NCBI GenBank assembly: GCA_951406725.2
Contig: OX597818.1
Span: forward strand, 123,256,001-123,320,000
DNA length: 64,000 nt
Source of the DNA: Octopus vulgaris
Lineage: Eukaryota
Reading direction: 5' to 3'
The translations under genes and the position numbers were made by a program. Below, piece after piece: positions 1 through 64,000 of this stretch (its first letter is position 1; every line of letters starts with the position of its first letter). Below the pieces are notes generated by a model. The model saw only the letters and a program-made list of their open reading frames with translations, searched no databases and was not told the origin of the DNA.

Positions 1-1627
1 CACATGCACACGCACACACATTATGAGGGCCTGGGAGAGCCTTGGATATAGTTTCTCTCTCCAGTGCAAACCAGTAACAAATAACAAAACCATCTCACAG
101 CAGAAATTATGTGTCATTATGCATGACAGAATGTGTCTTCTTCTCTATGAGGTCAGCTAAGGCATAAAGAAAAACAAAATGGTGGTGATGACGTTTATAT
201 CAGCAGAAGCGGCGTTGAAGGCACTGATGCTAGCGATTCAATGTGCATTGCTTCCTCGCAGTCTGTAGAGAATGGTTTTGTATAACACTCAGTTGTGTGT
301 GATCGAGCAGAATTATGACCAAATACATTCAAATGCTCTTTTGTTTTGTTTTCTTATTCTTTTTTTCTTTTTGTATTTTTGCGGGGGGTTTTTCTTTGTG
401 CAAAATTTGTTTGTTTCTTCTTTTAACAAATACCTACTCCGCATTACATTATCCTATATGCCTGCTTTAAGACTGTAGGTCCTGGATGGAAAGTGATCTG
501 ATAACTAATTGTAACCGATTGATTTATTACATAGATACGTTCACATAGCCAAGTTTTATTGCAAATCGATTTATTATGAAGATATGTGTTCTCGTTAACT
601 CATCTATAAACCAAATTTTATAAAACAAATTTTATAGGAATGGTAATAGCTGGGAATTACGAGTTTATGATTTCCAGTTGCACAAACTTACATGGAGTTG
701 ACACCCTGGTAATGCGATTCATGAAGCGTTTTATTATATTTAATCTGAAAATGAGTGTTGAAGAGAACCCATCATTGGTGAATTTAATTGATGCTATACT
801 CAATGATAACTGAAAATGCATAAACTTAACCATTCAACTTATTGACAGGCAACAACCCGGTCATTTACCCTTGCACTGTGATCAAGTACGTGCAATAATG
901 GCGTCAACTTTCAGTGTTTATACATCGATACCTTCCGATTATTATCGAATCTATTAAAAGTTCACACGTGTCGCTTTCTTTCCATAGAGAAACAAATTCC
1001 GGAAATTGTAGACAGTCGACTGTCTCTACATATTCGCTGTCTTCGTCTGTGCATATTCTTCGCCTTTAAGTATACCAGATATAACGGCCTAGATATAATG
1101 AACACAAGCTAAAATGCTGGAATTCCTTCCCCTGAATTAGGGTCGATCCGTACTTTGTGAAATTCCCAACAAATTGAAATAACTAATGAATTTATTTGTA
1201 CCATAAAACTGCGTTTGTTTGGATAGTTTCAGTTGTTCTTCATATATTTAGATGTTTTTAGATATTCAAATTCAAAAAATATGGGATTTCTGTACAAGAT
1301 TCTCTTCATTCTTCAGTGTACTTTTATTATTTAATATATACTTCAGTGATTGGATTGCAGTTATACTGGGGAACCTCCTTGCGAGGTTTTAGCCAAATAA
1401 ATCGACCCCACAACTTTTTACAAAGCCTGATACTCATTATATCGGCTTTTTGCCGAACGGCTATGTTTTGGGCTCATTGCCAAGCGGCAGGGGAGAACAA
1501 ACACAAAGTCAAATACGCAAGCATATACACACACGCACGCACACACACACATACACACACACATACACACACACATACACACACACATACATATATGTAT
1601 ATGTATATATATGTATATATATATTTA

Positions 1628-1848
1628 AAGTAGGATAAATTTTTTTTCGAAAAAAAATGTTATCAATGGCCAGCATATTAAAAAATACCTTTAAAGGTTA
1701 AAATTATAAATAAGTTATAAATAAGTGCAAACGAGAAAATTTCTAATGCCAAATATGCCGAAATTGAACATATGGTTATGAACAATATGTTCAATTTCGG
1801 CATATTTGGCATTAGAAATTTTTTCGTTTGCCCTTATTTATAATTTAT
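1628..1848. mobile_element. Short TA-inserted fold-back fragment
   Basis: Arms at about 1716-1773 and 1785-1843. The left part resembles 12565-12660 (GGCCAGCAT...AAAGGT). It interrupts a SINE. Confidence 0.55.
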
Positions 1849-2085
1849 GTATATATATGAGTTTCTTTCAGGTTACGTCTATCAAAACTACTCACGAAAA
1901 TTTGATCGGCCCGAGACTATAGTAGAAGACACTTGATCAAGGTGAACAAAGTAAGGCTGAACCTGGAACCGTTTGGTGGGGAAGCAAGCTTCTTACCACA
2001 GATCCATGCCTATAATTTATATTAAATATATAAGCATTTTGGAATATGGTTCATTATCTGTAGAATATTTCCAATATAAATAATG

Positions 2086-2444
2086 TTGGAGTAAAGATTG
2101 TTTCCCAACATAACATGACAGTCCCGGTTTTAGGACGAATGTTGCTGTAATTTAGCCCCGGGAGACATTGTCTCCAGCTGGCTATACGACATGATCTGTG
2201 TCATTATATTTTCGAACAAGGGAATCTAGCACCCCCACTCAGCTCAAAACTATAACCCGAAATCGCGATACACAGATATTGTTTTAGCTGAGTGGGGGTG
2301 CAAGATTCATTTGTTCGAAAGTATAAGGACACAAATCGTATCGTATAGCCAGCTGGAGACAATGTCTCCTGGGGCTAAATTACAGCAACATTTGTCCTAA
2401 AACCTGGACTGTCATGTTATGTTGACAAACAATTTTTACTCCAA
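2086..2444. mobile_element. Palindromic MITE-like element
   Basis: About 165-bp imperfect inverted arms (2086-2250 and 2281-2444). Confidence 0.8.
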
Positions 2445-3492
2445 AGTACTGTTGCTGAATATCTCATTGTGAGATTTAAAAATAGTCATTTTCTAATAAA
2501 CGATGTTATCTACGTGATACTTGACCATTGCTTATTTCAATGTAAAACTGTTTAGTATTACCTTGAATATTATTTTACTAATATTTCATATTTATTTTTC
2601 TTTCTCAATTTTTTTTTCAATATTTTGTTTAAATTGCTCTCTATTCCGCTTATTAAGTTGTTTAATAAATTGATTCCAAATACTATCATTCCACATTGTC
2701 AATATCAAAATGTGGCGGTATTAGAAATTGTTGCCAGATGATGTCAGTACTATCAGATATTATTGATGTGAAATTGCAAATATCACGCTTACGTCTTCCT
2801 GTAATTGAATCGCAGTGTAAAGCAGGAGAGTAAACTACCACCGAGAACAAACATAAAAGCGTCACATGGTAACTTTGATCTTGAAGAAATGATGTTTGTA
2901 CGCTGTGTGTTTCAGGATCGATACCAATGAAAAGTTTGCTGAGTGAAATTTGCTAGACGAAGACTGTGGAAACTCAGCTTCTGTTCTTAAGGAGAATGGG
3001 TTAGGTTTACTCAGTTGTCTACTTTCGCATAACATCCGGTTTCTTGAACGACTTTAGTGGTGGGTGGAGTCCATTATATTGTAAATATTCGAGTCTGAGG
3101 ATAAGTTCCTCTTTTATTTCTACGATTTGGAGGCCGTTAAACGGTTATTAGCGCTACCCTTCCCCTCTGTATTGCAATAACGCTGTATATACATTATACA
3201 TCTGAACCTGATGGTGTTTTGTATTGATCTCATTATCATCTTTAGAATTGATAACCTGGTCTTAGATAATTATATCTGGAGAGAAGAGGGAATGATCATT
3301 GCAATACCGTTCATCATTGGATAGCTTCATTCAGCTCACTTTGAGTTCAACAACAAGGAACTGTGTCACAAGAATGGTTTCTCGACATTCTGCTTTCGCT
3401 TCTATTTACCGACTCATATAACTCCCAGGTGGTAGTCACCGAGAATTACTTTTCATATTACATTTTATATTAATTTCTTTTCTTTCTTTTTT

Positions 3493-3875
3493 TTTACTTG
3501 TTTCAGTCATTTGACTACGGTCATGCTGGAGCACCACCTTTAATCGAGCAACTCGACCCCGGGACTTATTCTTTGTAAGCCCAGCACTTATTCTATCGGA
3601 TTTCTTTTGCCGAACATAAACACACCAGCATCGGTTGTCAAGCAATGCTAGGGGGACATACACAGACACACTAACACACACGCACATATTTATATATATA
3701 TATACATATATACAACGAACTTCTTTCAGTTTCCGTCTACCAAATCCACTCACAAGGCTTTGGTCGGCTCGAGGCTATAGTAGAAGACACTTGCCCAAGG
3801 TGCCACGCAGTGGGACTGAACCCGGAACCATGTGGTTGGTAAGCAAGCTACTTACCACACAGCCACTCCTGCGCC
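3493..3875 (-). mobile_element. tRNA-like SINE family A
   Basis: Head GGCGCAGGAGTGGCTGTGTGGTAAG...GGTTCAGTCCC (A/B-box-like), internal microsatellite, tail GACTGAAACAAGTAAAA. Confidence 0.85.
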
Positions 3876-4061
3876 TATTTAATTTATGTAATTATATTTA
3901 ATTTATGTAATTTATTACATTGTATTTTCTTGGTGAAGTTAGACTTCGACTGATGCTCTTCATATCAGATCATTCACGGCTATATCTTCAAAATTTATTC
4001 AACCCTTTTCTTCCTTATTTTCTTTACATGAAGCATTCAGTCCCTTACCAATTTTTATTTC

Positions 4062-4138
<77 letters not shown>

Positions 4139-5119
4139 GTGTTCAATTTCTTTCTCTACTTCATATTAATTACGTTATCAATCTCCATATGTTAACTAAA
4201 AGTTTTGCTTCTAGATATTACCTTTCGTGTAAATGTCTCACCATCACATGTTGATGTCATTGTTTTCGTATTTCGTATTTGGTAATATAACATTACATTT
4301 AAATGAATATTTTCATCAGCAAATCATTGATTTGTTTTTATATTTTATATGAGCGCCATTACGTTCCTCGCTGTACGACTTGAGGAGCGGCATCAGGAAA
4401 TTCAAATTAAAACTTTTTACGTCAAGTATCGGCATTGATTCTGTCTACCACTTAAATTCCTTTTAATATGCCTACCATTACAAATATCTTGTTTATTAGA
4501 TGCAGCCGGGTTAAATGCATGTCGATCTTTATCATTAAAGCTTTCAATGTTATATATTTTACAGTACATATTTTAATAAAAATAACGTATTTAATTTATA
4601 CATTAAGCAATAAAGTTTGAATGATTCTATTCGATTAACTCACTGGGGACTGCTAACATTAATTTGAATTGGAAACTGAATTTTAGATCTTCAAATTTAG
4701 AGGATTTTCATGTTATTGGATGTTGTTATTTTTCAATGGAAGATATATGCTAACACTCTTCAATGAAAGAGTAATGTATCTAATCGCTTAAAAACAAAGC
4801 AACGTGTTTAGATTGATAGCCTGAATGTGGAGTGTTAGAAATCTGAGAGTGGCAAGCTAAATATTTTGCAGTAATAAGTTTCTTAGTTGCATGTTCAAAA
4901 CAAGCTAAATTTATCTTTTCTATATCATATTCATATCGATATGACCAGTCATTTACAAGACTCAAGACAATTAAATACATTGTGTCCAATAAATATGTGC
5001 CTATGTGTCAATGTGTAATATACCTTTTATATAGACATATAAATATAATTGTAATGTAACGTCAATTGCGAATAAACATACGCAGGTTTGCATACATTAT
5101 ACATACATACACACACACG

Positions 5120-5175
<56 letters not shown>

Positions 5176-5496
5176 TACACGCAGAGAGACACGCAGAGAC
5201 ACACACACATACCCACACTTTGTTTTTGTACTTGATTTGCAAAATTCTTGATGTGAATTAGTGTGTTGAAACAATTCCTGCTGTGTCTAGGGATAGTCAT
5301 TATGGCAATAAAAATTTAAATAAACACACGCACTGGTTCAATACCACTTGTTTATTTTACCAACAGAATATTCAGTTGTTTGTTTAATGTGTTGACTGAG
5401 AAAGTCCATCAGGTGTTAGTTTTCTCTATCGTAGTCTCTTTTTTATTTACGACCTCATCAATGACATACCCTCACTCTTCAAGGTTTGTTTTCAGT

Positions 5497-6411
5497 CTAT
5501 ATGTATGTATGTATGTATGGATGGATGTATGAATGGTTGTATGTATACATGTATATATGTGTATGTATGTATGCCTATATCTGTATGTATGGACGCAGGT
5601 ATGTATGTATGTATGTATCTGAGTATGTATGCATGCATGTACGCATGCATGTATGTATGTATTTATATATGTATGCATGTATGTGTATGTAGGTATGTAC
5701 TCATGCATGCTCGCATTTAGGTATATATGTATACTTGTATGTACGTATGTATTTATGTATGTATGCATGTATCTATGCATGCACGTAGATGTATGCATGC
5801 ATGCATGTATGTATGTATGCATGTATGAATATGTATGTATACACGCATGTATGTATCTATAGATGCATGCAAGTATGCATATATGTATGCATACATGCAT
5901 GTATGTATGCACACATATGTATATATGTACACATACGTGTATGATGATATGTGTTTACTTATGTGTGTGTGCGTTCAGGCGTGTTGTGTTCGTGTGGTAT
6001 AGTCGGTTATATTTTGAATTGAGAAGCACCTGTGTGTAGAGTTGTGTGCCGATGGCACTGTCGGTGTGTTTTGATTATTGTCAGGAATAGTAGTAGTATT
6101 ACAGGAATCAGAATACCTGGTGTTATCTGTAACTGCCATTTACCTGGCAAAATAAAACGCATGTTGCTGCATTTGACAAGCTGTGAATTGGATTAAGTAA
6201 CATTTGTATGCATGTACGTACGTATATATGTATGAATGCACGTATGTATGTACCATGAACCAATGTACGTATGTGGTGTGTACGTACGTACGTACGCATG
6301 TATGTATGTATGTATGTATGTATGTATGTATGTATATGTATGTATGTATGTATGTACCATGAACCAATGTACGTAAGTGTGTGTACGTACGTACGTACGC
6401 ATGTATGTAGG

Positions 6412-6443
<32 letters not shown>

Positions 6444-6530
6444 TGTATGTATGTATGTATGTATGTATGTATGTATGTATGTATGTATGTATGCATGTAT
6501 GTATGTATGCCTTTGTGTATGTGTATATAT
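5497..6530. repeat. Degenerate (TATG)n microsatellite fields
   Basis: Direct reading (5497-5945 and 6205-6530). Confidence 0.9.
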
Positions 6531-6689
6531 ACTCGGTGACGAGAAAACATCTGAAGAAGACATAGTGAGGTAATCCTTACCGAAATCCTAAATATAATTT
6601 GAAATAATATATGAATATTTCTAGAACGTTAATCTCTACACTAACTGTATAAACGGTACGTTCGTCTATTCTTATATTTTTTCTTTCAG

Positions 6690-7070
6690 ATATTCGACCG
6701 CAGCCATGCTGGAGCAACATCTTAGCAGGGTTTTTATTCGAACAAATCGACACCAGGAGTTATTTTTAAGCGTAGTACTTAACACATCAGTTCTTTTTGT
6801 CGAAACGCTAAGTTACGGGGACGTAGACATGGCGGACAAACATAGACACAAAAACACACATGAATACACACACACGCGCGTATGTACGTATATATATATA
6901 TATATATACGACGGGCTTCTTTCAGTTTCCGTCAAACAAATCAACTCACAAGGATTTGGTCGGCGTGAGGCTATAGAAGAAACACTTGCCCAAGGTTCCA
7001 CACAGTAGGAGTGAACCCGGGACCAGGTGGTTGAGAGCCAAGCTTCTTACCATACATCCACGCCTAAGCC
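6690..7070 (-). mobile_element. SINE family A (diverged)
   Basis: Homology to 3493-3875. Confidence 0.7.
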
Positions 7071-7399
7071 TATTAACTTCTGATTCTCAATATCAATGAA
7101 ACCTACCCATTGCGTAGCAATTCTTTCGAGATATACATATATGTATGTGTGAGGGTGCGCGGATGCGTGTGTATATATGTGTGATTATGTGTGTGAGTAT
7201 GTGTGTGTGTTTTGCGTCTGTGTGTTTAATACTTGGCGTTGTTAATTTACAGTAATCAACAACATACATACATACATATGCACATGCATATATATATTGA
7301 TGTGATATGTACCTATATAAGCACATGTATGTATTTATATATTCTATATATACGTCTGTTATCTTACATATAAACATACTTATGCATATATCTCTATAT

Positions 7400-7768
7400 A
7401 GAAATATATTTATATACACACATACATACATACATACAAACACATACATACATACATACATACACACATACATACATACATACATACATACATACATACA
7501 TACATCCATACATACATACATACATACATACATACATACATACATACATGCATGCATACATACATACATACATACATGCATGCATACGTACATACATACA
7601 TACATACATACATATATACATGCATACGTATATCCATACATACATACATACATACATACATACACACATATATACATACATACATACATACATACATACA
7701 TACATACATACATACATACATACATACATGCATACATACATATATCCATACATACATACATACATACA

Positions 7769-7799
<31 letters not shown>

Positions 7800-8066
7800 G
7801 TACGTACGTATATACATATATATACACATATATACATACATACATACATACATGCATGCATACATACATACATATATCCATACATACATACATACATACA
7901 TACATACATACATGCATGCATACGTACGTATATACATACATATATACATATATACATACATACATACATACATGCATGCATACATACATACATACATACA
8001 TACATACATACATACATACATACATACATACATACACACATATATATATATATATGTGTGTGTGTG
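7400..8066. repeat. (CATA)n microsatellite field with higher-order repeats
   Basis: Direct reading. Confidence 0.9.
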
Positions 8067-8673
8067 TTCGTCTGAGAATGTGAACTTGCATATGTATATA
8101 TAGGTGTACTACTTACTATGCAAGGAAAATGCGCTGAAGTAAAAAGGAAATACGTAACAGCATTTGGTAAAATTCGGCACATGAAGTATGAATATAAAAG
8201 GTGAAATATTGCTAACGGGTGCCAGATGTTACTGAAACATAGAGAATTACATTCCTGTGCTTCTTTTCCAAAATTTTCCAATTTAACCAGAAATCCCTTT
8301 AGCGAGCTTTGATCAATGTGTGATTGATTGAAACGCCTGTATCAATACATTCCTAACTTAATGTCGGGTGGTGCTTTATGAGTGTGTGTGTGTGTGTGTG
8401 TGTAAATGTGTATGCATATATGAACATGAATATATACACATATACTTATATATATACCCATATAATATATGTACATAAGTGTGATATATAGAATATATGC
8501 ATATATATACAAGCACTTACGCACACACATAAAAAGTATGTATATGTCAATGCGTGTATATATATGTGTGTGAGTGTGCGAATGTGTGTCTGTATCTATG
8601 TCCCTATATCGATTTATCTATCTATCTACCTCTCCATCTCTATCTATATACGTATATATATATATATATATAT

Positions 8674-8713
<40 letters not shown>

Positions 8714-8762
8714 ACAGATAGATATATACATGTGTGAGTGTGAGTATATATCTATCTATCTA

Positions 8763-8827
<65 letters not shown>

Positions 8828-8902
8828 TCTTATTCTTTTATTTATTTAATATTCTATTCAGTTACTTGTTTCAGTAATTTGACTGCGGTCATGCTTGAGC
8901 AC

Positions 8903-8945
<43 letters not shown>

Positions 8946-9016
8946 AAATATATATATATATATATATATACATATACATATCTAATATATATATATAAAA
9001 TATGTCTAATGTGTGA

Positions 9017-9057
<41 letters not shown>

Positions 9058-9551
9058 GTAATTGGAAACCAAGTTAGGTATGAGGATATTACGGAAGACA
9101 ATGATATTAAATTGAAAGAAAAAAAAATCTCCGTTGAATTGACATACGCGTTTACAACTAAATAAATGAATAAATAAATAAATAAATAAATAAGCGATTC
9201 AATAAAACCTTCATCACATCTAAGGATAGTCGGTCTCGGAGCAAACAGGGAAACGATACATGACAGGGTCAAATGTTTCTCGCTAACCTAAACTGAACGT
9301 TAGCTGTCCTTTCACTACGGCCTGTACTAGCTGAACAAACTTTGTCCTCCATCTTCTTTGGTAAGCTTAAAGACGAACGACCTTGTCACGTTCAAAAAAC
9401 TGGTGACCTCTCAGCTTTTATCGTTGTTGGTTTGAGTGTACAGAATGGTAGGCTTTTCTTATTTCTTGTGTCACATTCATGTCTTTCTAGTTGATGCTGT
9501 CGATACCTTTGAAAGAAAATCTATGCTCAACATACTTGGCGTTTGATATAT

Positions 9552-9775
9552 GAGCTGGCAGAATCGTTAGCATTCCGGGCGAAATGCGTAGCCGTATTTC
9601 GTCTGCCGTTACGTTCTGAGTTCAAATTCCGCCGAGGTCGACTTTGCCTTTCATCCTTTCGGGGTCGATAAATTAAGTACCAGTTACGCACTGGGGTCGA
9701 TGTAATCGATTTAATCCCTTTGTCTGTCCATGTTTGTCCCCTCTATGTTTAGCCCCTTGTGGGCAGTAAAGAAAT
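9552..9775 (+). mobile_element. tRNA-like SINE family B
   Basis: GAGCTGGCAGAATCGTTAGC...GAGTTCAAATTCC (B box), core GCCTTTCATCCTTTCGGGGTCGATAAA, tail GCCCCTTGTGGGCAGTAAAGAAATA. Confidence 0.85.
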
Positions 9776-10178
9776 ATATATATAATATTTGCATTACATC
9801 GTTTCCCAATGATGTCCCGTTAAATCTGTGTTCACATTTCCACATGCACGAATTAGAGCCACTTGGAACATGCGCATACAAATACACACGTGCGCGCGTA
9901 CACACATGCACGCACACAAACATGTAGGAATGCGTACCAACTCAACTACATATGGTCACAAAGCCGTGCACTCCATATATAAATTCATGTATATATATAC
10001 AGATTTTTATGATTGTTAAAAGAGCTTATTATGATTGCTTTGCAACCTCGATATTCTTTTACATTTTTATACCACTGACTTCTCTAGTATCTAACTCAGT
10101 TGCCAATTACATAACGTGTATATAAACATACACGCACGCACACACACACACACACATATATATGTATATATATATATG

Positions 10179-10255
<77 letters not shown>

Positions 10256-10378
10256 CAACAATTGAGGAATGGCCTTAATGGGCTATTCGATCCACTAGAA
10301 AGAGCAGCCAGGACTCAAACCGCCAAGTAGTAGTAATTCAGAAATTAGTGAAAATTTTAAAACATTTGCCCTAAATCA

Positions 10379-10477
10379 TCTTTAGACAATGCATTGTTTC
10401 GGTGTTTTTAATGGCAAACCAGCTTAATTAAATTAAATTAAGTCGATCCACCAAAGGCTACACCTTGTCGGTAAAGA
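10379..10477 (-). ncRNA. Type-I hammerhead ribozyme motif (core CCGACAA), unit 1 of a 458-bp tandem
   Basis: Minus strand reads UCUUUA-CCGACAA-GGUGU...ACACC-GAAA-CAAUGCAUU-GUC-UAAAGA. Stem I is 6 bp, stem II has a 5-bp base, and stem III is the palindrome ACAAUGCAUUGU. The core deviates at U4C and G8A. Confidence 0.75.
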
Positions 10478-10836
10478 GGCCAAGAGAGACGGATATACAC
10501 GAGGCATCTGTATCTATGCCCTAAAATTTTCAAAACTATCGTACTCGCGCCAACTTATCAGCAGTAAATATAAACTGCTGATTCAATTTCAGAATTAGTC
10601 AGAAAATCATCAATTAATCAATATAGGGTAGCAAAAAATTCAATAGAAATTTATCGCCACCAGCGGTCTAGTGAGAAAGAGAAAATAGTCATAGACTATA
10701 TATATAAATTCAGCAACAATTGAGGAATGGACTTAATAGGCCTTTCGACCCACTAGAAAGAGCAACCAGGACTCAAACCGCCAAGTAGTAGTAATTCAGA
10801 AATTAGAGAAAATTTTAAAACATTTACCCTAAATCA

Positions 10837-10935
10837 TCTTTAGACAATGCATTGTTTCGGTGTTTTTAATGGCAAACCAGCTTAATTAAATTAAATTAAG
10901 TCAATCCACCAAAGGCTACACCTCGTCGGTAAAGA
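10837..10935 (-). ncRNA. Type-I hammerhead ribozyme motif (core CCGACGA), unit 2
   Basis: Same fold as 10379-10477, exactly 458 bp away. The core differs from canonical only at U4C; GUC site. Confidence 0.8.
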
Positions 10936-11240
10936 GGTGTAGCCGTTGGTGGATTGACTTAATTTAATTTAATTAAGCTGGTTTGCCATTAAAAACACCG
11001 AAACAATGCATTGTCTAAAGATGATTTAGGGTAAATGTTTTAAAATTTTCTCTAATTTCTGAATTACTACTACTTGGCGGTTTGAGTCCTGGCTGCTCTT
11101 TCTAGTGGGTCGAATGGCCTATTAAGGCCATTCCTCAATTGTTGTTGAATTTATATATATAGTCTTTGACTATTTTCTCTTTCTCACTAGACCGCTGGTG
11201 GCGATAAATTTCTATTGAATTTTTTGCTACCCTATATTGA

Positions 11241-11319
<79 letters not shown>

Positions 11320-11326
11320 AATACCT

Positions 11327-11617
11327 GGAGGCGCAATGGCCCAGTGGTTAGGTCAGCGGACTCGCGGTCGTAGGATCGCGGTTTCGATTCCCAGACCTGG
11401 CGTTGTGAGTGTTTATTGAGCGAAAACACCTAAAAGCTCCACGACGCTCCGGCAGGGGGTGGTGATCCTTGCTGTACTCTTTCACCACTCTTTCTGTTGG
11501 CCTGCTCGCTTAGGCAGCGGGATGGCGTCATTCAAAGGCTAAAACAATGCGAACGCATTGTGACCAGCGATGTGTAACAGCATCTGATTGTCTGGTCGGT
11601 CACGTGATCACGTGATA
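11327..11617 (+). mobile_element. tRNA-like SINE family C (tail type 1)
   Basis: GGAGGCGCAATGGCCCAGTGGTTAG...GGTTTCGATTCCC. The tail is shared with 38341-38455 and 39569-39683 (minus). Confidence 0.8.
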
Positions 11618-12793
11618 TGCAATGCACTTATATACAATTTCAATCCAACCATTGGTAAATATTTTTTTTAATGTAGCATCACTTCTTCATTTTAGCCATC
11701 ATTCTCCATAATGAAATTTTGTAGCATTGAGTGCACAGAAAGCCGCTGTGTGTGTGTGAGAGAGAGTGTGTGTGTGTTTATGAGCATCTCTGCGTGCATG
11801 TGCGTGTGTAACAACCTGTGTCTGTGTGTGCGTGCGTGCCTGAATTATTTGAAAATTACAACAATTATGATTATCCTCCTCTTAAATTGCTTTATAGTTA
11901 TAGAAGAGAATTCTCGCAAGATCACTATGAGACGGGCATGGAGAAGGAAACAAGTGCTACTACGAAATTATGATATTAGCCGAAAGCTGATATCATCATT
12001 TCGCAGAGTTTAAAATATTGATGTCAGTATCGTTTGTGGCAAATTTAAACATTGTTCTTTAATCATAGCTGCGTCTTCATAGCTATAGAACGGAACATAA
12101 AGAGAAAAACTTTTATATTCTGGGATAAGTCGAAATTAATATTTATGAAGTAGAGAAGAAAAAAAAGAAGAAATGCGAAGAAAATCTCCCCAACAACATT
12201 ACACAAAACTACACTGCAATCATACCTATATTAATGCTTTCTTCCCATAGGCATAAGGATTGTAATTTAAAAGGGGTGTGGACTGAATGATTGCCAGTGA
12301 TCGATGGTAATTATTTCATCGACCCCGCAAAGATGAAAAGCAAAGCCGACCACGGTGAGATTTGAACCCAGGACGTAATAACGGAGAAAATGCTCACTAA
12401 GAATTATTCTCTGGTGTACCAACGATTTTGCCAGCTCACCGCCTTCCTATATTCATGATTATATAATTCATACAGAAGAAATTATGGCACTGAAAAGGAA
12501 TGACAAATTTGAATATTCACCGAAACTCATATATATATATATATATATATATAAATATACATATAAGGATAATATCGTTATTTAAAATACCGATTTTATC
12601 AGGTGGCCAGCATGGGAATAAAAACCTCAAAGGTAATAATTATTATTAAAATTATAATTAAGGATATCTAAGAGTTACCACCATGCTAGAAATACTAGCC
12701 AAAACTTGACTCTAAAACCACATTAAATGTTCATACAGCATCAGGAGAGAAGACAAAGAGACAAAATAAACTAGCAAAAATGATTACTGGATA

Positions 12794-12852
12794 ATTCCAG
12801 ATCCCGGATTTCTGGATCTGCATGAGAAATGCTTTGCCTTCATCAGTGGAAT
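12794..12852 (-). ncRNA. Type-I hammerhead ribozyme motif
   Basis: Minus strand reads AUUCCA-CUGAUGA-A-GG...CC-A-GAAA-UCCGGG-AUC-UGGAAU. Stem I is a perfect 6 bp. The element (about 12560-12880) lies between TA tracts. Confidence 0.75.
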
Positions 12853-12877
12853 ATACGCAGATAGTACATAAATACAA

Positions 12878-12942
<65 letters not shown>

Positions 12943-13270
12943 ACATACGAATACTTACATATACGAACGTGTACATACATATATATGCACGTATACTCAC
13001 GACCAGTTTAAATGGCCAAAGGACAACAGTTCAATTTCAATTAAAATATTTCACTTCAAAATAGCATAAATTTACAATAAACAGAACAGGAAGGGAACTC
13101 ACATACCGCAGGTACCAAACTGAAGACAACAACGTGTCGCAGACGAAAAAGACGTGGCCTTGGTGGCTTTTTTCTTCTTTATTATAAGCATATAGCTCTG
13201 AGAAAGAAGGGACGAACAAAGACAGACAACACAATACAGAGGGTTACATAAAACGAAAATCGAATGAATA

Positions 13271-13650
13271 GGCGTAGGAGTGGCTGTGTGGTAAGTAGCT
13301 TGCTTACAAACCACATGGTTCCGGGTTCACCCCCACTGCGTGGCATCTTGGACAAGTGTCTTCTACTATAGCCTCGGGCCGACCAAAGCCTTGTGAGTGG
13401 ATTTGGTGGACGGAAACTGAAAGAAGCCCGTCGTATATATGTATATATATATATATATATGTTTGTATGTCTGTGTTTGTCCCCCCAACATCGCTTCACA
13501 ACCGATGCTGGCTTGTTTACGTCCCCGTAACTTAGCAGTTCGGCAAAAGAGACCGATAGAATAAGTACTAGGCTTACAAAGAATAAGGCCTGGGGTGCTC
13601 CAGCATGGCCGCAGTCAAATGACTGAAACAAGTAAAAGAGTAAAAGAGTA
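13271..13650 (+). mobile_element. SINE family A
   Basis: Full head and tail, ending in GTAAAAGA repeats. Confidence 0.85.
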
Positions 13651-14021
13651 TATGAGAAAAATGAAATGTCTTATTTGCGCCACATACGAAAAGAGCGGAA
13701 ATGTACGGTCGCACTAATGAAAGAGTGTGCATGGAGGACAAGAAAGCAAGGAATCGAGACAGGATCCTTCATCTCTGGAAGGATGTCGTGAGGAAGTTGG
13801 AAGCGACTGTCCCTAATTAATTCCACCCATGGTAAAAGCAAGGTATACTCGCTGGATTTCCGGCCATTTTTGTGAAAATAAGTTTGTGTAAATTTTTAAT
13901 CTATACATATGATTCATCCAATTTTTCATTATAAACTCACTTAGCTCATCTATATGTTTGTAACGTCCTGTATTGTCCTTCTTTGTAAAAGATATTTATT
14001 ATCATAATAAGGAAATTACTC

Positions 14022-14060
14022 CAGACTGATAATGAGCAATGACTCTGAAACTAGTCTCTG
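14022..14060 (+). ncRNA. Minimal hammerhead motif with G8A core (CUGAUAA)
   Basis: CAGA-CUGAUAA-U-GAG-caauga-CUC-U-GAAA-CUA-GUC-UCUG, with palindromic ACUAGU in stem III. The element ends in (TA)n at about 14223. Confidence 0.65.
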
Positions 14061-14217
14061 ATTGCTGGCTTTGCTGGGTAGAGGTGCTTATCTCCTCTTT
14101 GAAAACATAGGGACACAGGAAAGGTGTCAAGGCCAACAGGAAACAGTGTTTCCTTGGGCTAAATAGCAGTAGCATCTTCCCTGTCATGGGACTGTCACAT
14201 TAAGTTGACAATATACC

Positions 14218-14275
<58 letters not shown>

Positions 14276-14416
14276 GAGTAGGCTGGTCTATAGGTTTACC
14301 CTTGGTTTCTCACTCATAAGTTACCCCATAAACCGCGGGCTACCCAACTATAATATTAGCTGCTCTACATCTTAGAGTGTGTTTCTCCTCCGGAGTGATG
14401 TATTTCTACAAACGAT

Positions 14417-14460
<44 letters not shown>

Positions 14461-14574
14461 GGTTAAGTAATTGAGATTCTAGTGAATTCTAAAGAATTCA
14501 CATGAATATGGTCCTTAACTAGGATGCACCGGAAATCTATATGGTGTTAACCATACGACAAGTGGGGTGATTAC

Positions 14575-14658
14575 AAATAGGAAAAAAAGCAACAAGAATG
14601 GATTAAAATCTCGGTACGATTGTACCGAGATTTTAATCCATTCTTGTTGCTTTTTTTC

Positions 14659-14664
<6 letters not shown>
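14575..14664. repeat. Perfect 43-bp hairpin with 4-nt loop, at the end of a TA-inserted fragment
   Basis: 14575-14617 is the exact reverse complement of 14622-14664. Confidence 0.9.
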
Positions 14665-14737
<73 letters not shown>

Positions 14738-15461
14738 TCAAACACTATATGGATTATTTCTTTTCTAATCCAACGCAGATTAATTCGTTTTGCTGAAAAG
14801 ATACTAACTTCCATCATAAAATCATACTAGTGTTGTTATTAACTAGATGTTAAATGATAAGAATAAAAAACTTGTGGAGTAATTTATTTCAACAACGTCG
14901 ATTTTTCATTCTACACGTCGAAATTGCTTTTCACTAGAATTTGTCAAAGTATACAATGTTATAGATGACAACAAAGAAAGAATATAAATTGAAAGAAAAC
15001 TTTGATTATAAAAATTATGTTTGACTTAGCAGAATATATTCTTCCAAGACGTTATATGCCTGATCGGAATCGTTCGACAGCGTGGTGATATATGTCCCTA
15101 TCAGTTTGTACTTCTTGCTTGATATATTGAAAAATAAACTCACTTAACCTCCAGATAATACACTACTACACATTACAAAATTATATATATATATATATAT
15201 AATGTCTGTATGAGTTAGAGGTTAAGAAACCATCTAAGGATATATCTTCTGAGAGTGACTTTATTTACTTACTACAGGATGGAATAGCATGGATTATAAT
15301 TACACTTTAAAACGAAGTTCTTACTTTACCTTACCATGTCTATTGCGTTGCATTACATTACATGATTTCTTATTTTTACCTTTTTTACTATACCTTATCT
15401 TATTTACCCTACTCTATGATTCTAACAGTATTTCCCACATGTTAATTTCCTAACAGTTGTA

Positions 15462-15592
15462 CTCTCTGAAGAAGCTTTGAGGCTCAACCATTATCCAATC
15501 TCTGTCCGATGCTTATTCATTCTAGTATATCACTGACGTGATGAGGATGACTTGGAAGATTCCGAGGCCTCATGTAGAAACGGCCGTAAGGG
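15462..15592 (+). ncRNA. Hammerhead motif with long stem II
   Basis: CUCU-CUGAAGA-...UGAGGC...GCCUCA...-GAAA-CGGCC-GUA-AGGG, with palindromic ACGGCCGU in stem III. (TA)n starts at about 15636. Confidence 0.65.
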
Positions 15593-15633
15593 ATTTGTAT
15601 CTGTACACTCATCTATTATTATTCATTCATTCA

Positions 15634-15696
<63 letters not shown>

Positions 15697-15750
15697 TAAT
15701 ATACTTACGTATAGGGCCAAAAAGTGGGTACGTAGCCGCCATGTATATAT

Positions 15751-16266
15751 GTAAAAGTAAAAAAATATACAAACTGGGACAAGAACGTCAAACATTTAGA
15801 AGACGACACAAAAACACGGACGGGACATTCGAAGCCCTCAATCATCAGTCAAGAACCGGATCATCTTCGCAATTTCGGCTGATTAATCTTGAGATTGCTC
15901 CGATCTGGGCAGCCCCCAAGGGAAATCAAAGCCAAGTGCATTAGATTCCTTGGAAGAAAGCCTCGAATGTATACAACACAGGGACGGAAAACGGACGATG
16001 TTACGCAAATAAAAATACAAAAATACGTAAAAACAATAATGATAGCACGAATAAGAATACAAAATACGTAAAAACAATAATAACAAAACCAGGACGTCAG
16101 GACAAGCGTCTTTTCGACAGGACCAATTAAGTTTAGGGCTGGCTATGGAAGAGTGCCTTAAGGCCACGGAAAACAAACAAATACATGTTGCCACAATGAC
16201 TGCTGGATGCGAAAAAGGCAGTCTAAATGTTTCACGTTCTTGTCCCAGTTTGTATATCTTTTTTAC

Positions 16267-16272
<6 letters not shown>
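15751..16272. mobile_element. Non-coding element with about 50-bp terminal inverted repeats
   Basis: GTAAAAGTAAAAAA...CATTTAGA (15751-15800) is mirrored at 16222-16272. Microsatellite flanks. Confidence 0.65.
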
Positions 16273-16358
<86 letters not shown>

Positions 16359-16704
16359 GTTTACGTATTTCTTGACTGATCTCATTCGTTTACTTGTACC
16401 ACTCAAACACATGTTTGTAATCATTTAATAAATAGATATTGGAATATTTACTGGCTAATGCTTGTCGATTTTATATCCTCTCCATTTTCATATTTGCCTC
16501 GTACATATATATATATATATGAAATAAGTCACAAACATATTTTAACGAATCTAAAGTTCGCCTACGCGTAAACACCACTTGGGGCTGATTCTGTTGAATT
16601 TCTTCCGTCCTAGCAGTCTAATAGCGCGACTCTGTCAATGTTGTTGACTGTTTTAGTAAAAGCCACGACTGTAAAATCTGAGCAGAGTTACACCTCTTCC
16701 ATAT

Positions 16705-16747
16705 TTCCGACTGATAACGGGTAAACAGTTAGAAATGCGTCTGGGAA
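16705..16747 (+). ncRNA. Degenerate hammerhead motif (CUGAUAA)
   Basis: UUCCGA-CUGAUAA-...-GAAA-UGC-GUC-UGGGAA. Stem I pairs at 5 of 6 positions and stem II is weak. The element (about 16521-16916) lies between TA tracts. Confidence 0.5.
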
Positions 16748-16913
16748 TCTGATAGGGGGGCAGCACTGTGCAGATATGGTGATTTTGCACGTGTTTATCA
16801 TAAGAGAGAAGGTAATTCTCCACGGTAACTGCAGGGAATTTGCCTTCAGAAGTTGAAATATGTCACAAACGTATCATAACAATTTTAAAGTCCGCTAATG
16901 CCTAAACACTGCA

Positions 16914-16991
<78 letters not shown>

Positions 16992-17027
16992 ATGTAATAT
17001 ATATATACACACACAGAGGGAGAGAGA

Positions 17028-17058
<31 letters not shown>

Positions 17059-17255
17059 CGATTTTGCCTTTCATCCTTTCGGGGTTGATAAATTAAGTAC
17101 CAGTTACGCACTGGAGTCGATGTAATCGACTTAATTCCTTTGTCTGTCCTTGCTTCTCCCTTCTATGTTTAGCCCCTTGTGGGCAATAAAGAAATATATA
17201 TATATATATACAAAGAGAGAGGGGGAGAGAGAGACAGAGACAGAGGGAGACAGAG

Positions 17256-17333
<78 letters not shown>

Positions 17334-17368
17334 GATGGATGGATCGATGGATAGATAGATAGATAGAC

Positions 17369-17452
<84 letters not shown>
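17256..17452. repeat. (GATA)n microsatellite
   Basis: Direct reading. Similar tracts lie at about 21630-21712, 46097-46180 and 62953-63115. Confidence 0.9.
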
Positions 17453-17496
17453 GGGACATTATCTCACGCACTGTATAACAGAACCAATTATTTGAC

Positions 17497-18311
17497 ATTT
17501 ATGGGGGCAGTATTATTTACCAACTTCTGATCACCCCATTTGACTTATCTAGGGGTAGGTCACTAGAGGTAGGTCACTGGGGTTAGTGACATTTATGGAT
17601 TCACCAAACACGTCAGCAAATTATGTGAAAACTATAAGACCAGGAATCAAACTTCCATTACGGCGAACACCAATTATATATATGCTACCTATACACTCAC
17701 ATACAGTTAAACACTCGCGCATAAGCACACATCTCATGTAGATCACACAGGCACTGCACGCATACAGCATACGCAAGACAATTAAATAACACACACATAC
17801 ACACGTAGACACTCACATAGATGTACACAGACACAGATAATAAGCACATACGACACACACTGACAGAACTCAAACATACAACATATACACATACACACAA
17901 ATTCGCACAACACGCAAGCACTCACGTCACAAAATACACCCAAAGATAGGCACACACACACCCAGGCACACAGACACAACACACACACACACATACAAAC
18001 AAACACACTCACTCACATAACTGCGTTTATATGTGGTTGAGTGTACTTACGTGTGTTTGTGTCAGATTTTATTGCCGTCTGGTTTCCTAAGACGAAAAAC
18101 AGTTTCCAACTATGACCATCACGATTTTTTCCAGAAACATTCTCTGCATAACAACATTGACCCCTGTACACTTTCTTATGTTTAGAGACGGGTGGATGCG
18201 ATACAGGGTAGATTTGGCCCTTAATTCAAGCAAGTCGACACATACACACGTACACAACATATGCACAGAAGACACGCATGTAGTCTACACACAGGACATT
18301 ATTTACACAAT

Positions 18312-18355
<44 letters not shown>

Positions 18356-18728
18356 ACACACTCACCCGTGCAAACAAACACACACTCAAATACAAGTCAG
18401 CTACTAAACTTCTAGATTGTCGTTCGACTTGCTTGAATTAACGACCAAATCTACTCTGTATCGCATCCACCCGTCTCTAAACATTAGAAAGTGTACACGG
18501 GATGATATTGTTATGCAGAGAATGTTTCTGTAAAAAATCGTGATGGTCATAGTTGGAAACTGTTTTTGGTCTTAGGAAACCAGACGGCAATAAAATCTGA
18601 CACAAACACACGTAAGTACACTCAAACACATATAAACGCAATTATGTGAGTGAATGTGTATGTTTGTATGTGTGTGTGTGTGTGTGTGTGTCTGTGTGCC
18701 TGGGTGTGTGTACTAACTGCCCGTAAAT
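17497..18728. mobile_element. Putative non-autonomous DNA element with about 285-bp internal inverted repeats
   Basis: Arms at 17954-18238 and 18424-18710. Possible short TIR ATTTA(T/C)GG..GCAGT at 17497 and 18716-18728. Confidence 0.55.
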
Positions 18729-18794
18729 TAAGGCACAGCTTTTCTTATTCCCAACAGGTGCCGGAGATACACTATCTCTTCCTGTAGGTAACAA

Positions 18795-20060
18795 AGCTGT
18801 AACAAAGCTTTAGGAATGCAAATATTAACGTAGATACGGTGACAGGTAGGTTTGGTGAGGTTTTGAAGATGCTGAAGCAGAAGTGAATGTATGTGTGATG
18901 CGTCCAAGCTGTAATGTGGAAAGGATCTGCAACCAAACATCTCAAATGCAAAAGATAGCAACACAAATTCTACTGGGAAAGTAATAATGAGAGCAAGCAC
19001 AAATTAGGCATGTGTCGGCTGAGAAATTGACAGAAAAAATATAAAACTATTTGAGGTCGTCAGGGTGTGCGATTAGATAATTCAGATATGACTAGTTATA
19101 GGCAACTGAAGAACGATAGTAATTTCTGCATATGACACACAGGTACGATTAATAGAAGAACAAAAAGATCGCTTCTATGAGTCTGCAGACTGCTTCGACG
19201 ATTATATACAATGACTTCAAAGGTCATTTGGCCTACACGGCAATAGCTTCGACGAGATATATGAAGGCTATTGATGGTGCAAGCAATTACGAGGGTGTAA
19301 TGTTGCTGGAGTTCTGAGATGCAACTGATCTAATACACACTTTAGGAAAATAGCCAACCGCCTTAACATCTTTCAGTCTGGCGAACACAAGCTAGATTGA
19401 TTACATTCTCACCAGGAAAAGGAACAGAAGAGCGATTCTAACAACCAAAACCTTTCCTATCGAAGAATGCCCTAAGTCAACATAGATCAGTGGCTACTGT
19501 CTTTAGAAATCAGAGTTACGCAACCATAGAAAGGAAAAAATTACATGGAGGAAGAAGATAAAAAAACTAAAGGATCCCACAATTGTTAGTAGATTTAGAT
19601 ACGTTTTAATTGAGGCTTGTGACTGCAAGGAAGAAGATTCACATACTTGTAACATAGATGAAAACAGGGAATTTCTAAGATCTTAGGTCTACAGATCAGG
19701 CATGCGGCTAGAGGAAAGTCTCGGCCAAGCCAAAGATAATACGGTGGGGAGATTATACGATTAATAGGGCGACAAAGGCTACGAGACAGGCTTGGAAAAT
19801 CTGAAATAAAGGTTGTATTAGTGAGCATAACCGTATGACTAGAAGGATATCCAAGCTACAGGTATAGTTGGCTAAGGATGAAGCAGAGACAAAGAGATAT
19901 GGGCATGTCTTGAAATGCGAGGATCGGAGGCATAAGGGTTTTAGGATCGCGAGACACTGTGAGAGAGAAATGAAGATCATTGGTGAATGAATATTAGAAA
20001 GAAATGAAGCTAGATGAAGCTAACGCGCCTTGTTGGATATGTAATGTAAGTATGAAGGAC
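18795..20060 (+). mobile_element. Decayed RTE-like LINE (AP endonuclease region)
   Basis: A broken frame reads ...NANINVDTVTGRFGEVLKMLKQK..VQAVMWKG, and the later CTAGATTGATTACATTCTC gives a IDYIL-type APE motif. Many stops. Confidence 0.65.
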
Positions 20061-20393
20061 ATAGTAAAAATGTGCTGACAGAAAAACTAGGCAAAAACCG
20101 AATGAGATGTGCTAAAAGGAAAGAAGACAGTGCTGGTATGGTTGTGTGATAAGTATTGATGACGACAGCTGTGCAGCTATATAAAGATCCATACACTTAA
20201 TTTTGATGGAAGCAACAGAAGAGACAGACACAGAAAGAGATCAGATAAAGTGGAGAAAGAAGACCTCGGTATCCAGCGCCTCACGCAAGAGATGACGAAG
20301 AACCGAAATAACTAGTGATACGTGATTCTTGAAGAGATGGGCATCCCTTGGTGAAAATAAGCTCTGCAATCCTGGTACACACAGACATATATA

Positions 20394-20701
20394 GGCGCAG
20401 GAGTGGCTGTGTGGTAAGTAGCTCGCTTACCAACCACATGTTTCCGAGTTCAGTCCCACTGCGTGGCATCTTGGGCAAGTGTCTTCTACTATCGCGTCGG
20501 GTCGACTAAAGCCTTGTGAGTGGATTTGGTAGATGGAAACTGAAAGAAGCCTGTCGTATATATATATATATAATTTTGCGGTTCGGCAAAAGAGACCGAT
20601 AGAGTAAGTACTATGCTTACAAAGAATCAGTCTTGGATCGATTTGTTCGGTTGGAAGCGGGGTTCCAGCATGGCCGCAGTCAAATAACTGAAACAAATAA
20701 A

Positions 20702-20702
<1 letters not shown>
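20394..20702 (+). mobile_element. SINE family A
   Basis: Homology to 13271-13650. Confidence 0.8.
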
Positions 20703-20789
<87 letters not shown>

Positions 20790-20865
20790 ATACATACATA
20801 CATACATACATACATACATACATACATACATACATACACACATACACACATATATATACATATAT

Positions 20866-21028
20866 ATTGAGTTGGCAACTAAGTTCTCGCCGTTTATTTT
20901 AAATCCTACTTTTTAAAAATGTTTAATAACAAATAACAACTAATTAATCAATAATGTATTCACCCTTGTTGTTTACAACTTCTTCCCAGCGTTCAACAAG
21001 ATTTTCAATTCATCGTTGGTAGAAATCG
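20866..21028 (-). mobile_element. Mariner-type transposon 3' end with TIR
   Basis: Minus frame ...ENLVERWEEVVNNKGEYIID*. TIR TATTGAGTTGGCAACTAAG next to TA. Confidence 0.7.
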
Positions 21029-21506
21029 ACCGTGATACCCGGCTTTGTGCAGCTCCTGGGTTCTCGAAGTGATCATTAAGCTCTGCAGTAATTCTGGGAG
21101 CTTTACGTCTGTGATCCGACGGTCCCTATCTGAAAGTTTTGGTTTTCTTCCGGAGTTTTGTTTCGACGAGGAGGTTTTTTCCTCTTTCTCAAAGGCTGTC
21201 ATTATTTTTGAAACAGTACTTCTTGACACACCAAACATTTTGGCAGCTTTCTTTACGTTAGCGCCTGCATTACGAGCACCAAAACTTTCACCTCTTTGAA
21301 AGTCCCTTAGATCTGTCATTTTAATGAATTTTAATTAACTTTTTTCTGATGATATCTGAAAAGAAACAGCAATTTTAGCAAAACATATTAAGCAACACTA
21401 ATAATAAATCAAAAATCATAAAAAAATAAACAAGCTTGTGACGGTTTTATAGATATTTCAAAATTATGATGCTATGATGCTAAGTGTTTCCATTACTTTG
21501 TCCAAC

Positions 21507-21513
<7 letters not shown>
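21029..21513 (-). mobile_element. Tc1-type transposon 5' part (transposase N-terminal HTH) with TIR
   Basis: ORF 21005-21319 reads MTDLRDFQRG...AKMFGVSRSTVSKI...NSGRKPKLSDRDRR. TIR TACAATGGTTGGACAAAGTAATGGAAACAC. Confidence 0.8.
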
Positions 21514-21548
<35 letters not shown>

Positions 21549-21627
21549 TCGGGGTGAGTACTTGATAATTATAAGCACCTGTGTATACCGTTTGGTGGTG
21601 TATGTGGTGGAGTAAATTGATATATAT

Positions 21628-21713
<86 letters not shown>

Positions 21714-22092
21714 GCACAAATGGGGCTTTGCTCAGTTTCCTCCTCTGATCTACCCATCACTGTACCTCTCGCTTGATATCACATTAATGTTCTTACTATC
21801 TAGAACTATTCCTCTATTCTTTATTCTTCATTCATTAGTATCGTCCTCTCTACTTACATTTTACATTGATCACATCCCCCACAGAGTCACAAAATTATCT
21901 CTTGTATCTATTTCACACTTTTCTCATGCATTACACCTGCCACACTCGCTCCCACTTCTACAGCCTAGAACACCATCATATCATCTCTCATCCTTCTCTT
22001 GTTTGTTCGTATATGTAGGGTATGTGTATGATGCATAATTATATATGTATACACACACACAGATAAACAGCTAAAAAGATAGATAGATATGT

Positions 22093-22470
22093 TTCTTTAT
22101 TAGCCACACAGGGCTGCACACAGACAGGACAAAATTACAAGGTAGAACTTTTCTTTTGGGGGTAAAAGAAGGGGGGTTGGTTTTCGATCAAAAGGGATCG
22201 TAAATGGAAAGAAAGAGGACAAAAAGTGGGGGGGATAAAATAAAATTTTAAAAAAAGGGGGGGTGAGGAAAAAAAAGAGAAAGGAAAAAAATTGATCAAT
22301 AGGGATCGTTATCACAGAAATGTCAATATGAAGTGTAAAGGGCAGGACAGGTGAGGTTTACCCGTGGAAAGAAAAGTCTACGGAAAAGACCACGGTAACC
22401 TCGGTCAATGAAGTCACATGTTATATTTTTTTTTTTTTGCAAATAAGCAACTCTCTGTATTAATTTTTAC
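22093..22470 (-). mobile_element. LINE-like 3' UTR fragment
   Basis: Minus strand ends GTCCTGTCTGTGTGCAGCCCTGTGTGGCTAATAAAGAAA, similar to the tails at 44432 and 35715 and to SINE family B. Confidence 0.5.
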
Positions 22471-22983
22471 ATAGATAGATAGATATCGTAATAACAGTCG
22501 TGAGCAGCCTAACTAAAAGCAAAAAATATGTAAGTATTAAGCGTAAAATGCGTCCTTAAGGCTAAGTACGAACAGTTGGGAAACTGTTCGCAACTACTTG
22601 CTATTCTTTCCAAAGCATACGGGAATACTGCTTATATTCAGTTAAAAGTAAAGAGAAGATACGGAGAATGGCTAAGAAGTTTACGTATTTGTGTCTACAC
22701 GTGTGATAATGCATTTTATGTATGTAGATATAGGTATGTACGTAAGTAAGAATGTATATACGTATGTATGTTGGTAGCTAGGTTAGTAGATAGTTAGGTA
22801 GGTGTAAAAACATATTTCATCATTCGATGCTGTTAACACTATGTTATTCATCCTCCAGCTTATTATTACAAGTTCTTGACTATGTTTTTAAATCTTATTT
22901 CTATATCCAAACTTCTGTACTGACCGTATATTTATATACGTATACATTAAAGTACACACACACACAGACACACACACACACAG

Positions 22984-23031
<48 letters not shown>

Positions 23032-23362
23032 CTACATGCATATAAATTATGCTCAAACACCATCACATATAGACATACATTAGTATGTGTGCATGTGTGT
23101 GTGTATACACCACATGTACAAATATACATACATACGTTTATTTAGATGCATATGTATCTATATAAATAGATAGATAGTTAGATAGGTATACAGTAAATCT
23201 CTGTCATAGGATAAACTATAACTTATAAAAGTACTCAATATATCATATATATACAGATACACGCACATATATATACATAAAGAGAGCGAGAGAGAGTGAG
23301 AGAAAGAGATACATACATAACTATTTATAACACACACACACACACACTCACACACACACACA

Positions 23363-23449
<87 letters not shown>

Positions 23450-24319
23450 TTATTCAAAATAAGTATACGACCGAGTATGTGTGTGTGTGTGTGTATGCTT
23501 ACGCGTTCGTGTCTGCGTGTTATATCTTCATGGGTGTATATACGCGATACACAGACACCTTTGAATGGTGTTTCCATATTAATGTTATGTTGGTTTAAAT
23601 GGAAAATTTATGGCTGCTTGAGTTCTAGTATATGTGTGACTTTGTGTATACATATGTATACATGTGTTGTTATATGCTATAATATATATACATACACACA
23701 TACGTACATACATACATACATACATACATACACACACAAACACATATACATACATACATATGTTCATATATATATATATATATATAGATATATATATATA
23801 TACAGAAACATACAGACAGACAGTCAGACGTATATACACAGGGAAAGAGACAGATGGAGGAAAAAAAAGACTTTTGGTAATAAACAATCACTTCAAATAA
23901 TAAACTAAAAACACGAAACAACAACAATAAAAAAGCGTCTGCACAAAGCAATAAATATATAAATCCGACACACCACTTCCCCCAGTCCCAATGTTTTGGT
24001 CTTGACAGAGATGATATATTCAAATTGTTATGCACATTGTGTCTTGTGCAAAATATCAAACTGTATCCGAATATGAGTTCTGAAGTTTTGAGGAGAGTGG
24101 AAATACATCTCTGTTTCTCAGTCGCCATTACTCCGAGGATTACCCTGGGTGATACTTCGGATCAAGGTTGCCAGTTATGAGTCGAAAAAGCAGGTTGTTC
24201 CTCTGGCTCGGTCATACTTTAATATATGATTATATATATATATATATATATATAAACATATATTTATATATACACATATATATATATATATATATAAGTA
24301 TATATGTATGTATATATAT

Positions 24320-24727
24320 GCAGGAGTGGCTATGTGGTAAGTAGCTTGCTAACCAATCACATGGTTCCGGGTTCAGTCCCACTGCGTGGCATCTTGGGCA
24401 AGTGTCTTCTGCTATAGCCCCGGGCCGACCAATGCCTTGTGAGTGGATTTGGTAGACGGAAACTGAAAGAAGCCTGTCGTATATATGTATATATATGTGT
24501 GTGTGTGTGTGTTTGTGTGTCTGTGTTTGTCCCCCTAGCATTGCTTGACAACCGATGCTGGTGTGTTTACGTCCCCGTCACTTAGCGGTTCGGCAAAAGA
24601 GACTGATAGAATAAGTACTGGACTTACAAAGAATGAGTCCCGGAGTCGATTTGCTCGACTAAAGGCGGTGCTCCAGCATGGCCGCAGTCAAATGACTGAA
24701 ACAAGTAAAAGAGTAAAGAGTAAAGAG

Positions 24728-24729
<2 letters not shown>
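24320..24729 (+). mobile_element. SINE family A
   Basis: Homology to 13271-13650. A diverged copy follows at about 24905-25260. Confidence 0.85.
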
Positions 24730-24777
<48 letters not shown>

Positions 24778-26170
24778 AATATATATATATGTATATATAT
24801 ATATATAAAGTCGTGTAGGCGCTGCCATGACCACCTGGTTACGAAGCTCGCGTTGCATCTACGTAGTTTCAGGTCAATCCATGTCCTCGGCACCTTTGAT
24901 ATATTTCTTCCCCTATAGCTCTTGGTCGACCAATGACTTGAGAGTGAATTTGGGAGACGGAAATTGTGTGGAAGCCTGTCTTATACATACATACACAGTT
25001 ACACACACACACACACACTCAAATGTATGTGTGTCTTTCTAGTTTACGTTTGTTCCCTTACCAATGCTTGAAAATTGTTGTTGGCTTATTTACATTGCCT
25101 GTAACATAGCGGCTTGACAATATAACCGATAGAGTAAGTAATAGATTCTTGGAAAAAAATAAGTACTGGAGTAGATTTATACAACTAAACATCAAGAGAC
25201 GGTGTCCCAGCTTGTCCCCGTTCCAATGGCTGAAACAAGAAAATGATAAAATGATAAAAGATGCCTCAGAAGTATACGGTGTCCATTGTCACAACCTGTT
25301 GTATTATTCTACGACATTGAACTTAACGTTCTAGTTATGTAGTTCTCAAAAATATACATATCAGTTATTGTTTTGTAATTGTTATTAGTTTTTTAAAACA
25401 AATTCTGACCAGATTAAATCACGATAATGCAAGAACGGAATAATTATGAAGAAAACCAGTTGAGTTAATGAATTTTCAATAACTTTATATATGCAGATTA
25501 ATAAATACAGAGTGTCTCGTTGGTGGAATATCGCACATCTTTCACTCTTTATTCTTATCAAACTCTCATTGTCCGGTTATTCGCTCAATAACCTATCATT
25601 ATACAATTAGGTATGGGAGGTGCACTTATCTCATAATAACTGTCACATATTTCATAACGGGAGACAGAAAGTTTTAGATTCCCATCATGATCTATGGTTA
25701 TGTTATTGTGTGAACTTAATTATTATAATGAATTTATCATATTTGGTGGATGAGCAGGCATCCCTAGTATACCAAGGAAATATGCTTCTGATACGTGTAT
25801 ACGAAGTCACAGGCCTCAAATATACTTACATTCATACATATGCCGAAAAGCTCACAAATATACATATATTTCTATGCATACTCAGGCACATGGTAACATA
25901 GACACACACACACACACACGTGCGCACGCATACACGCATACACGCATACACACATATACACAGATACATACACCCACACTATACGCAATTAAATACATGC
26001 GCAAATATGTATACACACACATATGTTTGCATACGTCCGCATATAGTGATACATACATACATATATTCACATGTTTTCACATCACCACGCACGAATAAGC
26101 AGGTAAACGGATACACAGATGCATACATATGTACACATATATCTACATATTTATCCTTGTATATACACCT

Positions 26171-26207
<37 letters not shown>

Positions 26208-26277
26208 AACACACGCACATATATATATATACATACATACATACATGCATACATACATACATACATACATATATATA

Positions 26278-26345
<68 letters not shown>

Positions 26346-26795
26346 ATTGTCTTCCATTCAATATTCAACTACAATCTTCATGCCCCTGAATATATTGGAA
26401 ACGGAATCTATGTCAACGGAAATAGTTGAGAAGATTGCTATGGATGTGATAAGTTATTAGAAATCTTTGTAGTTGTAGAAGCTGCGAGGATAAGAAAGGT
26501 GTGATTGAGTTTCAGCACAGAAATGAATTTGAAAACCGAAAGACAAAAATAAATGAATAAGTAAAACTATTATTGATATATGACGATTTAGGAAACAATT
26601 GAAAGATTTAACCTTTGTTCCACTTAAAATATGCCATGTATTGCACAGTTAGCTCTGGACAAAGGAGTTGTGCATAAAGCCTTGGTGTTTCTGCAGTTTA
26701 TATATTGTAAGGTGGCAACCGATCCTTCGACTGAACGAAGAAAAGTATTTCCGTTGTTTTTTTTTTCAATTTACTAATACTATATTTTGGTAGTG

Positions 26796-27179
26796 GAGGC
26801 GCAATGGCCCAGTGGTTAGGGCAGCGGACTCGCGGTCATAGGATCGCGGTTTCGATTCCCAGACCGGACGTTGTGAGTGTTTATTGAGCGAAAACACCTA
26901 AAAGCTCCACGACGCTCCGGCAGGGGATGGTGGTGATCCCTGCTGTACTCTTTCACCACAACTTTCTCTCACTCTTACTTCCTGTTTCCGGTGTACCCAT
27001 ATTTCAAGGGGCCGGCCTTGTCACTCTCTGTGTCACGCTGAATATCCTCGAGAACTACGTTAAGGGTTCATGTGTCTGTGGAGTGCTCAGCCACTTACAC
27101 GTTAATTTCACGAGCAGGCTGTTCCGTTGATTCGGATCAACCAGAACCCTCGTCGTCGTAACCGACGGAGTGCTTCCCC
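26796..27179 (+). mobile_element. tRNA-like SINE family C (tail type 2) with 13-bp TSD
   Basis: Same head as 11327. ACTATATTTTGGT occurs at 26779-26791 and 27180-27192. Confidence 0.85.
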
Positions 27180-27326
27180 ACTATATTTTGGTCACGAATC
27201 CTGATAGCAATGTCATCGTTGTTCTTTGATAGGACTGATTTTAATTTGAACCCAGAATGCACGGAAACAGAACAGATTGCGCAAAATATTGTGTACGATG
27301 CTCTAACAACTATACTAACTCGCCAA

Positions 27327-27920
27327 GGCGGCTTGCCGAAACGTTAGCACGCCGGGCGAACTGCGTAGCCGTATTTCGTCTGCCATTACAGTCTGAGTTC
27401 AAATTCTGCCGAGGTCGACTTTGCCTTTCATCCTTTCGGGGTCGATAAAATTAAGTACCAGTTGCGTACTGGGGTCGATCTAATCGACTTAATCCATTTG
27501 TCTGTCCTTGTTTGTCCTCTCTGTGTTTAGCCCCTTGTGGGTAGTAAAGAAATAGGTATTTCGTCTGCTGCACGTTCTTAGTACAAATTCCGCCGAGGTC
27601 GACTTTGCCTTTCATCCTTTCGGGGTCGATTAAATAAGTACCAGTTACGCACTGGGGTCGATATAATCGACTTAATCTGTTTGCCTGTCCTTGTTTGTCC
27701 CCTCTGTTTGTAGCCCTTTGTGGGCAGTAAAGAAATAAGAAACGTTAGCACGCCGGGCGAAATGCTTAGCGGTTTTTCGTCTGTCATTACGTTCTGAGTT
27801 CAAATTGCACCGAGGTCGACTTTGCCTTTCATCCTTTCGGGGTCGATAAATTAAGTACCCATTGCGTACTGGGGTCGATCTAATCGACTTAATCCCTTCC
27901 TTGTGCCTAGAGTAGAAAAG
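27327..27920 (+). mobile_element. SINE family B trimer
   Basis: Three cores in tandem, with junctions at about 27553 and 27737. Confidence 0.85.
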
Positions 27921-28271
27921 AATTCCACTAACCCGCTGTCTTAGCCTGAATGCTTTTATCGACCACAAAACCCTGAAAGACAAATGTGACCTCCGTGATC
28001 TCAACTAGCAGAGATTCAATACAATTACCAGGAGACATTCTATTCAATAATCTAATAACCCCGCCAATTACTTACTTTTTTCTTTTTCTTTTCTTTTTTT
28101 GCTCAATGTAGTTCTGTAACTGTCAGACTTCAATTAGAGTAGCTATGCTATCATGCAGGTTACAAGCTCGAGATGGATCGTATGAGAGGAATAACTAATG
28201 AAGTTATTGTTGTTAATGCTATTGCAGATTAGCATCCGATAAGCTCTGAATGTATTCTGCTTGATTTTCTA

Positions 28272-31147
28272 ATTTTGAACCCAGTATCTTAAACTTGCAT
28301 TATCCTGTTTCTAATTCCCTTTAAAAGCCGTTTAAGTGTCATGTGAAGGAGGTGTGACCGCTATTTCTAACACCACGATCCATTTTCTGTGGAAGTCAGA
28401 TACCTAGATCTCAACATTTTGTTTCCATGATGTCTTTATATTTTTGAACCCAGTATCTAAAACTTCCATTATCCGGTTTCTAATTCCCTTTAAAAGCCGT
28501 TTAAGTGTCATGTGAAGGAGGTTTGGCCGCTATTTCTAACACCACGATCCATTTTCTGTGGAGGTCAGATACCTAGATCTCAACATTTTGTTTCCATGAT
28601 GTCTTTATATTTTTGAACCCAGTATCTAAAACTTGCATTATCCGGTTTCTAATTCCCTTTAAAAGCCGTTTTAGTGTCATGTGAAGGATGTTTGGCCGCT
28701 ATTTCTAACACCACGATCTATTTTCTGTGGAAGTCAGATACCAAGATCTCAACATTTTGTTTCCATGATGTCTTTATATTTTTGAACTCAGTATCTAAAA
28801 TTTGCATTATCCGGTCTCTAATTCCCTTTAAAAGCCGTTTAAGTGTCATGTGAAGGAGGTGTGGCCGCTATTTCTAACACCACGATCCATTTTCTGTGGA
28901 AGTCAGATACCAAGATCTCAACATTTTGTTTCCATGATGTCTTTATATTTTTGAACCCAGTATTTAAAACTTGCATTATCCGGTTACTAATTCCCTTTAA
29001 AAGCCGTTTTAGTGTCATGTGAAGGAGGTTTGGCAGCTATTTCTAACACCACGATCCATTTTCTGTGGAAGTCAGGTACCAAGATCTCAACATTTTGTTT
29101 CCATGATGTCTTTATATTTTTGAACCCAGTATCTAAAACTTGCATTATCCGGTTTCTAATTCCCTTTAAAAGACGTTTTAGTGTCATGTGAAGGAGGTGT
29201 GACCGCTATTTCTAACACCACGATCCATTTTCTGTGGAAGTCAAATACCTAGATCTCAACATTTTGTTTCCATGATGTCTTTATATTTTTGAACCCAGTA
29301 TTTAAAACTTGCATTATCCGGTTTCTAATTCCCTTTAAAAGACGTTTTAGTGTCATGTGAAGGAGGTTTGGCCGCTATTTCTAACACCACGATCTATTTT
29401 CTGTGGAAGTCAGATACCAAGATCTCAACATTTTGTTTCCATGATGTCTTTATATTTTTGAACCCAGTATCTAAAACTTGCATTATCCGGTTTCTAATTC
29501 CCTTTAAAAGCCGTTTTAGTGTCATGTGAAGGAGGTTTGGCCGCTATTTCTAACACCACGATCTATTTTCTGTGGAAGTCAGATACCAAGATCTCAACAT
29601 TTTGTTTCCATGATGTCTTTATATTTTTGAACCCAGTATCTAAAACTTGCATTATCCGGTTTCTAATTCCCTTTAAAAGCCGTTTAAGTGTCATGTGAAG
29701 GAGGTTTGGCCGCTATTTCTAACACCACGATCTATTTTCTGTGGAAGTCAGATACCTAGATCTCAACATTTTGTTTCCATGATGTCTTTATATTTTTGAA
29801 CTCAGTATCTAAAACTTGCATTATCCGGTTTCTAATTCCCTTTAAAAGACGTTTTAGTGTCATGTGAAGGATGTTTGGCCGCTATTTCTAACACCACGAT
29901 CCATTTTCTGTGGAAGTCAGATACCTAGATCTCAACATTTTGTTTCCATGATGTCTTCATATTTTTTAACTCAGTATCTAAAACTTGCATTATCCGGTTT
30001 CTAATTCCCTTTAAAAGACGTTTTAGTGTCATGTGAATGAGGTTTGGCCGCTATTTCTAACACCACGATCTATTTTCTGTGGAAGTCAGATACCTAGATC
30101 TCAACATTTTGTTTCCATGATGTCTTTATATTTTTGAACCCAGTATCTAAAACTTGCATTATCCGGTTTCTAATTCCCTTTAAAAGCCGTTTTAGTGTCA
30201 TGTGAAGGAGGTTTGGCCGCTATTTCTAACACCACCATCCATTTTCTGTGGAAGTCAGATACCTAGGTCTCAACATTTTGTTTCCATGATGTCTTCATAT
30301 TTTTGAACTCAGTATAAAAAAACTTGCATTATCCGGTTTCTAATTCCCTTTAAAAGCCGTTTTAGTGTCATGTGAAGGAGGTGTGACCGCTATTTCTAAC
30401 ACCACCATCCATTTTCTGTGGAAGTCAGATACCTAGATCTCAACATTTTGTTTCCATGATGTCTTCATATTTTTGAACTCAGTATCTAAAACTTGCATTA
30501 TCCGGTTTCTAATTCCCTTTAAAAGCCGTTTTAGTGTCAGGTGAAGGAGGTTTGGCCGCTATTTCTAACACCACGATCCATTTTCTGTGGAAGTCAGATA
30601 CCTAGATCTCAACATTTTGTTTCCATGATGTCTTTATATTTTTGAACTCAGTATCTAAAACTTGCATTATCCGGTTTCTAATTCCCTTTAAAAGCCGTTT
30701 TAGTGTCATGTGAAGGAGGTTTGGCCGCTATTTCTAACACCACGATCCATTTTCTGTGGAAGTCAGATACCTAGATCTCAATATTTTGTTTCCATGATGT
30801 CTTCATATTTTTGAACCCAGTATCTAAAACTTGCATTATCCGGTTTCTAATTCCCTTTAAAAGCCGTTTTAGTGTCAGGTGAAGGATGTGTGGCCGCTAT
30901 TTCTAACACTACGATCCATTTTCTGTGGAAGTCAGATACCTAGATCTCAACATTTTGTTTCCATGATGTCTTTATATTTTTGAACTCAGTATCTAAAACT
31001 TGCATTATCCGGTTTCTAATTCCCTTTAAAAGCCGTTTTAGTGTCATGTGAAGGAGGTTTGGCCGCTATTTCTAACACCACGATCCATTTTCTGTGGAGG
31101 TCAAATACCTAGATCTCAACATTATGTTTCCATGATGTCTTTATATT
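28272..31147. repeat. Tandem satellite, 17 copies of a 169-bp unit
   Basis: The TGAAC anchor recurs at 28276, 28445, 28614 ... 30981, with a 169-bp period (one unit is 170 bp). Copies are highly similar. Confidence 0.95.
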
Positions 31148-31503
31148 ATTCTTTAATCAATCTAGTAACTGCATTTGTTTATTTTATTATATTGATCTTA
31201 GCTGCAATAAAGATTTCAAGATGATTTCACCGCTGTTATGCTTTTGTTGCTGTTTTCGTTTAGCCCTACTTCAGCCTTGAAGAGCTATAGTTCAGATGAT
31301 CAAAGACATAACAGCCATAAAATACCCAGGCTTATATTTGATCTTTCTAGAATTACAGTTTCTCATGCATGCTTCCTGTTTGAAGACGAGAAATTGAAAA
31401 TTTGACAAGGCAGTCAGTCACCCGCTGACACTCGTTGACGCTACATCGAAGAGGCCAGGGAACAGAAGAAAGAAAGAAGAAAGAATACATACACCCAACA
31501 CCA

Positions 31504-31583
31504 GAGCTGAAGACACCTCCGAAAGGGGGGGTGGCACGTCAACTAGGTAGAGGAGTAGGGGCTGAAACCGGACGTGGTTCCTC
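31504..31583 (+). ncRNA. Possible degenerate hammerhead motif
   Basis: GAG-CUGAAGA-(CACCUCC gaaa GGGGGGGUG hairpin)...GAAA-CCGGACGUGG-UUC-CUC. The stem III register is imperfect. Confidence 0.3.
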
Positions 31584-31730
31584 CTGATGATGACTTGAGC
31601 TAACTGGATCCTATAAAGCTGTTGTGGTAGCAGACCACGAAATACGGTTGAAATTCTTTTAAGGAAGATTTGGCCACTATTTCCTGTAGATAGTTCAACT
31701 AACTACAGCCATTTTATGTCGTTACAAAAG

Positions 31731-32375
31731 CGGCGAGCTGACAGAATCGTTAGCACGCAAGGCGGCGAGCTAGCAGAATCGTTAGCACGCTTGGCGAAAT
31801 GCTAAGCAGTATTTCGTCTGCCGCTACGTTCTGAGTTCAAATTCCGCCGTGGTCGACTTTGCCTTTCATCCTTTCGGGGTAGATTAAATAAGTACCAGTT
31901 ACGCACTGGGGTCGATGTAATCGACTTAATCCATTTGTCTGTCCTTGTTTGTCCTCTCTGTGTTTAGCCCCTTGTGGGTAGTAAAGAAATAGGTATTTCG
32001 TCTGTCTTTACGTTCTGAGTTTAAATTCCGCCGAGGTCGACTTTGCTTTTCATCCTTTCGGGGTCGATAAAGTAAGTACCAGTTACGCACTGGGGTCGAT
32101 GTAATCGACTTAATCCGTTTGTCTGTTCATGTTTGTCTCCTCTATGTTTAGCCCCTTGTGGGCAATAAAGAAATAAGAATCGTTAGCACGCCGGCCAAAA
32201 TGCTTAGCAGCATTTCATCCATCTTTACATTCTGGGTTCAAATGCCGCCGGGATCGACTTTGGTTTTCATCCTTTCGGTATCGATAAAATAAGTACCAGT
32301 TCAGCACTGGGGCTTATGTAATCGAACCTAGCCCTTCCCCACAAAATAACTGGCTTTATACTAAGATTTAAGCCA
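31731..32375 (+). mobile_element. SINE family B nested trimer
   Basis: Three cores. AGAATCGTTAGCACGC is repeated at about 31743, 31776 and 32176. Confidence 0.85.
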
Positions 32376-33409
32376 TTATTATATGCCATTGCTGTCGTTA
32401 TTGATATTGCCATAGCTTTTATTGCTACTGAATAGTCCTATGTTAGTCCTAATTGTACAAATATTTGTGCAAATGTATCTTATTCGCTACCATCACGCCA
32501 TTTAGGGACATACAGCATTGCATTCTTCAGTAAAACCTTCTATTATTTGAAGACGGTGGAGTGGGATTAGTGAAATAATTAGCTTCTATTTCGAGTAAAG
32601 AAGGGGCTTAGATGCTCCTGTGTTCATCTTTGGTTCGACTGTTGTTTTTGTCGACGTCGCTGTTGTCTTTTTGATCCAGTGTTAGCTCTGAGCTAGCAGA
32701 AGAAAAAGCGTTTTCAACAGGTCGTCAACTCAACCTTTGTACGCTGTAAATTGTGACACTATGAGAACAGTTTCCCCCATTTATCATGTAGGTGATCGAT
32801 CAAACATATACCAATTAAGAGAGGAGGAACTGTTAAAGTGTTGGGCAAAATGTTTTGTTTTATTTCCCCCAGCTTTCGAGTTCTGCCAACAATGTCTTTC
32901 ACGATACTGCTACCAAGCTGTTTCAGCCGAAGGCAGTATTCTCTCCCTTGGATAAGCATCATTATCATAAAGAGGGAAGACTTACATGCTTGAACAACTA
33001 CTAGTCTTTCTCAATTAAATCCTACTGTCCTGTTCATATACACGAGCAAATTCCTGATCAGGCTAATCCGACGAAGAACCTAACACGAAATAAACTATTA
33101 GTAATAGCTACACACTGATACAAACATCCTGAAGCTTTTTTTTAATATCCTATTCTTAGACTCAATCCAGATCAAAATGGATGTTCTTTTTCTCTCGGAG
33201 AAATAGAAACAATGCGTGAAGGTAAATGCGTGCAACTGACTTTCAAAAGATATTCATAGCCATGACAATATCTGTAAATTAGCCAACTTGGGTCGATTTA
33301 ATCCACATAGCTCCTCCCTCAAAACTGCTGGCCTTATGCCAAAATTTGAAACAATATTATTATTATTATATTATATATTATTATTATTATTAAAATTTGA
33401 AATACTATT

Positions 33410-33501
<92 letters not shown>

Positions 33502-33502
<1 letters not shown>

Positions 33503-34056
33503 GAGTGAGAGAGCAGTGCATGCCATCAAAGTGACACTGGGGTAAAATATACGAAGCCCAATATACCCATCATGACTACCCGTCTGATAAAGGTACACCA
33601 GGCACATGCATCACAACCATATGTGCGCGACATGGTGATCTCATATCAAGGTAAACAGCGCATGACCTTGCAGGTGGGGCTCAGTTAGAATTTTCTTCAG
33701 GTTGAGTAGCCCATCCCGCTCAAAAGGTCCCTGAATAAGGGTTGTTTAAGCATGTTGAAAGAACCACCCATGTTTCCAGAGGTGAATTATTCAAACCCCA
33801 AAGAATCTCTCTCATATATGTCCTTAATGCCCCCCCACTACTTCTGCTCGTGATCAGAGATGCACATATCGTCAGCCACAAAGGGACATGGTCAACTGGT
33901 TAAGGTCAAACAACTGACACGCAAATCTGTGGTATTGAACAGCATATTTGTTGTAGCCCATCTTTTATACCAAGACAAAACAATGTGCATGATAACACTT
34001 CCAATCAGTTAAGATAAAAAGCCAAGGGAGCTACTGCCTGGTACAGCATCAGGGCA
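33502..34056. mobile_element. Non-coding insertion within (TTA)n, probably Dong-associated
   Basis: A 555-bp complex sequence bounded by TTA repeats on both sides, with no ORF. Confidence 0.45.
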
Positions 34057-34286
34057 ATTATTATTCGCCGCCTACATAGAAAGTATTTTGCGTAAGCGGC
34101 GAACCGGCAGAATCGTTAGTACCACTGGACGAAATTTCCTCCGTCGTTACGTTCTGAGTTCAAATTCCACCGGGTCGACTTTGCTTATCATCCTTTTGGG
34201 GTCGAGAAAATGAGTACCTGTCGAGTACTGGGGTCGACGTAATCGACTTATCCTAACTTGCTGGCTTTGTACCGAAATTTGAAACG

Positions 34287-34335
<49 letters not shown>

Positions 34336-34336
34336 T

Positions 34337-34991
34337 ATGTTTGACTTTTGCTTTATGTCTGTACAAGTTGGCTCCAAGTCTCACCCAGAGACCTCAAGAG
34401 ACAACAGGTTGGAAGTTCTGTGCCATATATTTGGGTTTTTTTTTTTTTGGTGTTGTACTAGTGAATGTCTAATACATAAAAATTAAAAATAAATAAATAA
34501 ATTTTTTAAAAAATAATAATAATAAAAAATAAATAAATAAATAAACAAAAAAGTTTGTTTTAAACCTTGGGATTACATAGAGAGTATTTTGCGTAGGATA
34601 TGAGCAGTTCCCATGAGCACTATCTTTTGAATTTCTGCCATTTTGGGGTTTCCTGGTATCTGAGTTAGGTAGCAATCAGTCCCTTTCGCTATCATTCCCA
34701 GGGCACCTATGACAACAGGTATTGTTTTAGTCTTCAGCTTCCACATTTTGCTGATTTCTATTTCAAGATCTTTATATTTGCTCAGTTTTTGGTAGGTCTT
34801 GACAGATACGTTTATATCGATTGGGACAGTCATATCAATGAGGAGGCATGTTCTTTGTCTGAAGTCTTTCAATATAATGTCTGGCCTATTTGCATCTATC
34901 TTCCTGTCAGTTTGAATGGTGAAGTTCTAGAGGAGTGAGATGTGGTCATTTTCAAGCACAGGAGGTGGATTGTGTTCCCACCAGTTTTTTA

Positions 34992-34993
<2 letters not shown>
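34337..34993 (-). mobile_element. 5'-truncated R4/Dong-like non-LTR retrotransposon (RLE endonuclease) in (TAA)n
   Basis: Minus frame ...IDANRPDIILKD...LIDMTVP...KLSKYKDL...PVVIGALG, a PD-(D/E)xK RLE. Both flanks are (TTA)n. Confidence 0.85.
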
Positions 34994-35085
<92 letters not shown>

Positions 35086-35715
35086 GGCTGGTAGCTATAG
35101 CGAAGAAGGTTGTTTGGTGGACAAGGCTGAAATGCATGAGGACAAATACATCATTCCTCTTTGCTACAGCTGCCATTGACTTCTTCAGGTTTCTCTTGAG
35201 AAGGAAATTGAGAGTGGAGATGGAAGTGCTGTCCTCGAGTGAGATTATTGAAAGATGAGTGACAGTTGCAAAAATGGCAAGAGTGGATGGTACCTCTCTA
35301 AGAGTAGACATGTGAATCAGAGAGAAGGAATTGGAGAGAGCACTTGCTCCTGGGTTTTCAGAAGAATCTTGGACCGTGGAGTTCCTTGATTATCCCAAGA
35401 GGCCTTCTTGCATCAGTAGGACTACATCCCTATCATACTCCCCGACACTTTTTTTCAAACATACCTTTGTATGCTATGCATATATCTCTTCTTTTGCAGC
35501 GTATCCGTGTACACTTACTTATTTTCTTGCTTGCTTGCTTCCTTTCTTTCCTGCTTTCTTTCTATCTTTCTTTCTTTCTTCTTTCTTTCTTTCTTTCTTA
35601 TTTCTTTCTTTCTTTCTGTTATAATCATTCCATTATATGCAAACGCCACACTTAACGTCTGCCTTTGTATTGCCCCCCCCCCATCCTTCGCCCTTGTGGC
35701 AAATAAATGAATGCT
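35086..35715 (+). mobile_element. Tx1/L1-like LINE 3' fragment
   Basis: IDFFRFLLRRKLRVEMEVL is homologous to the frame near 44700 on the minus strand. Tail CCCTTGTGGCAAATAAA. Confidence 0.6.
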
Positions 35716-35758
35716 TTATTATTATTATTATTTTTATTATTATCATTATTATTATTAT

Positions 35759-35799
<41 letters not shown>

Positions 35800-35836
35800 T
35801 CAGCGGCGGCAGCAGCAGCAGCAGTGGTAGTAGTAG

Positions 35837-35881
<45 letters not shown>

Positions 35882-36094
35882 AGGCGGCGAGCTGGCAGAA
35901 TGGTTAGCACCCCGGGCAAAAAGTTAGGCGGTATTTCGTCCGTCATTACGTTCTGAATTCAAATCCCGCCGCGATCGACTTTCACTTTCGTTCTTTTGAT
36001 ATTGATAAAATAAGTACCAGTGACACACTGGAGTTGATATAATTGCCTAGTCCCCTCACCTGAAATTTCAGGCTTTGTGCCTTTAGTAGAAAGG

Positions 36095-36096
<2 letters not shown>
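35882..36096 (+). mobile_element. SINE family B (diverged)
   Basis: Head AAGGCGGCGAGCTGGCAGAA. Further copies lie at about 34096-34287, 56320-56520 and 17063-17195. Confidence 0.7.
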
Positions 36097-36159
<63 letters not shown>

Positions 36160-36341
36160 TTTTTTTCTTCTTTCAAATTATTTCTTAGTGTCTTCCCGAC
36201 TCCTAGGGCAAAGAAACTCATAGTATACATTAGGCCATTAAACCAAACTCAGTAGTTCGTTCATTTTTTTTTTTTTTTTTATTAGTTAAATTAAAATACA
36301 TGAGCAGCAACAGTTCTCACATCGACAATGTTCTTCTCAAA

Positions 36342-36383
36342 TTATTATCATTATTATTATTATCATCATTATTATTATCATCA

Positions 36384-36444
<61 letters not shown>

Positions 36445-36485
36445 CATCATTATTATTATCATTATTATTATCATTATTATTATCA

Positions 36486-36540
<55 letters not shown>

Positions 36541-36612
36541 CATTATTATTATCATCATCATTATTATCATTATTATTATTATTATTATTAGTTGTTGTTG
36601 TTGTTGTTGTTT
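36342..36612. repeat. (TTA/TCA)n trinucleotide field
   Basis: Direct reading. Confidence 0.9.
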
Positions 36613-37489
36613 TGTTGTGGTAATAGTAGTCGTTGATGTTGCTACTGTTGTTCAATAATTATGATCATGATGATGAGATGGAAGAGGAGAAGGCGGCACA
36701 GAACGAAGGGGGGAGGGGAGCATTAAAAAGTAGAATGAGTAGAATAACGACGCGAATGAGGATGACCATAATAGCGATGATGACGATGACGACGACCACG
36801 ACGACGACGACGGCGGCGGCGGCGACTGCGCAATGCACGGGGAAGAGAAACAAAAGAAGAAAGAAAAAAAAACACATAATAGAAAACAGACTGCAAGCAA
36901 GATTCTAATTCAGAACTGTAATGCATCAAACGTGATGCAGCAAAGCAATCAGTTGGCCGCTGCGCTTGTGCATCATAATCACATACATGAAGCAATGTTT
37001 ATTATTAAAGTTGCATGCACATGTGTAATGAACTGGTCTCTGTTGTAATTAAGAAGCAGTCATGTGCAACAAACTGCTTTACATGTGCCGTCATGTAGCT
37101 TTATGAAAAACAGCACCGGTAACTATGGCTTCACTCAATGATATATTATTCCAGTATTGATTTTCATAATCTCTCCCCGTTTCAATATCTCCCTCTTTCT
37201 TTCTCTGTCTGTCCCATTTTCTCCCTCCCTACTCTCTTTCTTCCACTGTCTGTCTGTCCCATTTTCTCCCTCCCTACTTTCTTTCTTCCACTGTCTCTCT
37301 CTCCCTCTCTCTCTCTCCGTCTGTCTATCTATCTATCATTCTGTCGCACTCATTTTTCTCTACATTTCTCGGTAAGAACTTATACAACACACAGACACAC
37401 ACATATGTCTATCGCCTTACCTAACAGTTTACCACTACATCTCTTTCTGTATTTTGACCTGCTTTTTTATTTCCCTATGCAGACAGCCT

Positions 37490-37586
<97 letters not shown>

Positions 37587-37681
37587 GTTATAGCCAACAC
37601 AGGCAATGCCCCAGTCCAGTAAGTGGAACAAGTATTAGACATAGCCTGGGCCAATCTTTGCTCGAATCATATATAAATTAT

Positions 37682-37682
37682 G

Positions 37683-37771
<89 letters not shown>

Positions 37772-37937
37772 CGTATGTATGTATGTACGTATGTATGTAC
37801 GTATGTATGTATACATGTATGTATGTATATATATATGTGTGTATATATATATGTGTATACATGTATATATATATATATGTATATTTACATGCATACACAC
37901 ATGCATATATATAATATATATATATATATGAATATAC

Positions 37938-37982
<45 letters not shown>

Positions 37983-37983
37983 C

Positions 37984-38051
<68 letters not shown>
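37682..38051. repeat. Mixed (TA)n/(TATG)n field
   Basis: Direct reading. Confidence 0.9.
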
Positions 38052-38054
<3 letters not shown>

Positions 38055-38269
38055 CTATTTTATCTACCTCGTCAGCTACTTATCGATCTATATTTCTGCT
38101 TTCCATATCAGTCAACCGTTCAAAATGTGAGCGCATGTGTGTGTGTATATGCGTGCGTGAGTGTGTGCGTGAGAGAGTGTATGTTAAAGAGAGAATGTGT
38201 TTTTTCTAACTATATTTACATAATGCATACACAGATTAGTACATGTATGTAAACATATGTATGTATGTA

Positions 38270-38279
38270 TATATGTGTG

Positions 38280-38314
<35 letters not shown>

Positions 38315-39513
38315 ATGTATATATATATATATATATATATATCACCGTGACCAACCAGGCTATCAGATGTTGCTACACACCGCTGGTCACAATGCGCTCC
38401 GTATTGTTTTAGCCTTCAAATGACGCCATCCCGCTGGCTAAGCGAGCTGGCCAATATATATATATATATATATATGAATGTCTGTTTTTACGCTAACCTA
38501 ATGTGCAACTCTGTACAGTTTTAGAGTACAAATTTATTATTCTTATACAAAAATGTTGTTGACGGTGACTCCGAATTGTCGGTTAGCTAAGCCATCGATG
38601 TGTGTATATGCGTAAATACATTCATAGGTAGATCAATATCATGTATGTATAGAGGAGTGTATGTGTATTTCTGTGTGTGTGCGTCTGTGTTGTGTGTGCG
38701 TATGTGCGTGTGTGTGTATGTATATGTATTGGACAGCAACTTGTATGTAACGGTTGTACCCCAGGATGACCTTAGCTTTAGAGCCTCTGAAACAAGTTAA
38801 AGCGTATATATATTAATCCTCTCCTCTCCCCCTTCTCCTCCCCCTCTTCTTCCCCTCCCCTTCTCTCCCCCTCTTCTCTCCCTCCCCCTCTTCTCCCCCT
38901 CCCCCTCTTCTCCTCACTACACCACATGACTTTACACATCACATCACATATGATGTGCCATACTAATACACACACCAACTAATACCTACTAATACGTACT
39001 AATACATTTCCTTCTCATCATCTTTTTCCATTACATACCTCATACTACACCAACCCCATACATACGCACGTCCAGACCAATCTTACGCACTAATACTCTC
39101 TCATACACACACACACACACACACACACCCTTATACATACTAATACATACACCAACCCTATACATACACACATCCAGACCCCTCCCACGCACTTTTAGCT
39201 GGTCCCTCAACCCTTTTATCAACCCTATTATCTCCCCTTATTTCGCTCTCGCGTCTCATGTTTGATCTTTGACCTCTGGCCGAAATCAGATCGCCATGTT
39301 GATTCGTTAGCTACTGCACGCATTTTTTTTCTCTCCTTCTTTCTGTGTTTTTCTCTCTCTGTGTATCTTTCTGTTGAAGAGCGTAGGCTCGAAATGTTAA
39401 AGACTTGTTTTATTTATATTTCCTGAGCGCCATACTAATACAATTGTTCGTTTGTTTTCCACCTGCCTTCGTCCTTTGTTTATTTTCATAAAGCTTCCCG
39501 TTATATATGTGTG

Positions 39514-39570
<57 letters not shown>

Positions 39571-40037
39571 CACCGTGACCAACCAGGCTATCAGATGTTG
39601 CTACACACCGCTGGTCACAATGCGCTCCGTATTGTTTTAGCCTTCAAATGACGCCATCCCGCTGGCTAAGCGAGCTGGCCAATATATATATATATATATA
39701 TGAATGTCTGTTTTTACGCTAACCTAATGTGCAACTCTGTACAGTTTTAGAGTACAAATTTATTATTCTTATACAAAAATGTTGTTGACGGTGACTCCGA
39801 ATTGTCGGTTAGCTAAGCCATCGATGTGTGTATATGCGTAAATACATTCATAGGTAGATCAATATCATATATGTATAGAGGAGTGTATGTGTATTTCTGT
39901 GTGTGCGCGTCTGTGTTGTGTGTGCGTATGTGCGTGTTTGTGTATGTATATGTATTGGACAGCAACTTGTATGTAACGGTTGGACCCCAGGATGACCTTA
40001 GCTTTAGAGCTGAAACAAGTTAAAGCGTATATATATT
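38270..40037. repeat. About 530-bp direct duplication (38270-38815 and 39503-40037)
   Basis: Near-identical sequence including a SINE tail. Offset is about 1228 bp. Confidence 0.9.
39366..39403 (+). ncRNA. Minimal hammerhead-like motif with CUGUUGA core
   Basis: UCUUU-CUGUUGA-A-GAGC-guag-GCUC-GAAA-UG-UU-AAAGA. Stems I and II are perfect. The element ends in TA at about 39502. Confidence 0.6.
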
Positions 40038-40239
40038 AGTTTCCTTCTCTCATCTTTTTCCATTCACCTCAACTTTGATTTTGCCAGCGTGTCTTTTTCT
40101 TTTTCCTTCTTCCGTATCAAATGTTCTCTCCTATTGCTAATCACGTACATAGCTCACGTTGCTTTGTACCGTATCAGTTGTAGCCTGTCTATGTGTCTGT
40201 CTGACTGTATTTATGCATGTATGCATGTATGTATGTATG

Positions 40240-40273
<34 letters not shown>

Positions 40274-40295
40274 TGTGTGTGTGTGTCTCTCTCTT

Positions 40296-41460
40296 CTATT
40301 TTTTAATTATTATAAATCTTCCACCGAAGAAGGAGCCTGTTTCTAACAAGCAAACAAAGCTCCATCTTTGGGATGTAGTTAATATAGACAAATTCACATT
40401 TAGAACTTGAGAAAAGTTTTGCATATTTTTACTGTTCCACTCACAGATTTTACTTGCAATGTATGAATCAGCCGGTCGATATCGCTTTCTGAAATTCCCT
40501 GTATAACCAGATTCTCCTTTAAGCATTTACTAACGAAACCTAGTGCTCCAGTTATTATTGGTATGAATATGAATTCATAGTCAAGATATAGAAACTGGAG
40601 GTTTTGAAGCAGATGTCTAAAGATATCTTCTTTTTCCTTGATTTTCAAAGAGATATTTATATCTGCAGGGCAGCTGACCTCTATGACCGTACATACCTTT
40701 GCCCCTCAGTACCAAACGACAATCTCTGGCATGTTATGTTTACATTTGATAGAAGTTTTGAAGGGAATATTCCACCAGTATTCTTTGAGTTGACGTTTAT
40801 GAATGTATTCCATAATCGAGGGATTTCCTACGTTTATTTCAGGACAGTCTTTCTTGCGGACGGCAATGTAAATTGTTTTAGTGATAACATCGTGCTGCAT
40901 AGGGGGGTAGTACCGTGACGTTTTAGGACAGCTGCTAATCACATGCTTGATGTGTTCCACAGAAACATGACATAGCCTACACATGCGGTTGCACCTTGGG
41001 ATTACAAGAGCGCCGCTGTCTCTCTTCTTCACAAGGCACTTAGTGGCAATCTCCTGTTCCTAGATTGTAAACGCAAGGCCTTCAAAGTGTGATGTGTTGT
41101 AGTGGTCTTGTGTCCAAGGGAGGCTGCGTTTCGTGTCAATTCTACAGTTTTCTTCAAGCTTCCGGACAACATAACCATGCATAGACTTTTTTTTGTATGA
41201 TGAGTGCTTTCCATCTAGGTCTTCTCTGTGTTAAGAGAGCCCAGCTGTTTTGGGGCTGTATGGGTCATCTGGGAGAGAGTGCTTCTTGAGGAGCTCGCTG
41301 CCAACTCGTGCTATGTCGCTCACTTCACGTTCAGCACTGCATTTATGTATTTATTTTTGCTGCTGTAGTTTAGCAGGTGCTGCCAGAGTTATACCATACG
41401 ATATTCAAAGCTATCTGCACTGATCTTAAGCCTCTACCACCTTCATTTCTTCTTTGGTAG
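40296..41460 (-). mobile_element. Decayed RLE-type non-LTR retrotransposon
   Basis: CRLCHVSVEHIKHVISSC, QHD, KHNMPEIVVW and PIITGALG motifs spread over broken ORFs. Confidence 0.75.
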
Positions 41461-41740
41461 AGCCTGTCAACATTGCTGTTTCTGTGGCTGTTCCCAGTTG
41501 TTGTCAGGATTTTGCGGGGTTTTTGTATGTATGTATGTATGTATGTTTTGTGTGTGTGTGTGTGTGTGTGTGTGCATCTGTGTATAACGAAATCTTAGAT
41601 ATACCTATAGTGACGAGTGGTTCATGGTGGAGACTATTTTTAAAATTTCATTTTATCTTCAATTAGTTACAGTTAACCTTGGTCTAAACAACAGCAACAA
41701 CATCAGTCACTAATTCTTTTATTCTTTTATTCCTTTAGTC

Positions 41741-42131
41741 TTTTACTTGTTTCAGTCATATGACTACGGCCATGCTTGAACACCAACTTTAAGGGGTTTA
41801 GTGGAACAACTCGACACCAGGAGTTATTTCTTAAGCCTAACACTTATTCTATTAGTCATTTTGTCGAACCGCTACATTACGGGGACGTAAGCACACCATC
41901 AAGCTGTGATGGGAGACAAATACAGACACAAAGACACACACACATGCACACACACGTGCGTGTGTGCTACGACGGGCTTCTTTTAGTTTCCGTCTACCAA
42001 ATCCACTCACTAGGTTTAGGTTAGCCCGAAGCTATAGTAGGAGACACCTACCCAAGGTACCACCCAGCGGGATGAACCCAGAAACATGTGCTTTGGAAGC
42101 AAGCTTCTTACAACACAGCAACACCTGCGCC
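41741..42131 (-). mobile_element. SINE family A (diverged)
   Basis: Homology to family A. Another copy lies at about 43155-43475. Confidence 0.7.
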
Positions 42132-44055
42132 TACTGCTGATTCTATTTTTATGTTGAAGTGAATCTAACGGTTTTTGTGTGTTTCTTAAATGGCTTATAA
42201 ACACCTTCCACGCTGCAATTGTTTTCGTTCCAGCACACCATCTCAGATCAGGTCACTTGACTAATAATTATTTTAGTAATCATAAAATGTAGAGGAACAG
42301 AACTGATACCCCAGTAGCATAAATGTTCCATAACAAAATATCGGTTTCAAATTTTGGCACAAGGTCACCATGTTCAAGGGTGGGGGTTAAGTCGATTACA
42401 TCGACCCCATTGCTTAACGGGTTCTTATTTCACCGACCGCGAAAGGAGGAAAAGCAAAGCAAACCTCAGCAAAATTTGAACCCAGAACATAATGATGGGC
42501 GAAATGCCGCTAAGCCTTTTGCTCGGCGTGCTAAGAATTCTGCCTGCTCACCGCCTGAGATGTTAACACGATATTCCATCATGTTTTGTCCAACACTCAA
42601 AAGATATTTTTACTCTCCGATCTGCTTTAAATTTAATTATTAAAACAAAAATTATTATTAAAAAAAAATCTCGTTTCATTTTATTATCCTTATTATTCAT
42701 CCGTTGCATGATGTATTTATTAGTTTGTTTCTGTGGGTGGTGTATTTGTTGTTCTTTTTTCTTAGATGAAGCAGATATTGTTGTGTTCTTGAAATTGGCA
42801 CAAACATCCAAAACAAATGGGAGAAACAATGAATGTCTTGTTATTTCGAAATTAAGAGATCTGCTTGATACAGAGCTCACTTTCTCCAAGGGCCAGGTGG
42901 TTCTACTAAACCACGTACGATAATCCTGGAATTCACTTATCATGGTGTTACCAGTATTCTTGTTCGACGATTGGTCAGCCTTGATTTACGTGGCTTTCAC
43001 TAGTTACGAGATCTTTGTAGAGGGGGGGTGGAATACCTGCTAAACTATAGTTCCATATAGACATTATTCATATTTTTTTACTACTCCTTCCCTACTCCAC
43101 CGAGTATTTCTGATCTGATAATAAAGTTTCAACATAGAAAACGGTCAGAGATTTTGTTTTTCACTTGTTTTAATCATTCGAGTGCAGCAGTTACTTTTAA
43201 ATCTAGTGCTTATTCTATCGGGCGCTTTTGCCGAATCATTAGTTTGCGTGAACAAAACAAACCAACACACACACACGCGCGCGCGCACGCACATATGTGT
43301 GTATGTGTATACGAGAGGCTTCCGTATAGTTTCCGTTTAACAAACTCACGCTCAAGGTATTAATCCGCCCCGGGATATAGCTGAAGACATTTGCCCAAGA
43401 TGCCGCACGGTGAAATTGAACGCGAAACTATATGCTTGCAATGGAAGCTTCTTAACAGGACAGTTATGCCTGCGTTTGTATTTACGTATAGCTATGAGAT
43501 ATATTTATACATTGCCACAGTAGTAGCGGTTTCCATCAAATCAACTCAACATCATATTCCAGTTCTTAAAAATTAGTAAATAATCCATTAATTCATATAA
43601 AAGACAGAAAATCTTGCCTAAGCAAAACGTATTTAAGTATACAAATTTTTAGTTACTTACATACCAGACAACATGTATGTACTATTTTCCTTCAATTCTC
43701 TGAAAGAAATCGCCACGAAATAATTAAATCCTCTGAGTATAAATTTTTTAGACATCAGGATTTTTATTTTAATCCAATTATTATCTTATAATATTTATGA
43801 TTTCAATTTATTTATTCATTTATGTATGTTGCTCTTTCGTATTTAATTTTAGAGACTATTAGATTATTCACGTATTAATAATTCCTACGCAAGTTGGCAC
43901 TGAATAAAGTAGTGTGTGTGTGTATTTTTATCATGTACTTATATTATTTATGCATACAAACATATATACACATGCAAACACGCAAACACACACATACATA
44001 TAAACATATATATATACACTATATACAAACGTACGTACATACATACATACATACA

Positions 44056-44089
<34 letters not shown>

Positions 44090-44392
44090 CCTGTGTATGT
44101 GCAGGAATAAATACATCACAATTATGACAAAAATATATCTTTTGTGAAAAGCGAACAGTAGCAGTGTTTAATAAATGACAATGAAATTATCCGGTTTAAC
44201 GCCAAAAGATATAATTATATAAGAGTACACCTGGAACCTAAAGTCACTTCAAAATTTTAAATAAAGTTATTTGATATATTCTACATCTACAACAATAATG
44301 TATTCTATACCTACTTCTAGTATGGTCTTTATTATATCACCTAGATTTTCACAGGAGTATATAGACATGTGATGACTTCATCAGAAAAATGA

Positions 44393-44431
<39 letters not shown>

Positions 44432-44435
<4 letters not shown>

Positions 44436-45657
44436 CCTGTATTGGCCACAAGGGCCGGACCCTAAACGATGCACAAACGAGGGACAGTGAGGTTAAACAT
44501 GTAAACAGCAAACACGATTAACAAAGAGATCAAATTAACAATACGCTTCCTTAATAGGGGCTGGGGGAGTTCCACCGTAAGGTGACCAAAGAGACCTCAT
44601 GAACTTTGGACCCTTAATACCAACGGTTCGTCAGAAAGGCACCCTCTCTTCTCCCTTACCGGGTGATAATACTTCCCTCTCCAGTCTCACTTTCCTTTTT
44701 AGGTGGAACCTGAAAAAGTGAATCAGGCCTTGGTCGAAGAGTATAGAACGCATTTTCTACACTTTCAATCGTTTCCACCACACAACCTCTTTTGCCATAG
44801 CTACCAGACAGAGAAAAATTGCCCTCCCCTCCCGGCCAATAGAAGGAGACGGGGCGATTTCACAATGAACTCGGACGATAGCCAAATTCGTCCCACATGT
44901 AACAATAACTGTTCGACAAAGCTCCGCAAGTCAGCAATGCGCGGACATTGCACGATAGCATGCAGAACGGTTTCATCGCTCCGCGTGCATCTCGGTCAAG
45001 CCCGATTGACTGCACACTTGTACCTGTAGAGCTTATCTCGAGCCGGCACTGCCCTTCGGTAGCATTGCCAATCCAGGGATTTCTGGAAGTTATCCAAAGT
45101 TCCCGGCCCGAAAGTACTTCGGAACAGACCAACCAGTTCATTCCTCTCGACGCCCAGGACGTATCCGAATACGTCTTCGACCCTGTAATCCACTAATTCC
45201 CCATAGAACTCCAAGATGGAATTTCTACCGATCGCATTCCTCCACTGGTCGAGGGCTGTGAGCGCTTGGAGATACCCTACGTGCCAAGCGCCCCGCTTTG
45301 GTCTACGTTTGATCCACAACTGTAGCTCCGTCAAGGAGATGAGCTGCAGAAAAGCGTGTTCAACAAACGGCGACCACACCTGCACGCCGTTAAGGTACCG
45401 ATGGAGATGTCGCAGCCTTAGAACATGTCTGCACAACCTCATCCACGGTATACCCATTCTTCCACGCAACGAGGGCTGACAGCAGATGGACCGTCTGACG
45501 AGCGGTACCTATCCTCTACATAGGAAAAGGAAGAGCAAACGCACCAGCGCGTTCAGCCACGAAGTAGGAAAAGGGACGACAGTCATGTGGTAATAGATGC
45601 CGGATGCGATGTACGCATTCGCCACATCCGCCCGACCCATGAACATGTGTATCATTA
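44432..45657 (-). mobile_element. Tx1/L1-like LINE 3' fragment
   Basis: GC-richer broken frames: [27 protein letters not shown] (zinc-finger-like) and LIHFFRFHLKRKVRLEREVL. 3' tail CCTTGTGGCCAATA. Confidence 0.65.
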
Positions 45658-45663
45658 TATATG

Positions 45664-45749
<86 letters not shown>

Positions 45750-45790
45750 CATATGTGTGTGTATGTGTGTGTGTGTTTACGAAAACGATA

Positions 45791-46046
45791 GCAAAGAAAT
45801 GAACAATTATCTGACGAACTTCATTAGCTTACAGCTCTTTCCTCAATACAATGTTGTAGACTAGTAGTTGAATGTCTGATTAACACCTTACAGTTTCATC
45901 ACAGCCTAAAACAAGGTGATTCATGTTTGAGACTGATGAAGCTGTAAGATTTTTTTAACTCAGACACTCAACTATGAGTTCGCCATATCCTATAGTGGAA
46001 ACTGTTGTAAGCTAATGAAGTTCATAAGATAATCGTATATTCTTTT
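45791..46046. repeat. Degenerate palindrome (old MITE-like)
   Basis: GAACTTCATTAGCTTAC pairs with GTAAGCTAATGAAGTTC; the inner CTTACAGTTTCATCA pairs with TGATGAAGCTGTAAG. Confidence 0.6.
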
Positions 46047-46097
46047 GTGTTCTCTTTTCTTATTGCCGCTCTGTACACACACACATATATGTTTCTT

Positions 46098-46240
<143 letters not shown>

Positions 46241-46329
46241 AGAGTTTACGAAAAAAACAAAAGGCGAAGACAAGTGGTGTACAAAACAAACAGATGTATT
46301 AGTATAACGCTCAGGAATAGAAAAAAACT

Positions 46330-46365
46330 CTTTTACGTTTCGAGCCTACGCTCTTCTACAGAAAG
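46330..46365 (-). ncRNA. Minimal hammerhead-like motif with CUGUAGA core (same family as 39366)
   Basis: Minus strand reads CUUU-CUGUAGA-A-GAGC-guag-GCUC-GAAA-CG-UA-AAAG, with palindromic ACGU replacing stem III. The element (46238-46443) lies between TA tracts. Confidence 0.6.
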
Positions 46366-46441
46366 GGACACAGAAAAAAACAAGGAGAGAAACAAGTAGA
46401 GAAAAGAAAAGGAGAGAAGAAATGTGTATAGTGGCTACTGA

Positions 46442-46486
<45 letters not shown>

Positions 46487-47159
46487 GCACGCATACGCAA
46501 ATACAAAGACACTCGCACACTCACACAAGCATTCGCTTTGGCTTTCCCTGTATCTCCATCTCTCAATGGCTCTTCCTCTCTTCCCATCCTCTCTCTCACT
46601 CTCTCTCACACACACACTCATTTTCTCCACTCTCTCTCTTAATTTATCATAGTCTATTAAACTTATTTTCTACTTCCATCGTTTTTTTTTGCTATCCAAT
46701 TCAATCATTATTTTTAGAGTTATAACGATTTCAAGTAATTTTCTTTCGATAATTCCAGTATAAGTTTCATGTTTGTTTTTCATTTTTTGATTTAGTTTTT
46801 AATTTTATTTTTTCATGCAATTAATTTTATTCCATTCAATTCAATTAATTATCATTGCATTCAATTACAGGCAAATCTTTTCAGATATTGAATGCAAGGT
46901 ATAATATCCGCTTCGCTTAATGCTAAAGGTGTGAAATTCTAAATAATTTACTTACAATTGACAAACTTTCATCAGAATATCAAATTGTATATGCAGTTAT
47001 ATATACAATAAAGGAAAACTGGCGCAGCCATGGCTACGTAGTAAGCTGTTTGCTTCCTAAATACATGGTACCGGGTTAAGTTCACGTTGAGTCCACCTCA
47101 AGTGTCTTCTACCGTAGTTCCGGATCAATTGAAACCTTATGTTTGAATTTGGTAATATA

Positions 47160-47697
47160 TATTAAGTTGTCCGCAAAGTTCGTGGCGATTTATATAGTAG
47201 CTTACCTTTCGACTTATTTTAGAACATGGTTGAGTCCATAAAATAGGATTTGACTACACCTCCATTCATTTAGAACACAGTTTAAGCTATCTTTTCGTGG
47301 AAGAAGGTTTATGTTAATTTTGTAACCCTTTAAAATGGAAGATAAGAAAGTTCATTTTCAGCAGTTGATGCTTTGGGAACCAGACAAAAATTGCTGCAGC
47401 TCGGCTAGGATGTGTTACCCCACCCTCCATATTCACCAGATATTTCTCCTTCAGATTTCCACTTATTCAGATCTCTGCAGAATAGTCTTAATGGTAAAAA
47501 TTTCAATTCCTTGAGTAACGTAAAAAGATATCTTGATGAATTTTTTGCCATGAAACTACCTCAATTCTGGGAAGAGTGGAGACACATTGTGCAACAAAAT
47601 GGTTCATATTTGGTTGATTAAAAAATGTAATGGCAAGTATTTATTCACCTTTTTCTTGCCTTTAAATATTGGCACGAACTTTCCGGACAACCCAATA
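47160..47697 (+). mobile_element. Internally deleted mariner element
   Basis: Matching TIRs (GTTGTCCG.AAAGTTCGTG and CACGAACTTTCCGGACAAC). The start MEDKKVHF is fused to LPHPPYSPDISPSDFHLF, the mariner catalytic motif. Confidence 0.9.
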
Positions 47698-47949
47698 CTA
47701 TTCTAGTAAAACCGTAAAAAAGATTTCGCACACTGTCAGTTAGAGTTTCACATTACTGTTCATCAGACAGTACTGATAATAGAGACTAATAAAGAAACTT
47801 ATATATTGTGATCACATATAGGCGTTTATGGGTTCAATTTCAACGAATAAGTTTTAAAAGTGATTGAGTAATTATTTGACAAAAAATAACGGTGTGCAAT
47901 GGGAAGGAACTGGAAATTGATTTTAACGGCGAAATAAATATAAACAATA

Positions 47950-48335
47950 GGCGCAGGAGTGGCTGTGTGGTAAGTAGCTTGTTTACCAACCACATGGTTC
48001 CGGGTTTAGTCCCACTGCGTGACACCTTGCGCAAGTGTCTTCTACTGTAGCCTCGGGCCGACCAAAGCCTTGTGAGTGGATTTGGTAGACGGAAACTGAA
48101 AGAAGCTCGTCGTGTATATGTATATATATATGTACGTATATGTGTATGTGTGCGTGTATGTTTGTGTTTGTTCCCCTAGCATTGCTTGACAACCGATGTT
48201 GGTGTGTTTATGTCCCCGTCACTTAGCAGTTCGGCAAAAGAGACCGATAGAACGAGTTGCTCGATTAAAAGTCGGTGCTCCAGCATGGCCGCAGTCAAAT
48301 GACTGAAACAAGTAAAAGAGTAAAAGAGTAAGAGT
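47950..48335 (+). mobile_element. SINE family A
   Basis: Homology to 13271-13650. Confidence 0.85.
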
Positions 48336-48698
48336 AATAGTTAAATAATAAGAAATACTTTGGGTAAAAGATATGCAATAGAAGCAAAAGACTATATGGG
48401 GATTAAGAATTTGCAAGTAATTAAAAAGGATATAATAAAAATAGGCTGAAAAGTAAAAGCTATAGCTAAAAGTGAAATATGAAAACGAATAAAAATATTA
48501 TAACAATAACAACAATCCTTTCTAAGATAGGCACCAGGCTTAACATTTTGGAGGAAGGACAAGTCAATTACATTGACACCAGTACTGGTATTTATTTCAC
48601 CGAACCTGAAAGGATGAAAGGCAAAGTCGACCTCTGCGGAATGTCTCTAAGCATTTTGCCCGAGGGGAAAAAACATAAATAAAAATAATGATAATAAC

Positions 48699-48758
<60 letters not shown>

Positions 48759-48988
48759 AATAATAATAATCCTACCTACTTAAGGCTGAAATTTGGGGGA
48801 GGGTGATAGTTGATTACATCAACCCCAGTGCTTCACTGGTACTTTATTTATCGACCCTGAAAGGCGACCTTGGCAGAATCTGAAATAAGAACGTAATGAC
48901 GGACGAGATGCCGCTAAGCATTTTACCCGGTGTGCTAACCCAGTCTGCTGCCTTTTATTATAATAATAATAATAATAATAACAATAAC

Positions 48989-49053
<65 letters not shown>

Positions 49054-49785
49054 GCACAAGACCAAAGCCTCCCCACCAGAAATTACCAAAAACATGTAAT
49101 GAAAAGAAATATTACAAGTAACTGCAGAATATGTGGAGATGGACAAGAAACAATAAATCATATTATCTCTAGCTGCCCAGTCCTGGGTAAGAAGGAATAT
49201 ATTCACAGACATGACAGAGTTGGAACCAACATACATTGGAAGCTATACCAACATTATGGAATAACAACAGAAAAAAGATGGTATAGGCACACACCAGAAA
49301 AGGTCACAGAAAACGAGAAAGCAACCATACTCTGGGATATGCCGATACACACAGATAGAGAAATTAAGGCCAACAGACCAGATATAGTTGTCAGAGATCA
49401 TGAAGAAAAAAATGCTTTCTAATTGATGTATCAATACCGGCAGATGACAACGTGTCTCTAAAAGAAATGGAGAAACTCTCAAAATACAAAGACCTGGAAA
49501 TAGAGGTAACTAGAATGTGGAATCTGAAAACAGAAACAATTCCTATCATAGTAGGTGCATTAGGCATGATAAAAAAATATTCAGACAAATACATAACAAA
49601 AACACCAGGACTTACAAATACATATAACATACAGAAAATTGCACTACTAGGCACTGCACACATCCTACGCAGAACACTTTCCATACAATAACCATCAGAC
49701 CATCACAACAAATCACAGCACATACCCAAGGCACACAGAGCTGCGCTCGGTAGTGAAGTGAAAGCACGCTATAAAAATAAAACTA

Positions 49786-49790
<5 letters not shown>
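49054..49790 (+). mobile_element. 5'-truncated R4/Dong-like element in (TAA)n
   Basis: CCHC knuckle CRICGDGQETINHIISSC, then RHD, NRPDIV, KLSKYKDL and PIIVGALG, with one frameshift. (TAA)n on both sides. Confidence 0.9.
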
Positions 49791-49850
<60 letters not shown>

Positions 49851-50565
49851 ATAAAAAGAAGTGCTTGTCTTTGTCTTTGTTCCCCAACACTGCTTGACAA
49901 CCGATGTGGGTTTGTTTGCTTCGCTGTAAATATGCACAGGACTTTTAAAAATTAGTACTGGAGTTGATTCGTTTCATTTGCAATAATAAACTCTTCAAAG
50001 CCGCGCCCCAGCGTGGCTGCAGTCCAGTGACTGAAACCAATAACAGAAAAGATATCTCTACGTGCATAAACCAGTTCTCCATTCTCAGTAGATATATTTA
50101 GATTTAGTAATGAAGTTGCCTTCCTAGTTATTTTCGATTTCTTAATTTTGCCGCTACTTATTCGGCGAAGTCTTTTCTTCACTGAAACCTATATTAGAGA
50201 CTAGCGCTATTATTATAAATGGCGTTAAAGTTATCAATCACGGCAGAAACTAGAATGAATATGTCTCATTTAATTAGATATGTTATACGGTGTTGCCCGT
50301 AAGCATAGAGAACTCATTGCAATGATTTTGTGTTCTGATTGCATTTCTGACGCTAAAATAACACTTCGTAGTCAGATAGTCTAAAGCATATTGTAGTAAA
50401 TTTCTGCTCATACTACTATAATATACCGATCGGCTTTGATCGATCTGTGCAATTGAGTCATGTTTTACATTTACGTACAAAAGTTACCTTTAGTTTTGCA
50501 TTTGATTTAGTTTATTATATTATGTCTAGAAGCCAAACAACATACTGCTGTGCTCTCATCCATAC

Positions 50566-50619
<54 letters not shown>

Positions 50620-50712
50620 CTATTTATTTATCTATTTATCTATCTATCTATATCTATCTGTCTGTCTATTTGTATATCTATCTATTATCTACATTTCTCT
50701 TTTACTCTCTTT

Positions 50713-50779
<67 letters not shown>

Positions 50780-50841
50780 GTGTGTGTGTGTGGTGTATAT
50801 TAAGAAAAAGAAAGTGAGTGAGATATATCAATGCATCTGAT

Positions 50842-50882
<41 letters not shown>

Positions 50883-51088
50883 GGTTGCACACACTAAATA
50901 GATATGTATGTTTAGTGTTTCTTTTGCAATTTTTAATTCTTTTTTGCGTCGTGTCTGCGTCGTTTGTGATAGATATTTTCCAGAACAGTCATTGCTTTAT
51001 TGCATGTCTGACTGCAGAACAAATATTGCCAGGGCCTTCCTACAAAAATCTAACTTCGATTTTCTCACTTTTTACACGCAAAGGACAA

Positions 51089-51140
<52 letters not shown>

Positions 51141-51237
51141 ACACAAACATTCACACACACATATGCAGACGGAACATACGTATATATATAGGTATGCGTA
51201 TATATGTGCATACATTAATGCATAATACATACATAGT

Positions 51238-51271
<34 letters not shown>

Positions 51272-51277
<6 letters not shown>

Positions 51278-52026
51278 GTGAAATAGAAAGATGAATAATC
51301 TTGTAGTAGATTAATCAAAAGTTTAACCGATATCTTAGTAGCAAGATATCTACGATTAACCACTGCAAGGGGAATTACTCCTGTAAGACAAACGGGGCTT
51401 GGTTTTTTCACAGCGGGGGGTTTCCTTGACAAGGCAGGCTTAGATGAACACACACACACATAAAACATAATATATATATATATTTTTTTTCTTTCTGCCA
51501 CCCAACGGTTCTCACGGCAGTAGCCACTGACAGCCGAACGATCAAACGCACACACGTACACAAAAAATGTTTTCTACCCCTACGCCAACACACACATATA
51601 TAGAACAGTATACACACACACACGTCTCTAAGTAGATTTTTTCTCGCCCCTTATAAAACATCCAATATTCCTTAAATAGTCAGAACTTTATTCTCGGTCA
51701 CAAAGAACATCTACGCACCCTCACCCACATGATTGACCGATGCCTGACCCGTTGAATTCTTCAGCCACCGGTTCTCAACATACACTGATAAACAGTTTCG
51801 CCATGGGCTCTTAGGAGCATAGTTCGATTTGTTCTTGCTCCGCCTCTGTTCTGTTTTTGTTTTTCCAACGGATTTCCTATTTTCTTCCTGAAGAGAAAGA
51901 CACAATATGGTCCCATTATTCCATCGGATTTTGGTAATTTGTGCCTTTCGAAACACGTGTAGAATGAAATAAAACGATTTCTGTTCAATCTGCGTTCAGC
52001 TCCATTTCTTCAATTCACCAATAATG

Positions 52027-52028
<2 letters not shown>
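51272..52028. mobile_element. Hammerhead-bearing TA-inserted retroelement, copy 1 (internally inverted)
   Basis: The first ~60 bp match 61453 onward. 51597-52025 is the reverse complement of about 61610-62035. (TA)n flanks. Confidence 0.75.
51880..51970 (+). ncRNA. Canonical type-I hammerhead motif
   Basis: UUC-CUGAAGA-GAAAGACACAA...UUGUGCCUUUC-GAAA-CACGU-GUA-GAA. Long stem II and palindromic ACACGUGU. Confidence 0.85.
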
Positions 52029-52066
<38 letters not shown>

Positions 52067-52190
52067 CATACATACAAACATACATACAAACATACAAACA
52101 TACATATATATATATACACACACATATATATATATATACATACATACACACATACATACATATCTAGATATCTCTACATATATGCGTATA

Positions 52191-52693
52191 GGGATCTTTA
52201 CCTTTTGACCGGCAGATTTAGGAAATAATTTTTTCCTAACTAAACACTTTCAAACTTCGTATACTGGTAGAATGTGTCATAAAACATCTTTTACTCTTAG
52301 CGCTTTTGAGAAAAGTTTATATTTACGATGTTATTTCGTGTTAAAGTTGTCGTATTTCGGTTATTTCAACCAATGAATGACGTGTATTCAGCTGAATAAA
52401 ATTACTACTGTTGTTTGTCAACATCATCTTCTGGTCGTGTATATTTCGTCGATAGTTGTTGTTGATAAACAACGGCAGTAATTTTATTAATCTGAATACA
52501 CGTCATTCATTGGTTGAAATTACCGAAATACGACAACTTTAACACGAAATAACATCGTAAATATAAACTTTTCTCAAAAACGCTAGGAGGAAAAGATGTT
52601 TTACATGTCACATTCTACCAGTGTCCAAATTTTGAAAGTGTTTAGTTACAAAAAATTAATTTCTCGATCTGCCGGTCAAAGGGTAAAGATCCG
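52191..52693. mobile_element. Palindromic MITE-like element, about 500 bp
   Basis: GGATCTTTACC...GGTAAAGATCC termini. The arms pair over almost the whole length. Confidence 0.85.
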
Positions 52694-53291
52694 CATATAG
52701 TAATAATAATAATGATACTAATCCTTGGATGGAATTTCTAAATACTAGCACATGCTCGCTGCAACCGCCAAACACTGGTATTACCAGTTGGCATCATTGG
52801 GCTTAAAGGATATTAGCTCATATATATAGGAGTGTGTGTGTGTAGTTTCTCCATCACTGTGTGTAGTCCACTTAAGCACTAGGTAAATTGATGAGCAGAG
52901 GGGAATTGTCACAGTAAGCTCCTCCGAATGACTTGTGAATCAGTGCATATAGTATTTTGTGAAGAGTATATAAAAACACAAGCGTGTTCGTATGTATGGA
53001 CATATTATATTTGTTTTCACAGGGACCTAAATGCTCGTGGTTTATTGAAGTAAGCGTTGATGTGAATTATTGCGCAGTTGTAAGGTTTTAGTCGAATTAC
53101 ACGGGTTAAACGGATTCATGTGGATGTTGTTTAGGTGCAGAGCATCCCGGAATTAGCCTATATATGCTTCTGAGCGCGCCTGTGTTTGAGAGTGCACGCG
53201 TGTGTGTGTGTGTGTGTGTGTAGTGTTTTGCATATATTTATGTTTATACGCATATACATATACATAAACATACCTATACAGATGCAAACAC

Positions 53292-53343
<52 letters not shown>

Positions 53344-53398
53344 GATCATATTCGGTAAAAATTATGTATAATTATAATAGAGGGTTTCCATATATAAT

Positions 53399-53452
<54 letters not shown>

Positions 53453-54475
53453 AATTATCTATGTGTGTGTATTCTCGCACATATACACACATATATTTAT
53501 ATAAGGTTACATTACTCAATGTGTCGTTTTTTAAGATAAAAGAATTATACTTGAGAAAAATATGTCTGCTACTTCTAGCAGGTGGAATCATAACAATGGC
53601 TCATATCTGACTCATATAAAAGGTTTTATGTAAAAGTTATTCACTATTGCCTGTTACCTAACAAACATAGTAATTATTTTAATGTAGGAATTCCTTTCTT
53701 GTGATACATTAATGCAAAATCCACTGAAGATATTCTTCAATCTTCTTCAAGCTACAATCATTCGAATGAGAAATAAATTCATGATTAATGGATGTTGTTT
53801 TATCCGTATAGCTGTTCACTAGATTGTAGATAGTTTCATACCTTCATTCATGATTGAAGGTTTTTATGCGTTCACATATGTGGTATCTCTCTCTGTATTT
53901 TTTCCTTCTAGGATTAACTGCTTTTTTACTTCTTTCGCTCGCTTCATTTATTTTACATAATGCAAACCATTTCCTTGAAGATGATTTCAATATACTATAT
54001 TTTATTGATAAACGCTCCCTTATTATACATTCCTCTGTATCTAAGGAAACCAATATTTTATGCTGTGACTTCTGGATTTCTTTCGATTAATGAAGAAATT
54101 TCCCGGTAGCGCTTATGAAGAGAATACTATAGTGTATGTTGAAGGACAAATAAAATTGCTTCTACATTGCATATTGATATCATGTTCCACAAATGCTTTC
54201 AAATTTTAGCAAAATGTCAGAAGTTTTTAATGGAAGGTAGCAAGTCGATTATATCGATTACTTGACTGGTACTTTATTTCATCAACCGCAAAAGGATAAG
54301 AGATAAAGTCAACCTTTGCGTAATTTGAACTCAGAACATAAAGAGTTAGAAGAAATGTCGTTGTGAATGCTGATATCAACTTTGGAATAGAACACAATAT
54401 ATGTTAGACGATGTTCAACACTATTCGTTTTGCGTTACGTATTTGATACTTACCATATCCTACAAAGTAATGCTG

Positions 54476-54574
<99 letters not shown>

Positions 54575-54612
54575 AGGCGCAATGGCCTAGTGGTTATATG
54601 AAAATTGGAAGT

Positions 54613-54655
54613 CCACCTGAAGATTGTCGATCAGGACAAGAAACAATTGTAGTGG
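54613..54655 (+). ncRNA. Compact canonical type-I hammerhead motif
   Basis: CCAC-CUGAAGA-UUGUC-gaucag-GACAA-GAAA-CAAUU-GUA-GUGG. All stems pair, with palindromic ACAAUUGU. The element ends in TA at about 54837. Confidence 0.85.
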
Positions 54656-54849
54656 CGGTTTTTTTGACTTTTTATTAAAATTTTATGTATTGATTAAGTC
54701 TTTCCTTGTTTGTTTTGCAAAATAGTGGTTTTGTCTCTAATAATATTATATAATATTTTACTATAAAATTGGATTTAATCCTAAATCTGATTTTTTTTCC
54801 CTGTAAATTTGGATTTATTCCCTAATATTTATTATTATATATATATAAG

Positions 54850-54889
<40 letters not shown>

Positions 54890-54890
54890 T

Positions 54891-55454
54891 AGTATTAATT
54901 TATAAAAATATGGTAAAGTAAAAAAATTCACTTTACCACACACCGAACTTTTCAGAAATAGCAGCCAAAAATTTGGCTATTTCTTCAACTGCAAATAAAA
55001 GTCTCCAGACAATGCATACTCAGAAAATAACTCACATAGGTATAAGGGAAAAGCAATGAAAGATCACATCCATATACGATACCCGAGGACAGTCTGTTTC
55101 TGGATTTGTGGGTAAAACGCCACTTTTCCTTCATCAGCTCAGAGATTTCTTCTGATTTAGATTTGAAAATACTAAGAATCTAACATACCCGTCCGATATC
55201 TGTAACATCGGACAAACCATGCCAGACACCCAGTACTAGCGAATCCAAAAATACGAATGAGATCTATCATTCTCCCTGTCCACCGACGTGAGTCATAGAG
55301 CATTACATTTCTACAGAGGTAAAAACTGCAGTTCAAATTCTTGGAGATAAAGCATTATATTGTCATCAAAAAAAGGGTAGAATTAATTAATTGTTAATAA
55401 ATTCGACCAAGCAGTATTCGGTATGTAAAAACCATTTACGGTATATTTGAAGTA
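54891..55454 (-). mobile_element. Hammerhead-bearing element, about 560 bp, between (TA)n tracts
   Basis: Contains the hammerhead at 55082-55143. Both ends are homologous to adjacent segments of the 55576-56270 element. Confidence 0.65.
55082..55143 (-). ncRNA. Type-I hammerhead motif
   Basis: Minus strand reads UCUGAG-CUGAUGA-A-GGA..GUGG..CCAC..UCC-A-GAAA-CAGACU-GUC-CUCGGG. Confidence 0.8.
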
Positions 55455-55471
55455 TATATATATATATATAA

Positions 55472-56315
<844 letters not shown>

Positions 56316-56699
56316 CAAGGTAGCGTGCTAGCTCGCTGCGCAAAATACGTAACGGCATTTCGTCGTCTTCATGTTTTGTGTTCAGATTCCGCCGAGGTCG
56401 ACTTTTCCTTTCATCCTTTCGAGGTCAATAAAATAAGTACCAGTTGAATACTGGCCTCGATGTAACCGATTTACCCATCTTCTAAACAAAAATGCTGACT
56501 CTGTGCCAAAATTTAAAACCGATATAATTTATGTATTTGATATTTATATACTATAAACTAATGTTGATATTTCCCGCATAATTGTGGTTGGGTATCGCAG
56601 TTTTTCTTTTACTTGTTTTATTTAGACTTCCTCAGATAAACTTCGATGTACTGGACGAAATAATTAAGAGAATGTCACAAACATTGTACATAACACTTT

Positions 56700-57337
56700 T
56701 TATTACGGGTACAAGGCCTGAAATTTGTTGGGAGAGAGTTAACCGATTACAGTGCTGAAGTACCTGTGCTCAATTTGTACATATTTTATCGACCCCTAAA
56801 GGATGAAAGACAAAGCCGATCTCGGTGGCATTTGAACTCAGAACGTAAATCTGGAAGAAATGCCGGGTGCATTCTGCTCGGCATACTAACGATTCTGCCA
56901 GCTAACTGCCACAAGGGCAGCTTGGGGGAGGTAGGGATGAGTCGATTACATCGACCTCAATGTTCAACTGGTACTTATTTTATCAATCTCGAAAATTTGA
57001 AAGACAAAGTCGATTTCGGCGGAATTTGAAATCAGAACGTAGCGTCGGGCGAAATACCGCTCAGAATTTCGTCCAACGTGCTAACAACTCTGCGAGCTCA
57101 CCGCCTGGACATTGTATTTAATAATCCTTTCTACTGGAGGCACAAGGCCTCAGATTTGTGGGGAGGGGACTTAGTCGATCCATCGACCCTAGTGTTTCAC
57201 TGGTGCTTAATTTATCGATCCAGAAAAGATCAAAGGTAATGTGGACCTCGGGGGAATTTGAACTCAGAACGTAGCGACGGGCGAAATACCGCTAAGCATG
57301 CCAACAGCATGATAACAAATCAGCCAGCTCGCCACCT
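56700..57337 (-). mobile_element. Three diverged SINE family B copies
   Basis: Repeated reverse-complement GGAATTTGAACTCAGAACGT. Other minus copies lie at about 12240-12445, 42345-42556, 48520-48950 and 54200-54360. Confidence 0.7.
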
Positions 57338-58839
57338 TAACATTGTATTAAATAATATACGCAAAAGTAGCCGTGAGAATTGCTATAAGTGACTGAAGCA
57401 AAGCAGTCAAAGTCACCACCAGAACTGGAAAATAACAGCTAAATTAATTTTAACATATTGATCACAGAAAAGAAAATTAATATTAATTATACTGTGAGAG
57501 AAAAAATGGCATTCTTTCATTAACTAATATTTATATGATTTATATTGAAGCTCATTTTGTTATTAATTTCAAAGCAAATTGACCGAAACCAGAACTAAAA
57601 CTTCTCGGATCATTCCATTTCTTTCCGGTATCAATTATTACGTTTCAATGGCTTCATATACAGAGAGTAATATTCTGTTAACGCTGCCTCTGTTTGTGAT
57701 TCCGCTGATGACGACATCACGCCAATATTTTACTGTTACAAGCGCTAAAAACGTGGGGCAGTGTACAGATGGCTTATTAAATACATGAAACAGAATTTAT
57801 TTATTCGGATCTTTAAATTATGAAATTTATTTTGCAATGGGAATTAACGAAGTGAATGTGAAAAAAAATCATAATGCAAATGTACAATATTGCGCATGAG
57901 CAGTTGGCTAGTTTATTCCTTGCTGGGATAGTATAATCTGACCGAATCGTGTTCACCGTTTACCTTGCCATCTGTATATCTCGGTAATTCCCTTCAATTA
58001 TATATTATTTCTTTAAAATTTAATTTGAGTTAGTTCCGTAATTGTAAGGGTTGATATGTAGCCTTCAAGTGAATAAAGATAATCAAAAGTATCAATAGAT
58101 TATAGATATACATCTAACAAACATGCATTCATTTGCATACAAGCACAAACGCATATCAATTCTAATACACACACACACACATATATGGATATAAAAATAT
58201 ATATATGCATGTATAAGTACGTGTACACACACACACATACGCACTCGAAGACACACACATTTGGGGAGAGTGCGTATAAGAAGTCTTCAGTACACAAAAG
58301 TTTAAATGCAGGTAGAAAAGCTAAATATTTATTTAAACGAAAGCAGAACGGTTGTTAACTTGAAGTTTCTCAGGCAGCAGGTCGTCAAACGGAATTCCAA
58401 TCATATCACGAAATGTCGATACCCTTAGGTATAGTAAGGGCACTTTCATGTGTACGATATATTGAATTCCTCTCGGAGGAAATAAGTAATATATGCAACA
58501 ACAAAAAAAGTTGATATTACTAGAAGGAAATAATGATACAAGAAAACTTTGCCACACTCGAGAAAGATTGAAGACCTACAATCAGAATTAAATATATGAT
58601 GCTATCTACTATCCTCTGGATTGCTATAAGGTTGAAACGGAATCCGTTAATCATGGATTTATTTCTCCTTCGAATGATGAGAACTTCATGAACGAATTTT
58701 ACAGTATTATATCATAAGATAATTCCTACATTGAGAAAATTACTTTAGTTGTTATGTAGTAAATATAAGCGAATTATTGTTTTCATAAAACATGTTGAAA
58801 GGAGTCAAATATGTGACATTACAAATTGTTTAATATGTT

Positions 58840-58885
<46 letters not shown>

Positions 58886-58926
58886 CAGACACATATATAT
58901 ACACACACACACATATACACACACAT

Positions 58927-59001
<75 letters not shown>

Positions 59002-59803
59002 AACACACGTAAAGTAATTGCTACTACTAGTTTCATACCTCGGAGACACGATAATTTGGCAGATTTATGTAAAGTGCTTTGTGTCTCTAAGTAGTCTCTC
59101 TGGCTGGCACACATGGATAGTCCTATTTGAAAATCAGGAAGTTGGTTCATGAGAAAAGCAAAAGGTTGTATCAAAATCTGGAAAAAGAAGACAAAGAGTG
59201 AATAAAAACAGAGTAAAAAAGAAAGGAAAGAAAAAAAAGCAAAGCGTTGCGTTCCCTTTGTCAGCAGACAACCTAATAAATCTAGCTGGTTTCGAATACT
59301 TTAACGGTGGAGCGGTCAAAATCTGCCGTACAGCTCCTCAAAAATAAATAAATAACGTAGTGGGTGTTGTCCTACATTTCGACAATAGAAATTTGCACAT
59401 ATGCTTGCATTGTGCTGAAAATATGTATGTGTGTAAAATTGGAAGGTACTGCTCCAATGAAAATATATAGGGAAGAGAATTTGAAAATACACATGTCTTT
59501 TAAAGATGTTTATTGACTTGGCCGGTTTCACTTATTTTTAAAAAAGATTTTCAAAAGTAAAATATACGACTCTGTGTAGCCTTTGTGGTGTTTAAAATTA
59601 GTTGACATAGATGTATTAAAATACACTGATAGAGTCTTTGACAATGATAAAAAAATGTTAAGAGGGATTTTGTACTTAAACAGTTTACATAAAAGTGTTC
59701 AAAATAGGTAGTAAAATAAATTCATAATTATTTAAAAGTAAAAACAAAAATCATGATTGTATATAAGCATATATACAGAAAGAATTTGTAGACTTATTTG
59801 ATA

Positions 59804-59974
59804 CTGTTAGTCAAAACATCATCAGAAATCATATTTAAATATTTATACAGAATTTTAGGGGAATGACCAATATATATATATATACGCGACTGGAGATGAA
59901 GAAAAATGATTGGTCATTCCCCTAAAATTCTGTATAAATATTTAAATATGATTTCTGATGATGTTTTGACTAAC

Positions 59975-59976
<2 letters not shown>
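59804..59976. repeat. Perfect 68-bp inverted repeat ending at (TA)n
   Basis: 59804-59871 vs 59909-59976. Confidence 0.9.
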
Positions 59977-60028
<52 letters not shown>

Positions 60029-61387
60029 TAATCAAAAGACATACTAATTATGTCTACCTACTGGAATTATATATGTGTGTGTGTGCGTGTGTGTGTGTGT
60101 ATGTGTGTGTGTGTGCGTGTGTGTGTGTGTGTGTGCGCGTGTGCGTGTGTGTGTAGAAGGTTGAAAAGGAATACATAAGTTAATATGTATAAGGAAAAAA
60201 GTCAAGATAGAAAATGCTAAAATAATTTTATCATAAAAAATATTTTTGTATTGGTTTCAGTGATTGAGACTTTTCCACTCTGAGTATGGATAACAAGTAA
60301 ATTTGGGAAAAAATTAAATGAAATTTTTTTAAAAGAATATTTGCATAGTATTGAAATAGAAGGGGAACTTTCCTTGTTTCTGCCTGTCTCTGACAGGAGT
60401 ACAAACACAGACACAAAGTCTAACACACACACACACGCATATATATATATATATATCTTAAGAACGATCTTACTTAGAAATGGACGCGTGCGTTCCGTCA
60501 TATAATAAATTAATAAATAAAATAAAACATATTCATATATACATACATATATGTACGTACCTACCTCTACATGTATATATACATGCATATATGGGTACAG
60601 GACACAAAAAAAACATCGAACGCAATGCGGAACGAAAACATAAACCCAAAACCAAGGAAATGGACATTTTTGTTAAAAAACGAAAAAATAGAGTACAGGA
60701 CATACAATACAAGGAAAATTCCCCTTTTTCAGTCGCCTTTGTTACATCTACTCCGCGTTTTGAAGGTCAAGCCGAGACACGATTTTAATGAAACTTTCCT
60801 TCCCGCTAAAAACAAATTAAATAAAATTTGAGGTTTTTTGGCGGAGGGGTAAAAATGGTAACAAAAACAGGACAGTAACGACTGTACAAAATATAAACAG
60901 TAAAAGACAGGACAAGGAGAATAGCAGTAACACAGACAAGAAGGGTTGTTAAGCCGAACGAGATAAAATATTACGAACACTATTTTTGAGAACGGCGAAG
61001 GAGCCACAGAAAATGCCGTCTACACTTGAAGGAAGCCAGGTCAGAAAGACAGTAGCAGAGCTCTCGTCGCGGATCAACGATGGGAGGGAGGAGGAGGAGC
61101 AAGAGAAAGGGAGAGAGAAGAAAGGGAATGGTTGTAGAGAAAACCAGAAAGAATGAAGAATGAGAGACAGAGAGGGGGAGAGACAGTAAGGTAGAAGAAA
61201 AGGAAACCCGAAAGAATGAAGGCTGAGAAAGGGAGGGGTACAGAAGAGTTAAGAGTGCCCATCATTATTAATATTGCTTATTTTGATTATAATCATCCCA
61301 ATTTGAATTATATGGATAATACGATACTAAATTCAGGTGCCTTTAACTTAAGTACCATATTCATCTCAATCTAAATTTTATTGAACT

Positions 61388-61457
<70 letters not shown>

Positions 61458-61664
61458 GTGAAATAGAAAGATGAATAATCTTGTAGTAGATTAATCAAAA
61501 GTTTAACCGATACCTTGGTAGCAAAAATCACAGCAGTAAACAGCACGGTTGGAGGTACAACCATATGGTGTTGCAACCGTGCGTTGGTGCGGATAATTGA
61601 AATTAAAATATTATTGGTGAATTGAAGAAATGGAGCTGAACGAAGATTGAACAGAAATCGTTTT

Positions 61665-61755
61665 ATTTCATTCTACACGTGTTTCGAAAGGCACAATTTA
61701 CCAAAATCCGATTGAATAATGGGACCATATTGTGTCTTTCTCTTCAGGAAGAAAT
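61665..61755 (-). ncRNA. Canonical type-I hammerhead motif (family of 51880)
   Basis: Reverse complement of 62224-62314. Confidence 0.85.
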
Positions 61756-62223
61756 AGGAAATCCGTTGGAAAAAACAAAAACAGAACAGAGGCGGAGCAA
61801 AACAAATCGAACTAGGCTCCTAAGAGCCCATGGCAAAACTGTTTATCAGTGTATGTTGAGAACCGGTGGCTGAAGAATTTAACGGGTCAGGCAGCGGTCA
61901 ATCATGTGGGTGAGAGTGTGTAGATGTTCTTTGTGATCGAGAATAAAGTTCTGACTATTTAAGGAATATTGGATGTTTTATAAGGGGCGAGAAAAAATCT
62001 ACTTAGAGACGTGTGTGTGTATACTGTTCTATATATTCTCGGTCACAAAGAACATCTACACACCCTCACCCACATGATTGACCGCTGCCTGACCCGTTAA
62101 ATTCTTCAGCCACCGGTTCTCAACATACACTGATAAACAGTTTTGCCATGGGCTCTTAGGAGCCTAGTTCGATTTGTTTTGCTCCGCCTCTGTTCTGTTT
62201 TTGTTTTTTCCAACGGATTTCCT

Positions 62224-62314
62224 ATTTCTTCCTGAAGAGAAAGACACAATATGGTCCCATTATTCAATCGGATTTTGGTAAATTGTGCCTTTCGAAACAC
62301 GTGTAGAATGAAAT
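62224..62314 (+). ncRNA. Canonical type-I hammerhead motif (family of 51880)
   Basis: AUUUCUUC-CUGAAGA-GAAAGACACAAU...AUUGUGCCUUUC-GAAA-CACGU-GUA-GAAUGAAAU. Confidence 0.85.
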
Positions 62315-62363
62315 AAAACGATTTCTGTTCAATCTTCGTTCAGCTCCATTTCTTCAATTCACC

Positions 62364-62418
<55 letters not shown>

Positions 62419-62805
62419 TATGTACGTATGTATGTATGTTTGCATGTATGTATGTATGTCTGTATATATGTATGTATGCATGTATTTGTGCGTGTGACTG
62501 TAGATATAAATACACACATACACACACGCGCACAAACACACACACACACACACACATACATATATATTCACTGAACATGTAATGCTCTTCTTTAAAACTC
62601 CTACAAAAACATCTAGAAATGTATAGATTTTGTAGTCAAATTTTTTTCCTACGTTTCCTTGATTGCTTCTGCCAGAGCTGAAATTATAGTATATATATTT
62701 AAGTCACTAAAGAACGAAGACTAAATGCATTGCTGTCGTTTTGTTGGTCTAGAGTATTTCATCTTTGCTGACTTGATAGCACACACGCATGCGAGCACAC
62801 ACACA

Positions 62806-62876
<71 letters not shown>

Positions 62877-62953
62877 TCGTATTCACACAGACAGACAGAT
62901 ACGCACACACACCCACAAGCTCACTCACATAATTAGAAGTATGTTCTGTGTAT

Positions 62954-63015
<62 letters not shown>

Positions 63016-63040
63016 CATACTGACAGGCAGACAGACGGAC

Positions 63041-63115
<75 letters not shown>

Positions 63116-63467
63116 CATAATTTTAAGTCTATCGATGGCTACGATCTACCGTTACAATTATTAACTTTGTTTCTATTCTAGACAAAATAAATCCTTATTA
63201 TTGCAGCTGAGATATCGCCACTGACTGGAAGCATTAGACTAATCAGTAACAGATGTGAATATATATTGCAAAGCTTAGCAAACTGTTAATTAATTTAGTT
63301 TTTGTTTTAGTTTTATCTTTTCTTTTTCATATCCGAACATTTGTTTGAAATATTCAAGTAATCATAATATTTCGTTTATTTTATTACTTATGTTTTATTA
63401 TTTGCTTCTTTTTTTTTAGCATATCTTTTTTTTAAGTTTGGTAAATTATTCGAGTTTTATATAAATA

Positions 63468-63864
63468 CTAGCAGTATCGCCCGGTGTTGCTCGGGTTTGT
63501 AAGGGAAATAACTATATAAACATTTTTAGAGAGTTATAGCCAAAAAATAGCTAACAAATGCATTAAAAATAGAAAAAAAAATTATTGTAAATTTTTTTTT
63601 AAATCGTTGACTCATTGTAGACATTTTTAGAGAGTTACTTCCCTTATATAATAGCGAAAAAATGCATTAACATGGAAAAAATGATGATATTTTTTTTTTT
63701 AATCGTAGACTCATCGTAGACGCGCTCTGATACCCAGAAGGGCTCGATATGAATCACGACTATAAGATACCCGCTTTTGGTTAAACTGCACCGCAAAATG
63801 TGGGAGTAGTTAGGAATCTAAATCCTAGGAGATAGACACACAACTTCACATTTATATATAAAGA
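63468..63864 (-). mobile_element. Non-autonomous Helitron
   Basis: Minus strand starts TC(TTTATATATAAA) and ends with a CCCG..CGGG hairpin followed by CTAG. Inserted between A and T, with no TSD. Confidence 0.75.
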
Positions 63865-64000
63865 TATTAGGTATTGCTTCATGTTTGAACATGAAGAACA
63901 TATTTTAGTAATAACCGCTCACCAACTGTTGACTATAAAGATTACAGAAGTATACAGAAAGACGACTGTTAATTTGCCTCACTAGAATTCAACTCTGCTT

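Follow-up and report, generated by a model that had tools for sequence, protein, structure and literature searches.

A hammerhead-bearing insertion in a (TA)n tract

We analyzed a 64-kb stretch of Octopus vulgaris DNA on contig OX597818.1, referred to here as the window. It contains an insertion built of two arms that meet head to head. The direct arm (10251..10935, minus strand) spans about 1.5 repeat units; it starts with stem I of a hammerhead motif, termed hammerhead A, and runs to a "near" 3' end that is fused to (TA)n. The inverted arm (10934..11245, plus strand, 312 bp) is 5'-truncated, lacks the 5' hammerhead core, carries a cut motif at C11015 and finishes at a "far" 3' end. The junction of both arms (10925..10933) falls inside the hammerhead core and stem II. 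A "tail" of about 94 nt (11152..11245, plus strand) lies between the near and far 3' ends. Target sequence flanks the element as (TA)n on the left (10158..10250) and (TA)n(TG)n on the right (11246..11319). An ORF check of the window found no ORF of at least 100 aa overlapping the element. A sequence-only reading had confined the element to 10251..10935. It overlooked three features that make up a Penelope-like signature: the inverted arm up to 11245, a pair of fixed 3' ends and a (TA)n target.

On the minus strand, two occurrences of the cut motif GAAACAATGCATTGTC end 458 nt apart, at C10843 and C10385; a third, on the plus strand within the inverted arm, ends at C11015. Self-comparison gave 241 matches in 290 at lag 458, against 94 at lag 457 and 99 at lag 459. 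The sequence-only reading described head-to-tail units of 458 bp. That lag is real, but two whole units are not present: the direct repeat covers about 230 bp (11 mismatches in 228 bases) in an arm of about 1.5 periods. The cut-to-cut unit (10385..10842, minus strand) measures 458 nt instead of the family norm of about 474 because this copy has a private 15-nt deletion relative to copy L003, located at 10520..10521 on the minus strand.

Hammerhead A is a type I motif at 10837..10935 on the minus strand, with a predicted cut after C10843. Stem I pairs UCUUUA (10935-10930) with UAAAGA (10842-10837). The core CCGACGA (10929-10923) carries a U4C change, and stem II (GGUGU at 10922-10918 with ACACC at 10863-10859) closes a 54-nt hairpin insert, followed by GAAA at 10858-10855. 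U4C is a natural hammerhead variant with lowered activity in vitro (PMC3088659). Hammerhead B (10379..10477, minus strand) has the same layout, with its cut motif at C10385, and a core that reads CCGACAA owing to G8A at 10466. We predict that hammerhead B is inactive because G8 pairs with C3, and because G8C abolished cleavage of the hammerhead of an anole Penelope-like element (PLE) (PMC11167929). The type I core (C3-A9, G12-A14, U16.1-H17 and three stems) was found at C10843, in its U4C variant, and in the family at large; a complete core was found neither at C10385 (G8A) nor at C11015 (5' core absent). Of the two minus-strand hammerheads originally proposed, the spacing matches the repeat lag, but only one has a complete core.

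A scan of the window for type I hammerheads returned a single match, at C10843, and none in each of 10 shuffles, with a pattern so strict that it passed over other hammerheads present in the window. No Rfam model matched at the gathering threshold. The 12-nt stem III palindrome ACAAUGCAUUGU is present at 10844-10855 and 10386-10397 on the minus strand and at 11003-11014 on the plus strand. Fold prediction gave −15.1 kcal/mol for its duplex and no hairpin for the palindrome alone, which fits the earlier proposal that it is suited to dimeric folding. The fold of hammerhead A constrained to the active monomer has a predicted energy of −20.8 kcal/mol, 3.6 above the minimum of −24.4. The window copy is one insertion, a decayed member of a larger family with one G8A core.

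The window holds further repeats. A different family is present at 61608-62371 and 51598-52028, where an inverted arm sits in (TA)n and the type I hammerhead has core CUGAAGA and a long stem II. Its CUGAAGA motifs lie at 62231 and 61748 (minus strand) and at 51887, with the palindromic stem III ACACGUGU. A third hammerhead element (55574-56280) has CUGAUGA at 55934 and stem III ACGUACGU; its inverted arm is 200 bp long, and its two ends lie in (TA)n. At 28121-31294 lies a satellite whose 169-bp unit recurs about 18 times, with 95-99% identity.

A dispersed family of tandem units with a conserved hammerhead

An exact pattern for the whole hammerhead matched the 2.8-Gb genome at least 554 times, and an exact stem III pattern at least 459 times; the reversed control of each had no match. 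The family is a dispersed, non-coding tandem unit of about 474 bp (35-36% GC) with a conserved type I hammerhead. Its subfamilies are 73-100% identical to L003. Units within one arm are 86-100% identical to each other, most of them at least 96%. Arrays with intact cores reach about seven units at other loci, with about 4-7 units at L028, L169 and L170.

We measured 29 cut-to-cut intervals at 18 loci. Tandem units do exist elsewhere in the genome, but not at the 458-nt period: 22 intervals are 468-475 and a single one, that of the window, is 458. Both cores are intact in 20 of the 29 units (10 loci). The 458-nt RNA that had been proposed as a product finds no backing here, given the G8A core at the locus, and a monomer of the family would measure about 474 nt. 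With its tandem non-coding units and conserved type I hammerhead, the family does fit the retrozyme label. Predicted circular folds of family units gave z-scores of −2.4 and −3.3.

We aligned 73 of 90 distinct hammerheads, omitting most second copies per locus and those cut by a junction. Core positions are kept in 70-73 of the 73 copies (G8 in 70), except at U4, N7 and H17. The U4 position is C in 42 copies and U in 31, and a young subfamily carries U4C. Intact copies include subfamilies with the cores CUGAUGA and CCGAUGA. Base pairing holds in 97.3% of cells, compared with 25-46% in slid controls. Stem I shows double changes (A-U/G-C), as do three pairs of stem II and also stem III, which takes the form of three different palindromes. 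Five pairs carry a double change, no excess over the 4.5 of shuffles, and the changes reflect a few subfamilies.

No coding sequence was found within arms at 121 family loci by ORF analysis and tblastn, whose matches fall outside the arms, and twenty loci of divergent subfamilies are likewise non-coding inside their arms. Contigs from four sequencing runs that we guessed to be RNA covered 25, 21, 16 and 22 of the family unit's 30 bins. A single contig of 486 nt had the unit in permuted order. We gave these contigs no evidential weight because tandem DNA would look identical and because contigs show neither ends, strand nor circularity. No description of the family was found in titles and abstract openings of the literature; supplements, Repbase and Dfam may already hold it. 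The main text of PMC13282606 nowhere mentions a hammerhead or ribozyme. A further hammerhead family (L032, L036, L038, L043, L044, L048, L049, L052 and L053) has the same 5' strand of stem I, a short stem II and, at L038, a spacing of about 362 bp.

Insertions end at two fixed positions

We examined insertion anatomy at all 66 loci, on four contigs, among the first 100 listed of 380 matches to a 20-nt pattern common to both arm types. We excluded two arms at the edge of L121 that belong to another, distant array. The 3' ends fall into two classes: 52 of the 104 arms have a near end (unit position ~130-150), 50 have a far end (~226-238) and 2 end elsewhere. Thus 102 of 104 arms use one of two sites about 90 nt apart, leaving a tail of 85-100 nt. 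Arms pair head to head in 37 cases, and 34 of these combine a near with a far end; one is far with far and two include an unclassed end. Among classed pairs the near-far combination accounts for 34 of 35 (p=2e-9). No tail-to-tail pair was found among the 37 arm pairs. Both arms of one locus usually belong to the same subfamily. (TA)4 adjoins 96 of 104 arm ends against a background of 7%, a count inflated at near ends by the element's own TA run.

This anatomy matches that of PLE insertions, which comprise partial tandems, an inverted 5'-truncated copy and a one-sided tail (PMC8557442). In PLEs the tail is the distance between two internal start sites of reverse transcription, and both DNA strands are cut (PMC11167929). 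PLE hammerheads with a palindromic helix III, and pairs of them on opposite strands, are also on record (PMC4209133).

Autonomous PLEs in the same genome

A very young autonomous PLE lies at L180 1567-3702 (G000:C1:64217300-64227200), with an intact 711-aa ORF. The Atlas neighbors of this ORF, at 0.96-0.99, carry GIY-YIG, HTH_animal and RVT_1, while the ORF had no match in Pfam or PDB. By its motifs we take the element to be Neptune-like. Identity among its copies is 99-100%, and a pattern for its tail matches 1743 times. L180 carries a hammerhead motif and has two 3' ends 70 nt apart. In a sample of 29 L180 loci, counted by eye, 21 of 23 resolved pairs combine near and far ends in (TA)n, where one arm of each pair is far by construction because the sample was keyed on the tail. 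Most short L180 insertions consist of two arms fused inside the hammerhead. A chimera at L193 1877-2253 joins an L180-like terminal repeat and inverted stump to the L107 sister family on the same strand, possibly through a template switch.

A second coding PLE family is represented at L096 2021-2580 and L091 4369-6900, with an 843-aa open frame, a long 3' region and ends about 175 nt apart. Its hammerhead, at L096, has U4C, a long stem II and a palindromic stem III. Pfam was blank for this ORF as well. One arm of the non-coding 474-bp family adjoins a decayed PLE coding fragment, head to head, at L057 4733-5990.

We searched for an autonomous element homologous to the family unit. None was found by blastn of 40 loci or by profile search, and no detectable sequence is shared between the unit and L180 or L096. 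No pLTR sequence in common with the family was found in the PLE loci sampled, including those from a protein search. A 15-nt core pattern had 81 matches against 13 in its control, and 24 of the 40 examined were chance or another family. The profile search returned one new match, L107 (E 1.8e-15), which belongs to a sister family. This sister (L191-L215, seed L107 1470-1845) is non-coding, about 509 bp long, and has a long-stem-II hammerhead and two 3' ends; no PLE protein match was found in 25 of its loci. We noted a short likeness between the far end of the family and the near end of L180, which may be chance and was given no weight. The PLE partner is thus inferred from insertion anatomy alone.

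Arms tend to stop one unit upstream, just 3' of the cut

The 5' ends of arms bear on the form of the template RNA. On the first pass, before the first cut site, 77 arms enter the stretch of unit positions 1-47: 18 of them end within it and the other 59 continue. One unit further upstream, 10 of 15 arms stop in unit positions 1-51, just 3' of the upstream cut. Two arms make a third pass over positions 1-47, and both stop. The upstream stops exceed those elsewhere in that unit (10/15 against 44 of 350 at-risk bins, p=4e-6) as well as those over the same sequence on the first pass (10/15 against 18/77, p=0.002). Positions 48-94 show no such contrast between passes. The upstream counts rest on 15 arms at risk, and the stop hazard rises already from position 150. 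The refined 5' ends, two of which are ambiguous fold-backs, spread over positions 2-41, which rules out a sharp stop right at the cut.

The read-through in 59 of 77 first passes indicates that the downstream hammerhead was mostly uncut or religated. Since a circle has no 5' end, the upstream stops favor a linear RNA that begins near the upstream cut, and they hint that the usual template is linear RNA, predicted to be cut once, and not a circle. The window arm reads through two cut sites. Together with the longer arrays, this suggests occasional use of longer or circular templates. At 3 of the 66 sampled loci, one strand carries two complete hammerheads.

A model for insertion and its alternatives

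The family is a dispersed, non-coding hammerhead repeat, and we consider it probable that it is a non-autonomous PLE of the animal non-LTR retrozyme kind, copied into (TA)n by the enzymes of autonomous PLEs. The reverse transcriptase and GIY-YIG endonuclease of such an element would likely copy the unit into (TA)n tracts. Each target strand would be nicked, with one strand priming synthesis at the internal near site and its counterpart at the far site some 90 nt downstream. The two cDNAs would then read through the uncut downstream hammerhead and be joined head to head at their stopping points. With less confidence, we propose that the template would usually be a linear RNA whose 5' end coincides with the upstream hammerhead cut or lies slightly 3' of it, and that a minority of longer or circular templates might regenerate copies with at least two hammerheads, such as the window copy. 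The full scheme, in which the copies record priming of both strands at two fixed internal sites, one per strand, and an RNA 5' end set by hammerhead cleavage, is offered tentatively and could well be wrong.

The last step has a serious competitor. The 5' stop may instead mark where transcription starts, or how long a few donor loci are, with hammerhead cleavage playing no part in mobilization; we regard this as quite possible, short of probable. Ribozyme mutants of the anole PLE insert normally in vitro, and no RNA-seq reads of that element ended at the cut (PMC11167929). The stops in our data are diffuse, and the young subfamily carries the weaker U4C core. Against this, conservation of the core and stems extends over divergent subfamilies, and a single donor does not account for the 10 stopped arms, whose identity to the reference ranges from 82 to 99%.

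Less likely is a classic rolling-circle retrozyme, whose monomer of about 474 nt would be released and circularized, with the circle as the normal template for reverse transcription. The sequence-only reading had inferred a linear or circular RNA of 458 nt. The multi-unit arrays, the 20 of 29 units with two intact cores, the near-identity of units within arms, the circular-fold scores and the window arm that passes two cut sites all agree with it, and retrozymes of mussel, coral and axolotl yield circRNAs (PMC7229834). Yet a ligated circle has no 5' end, and the arms preferentially stop just 3' of the second cut, which speaks against a circle as the usual template. Loci with two complete hammerheads on one strand are few, and in vitro cleavage failed for 8 of 9 Xenopus retrozyme dimers (10.64898/2026.07.22.740005). 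A circle may be a by-product or a minor template.

It is improbable that the copies are nothing more than terminal repeats left by truncation of an autonomous PLE, with coding copies outside our sample. PLE fragments with hammerheads most commonly arise in this way, L180 produces stumps of this sort in large numbers, and the genome matches listed are only the best or first ones. But in many subfamilies the long arms run unit into unit, and the tail leads directly into the following hammerhead. The lack of coding sequence inside arms at 121 loci excludes, as far as sampled, a simple truncation of a coding element. Local tandem duplication, or a satellite with a chance hammerhead look-alike, could draw on the AT-rich sequence and the blank Rfam search, but is refuted by hundreds of dispersed copies, fixed ends and covarying stems.

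Relation to known elements

On the features tested, the family belongs with the animal non-LTR retrozymes, itself a known class. It shares with them a non-coding tandem unit below 45% GC, one type I hammerhead per unit, a palindromic stem III, a range from monomers to multimers and co-occurrence with PLEs (PMC7229834; 10.64898/2026.07.22.740005). Its unit of about 474 nt exceeds the 170-400 nt of the first-described animal retrozymes and falls inside the 51-972 bp given in 10.64898/2026.07.22.740005. It differs in its stem II insert of about 55 nt, in U4C in young copies, in that most copies have fewer than two units and an inverted arm, and in that no pLTR homolog was found. The window copy lacks the two complete hammerheads that 10.64898/2026.07.22.740005 uses as a criterion. 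The plant LTR retrozymes carry a type III hammerhead in their LTRs, and the motif here is type I.

With endonuclease-bearing PLEs the family has in common partial tandems, an inverted 5'-truncated copy, a tail at one end, two internal start sites, an AT-rich or microsatellite target and a hammerhead near the 3' end (PMC8557442; PMC11167929; PMC4209133). Its tail of 85-100 nt is longer than the 30-40 nt of the PLE literature and the 70 nt of L180. An autonomous PLE would have an ORF for reverse transcriptase and GIY-YIG between pLTRs, and no ORF was found inside arms at the 121 loci. The MRC1-type elements of Chlamys are likewise non-coding PLE parasites, with pLTRs and multicopy head-to-tail insertions (PMC8557442). 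These elements generally share 3' sequence with autonomous families, in a clade without canonical hammerheads (PMC8557442), whereas our family has a hammerhead and no homologous partner was found.

Animal retrozymes have been proposed to be non-autonomous PLEs (10.64898/2026.07.22.740005). In the literature cited here, their mobilization by PLEs is argued from co-occurrence and pLTR phylogeny; here the insertion anatomy matches that of a young autonomous PLE in the same genome, and L180, with its intact ORF, is a candidate for the enzyme. For PLE hammerheads, whose cleavage proved dispensable in vitro, the surplus of arms ending just 3' of the upstream cut offers a testable hint that cleavage defines the template. 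If this is true, the copies would preserve in the genome a footprint of in vivo hammerhead cleavage in the course of mobilization by a Penelope-type enzyme, and the retrozyme would spread mostly through once-cut linear RNA, sharing no detectable sequence homology with its helper.
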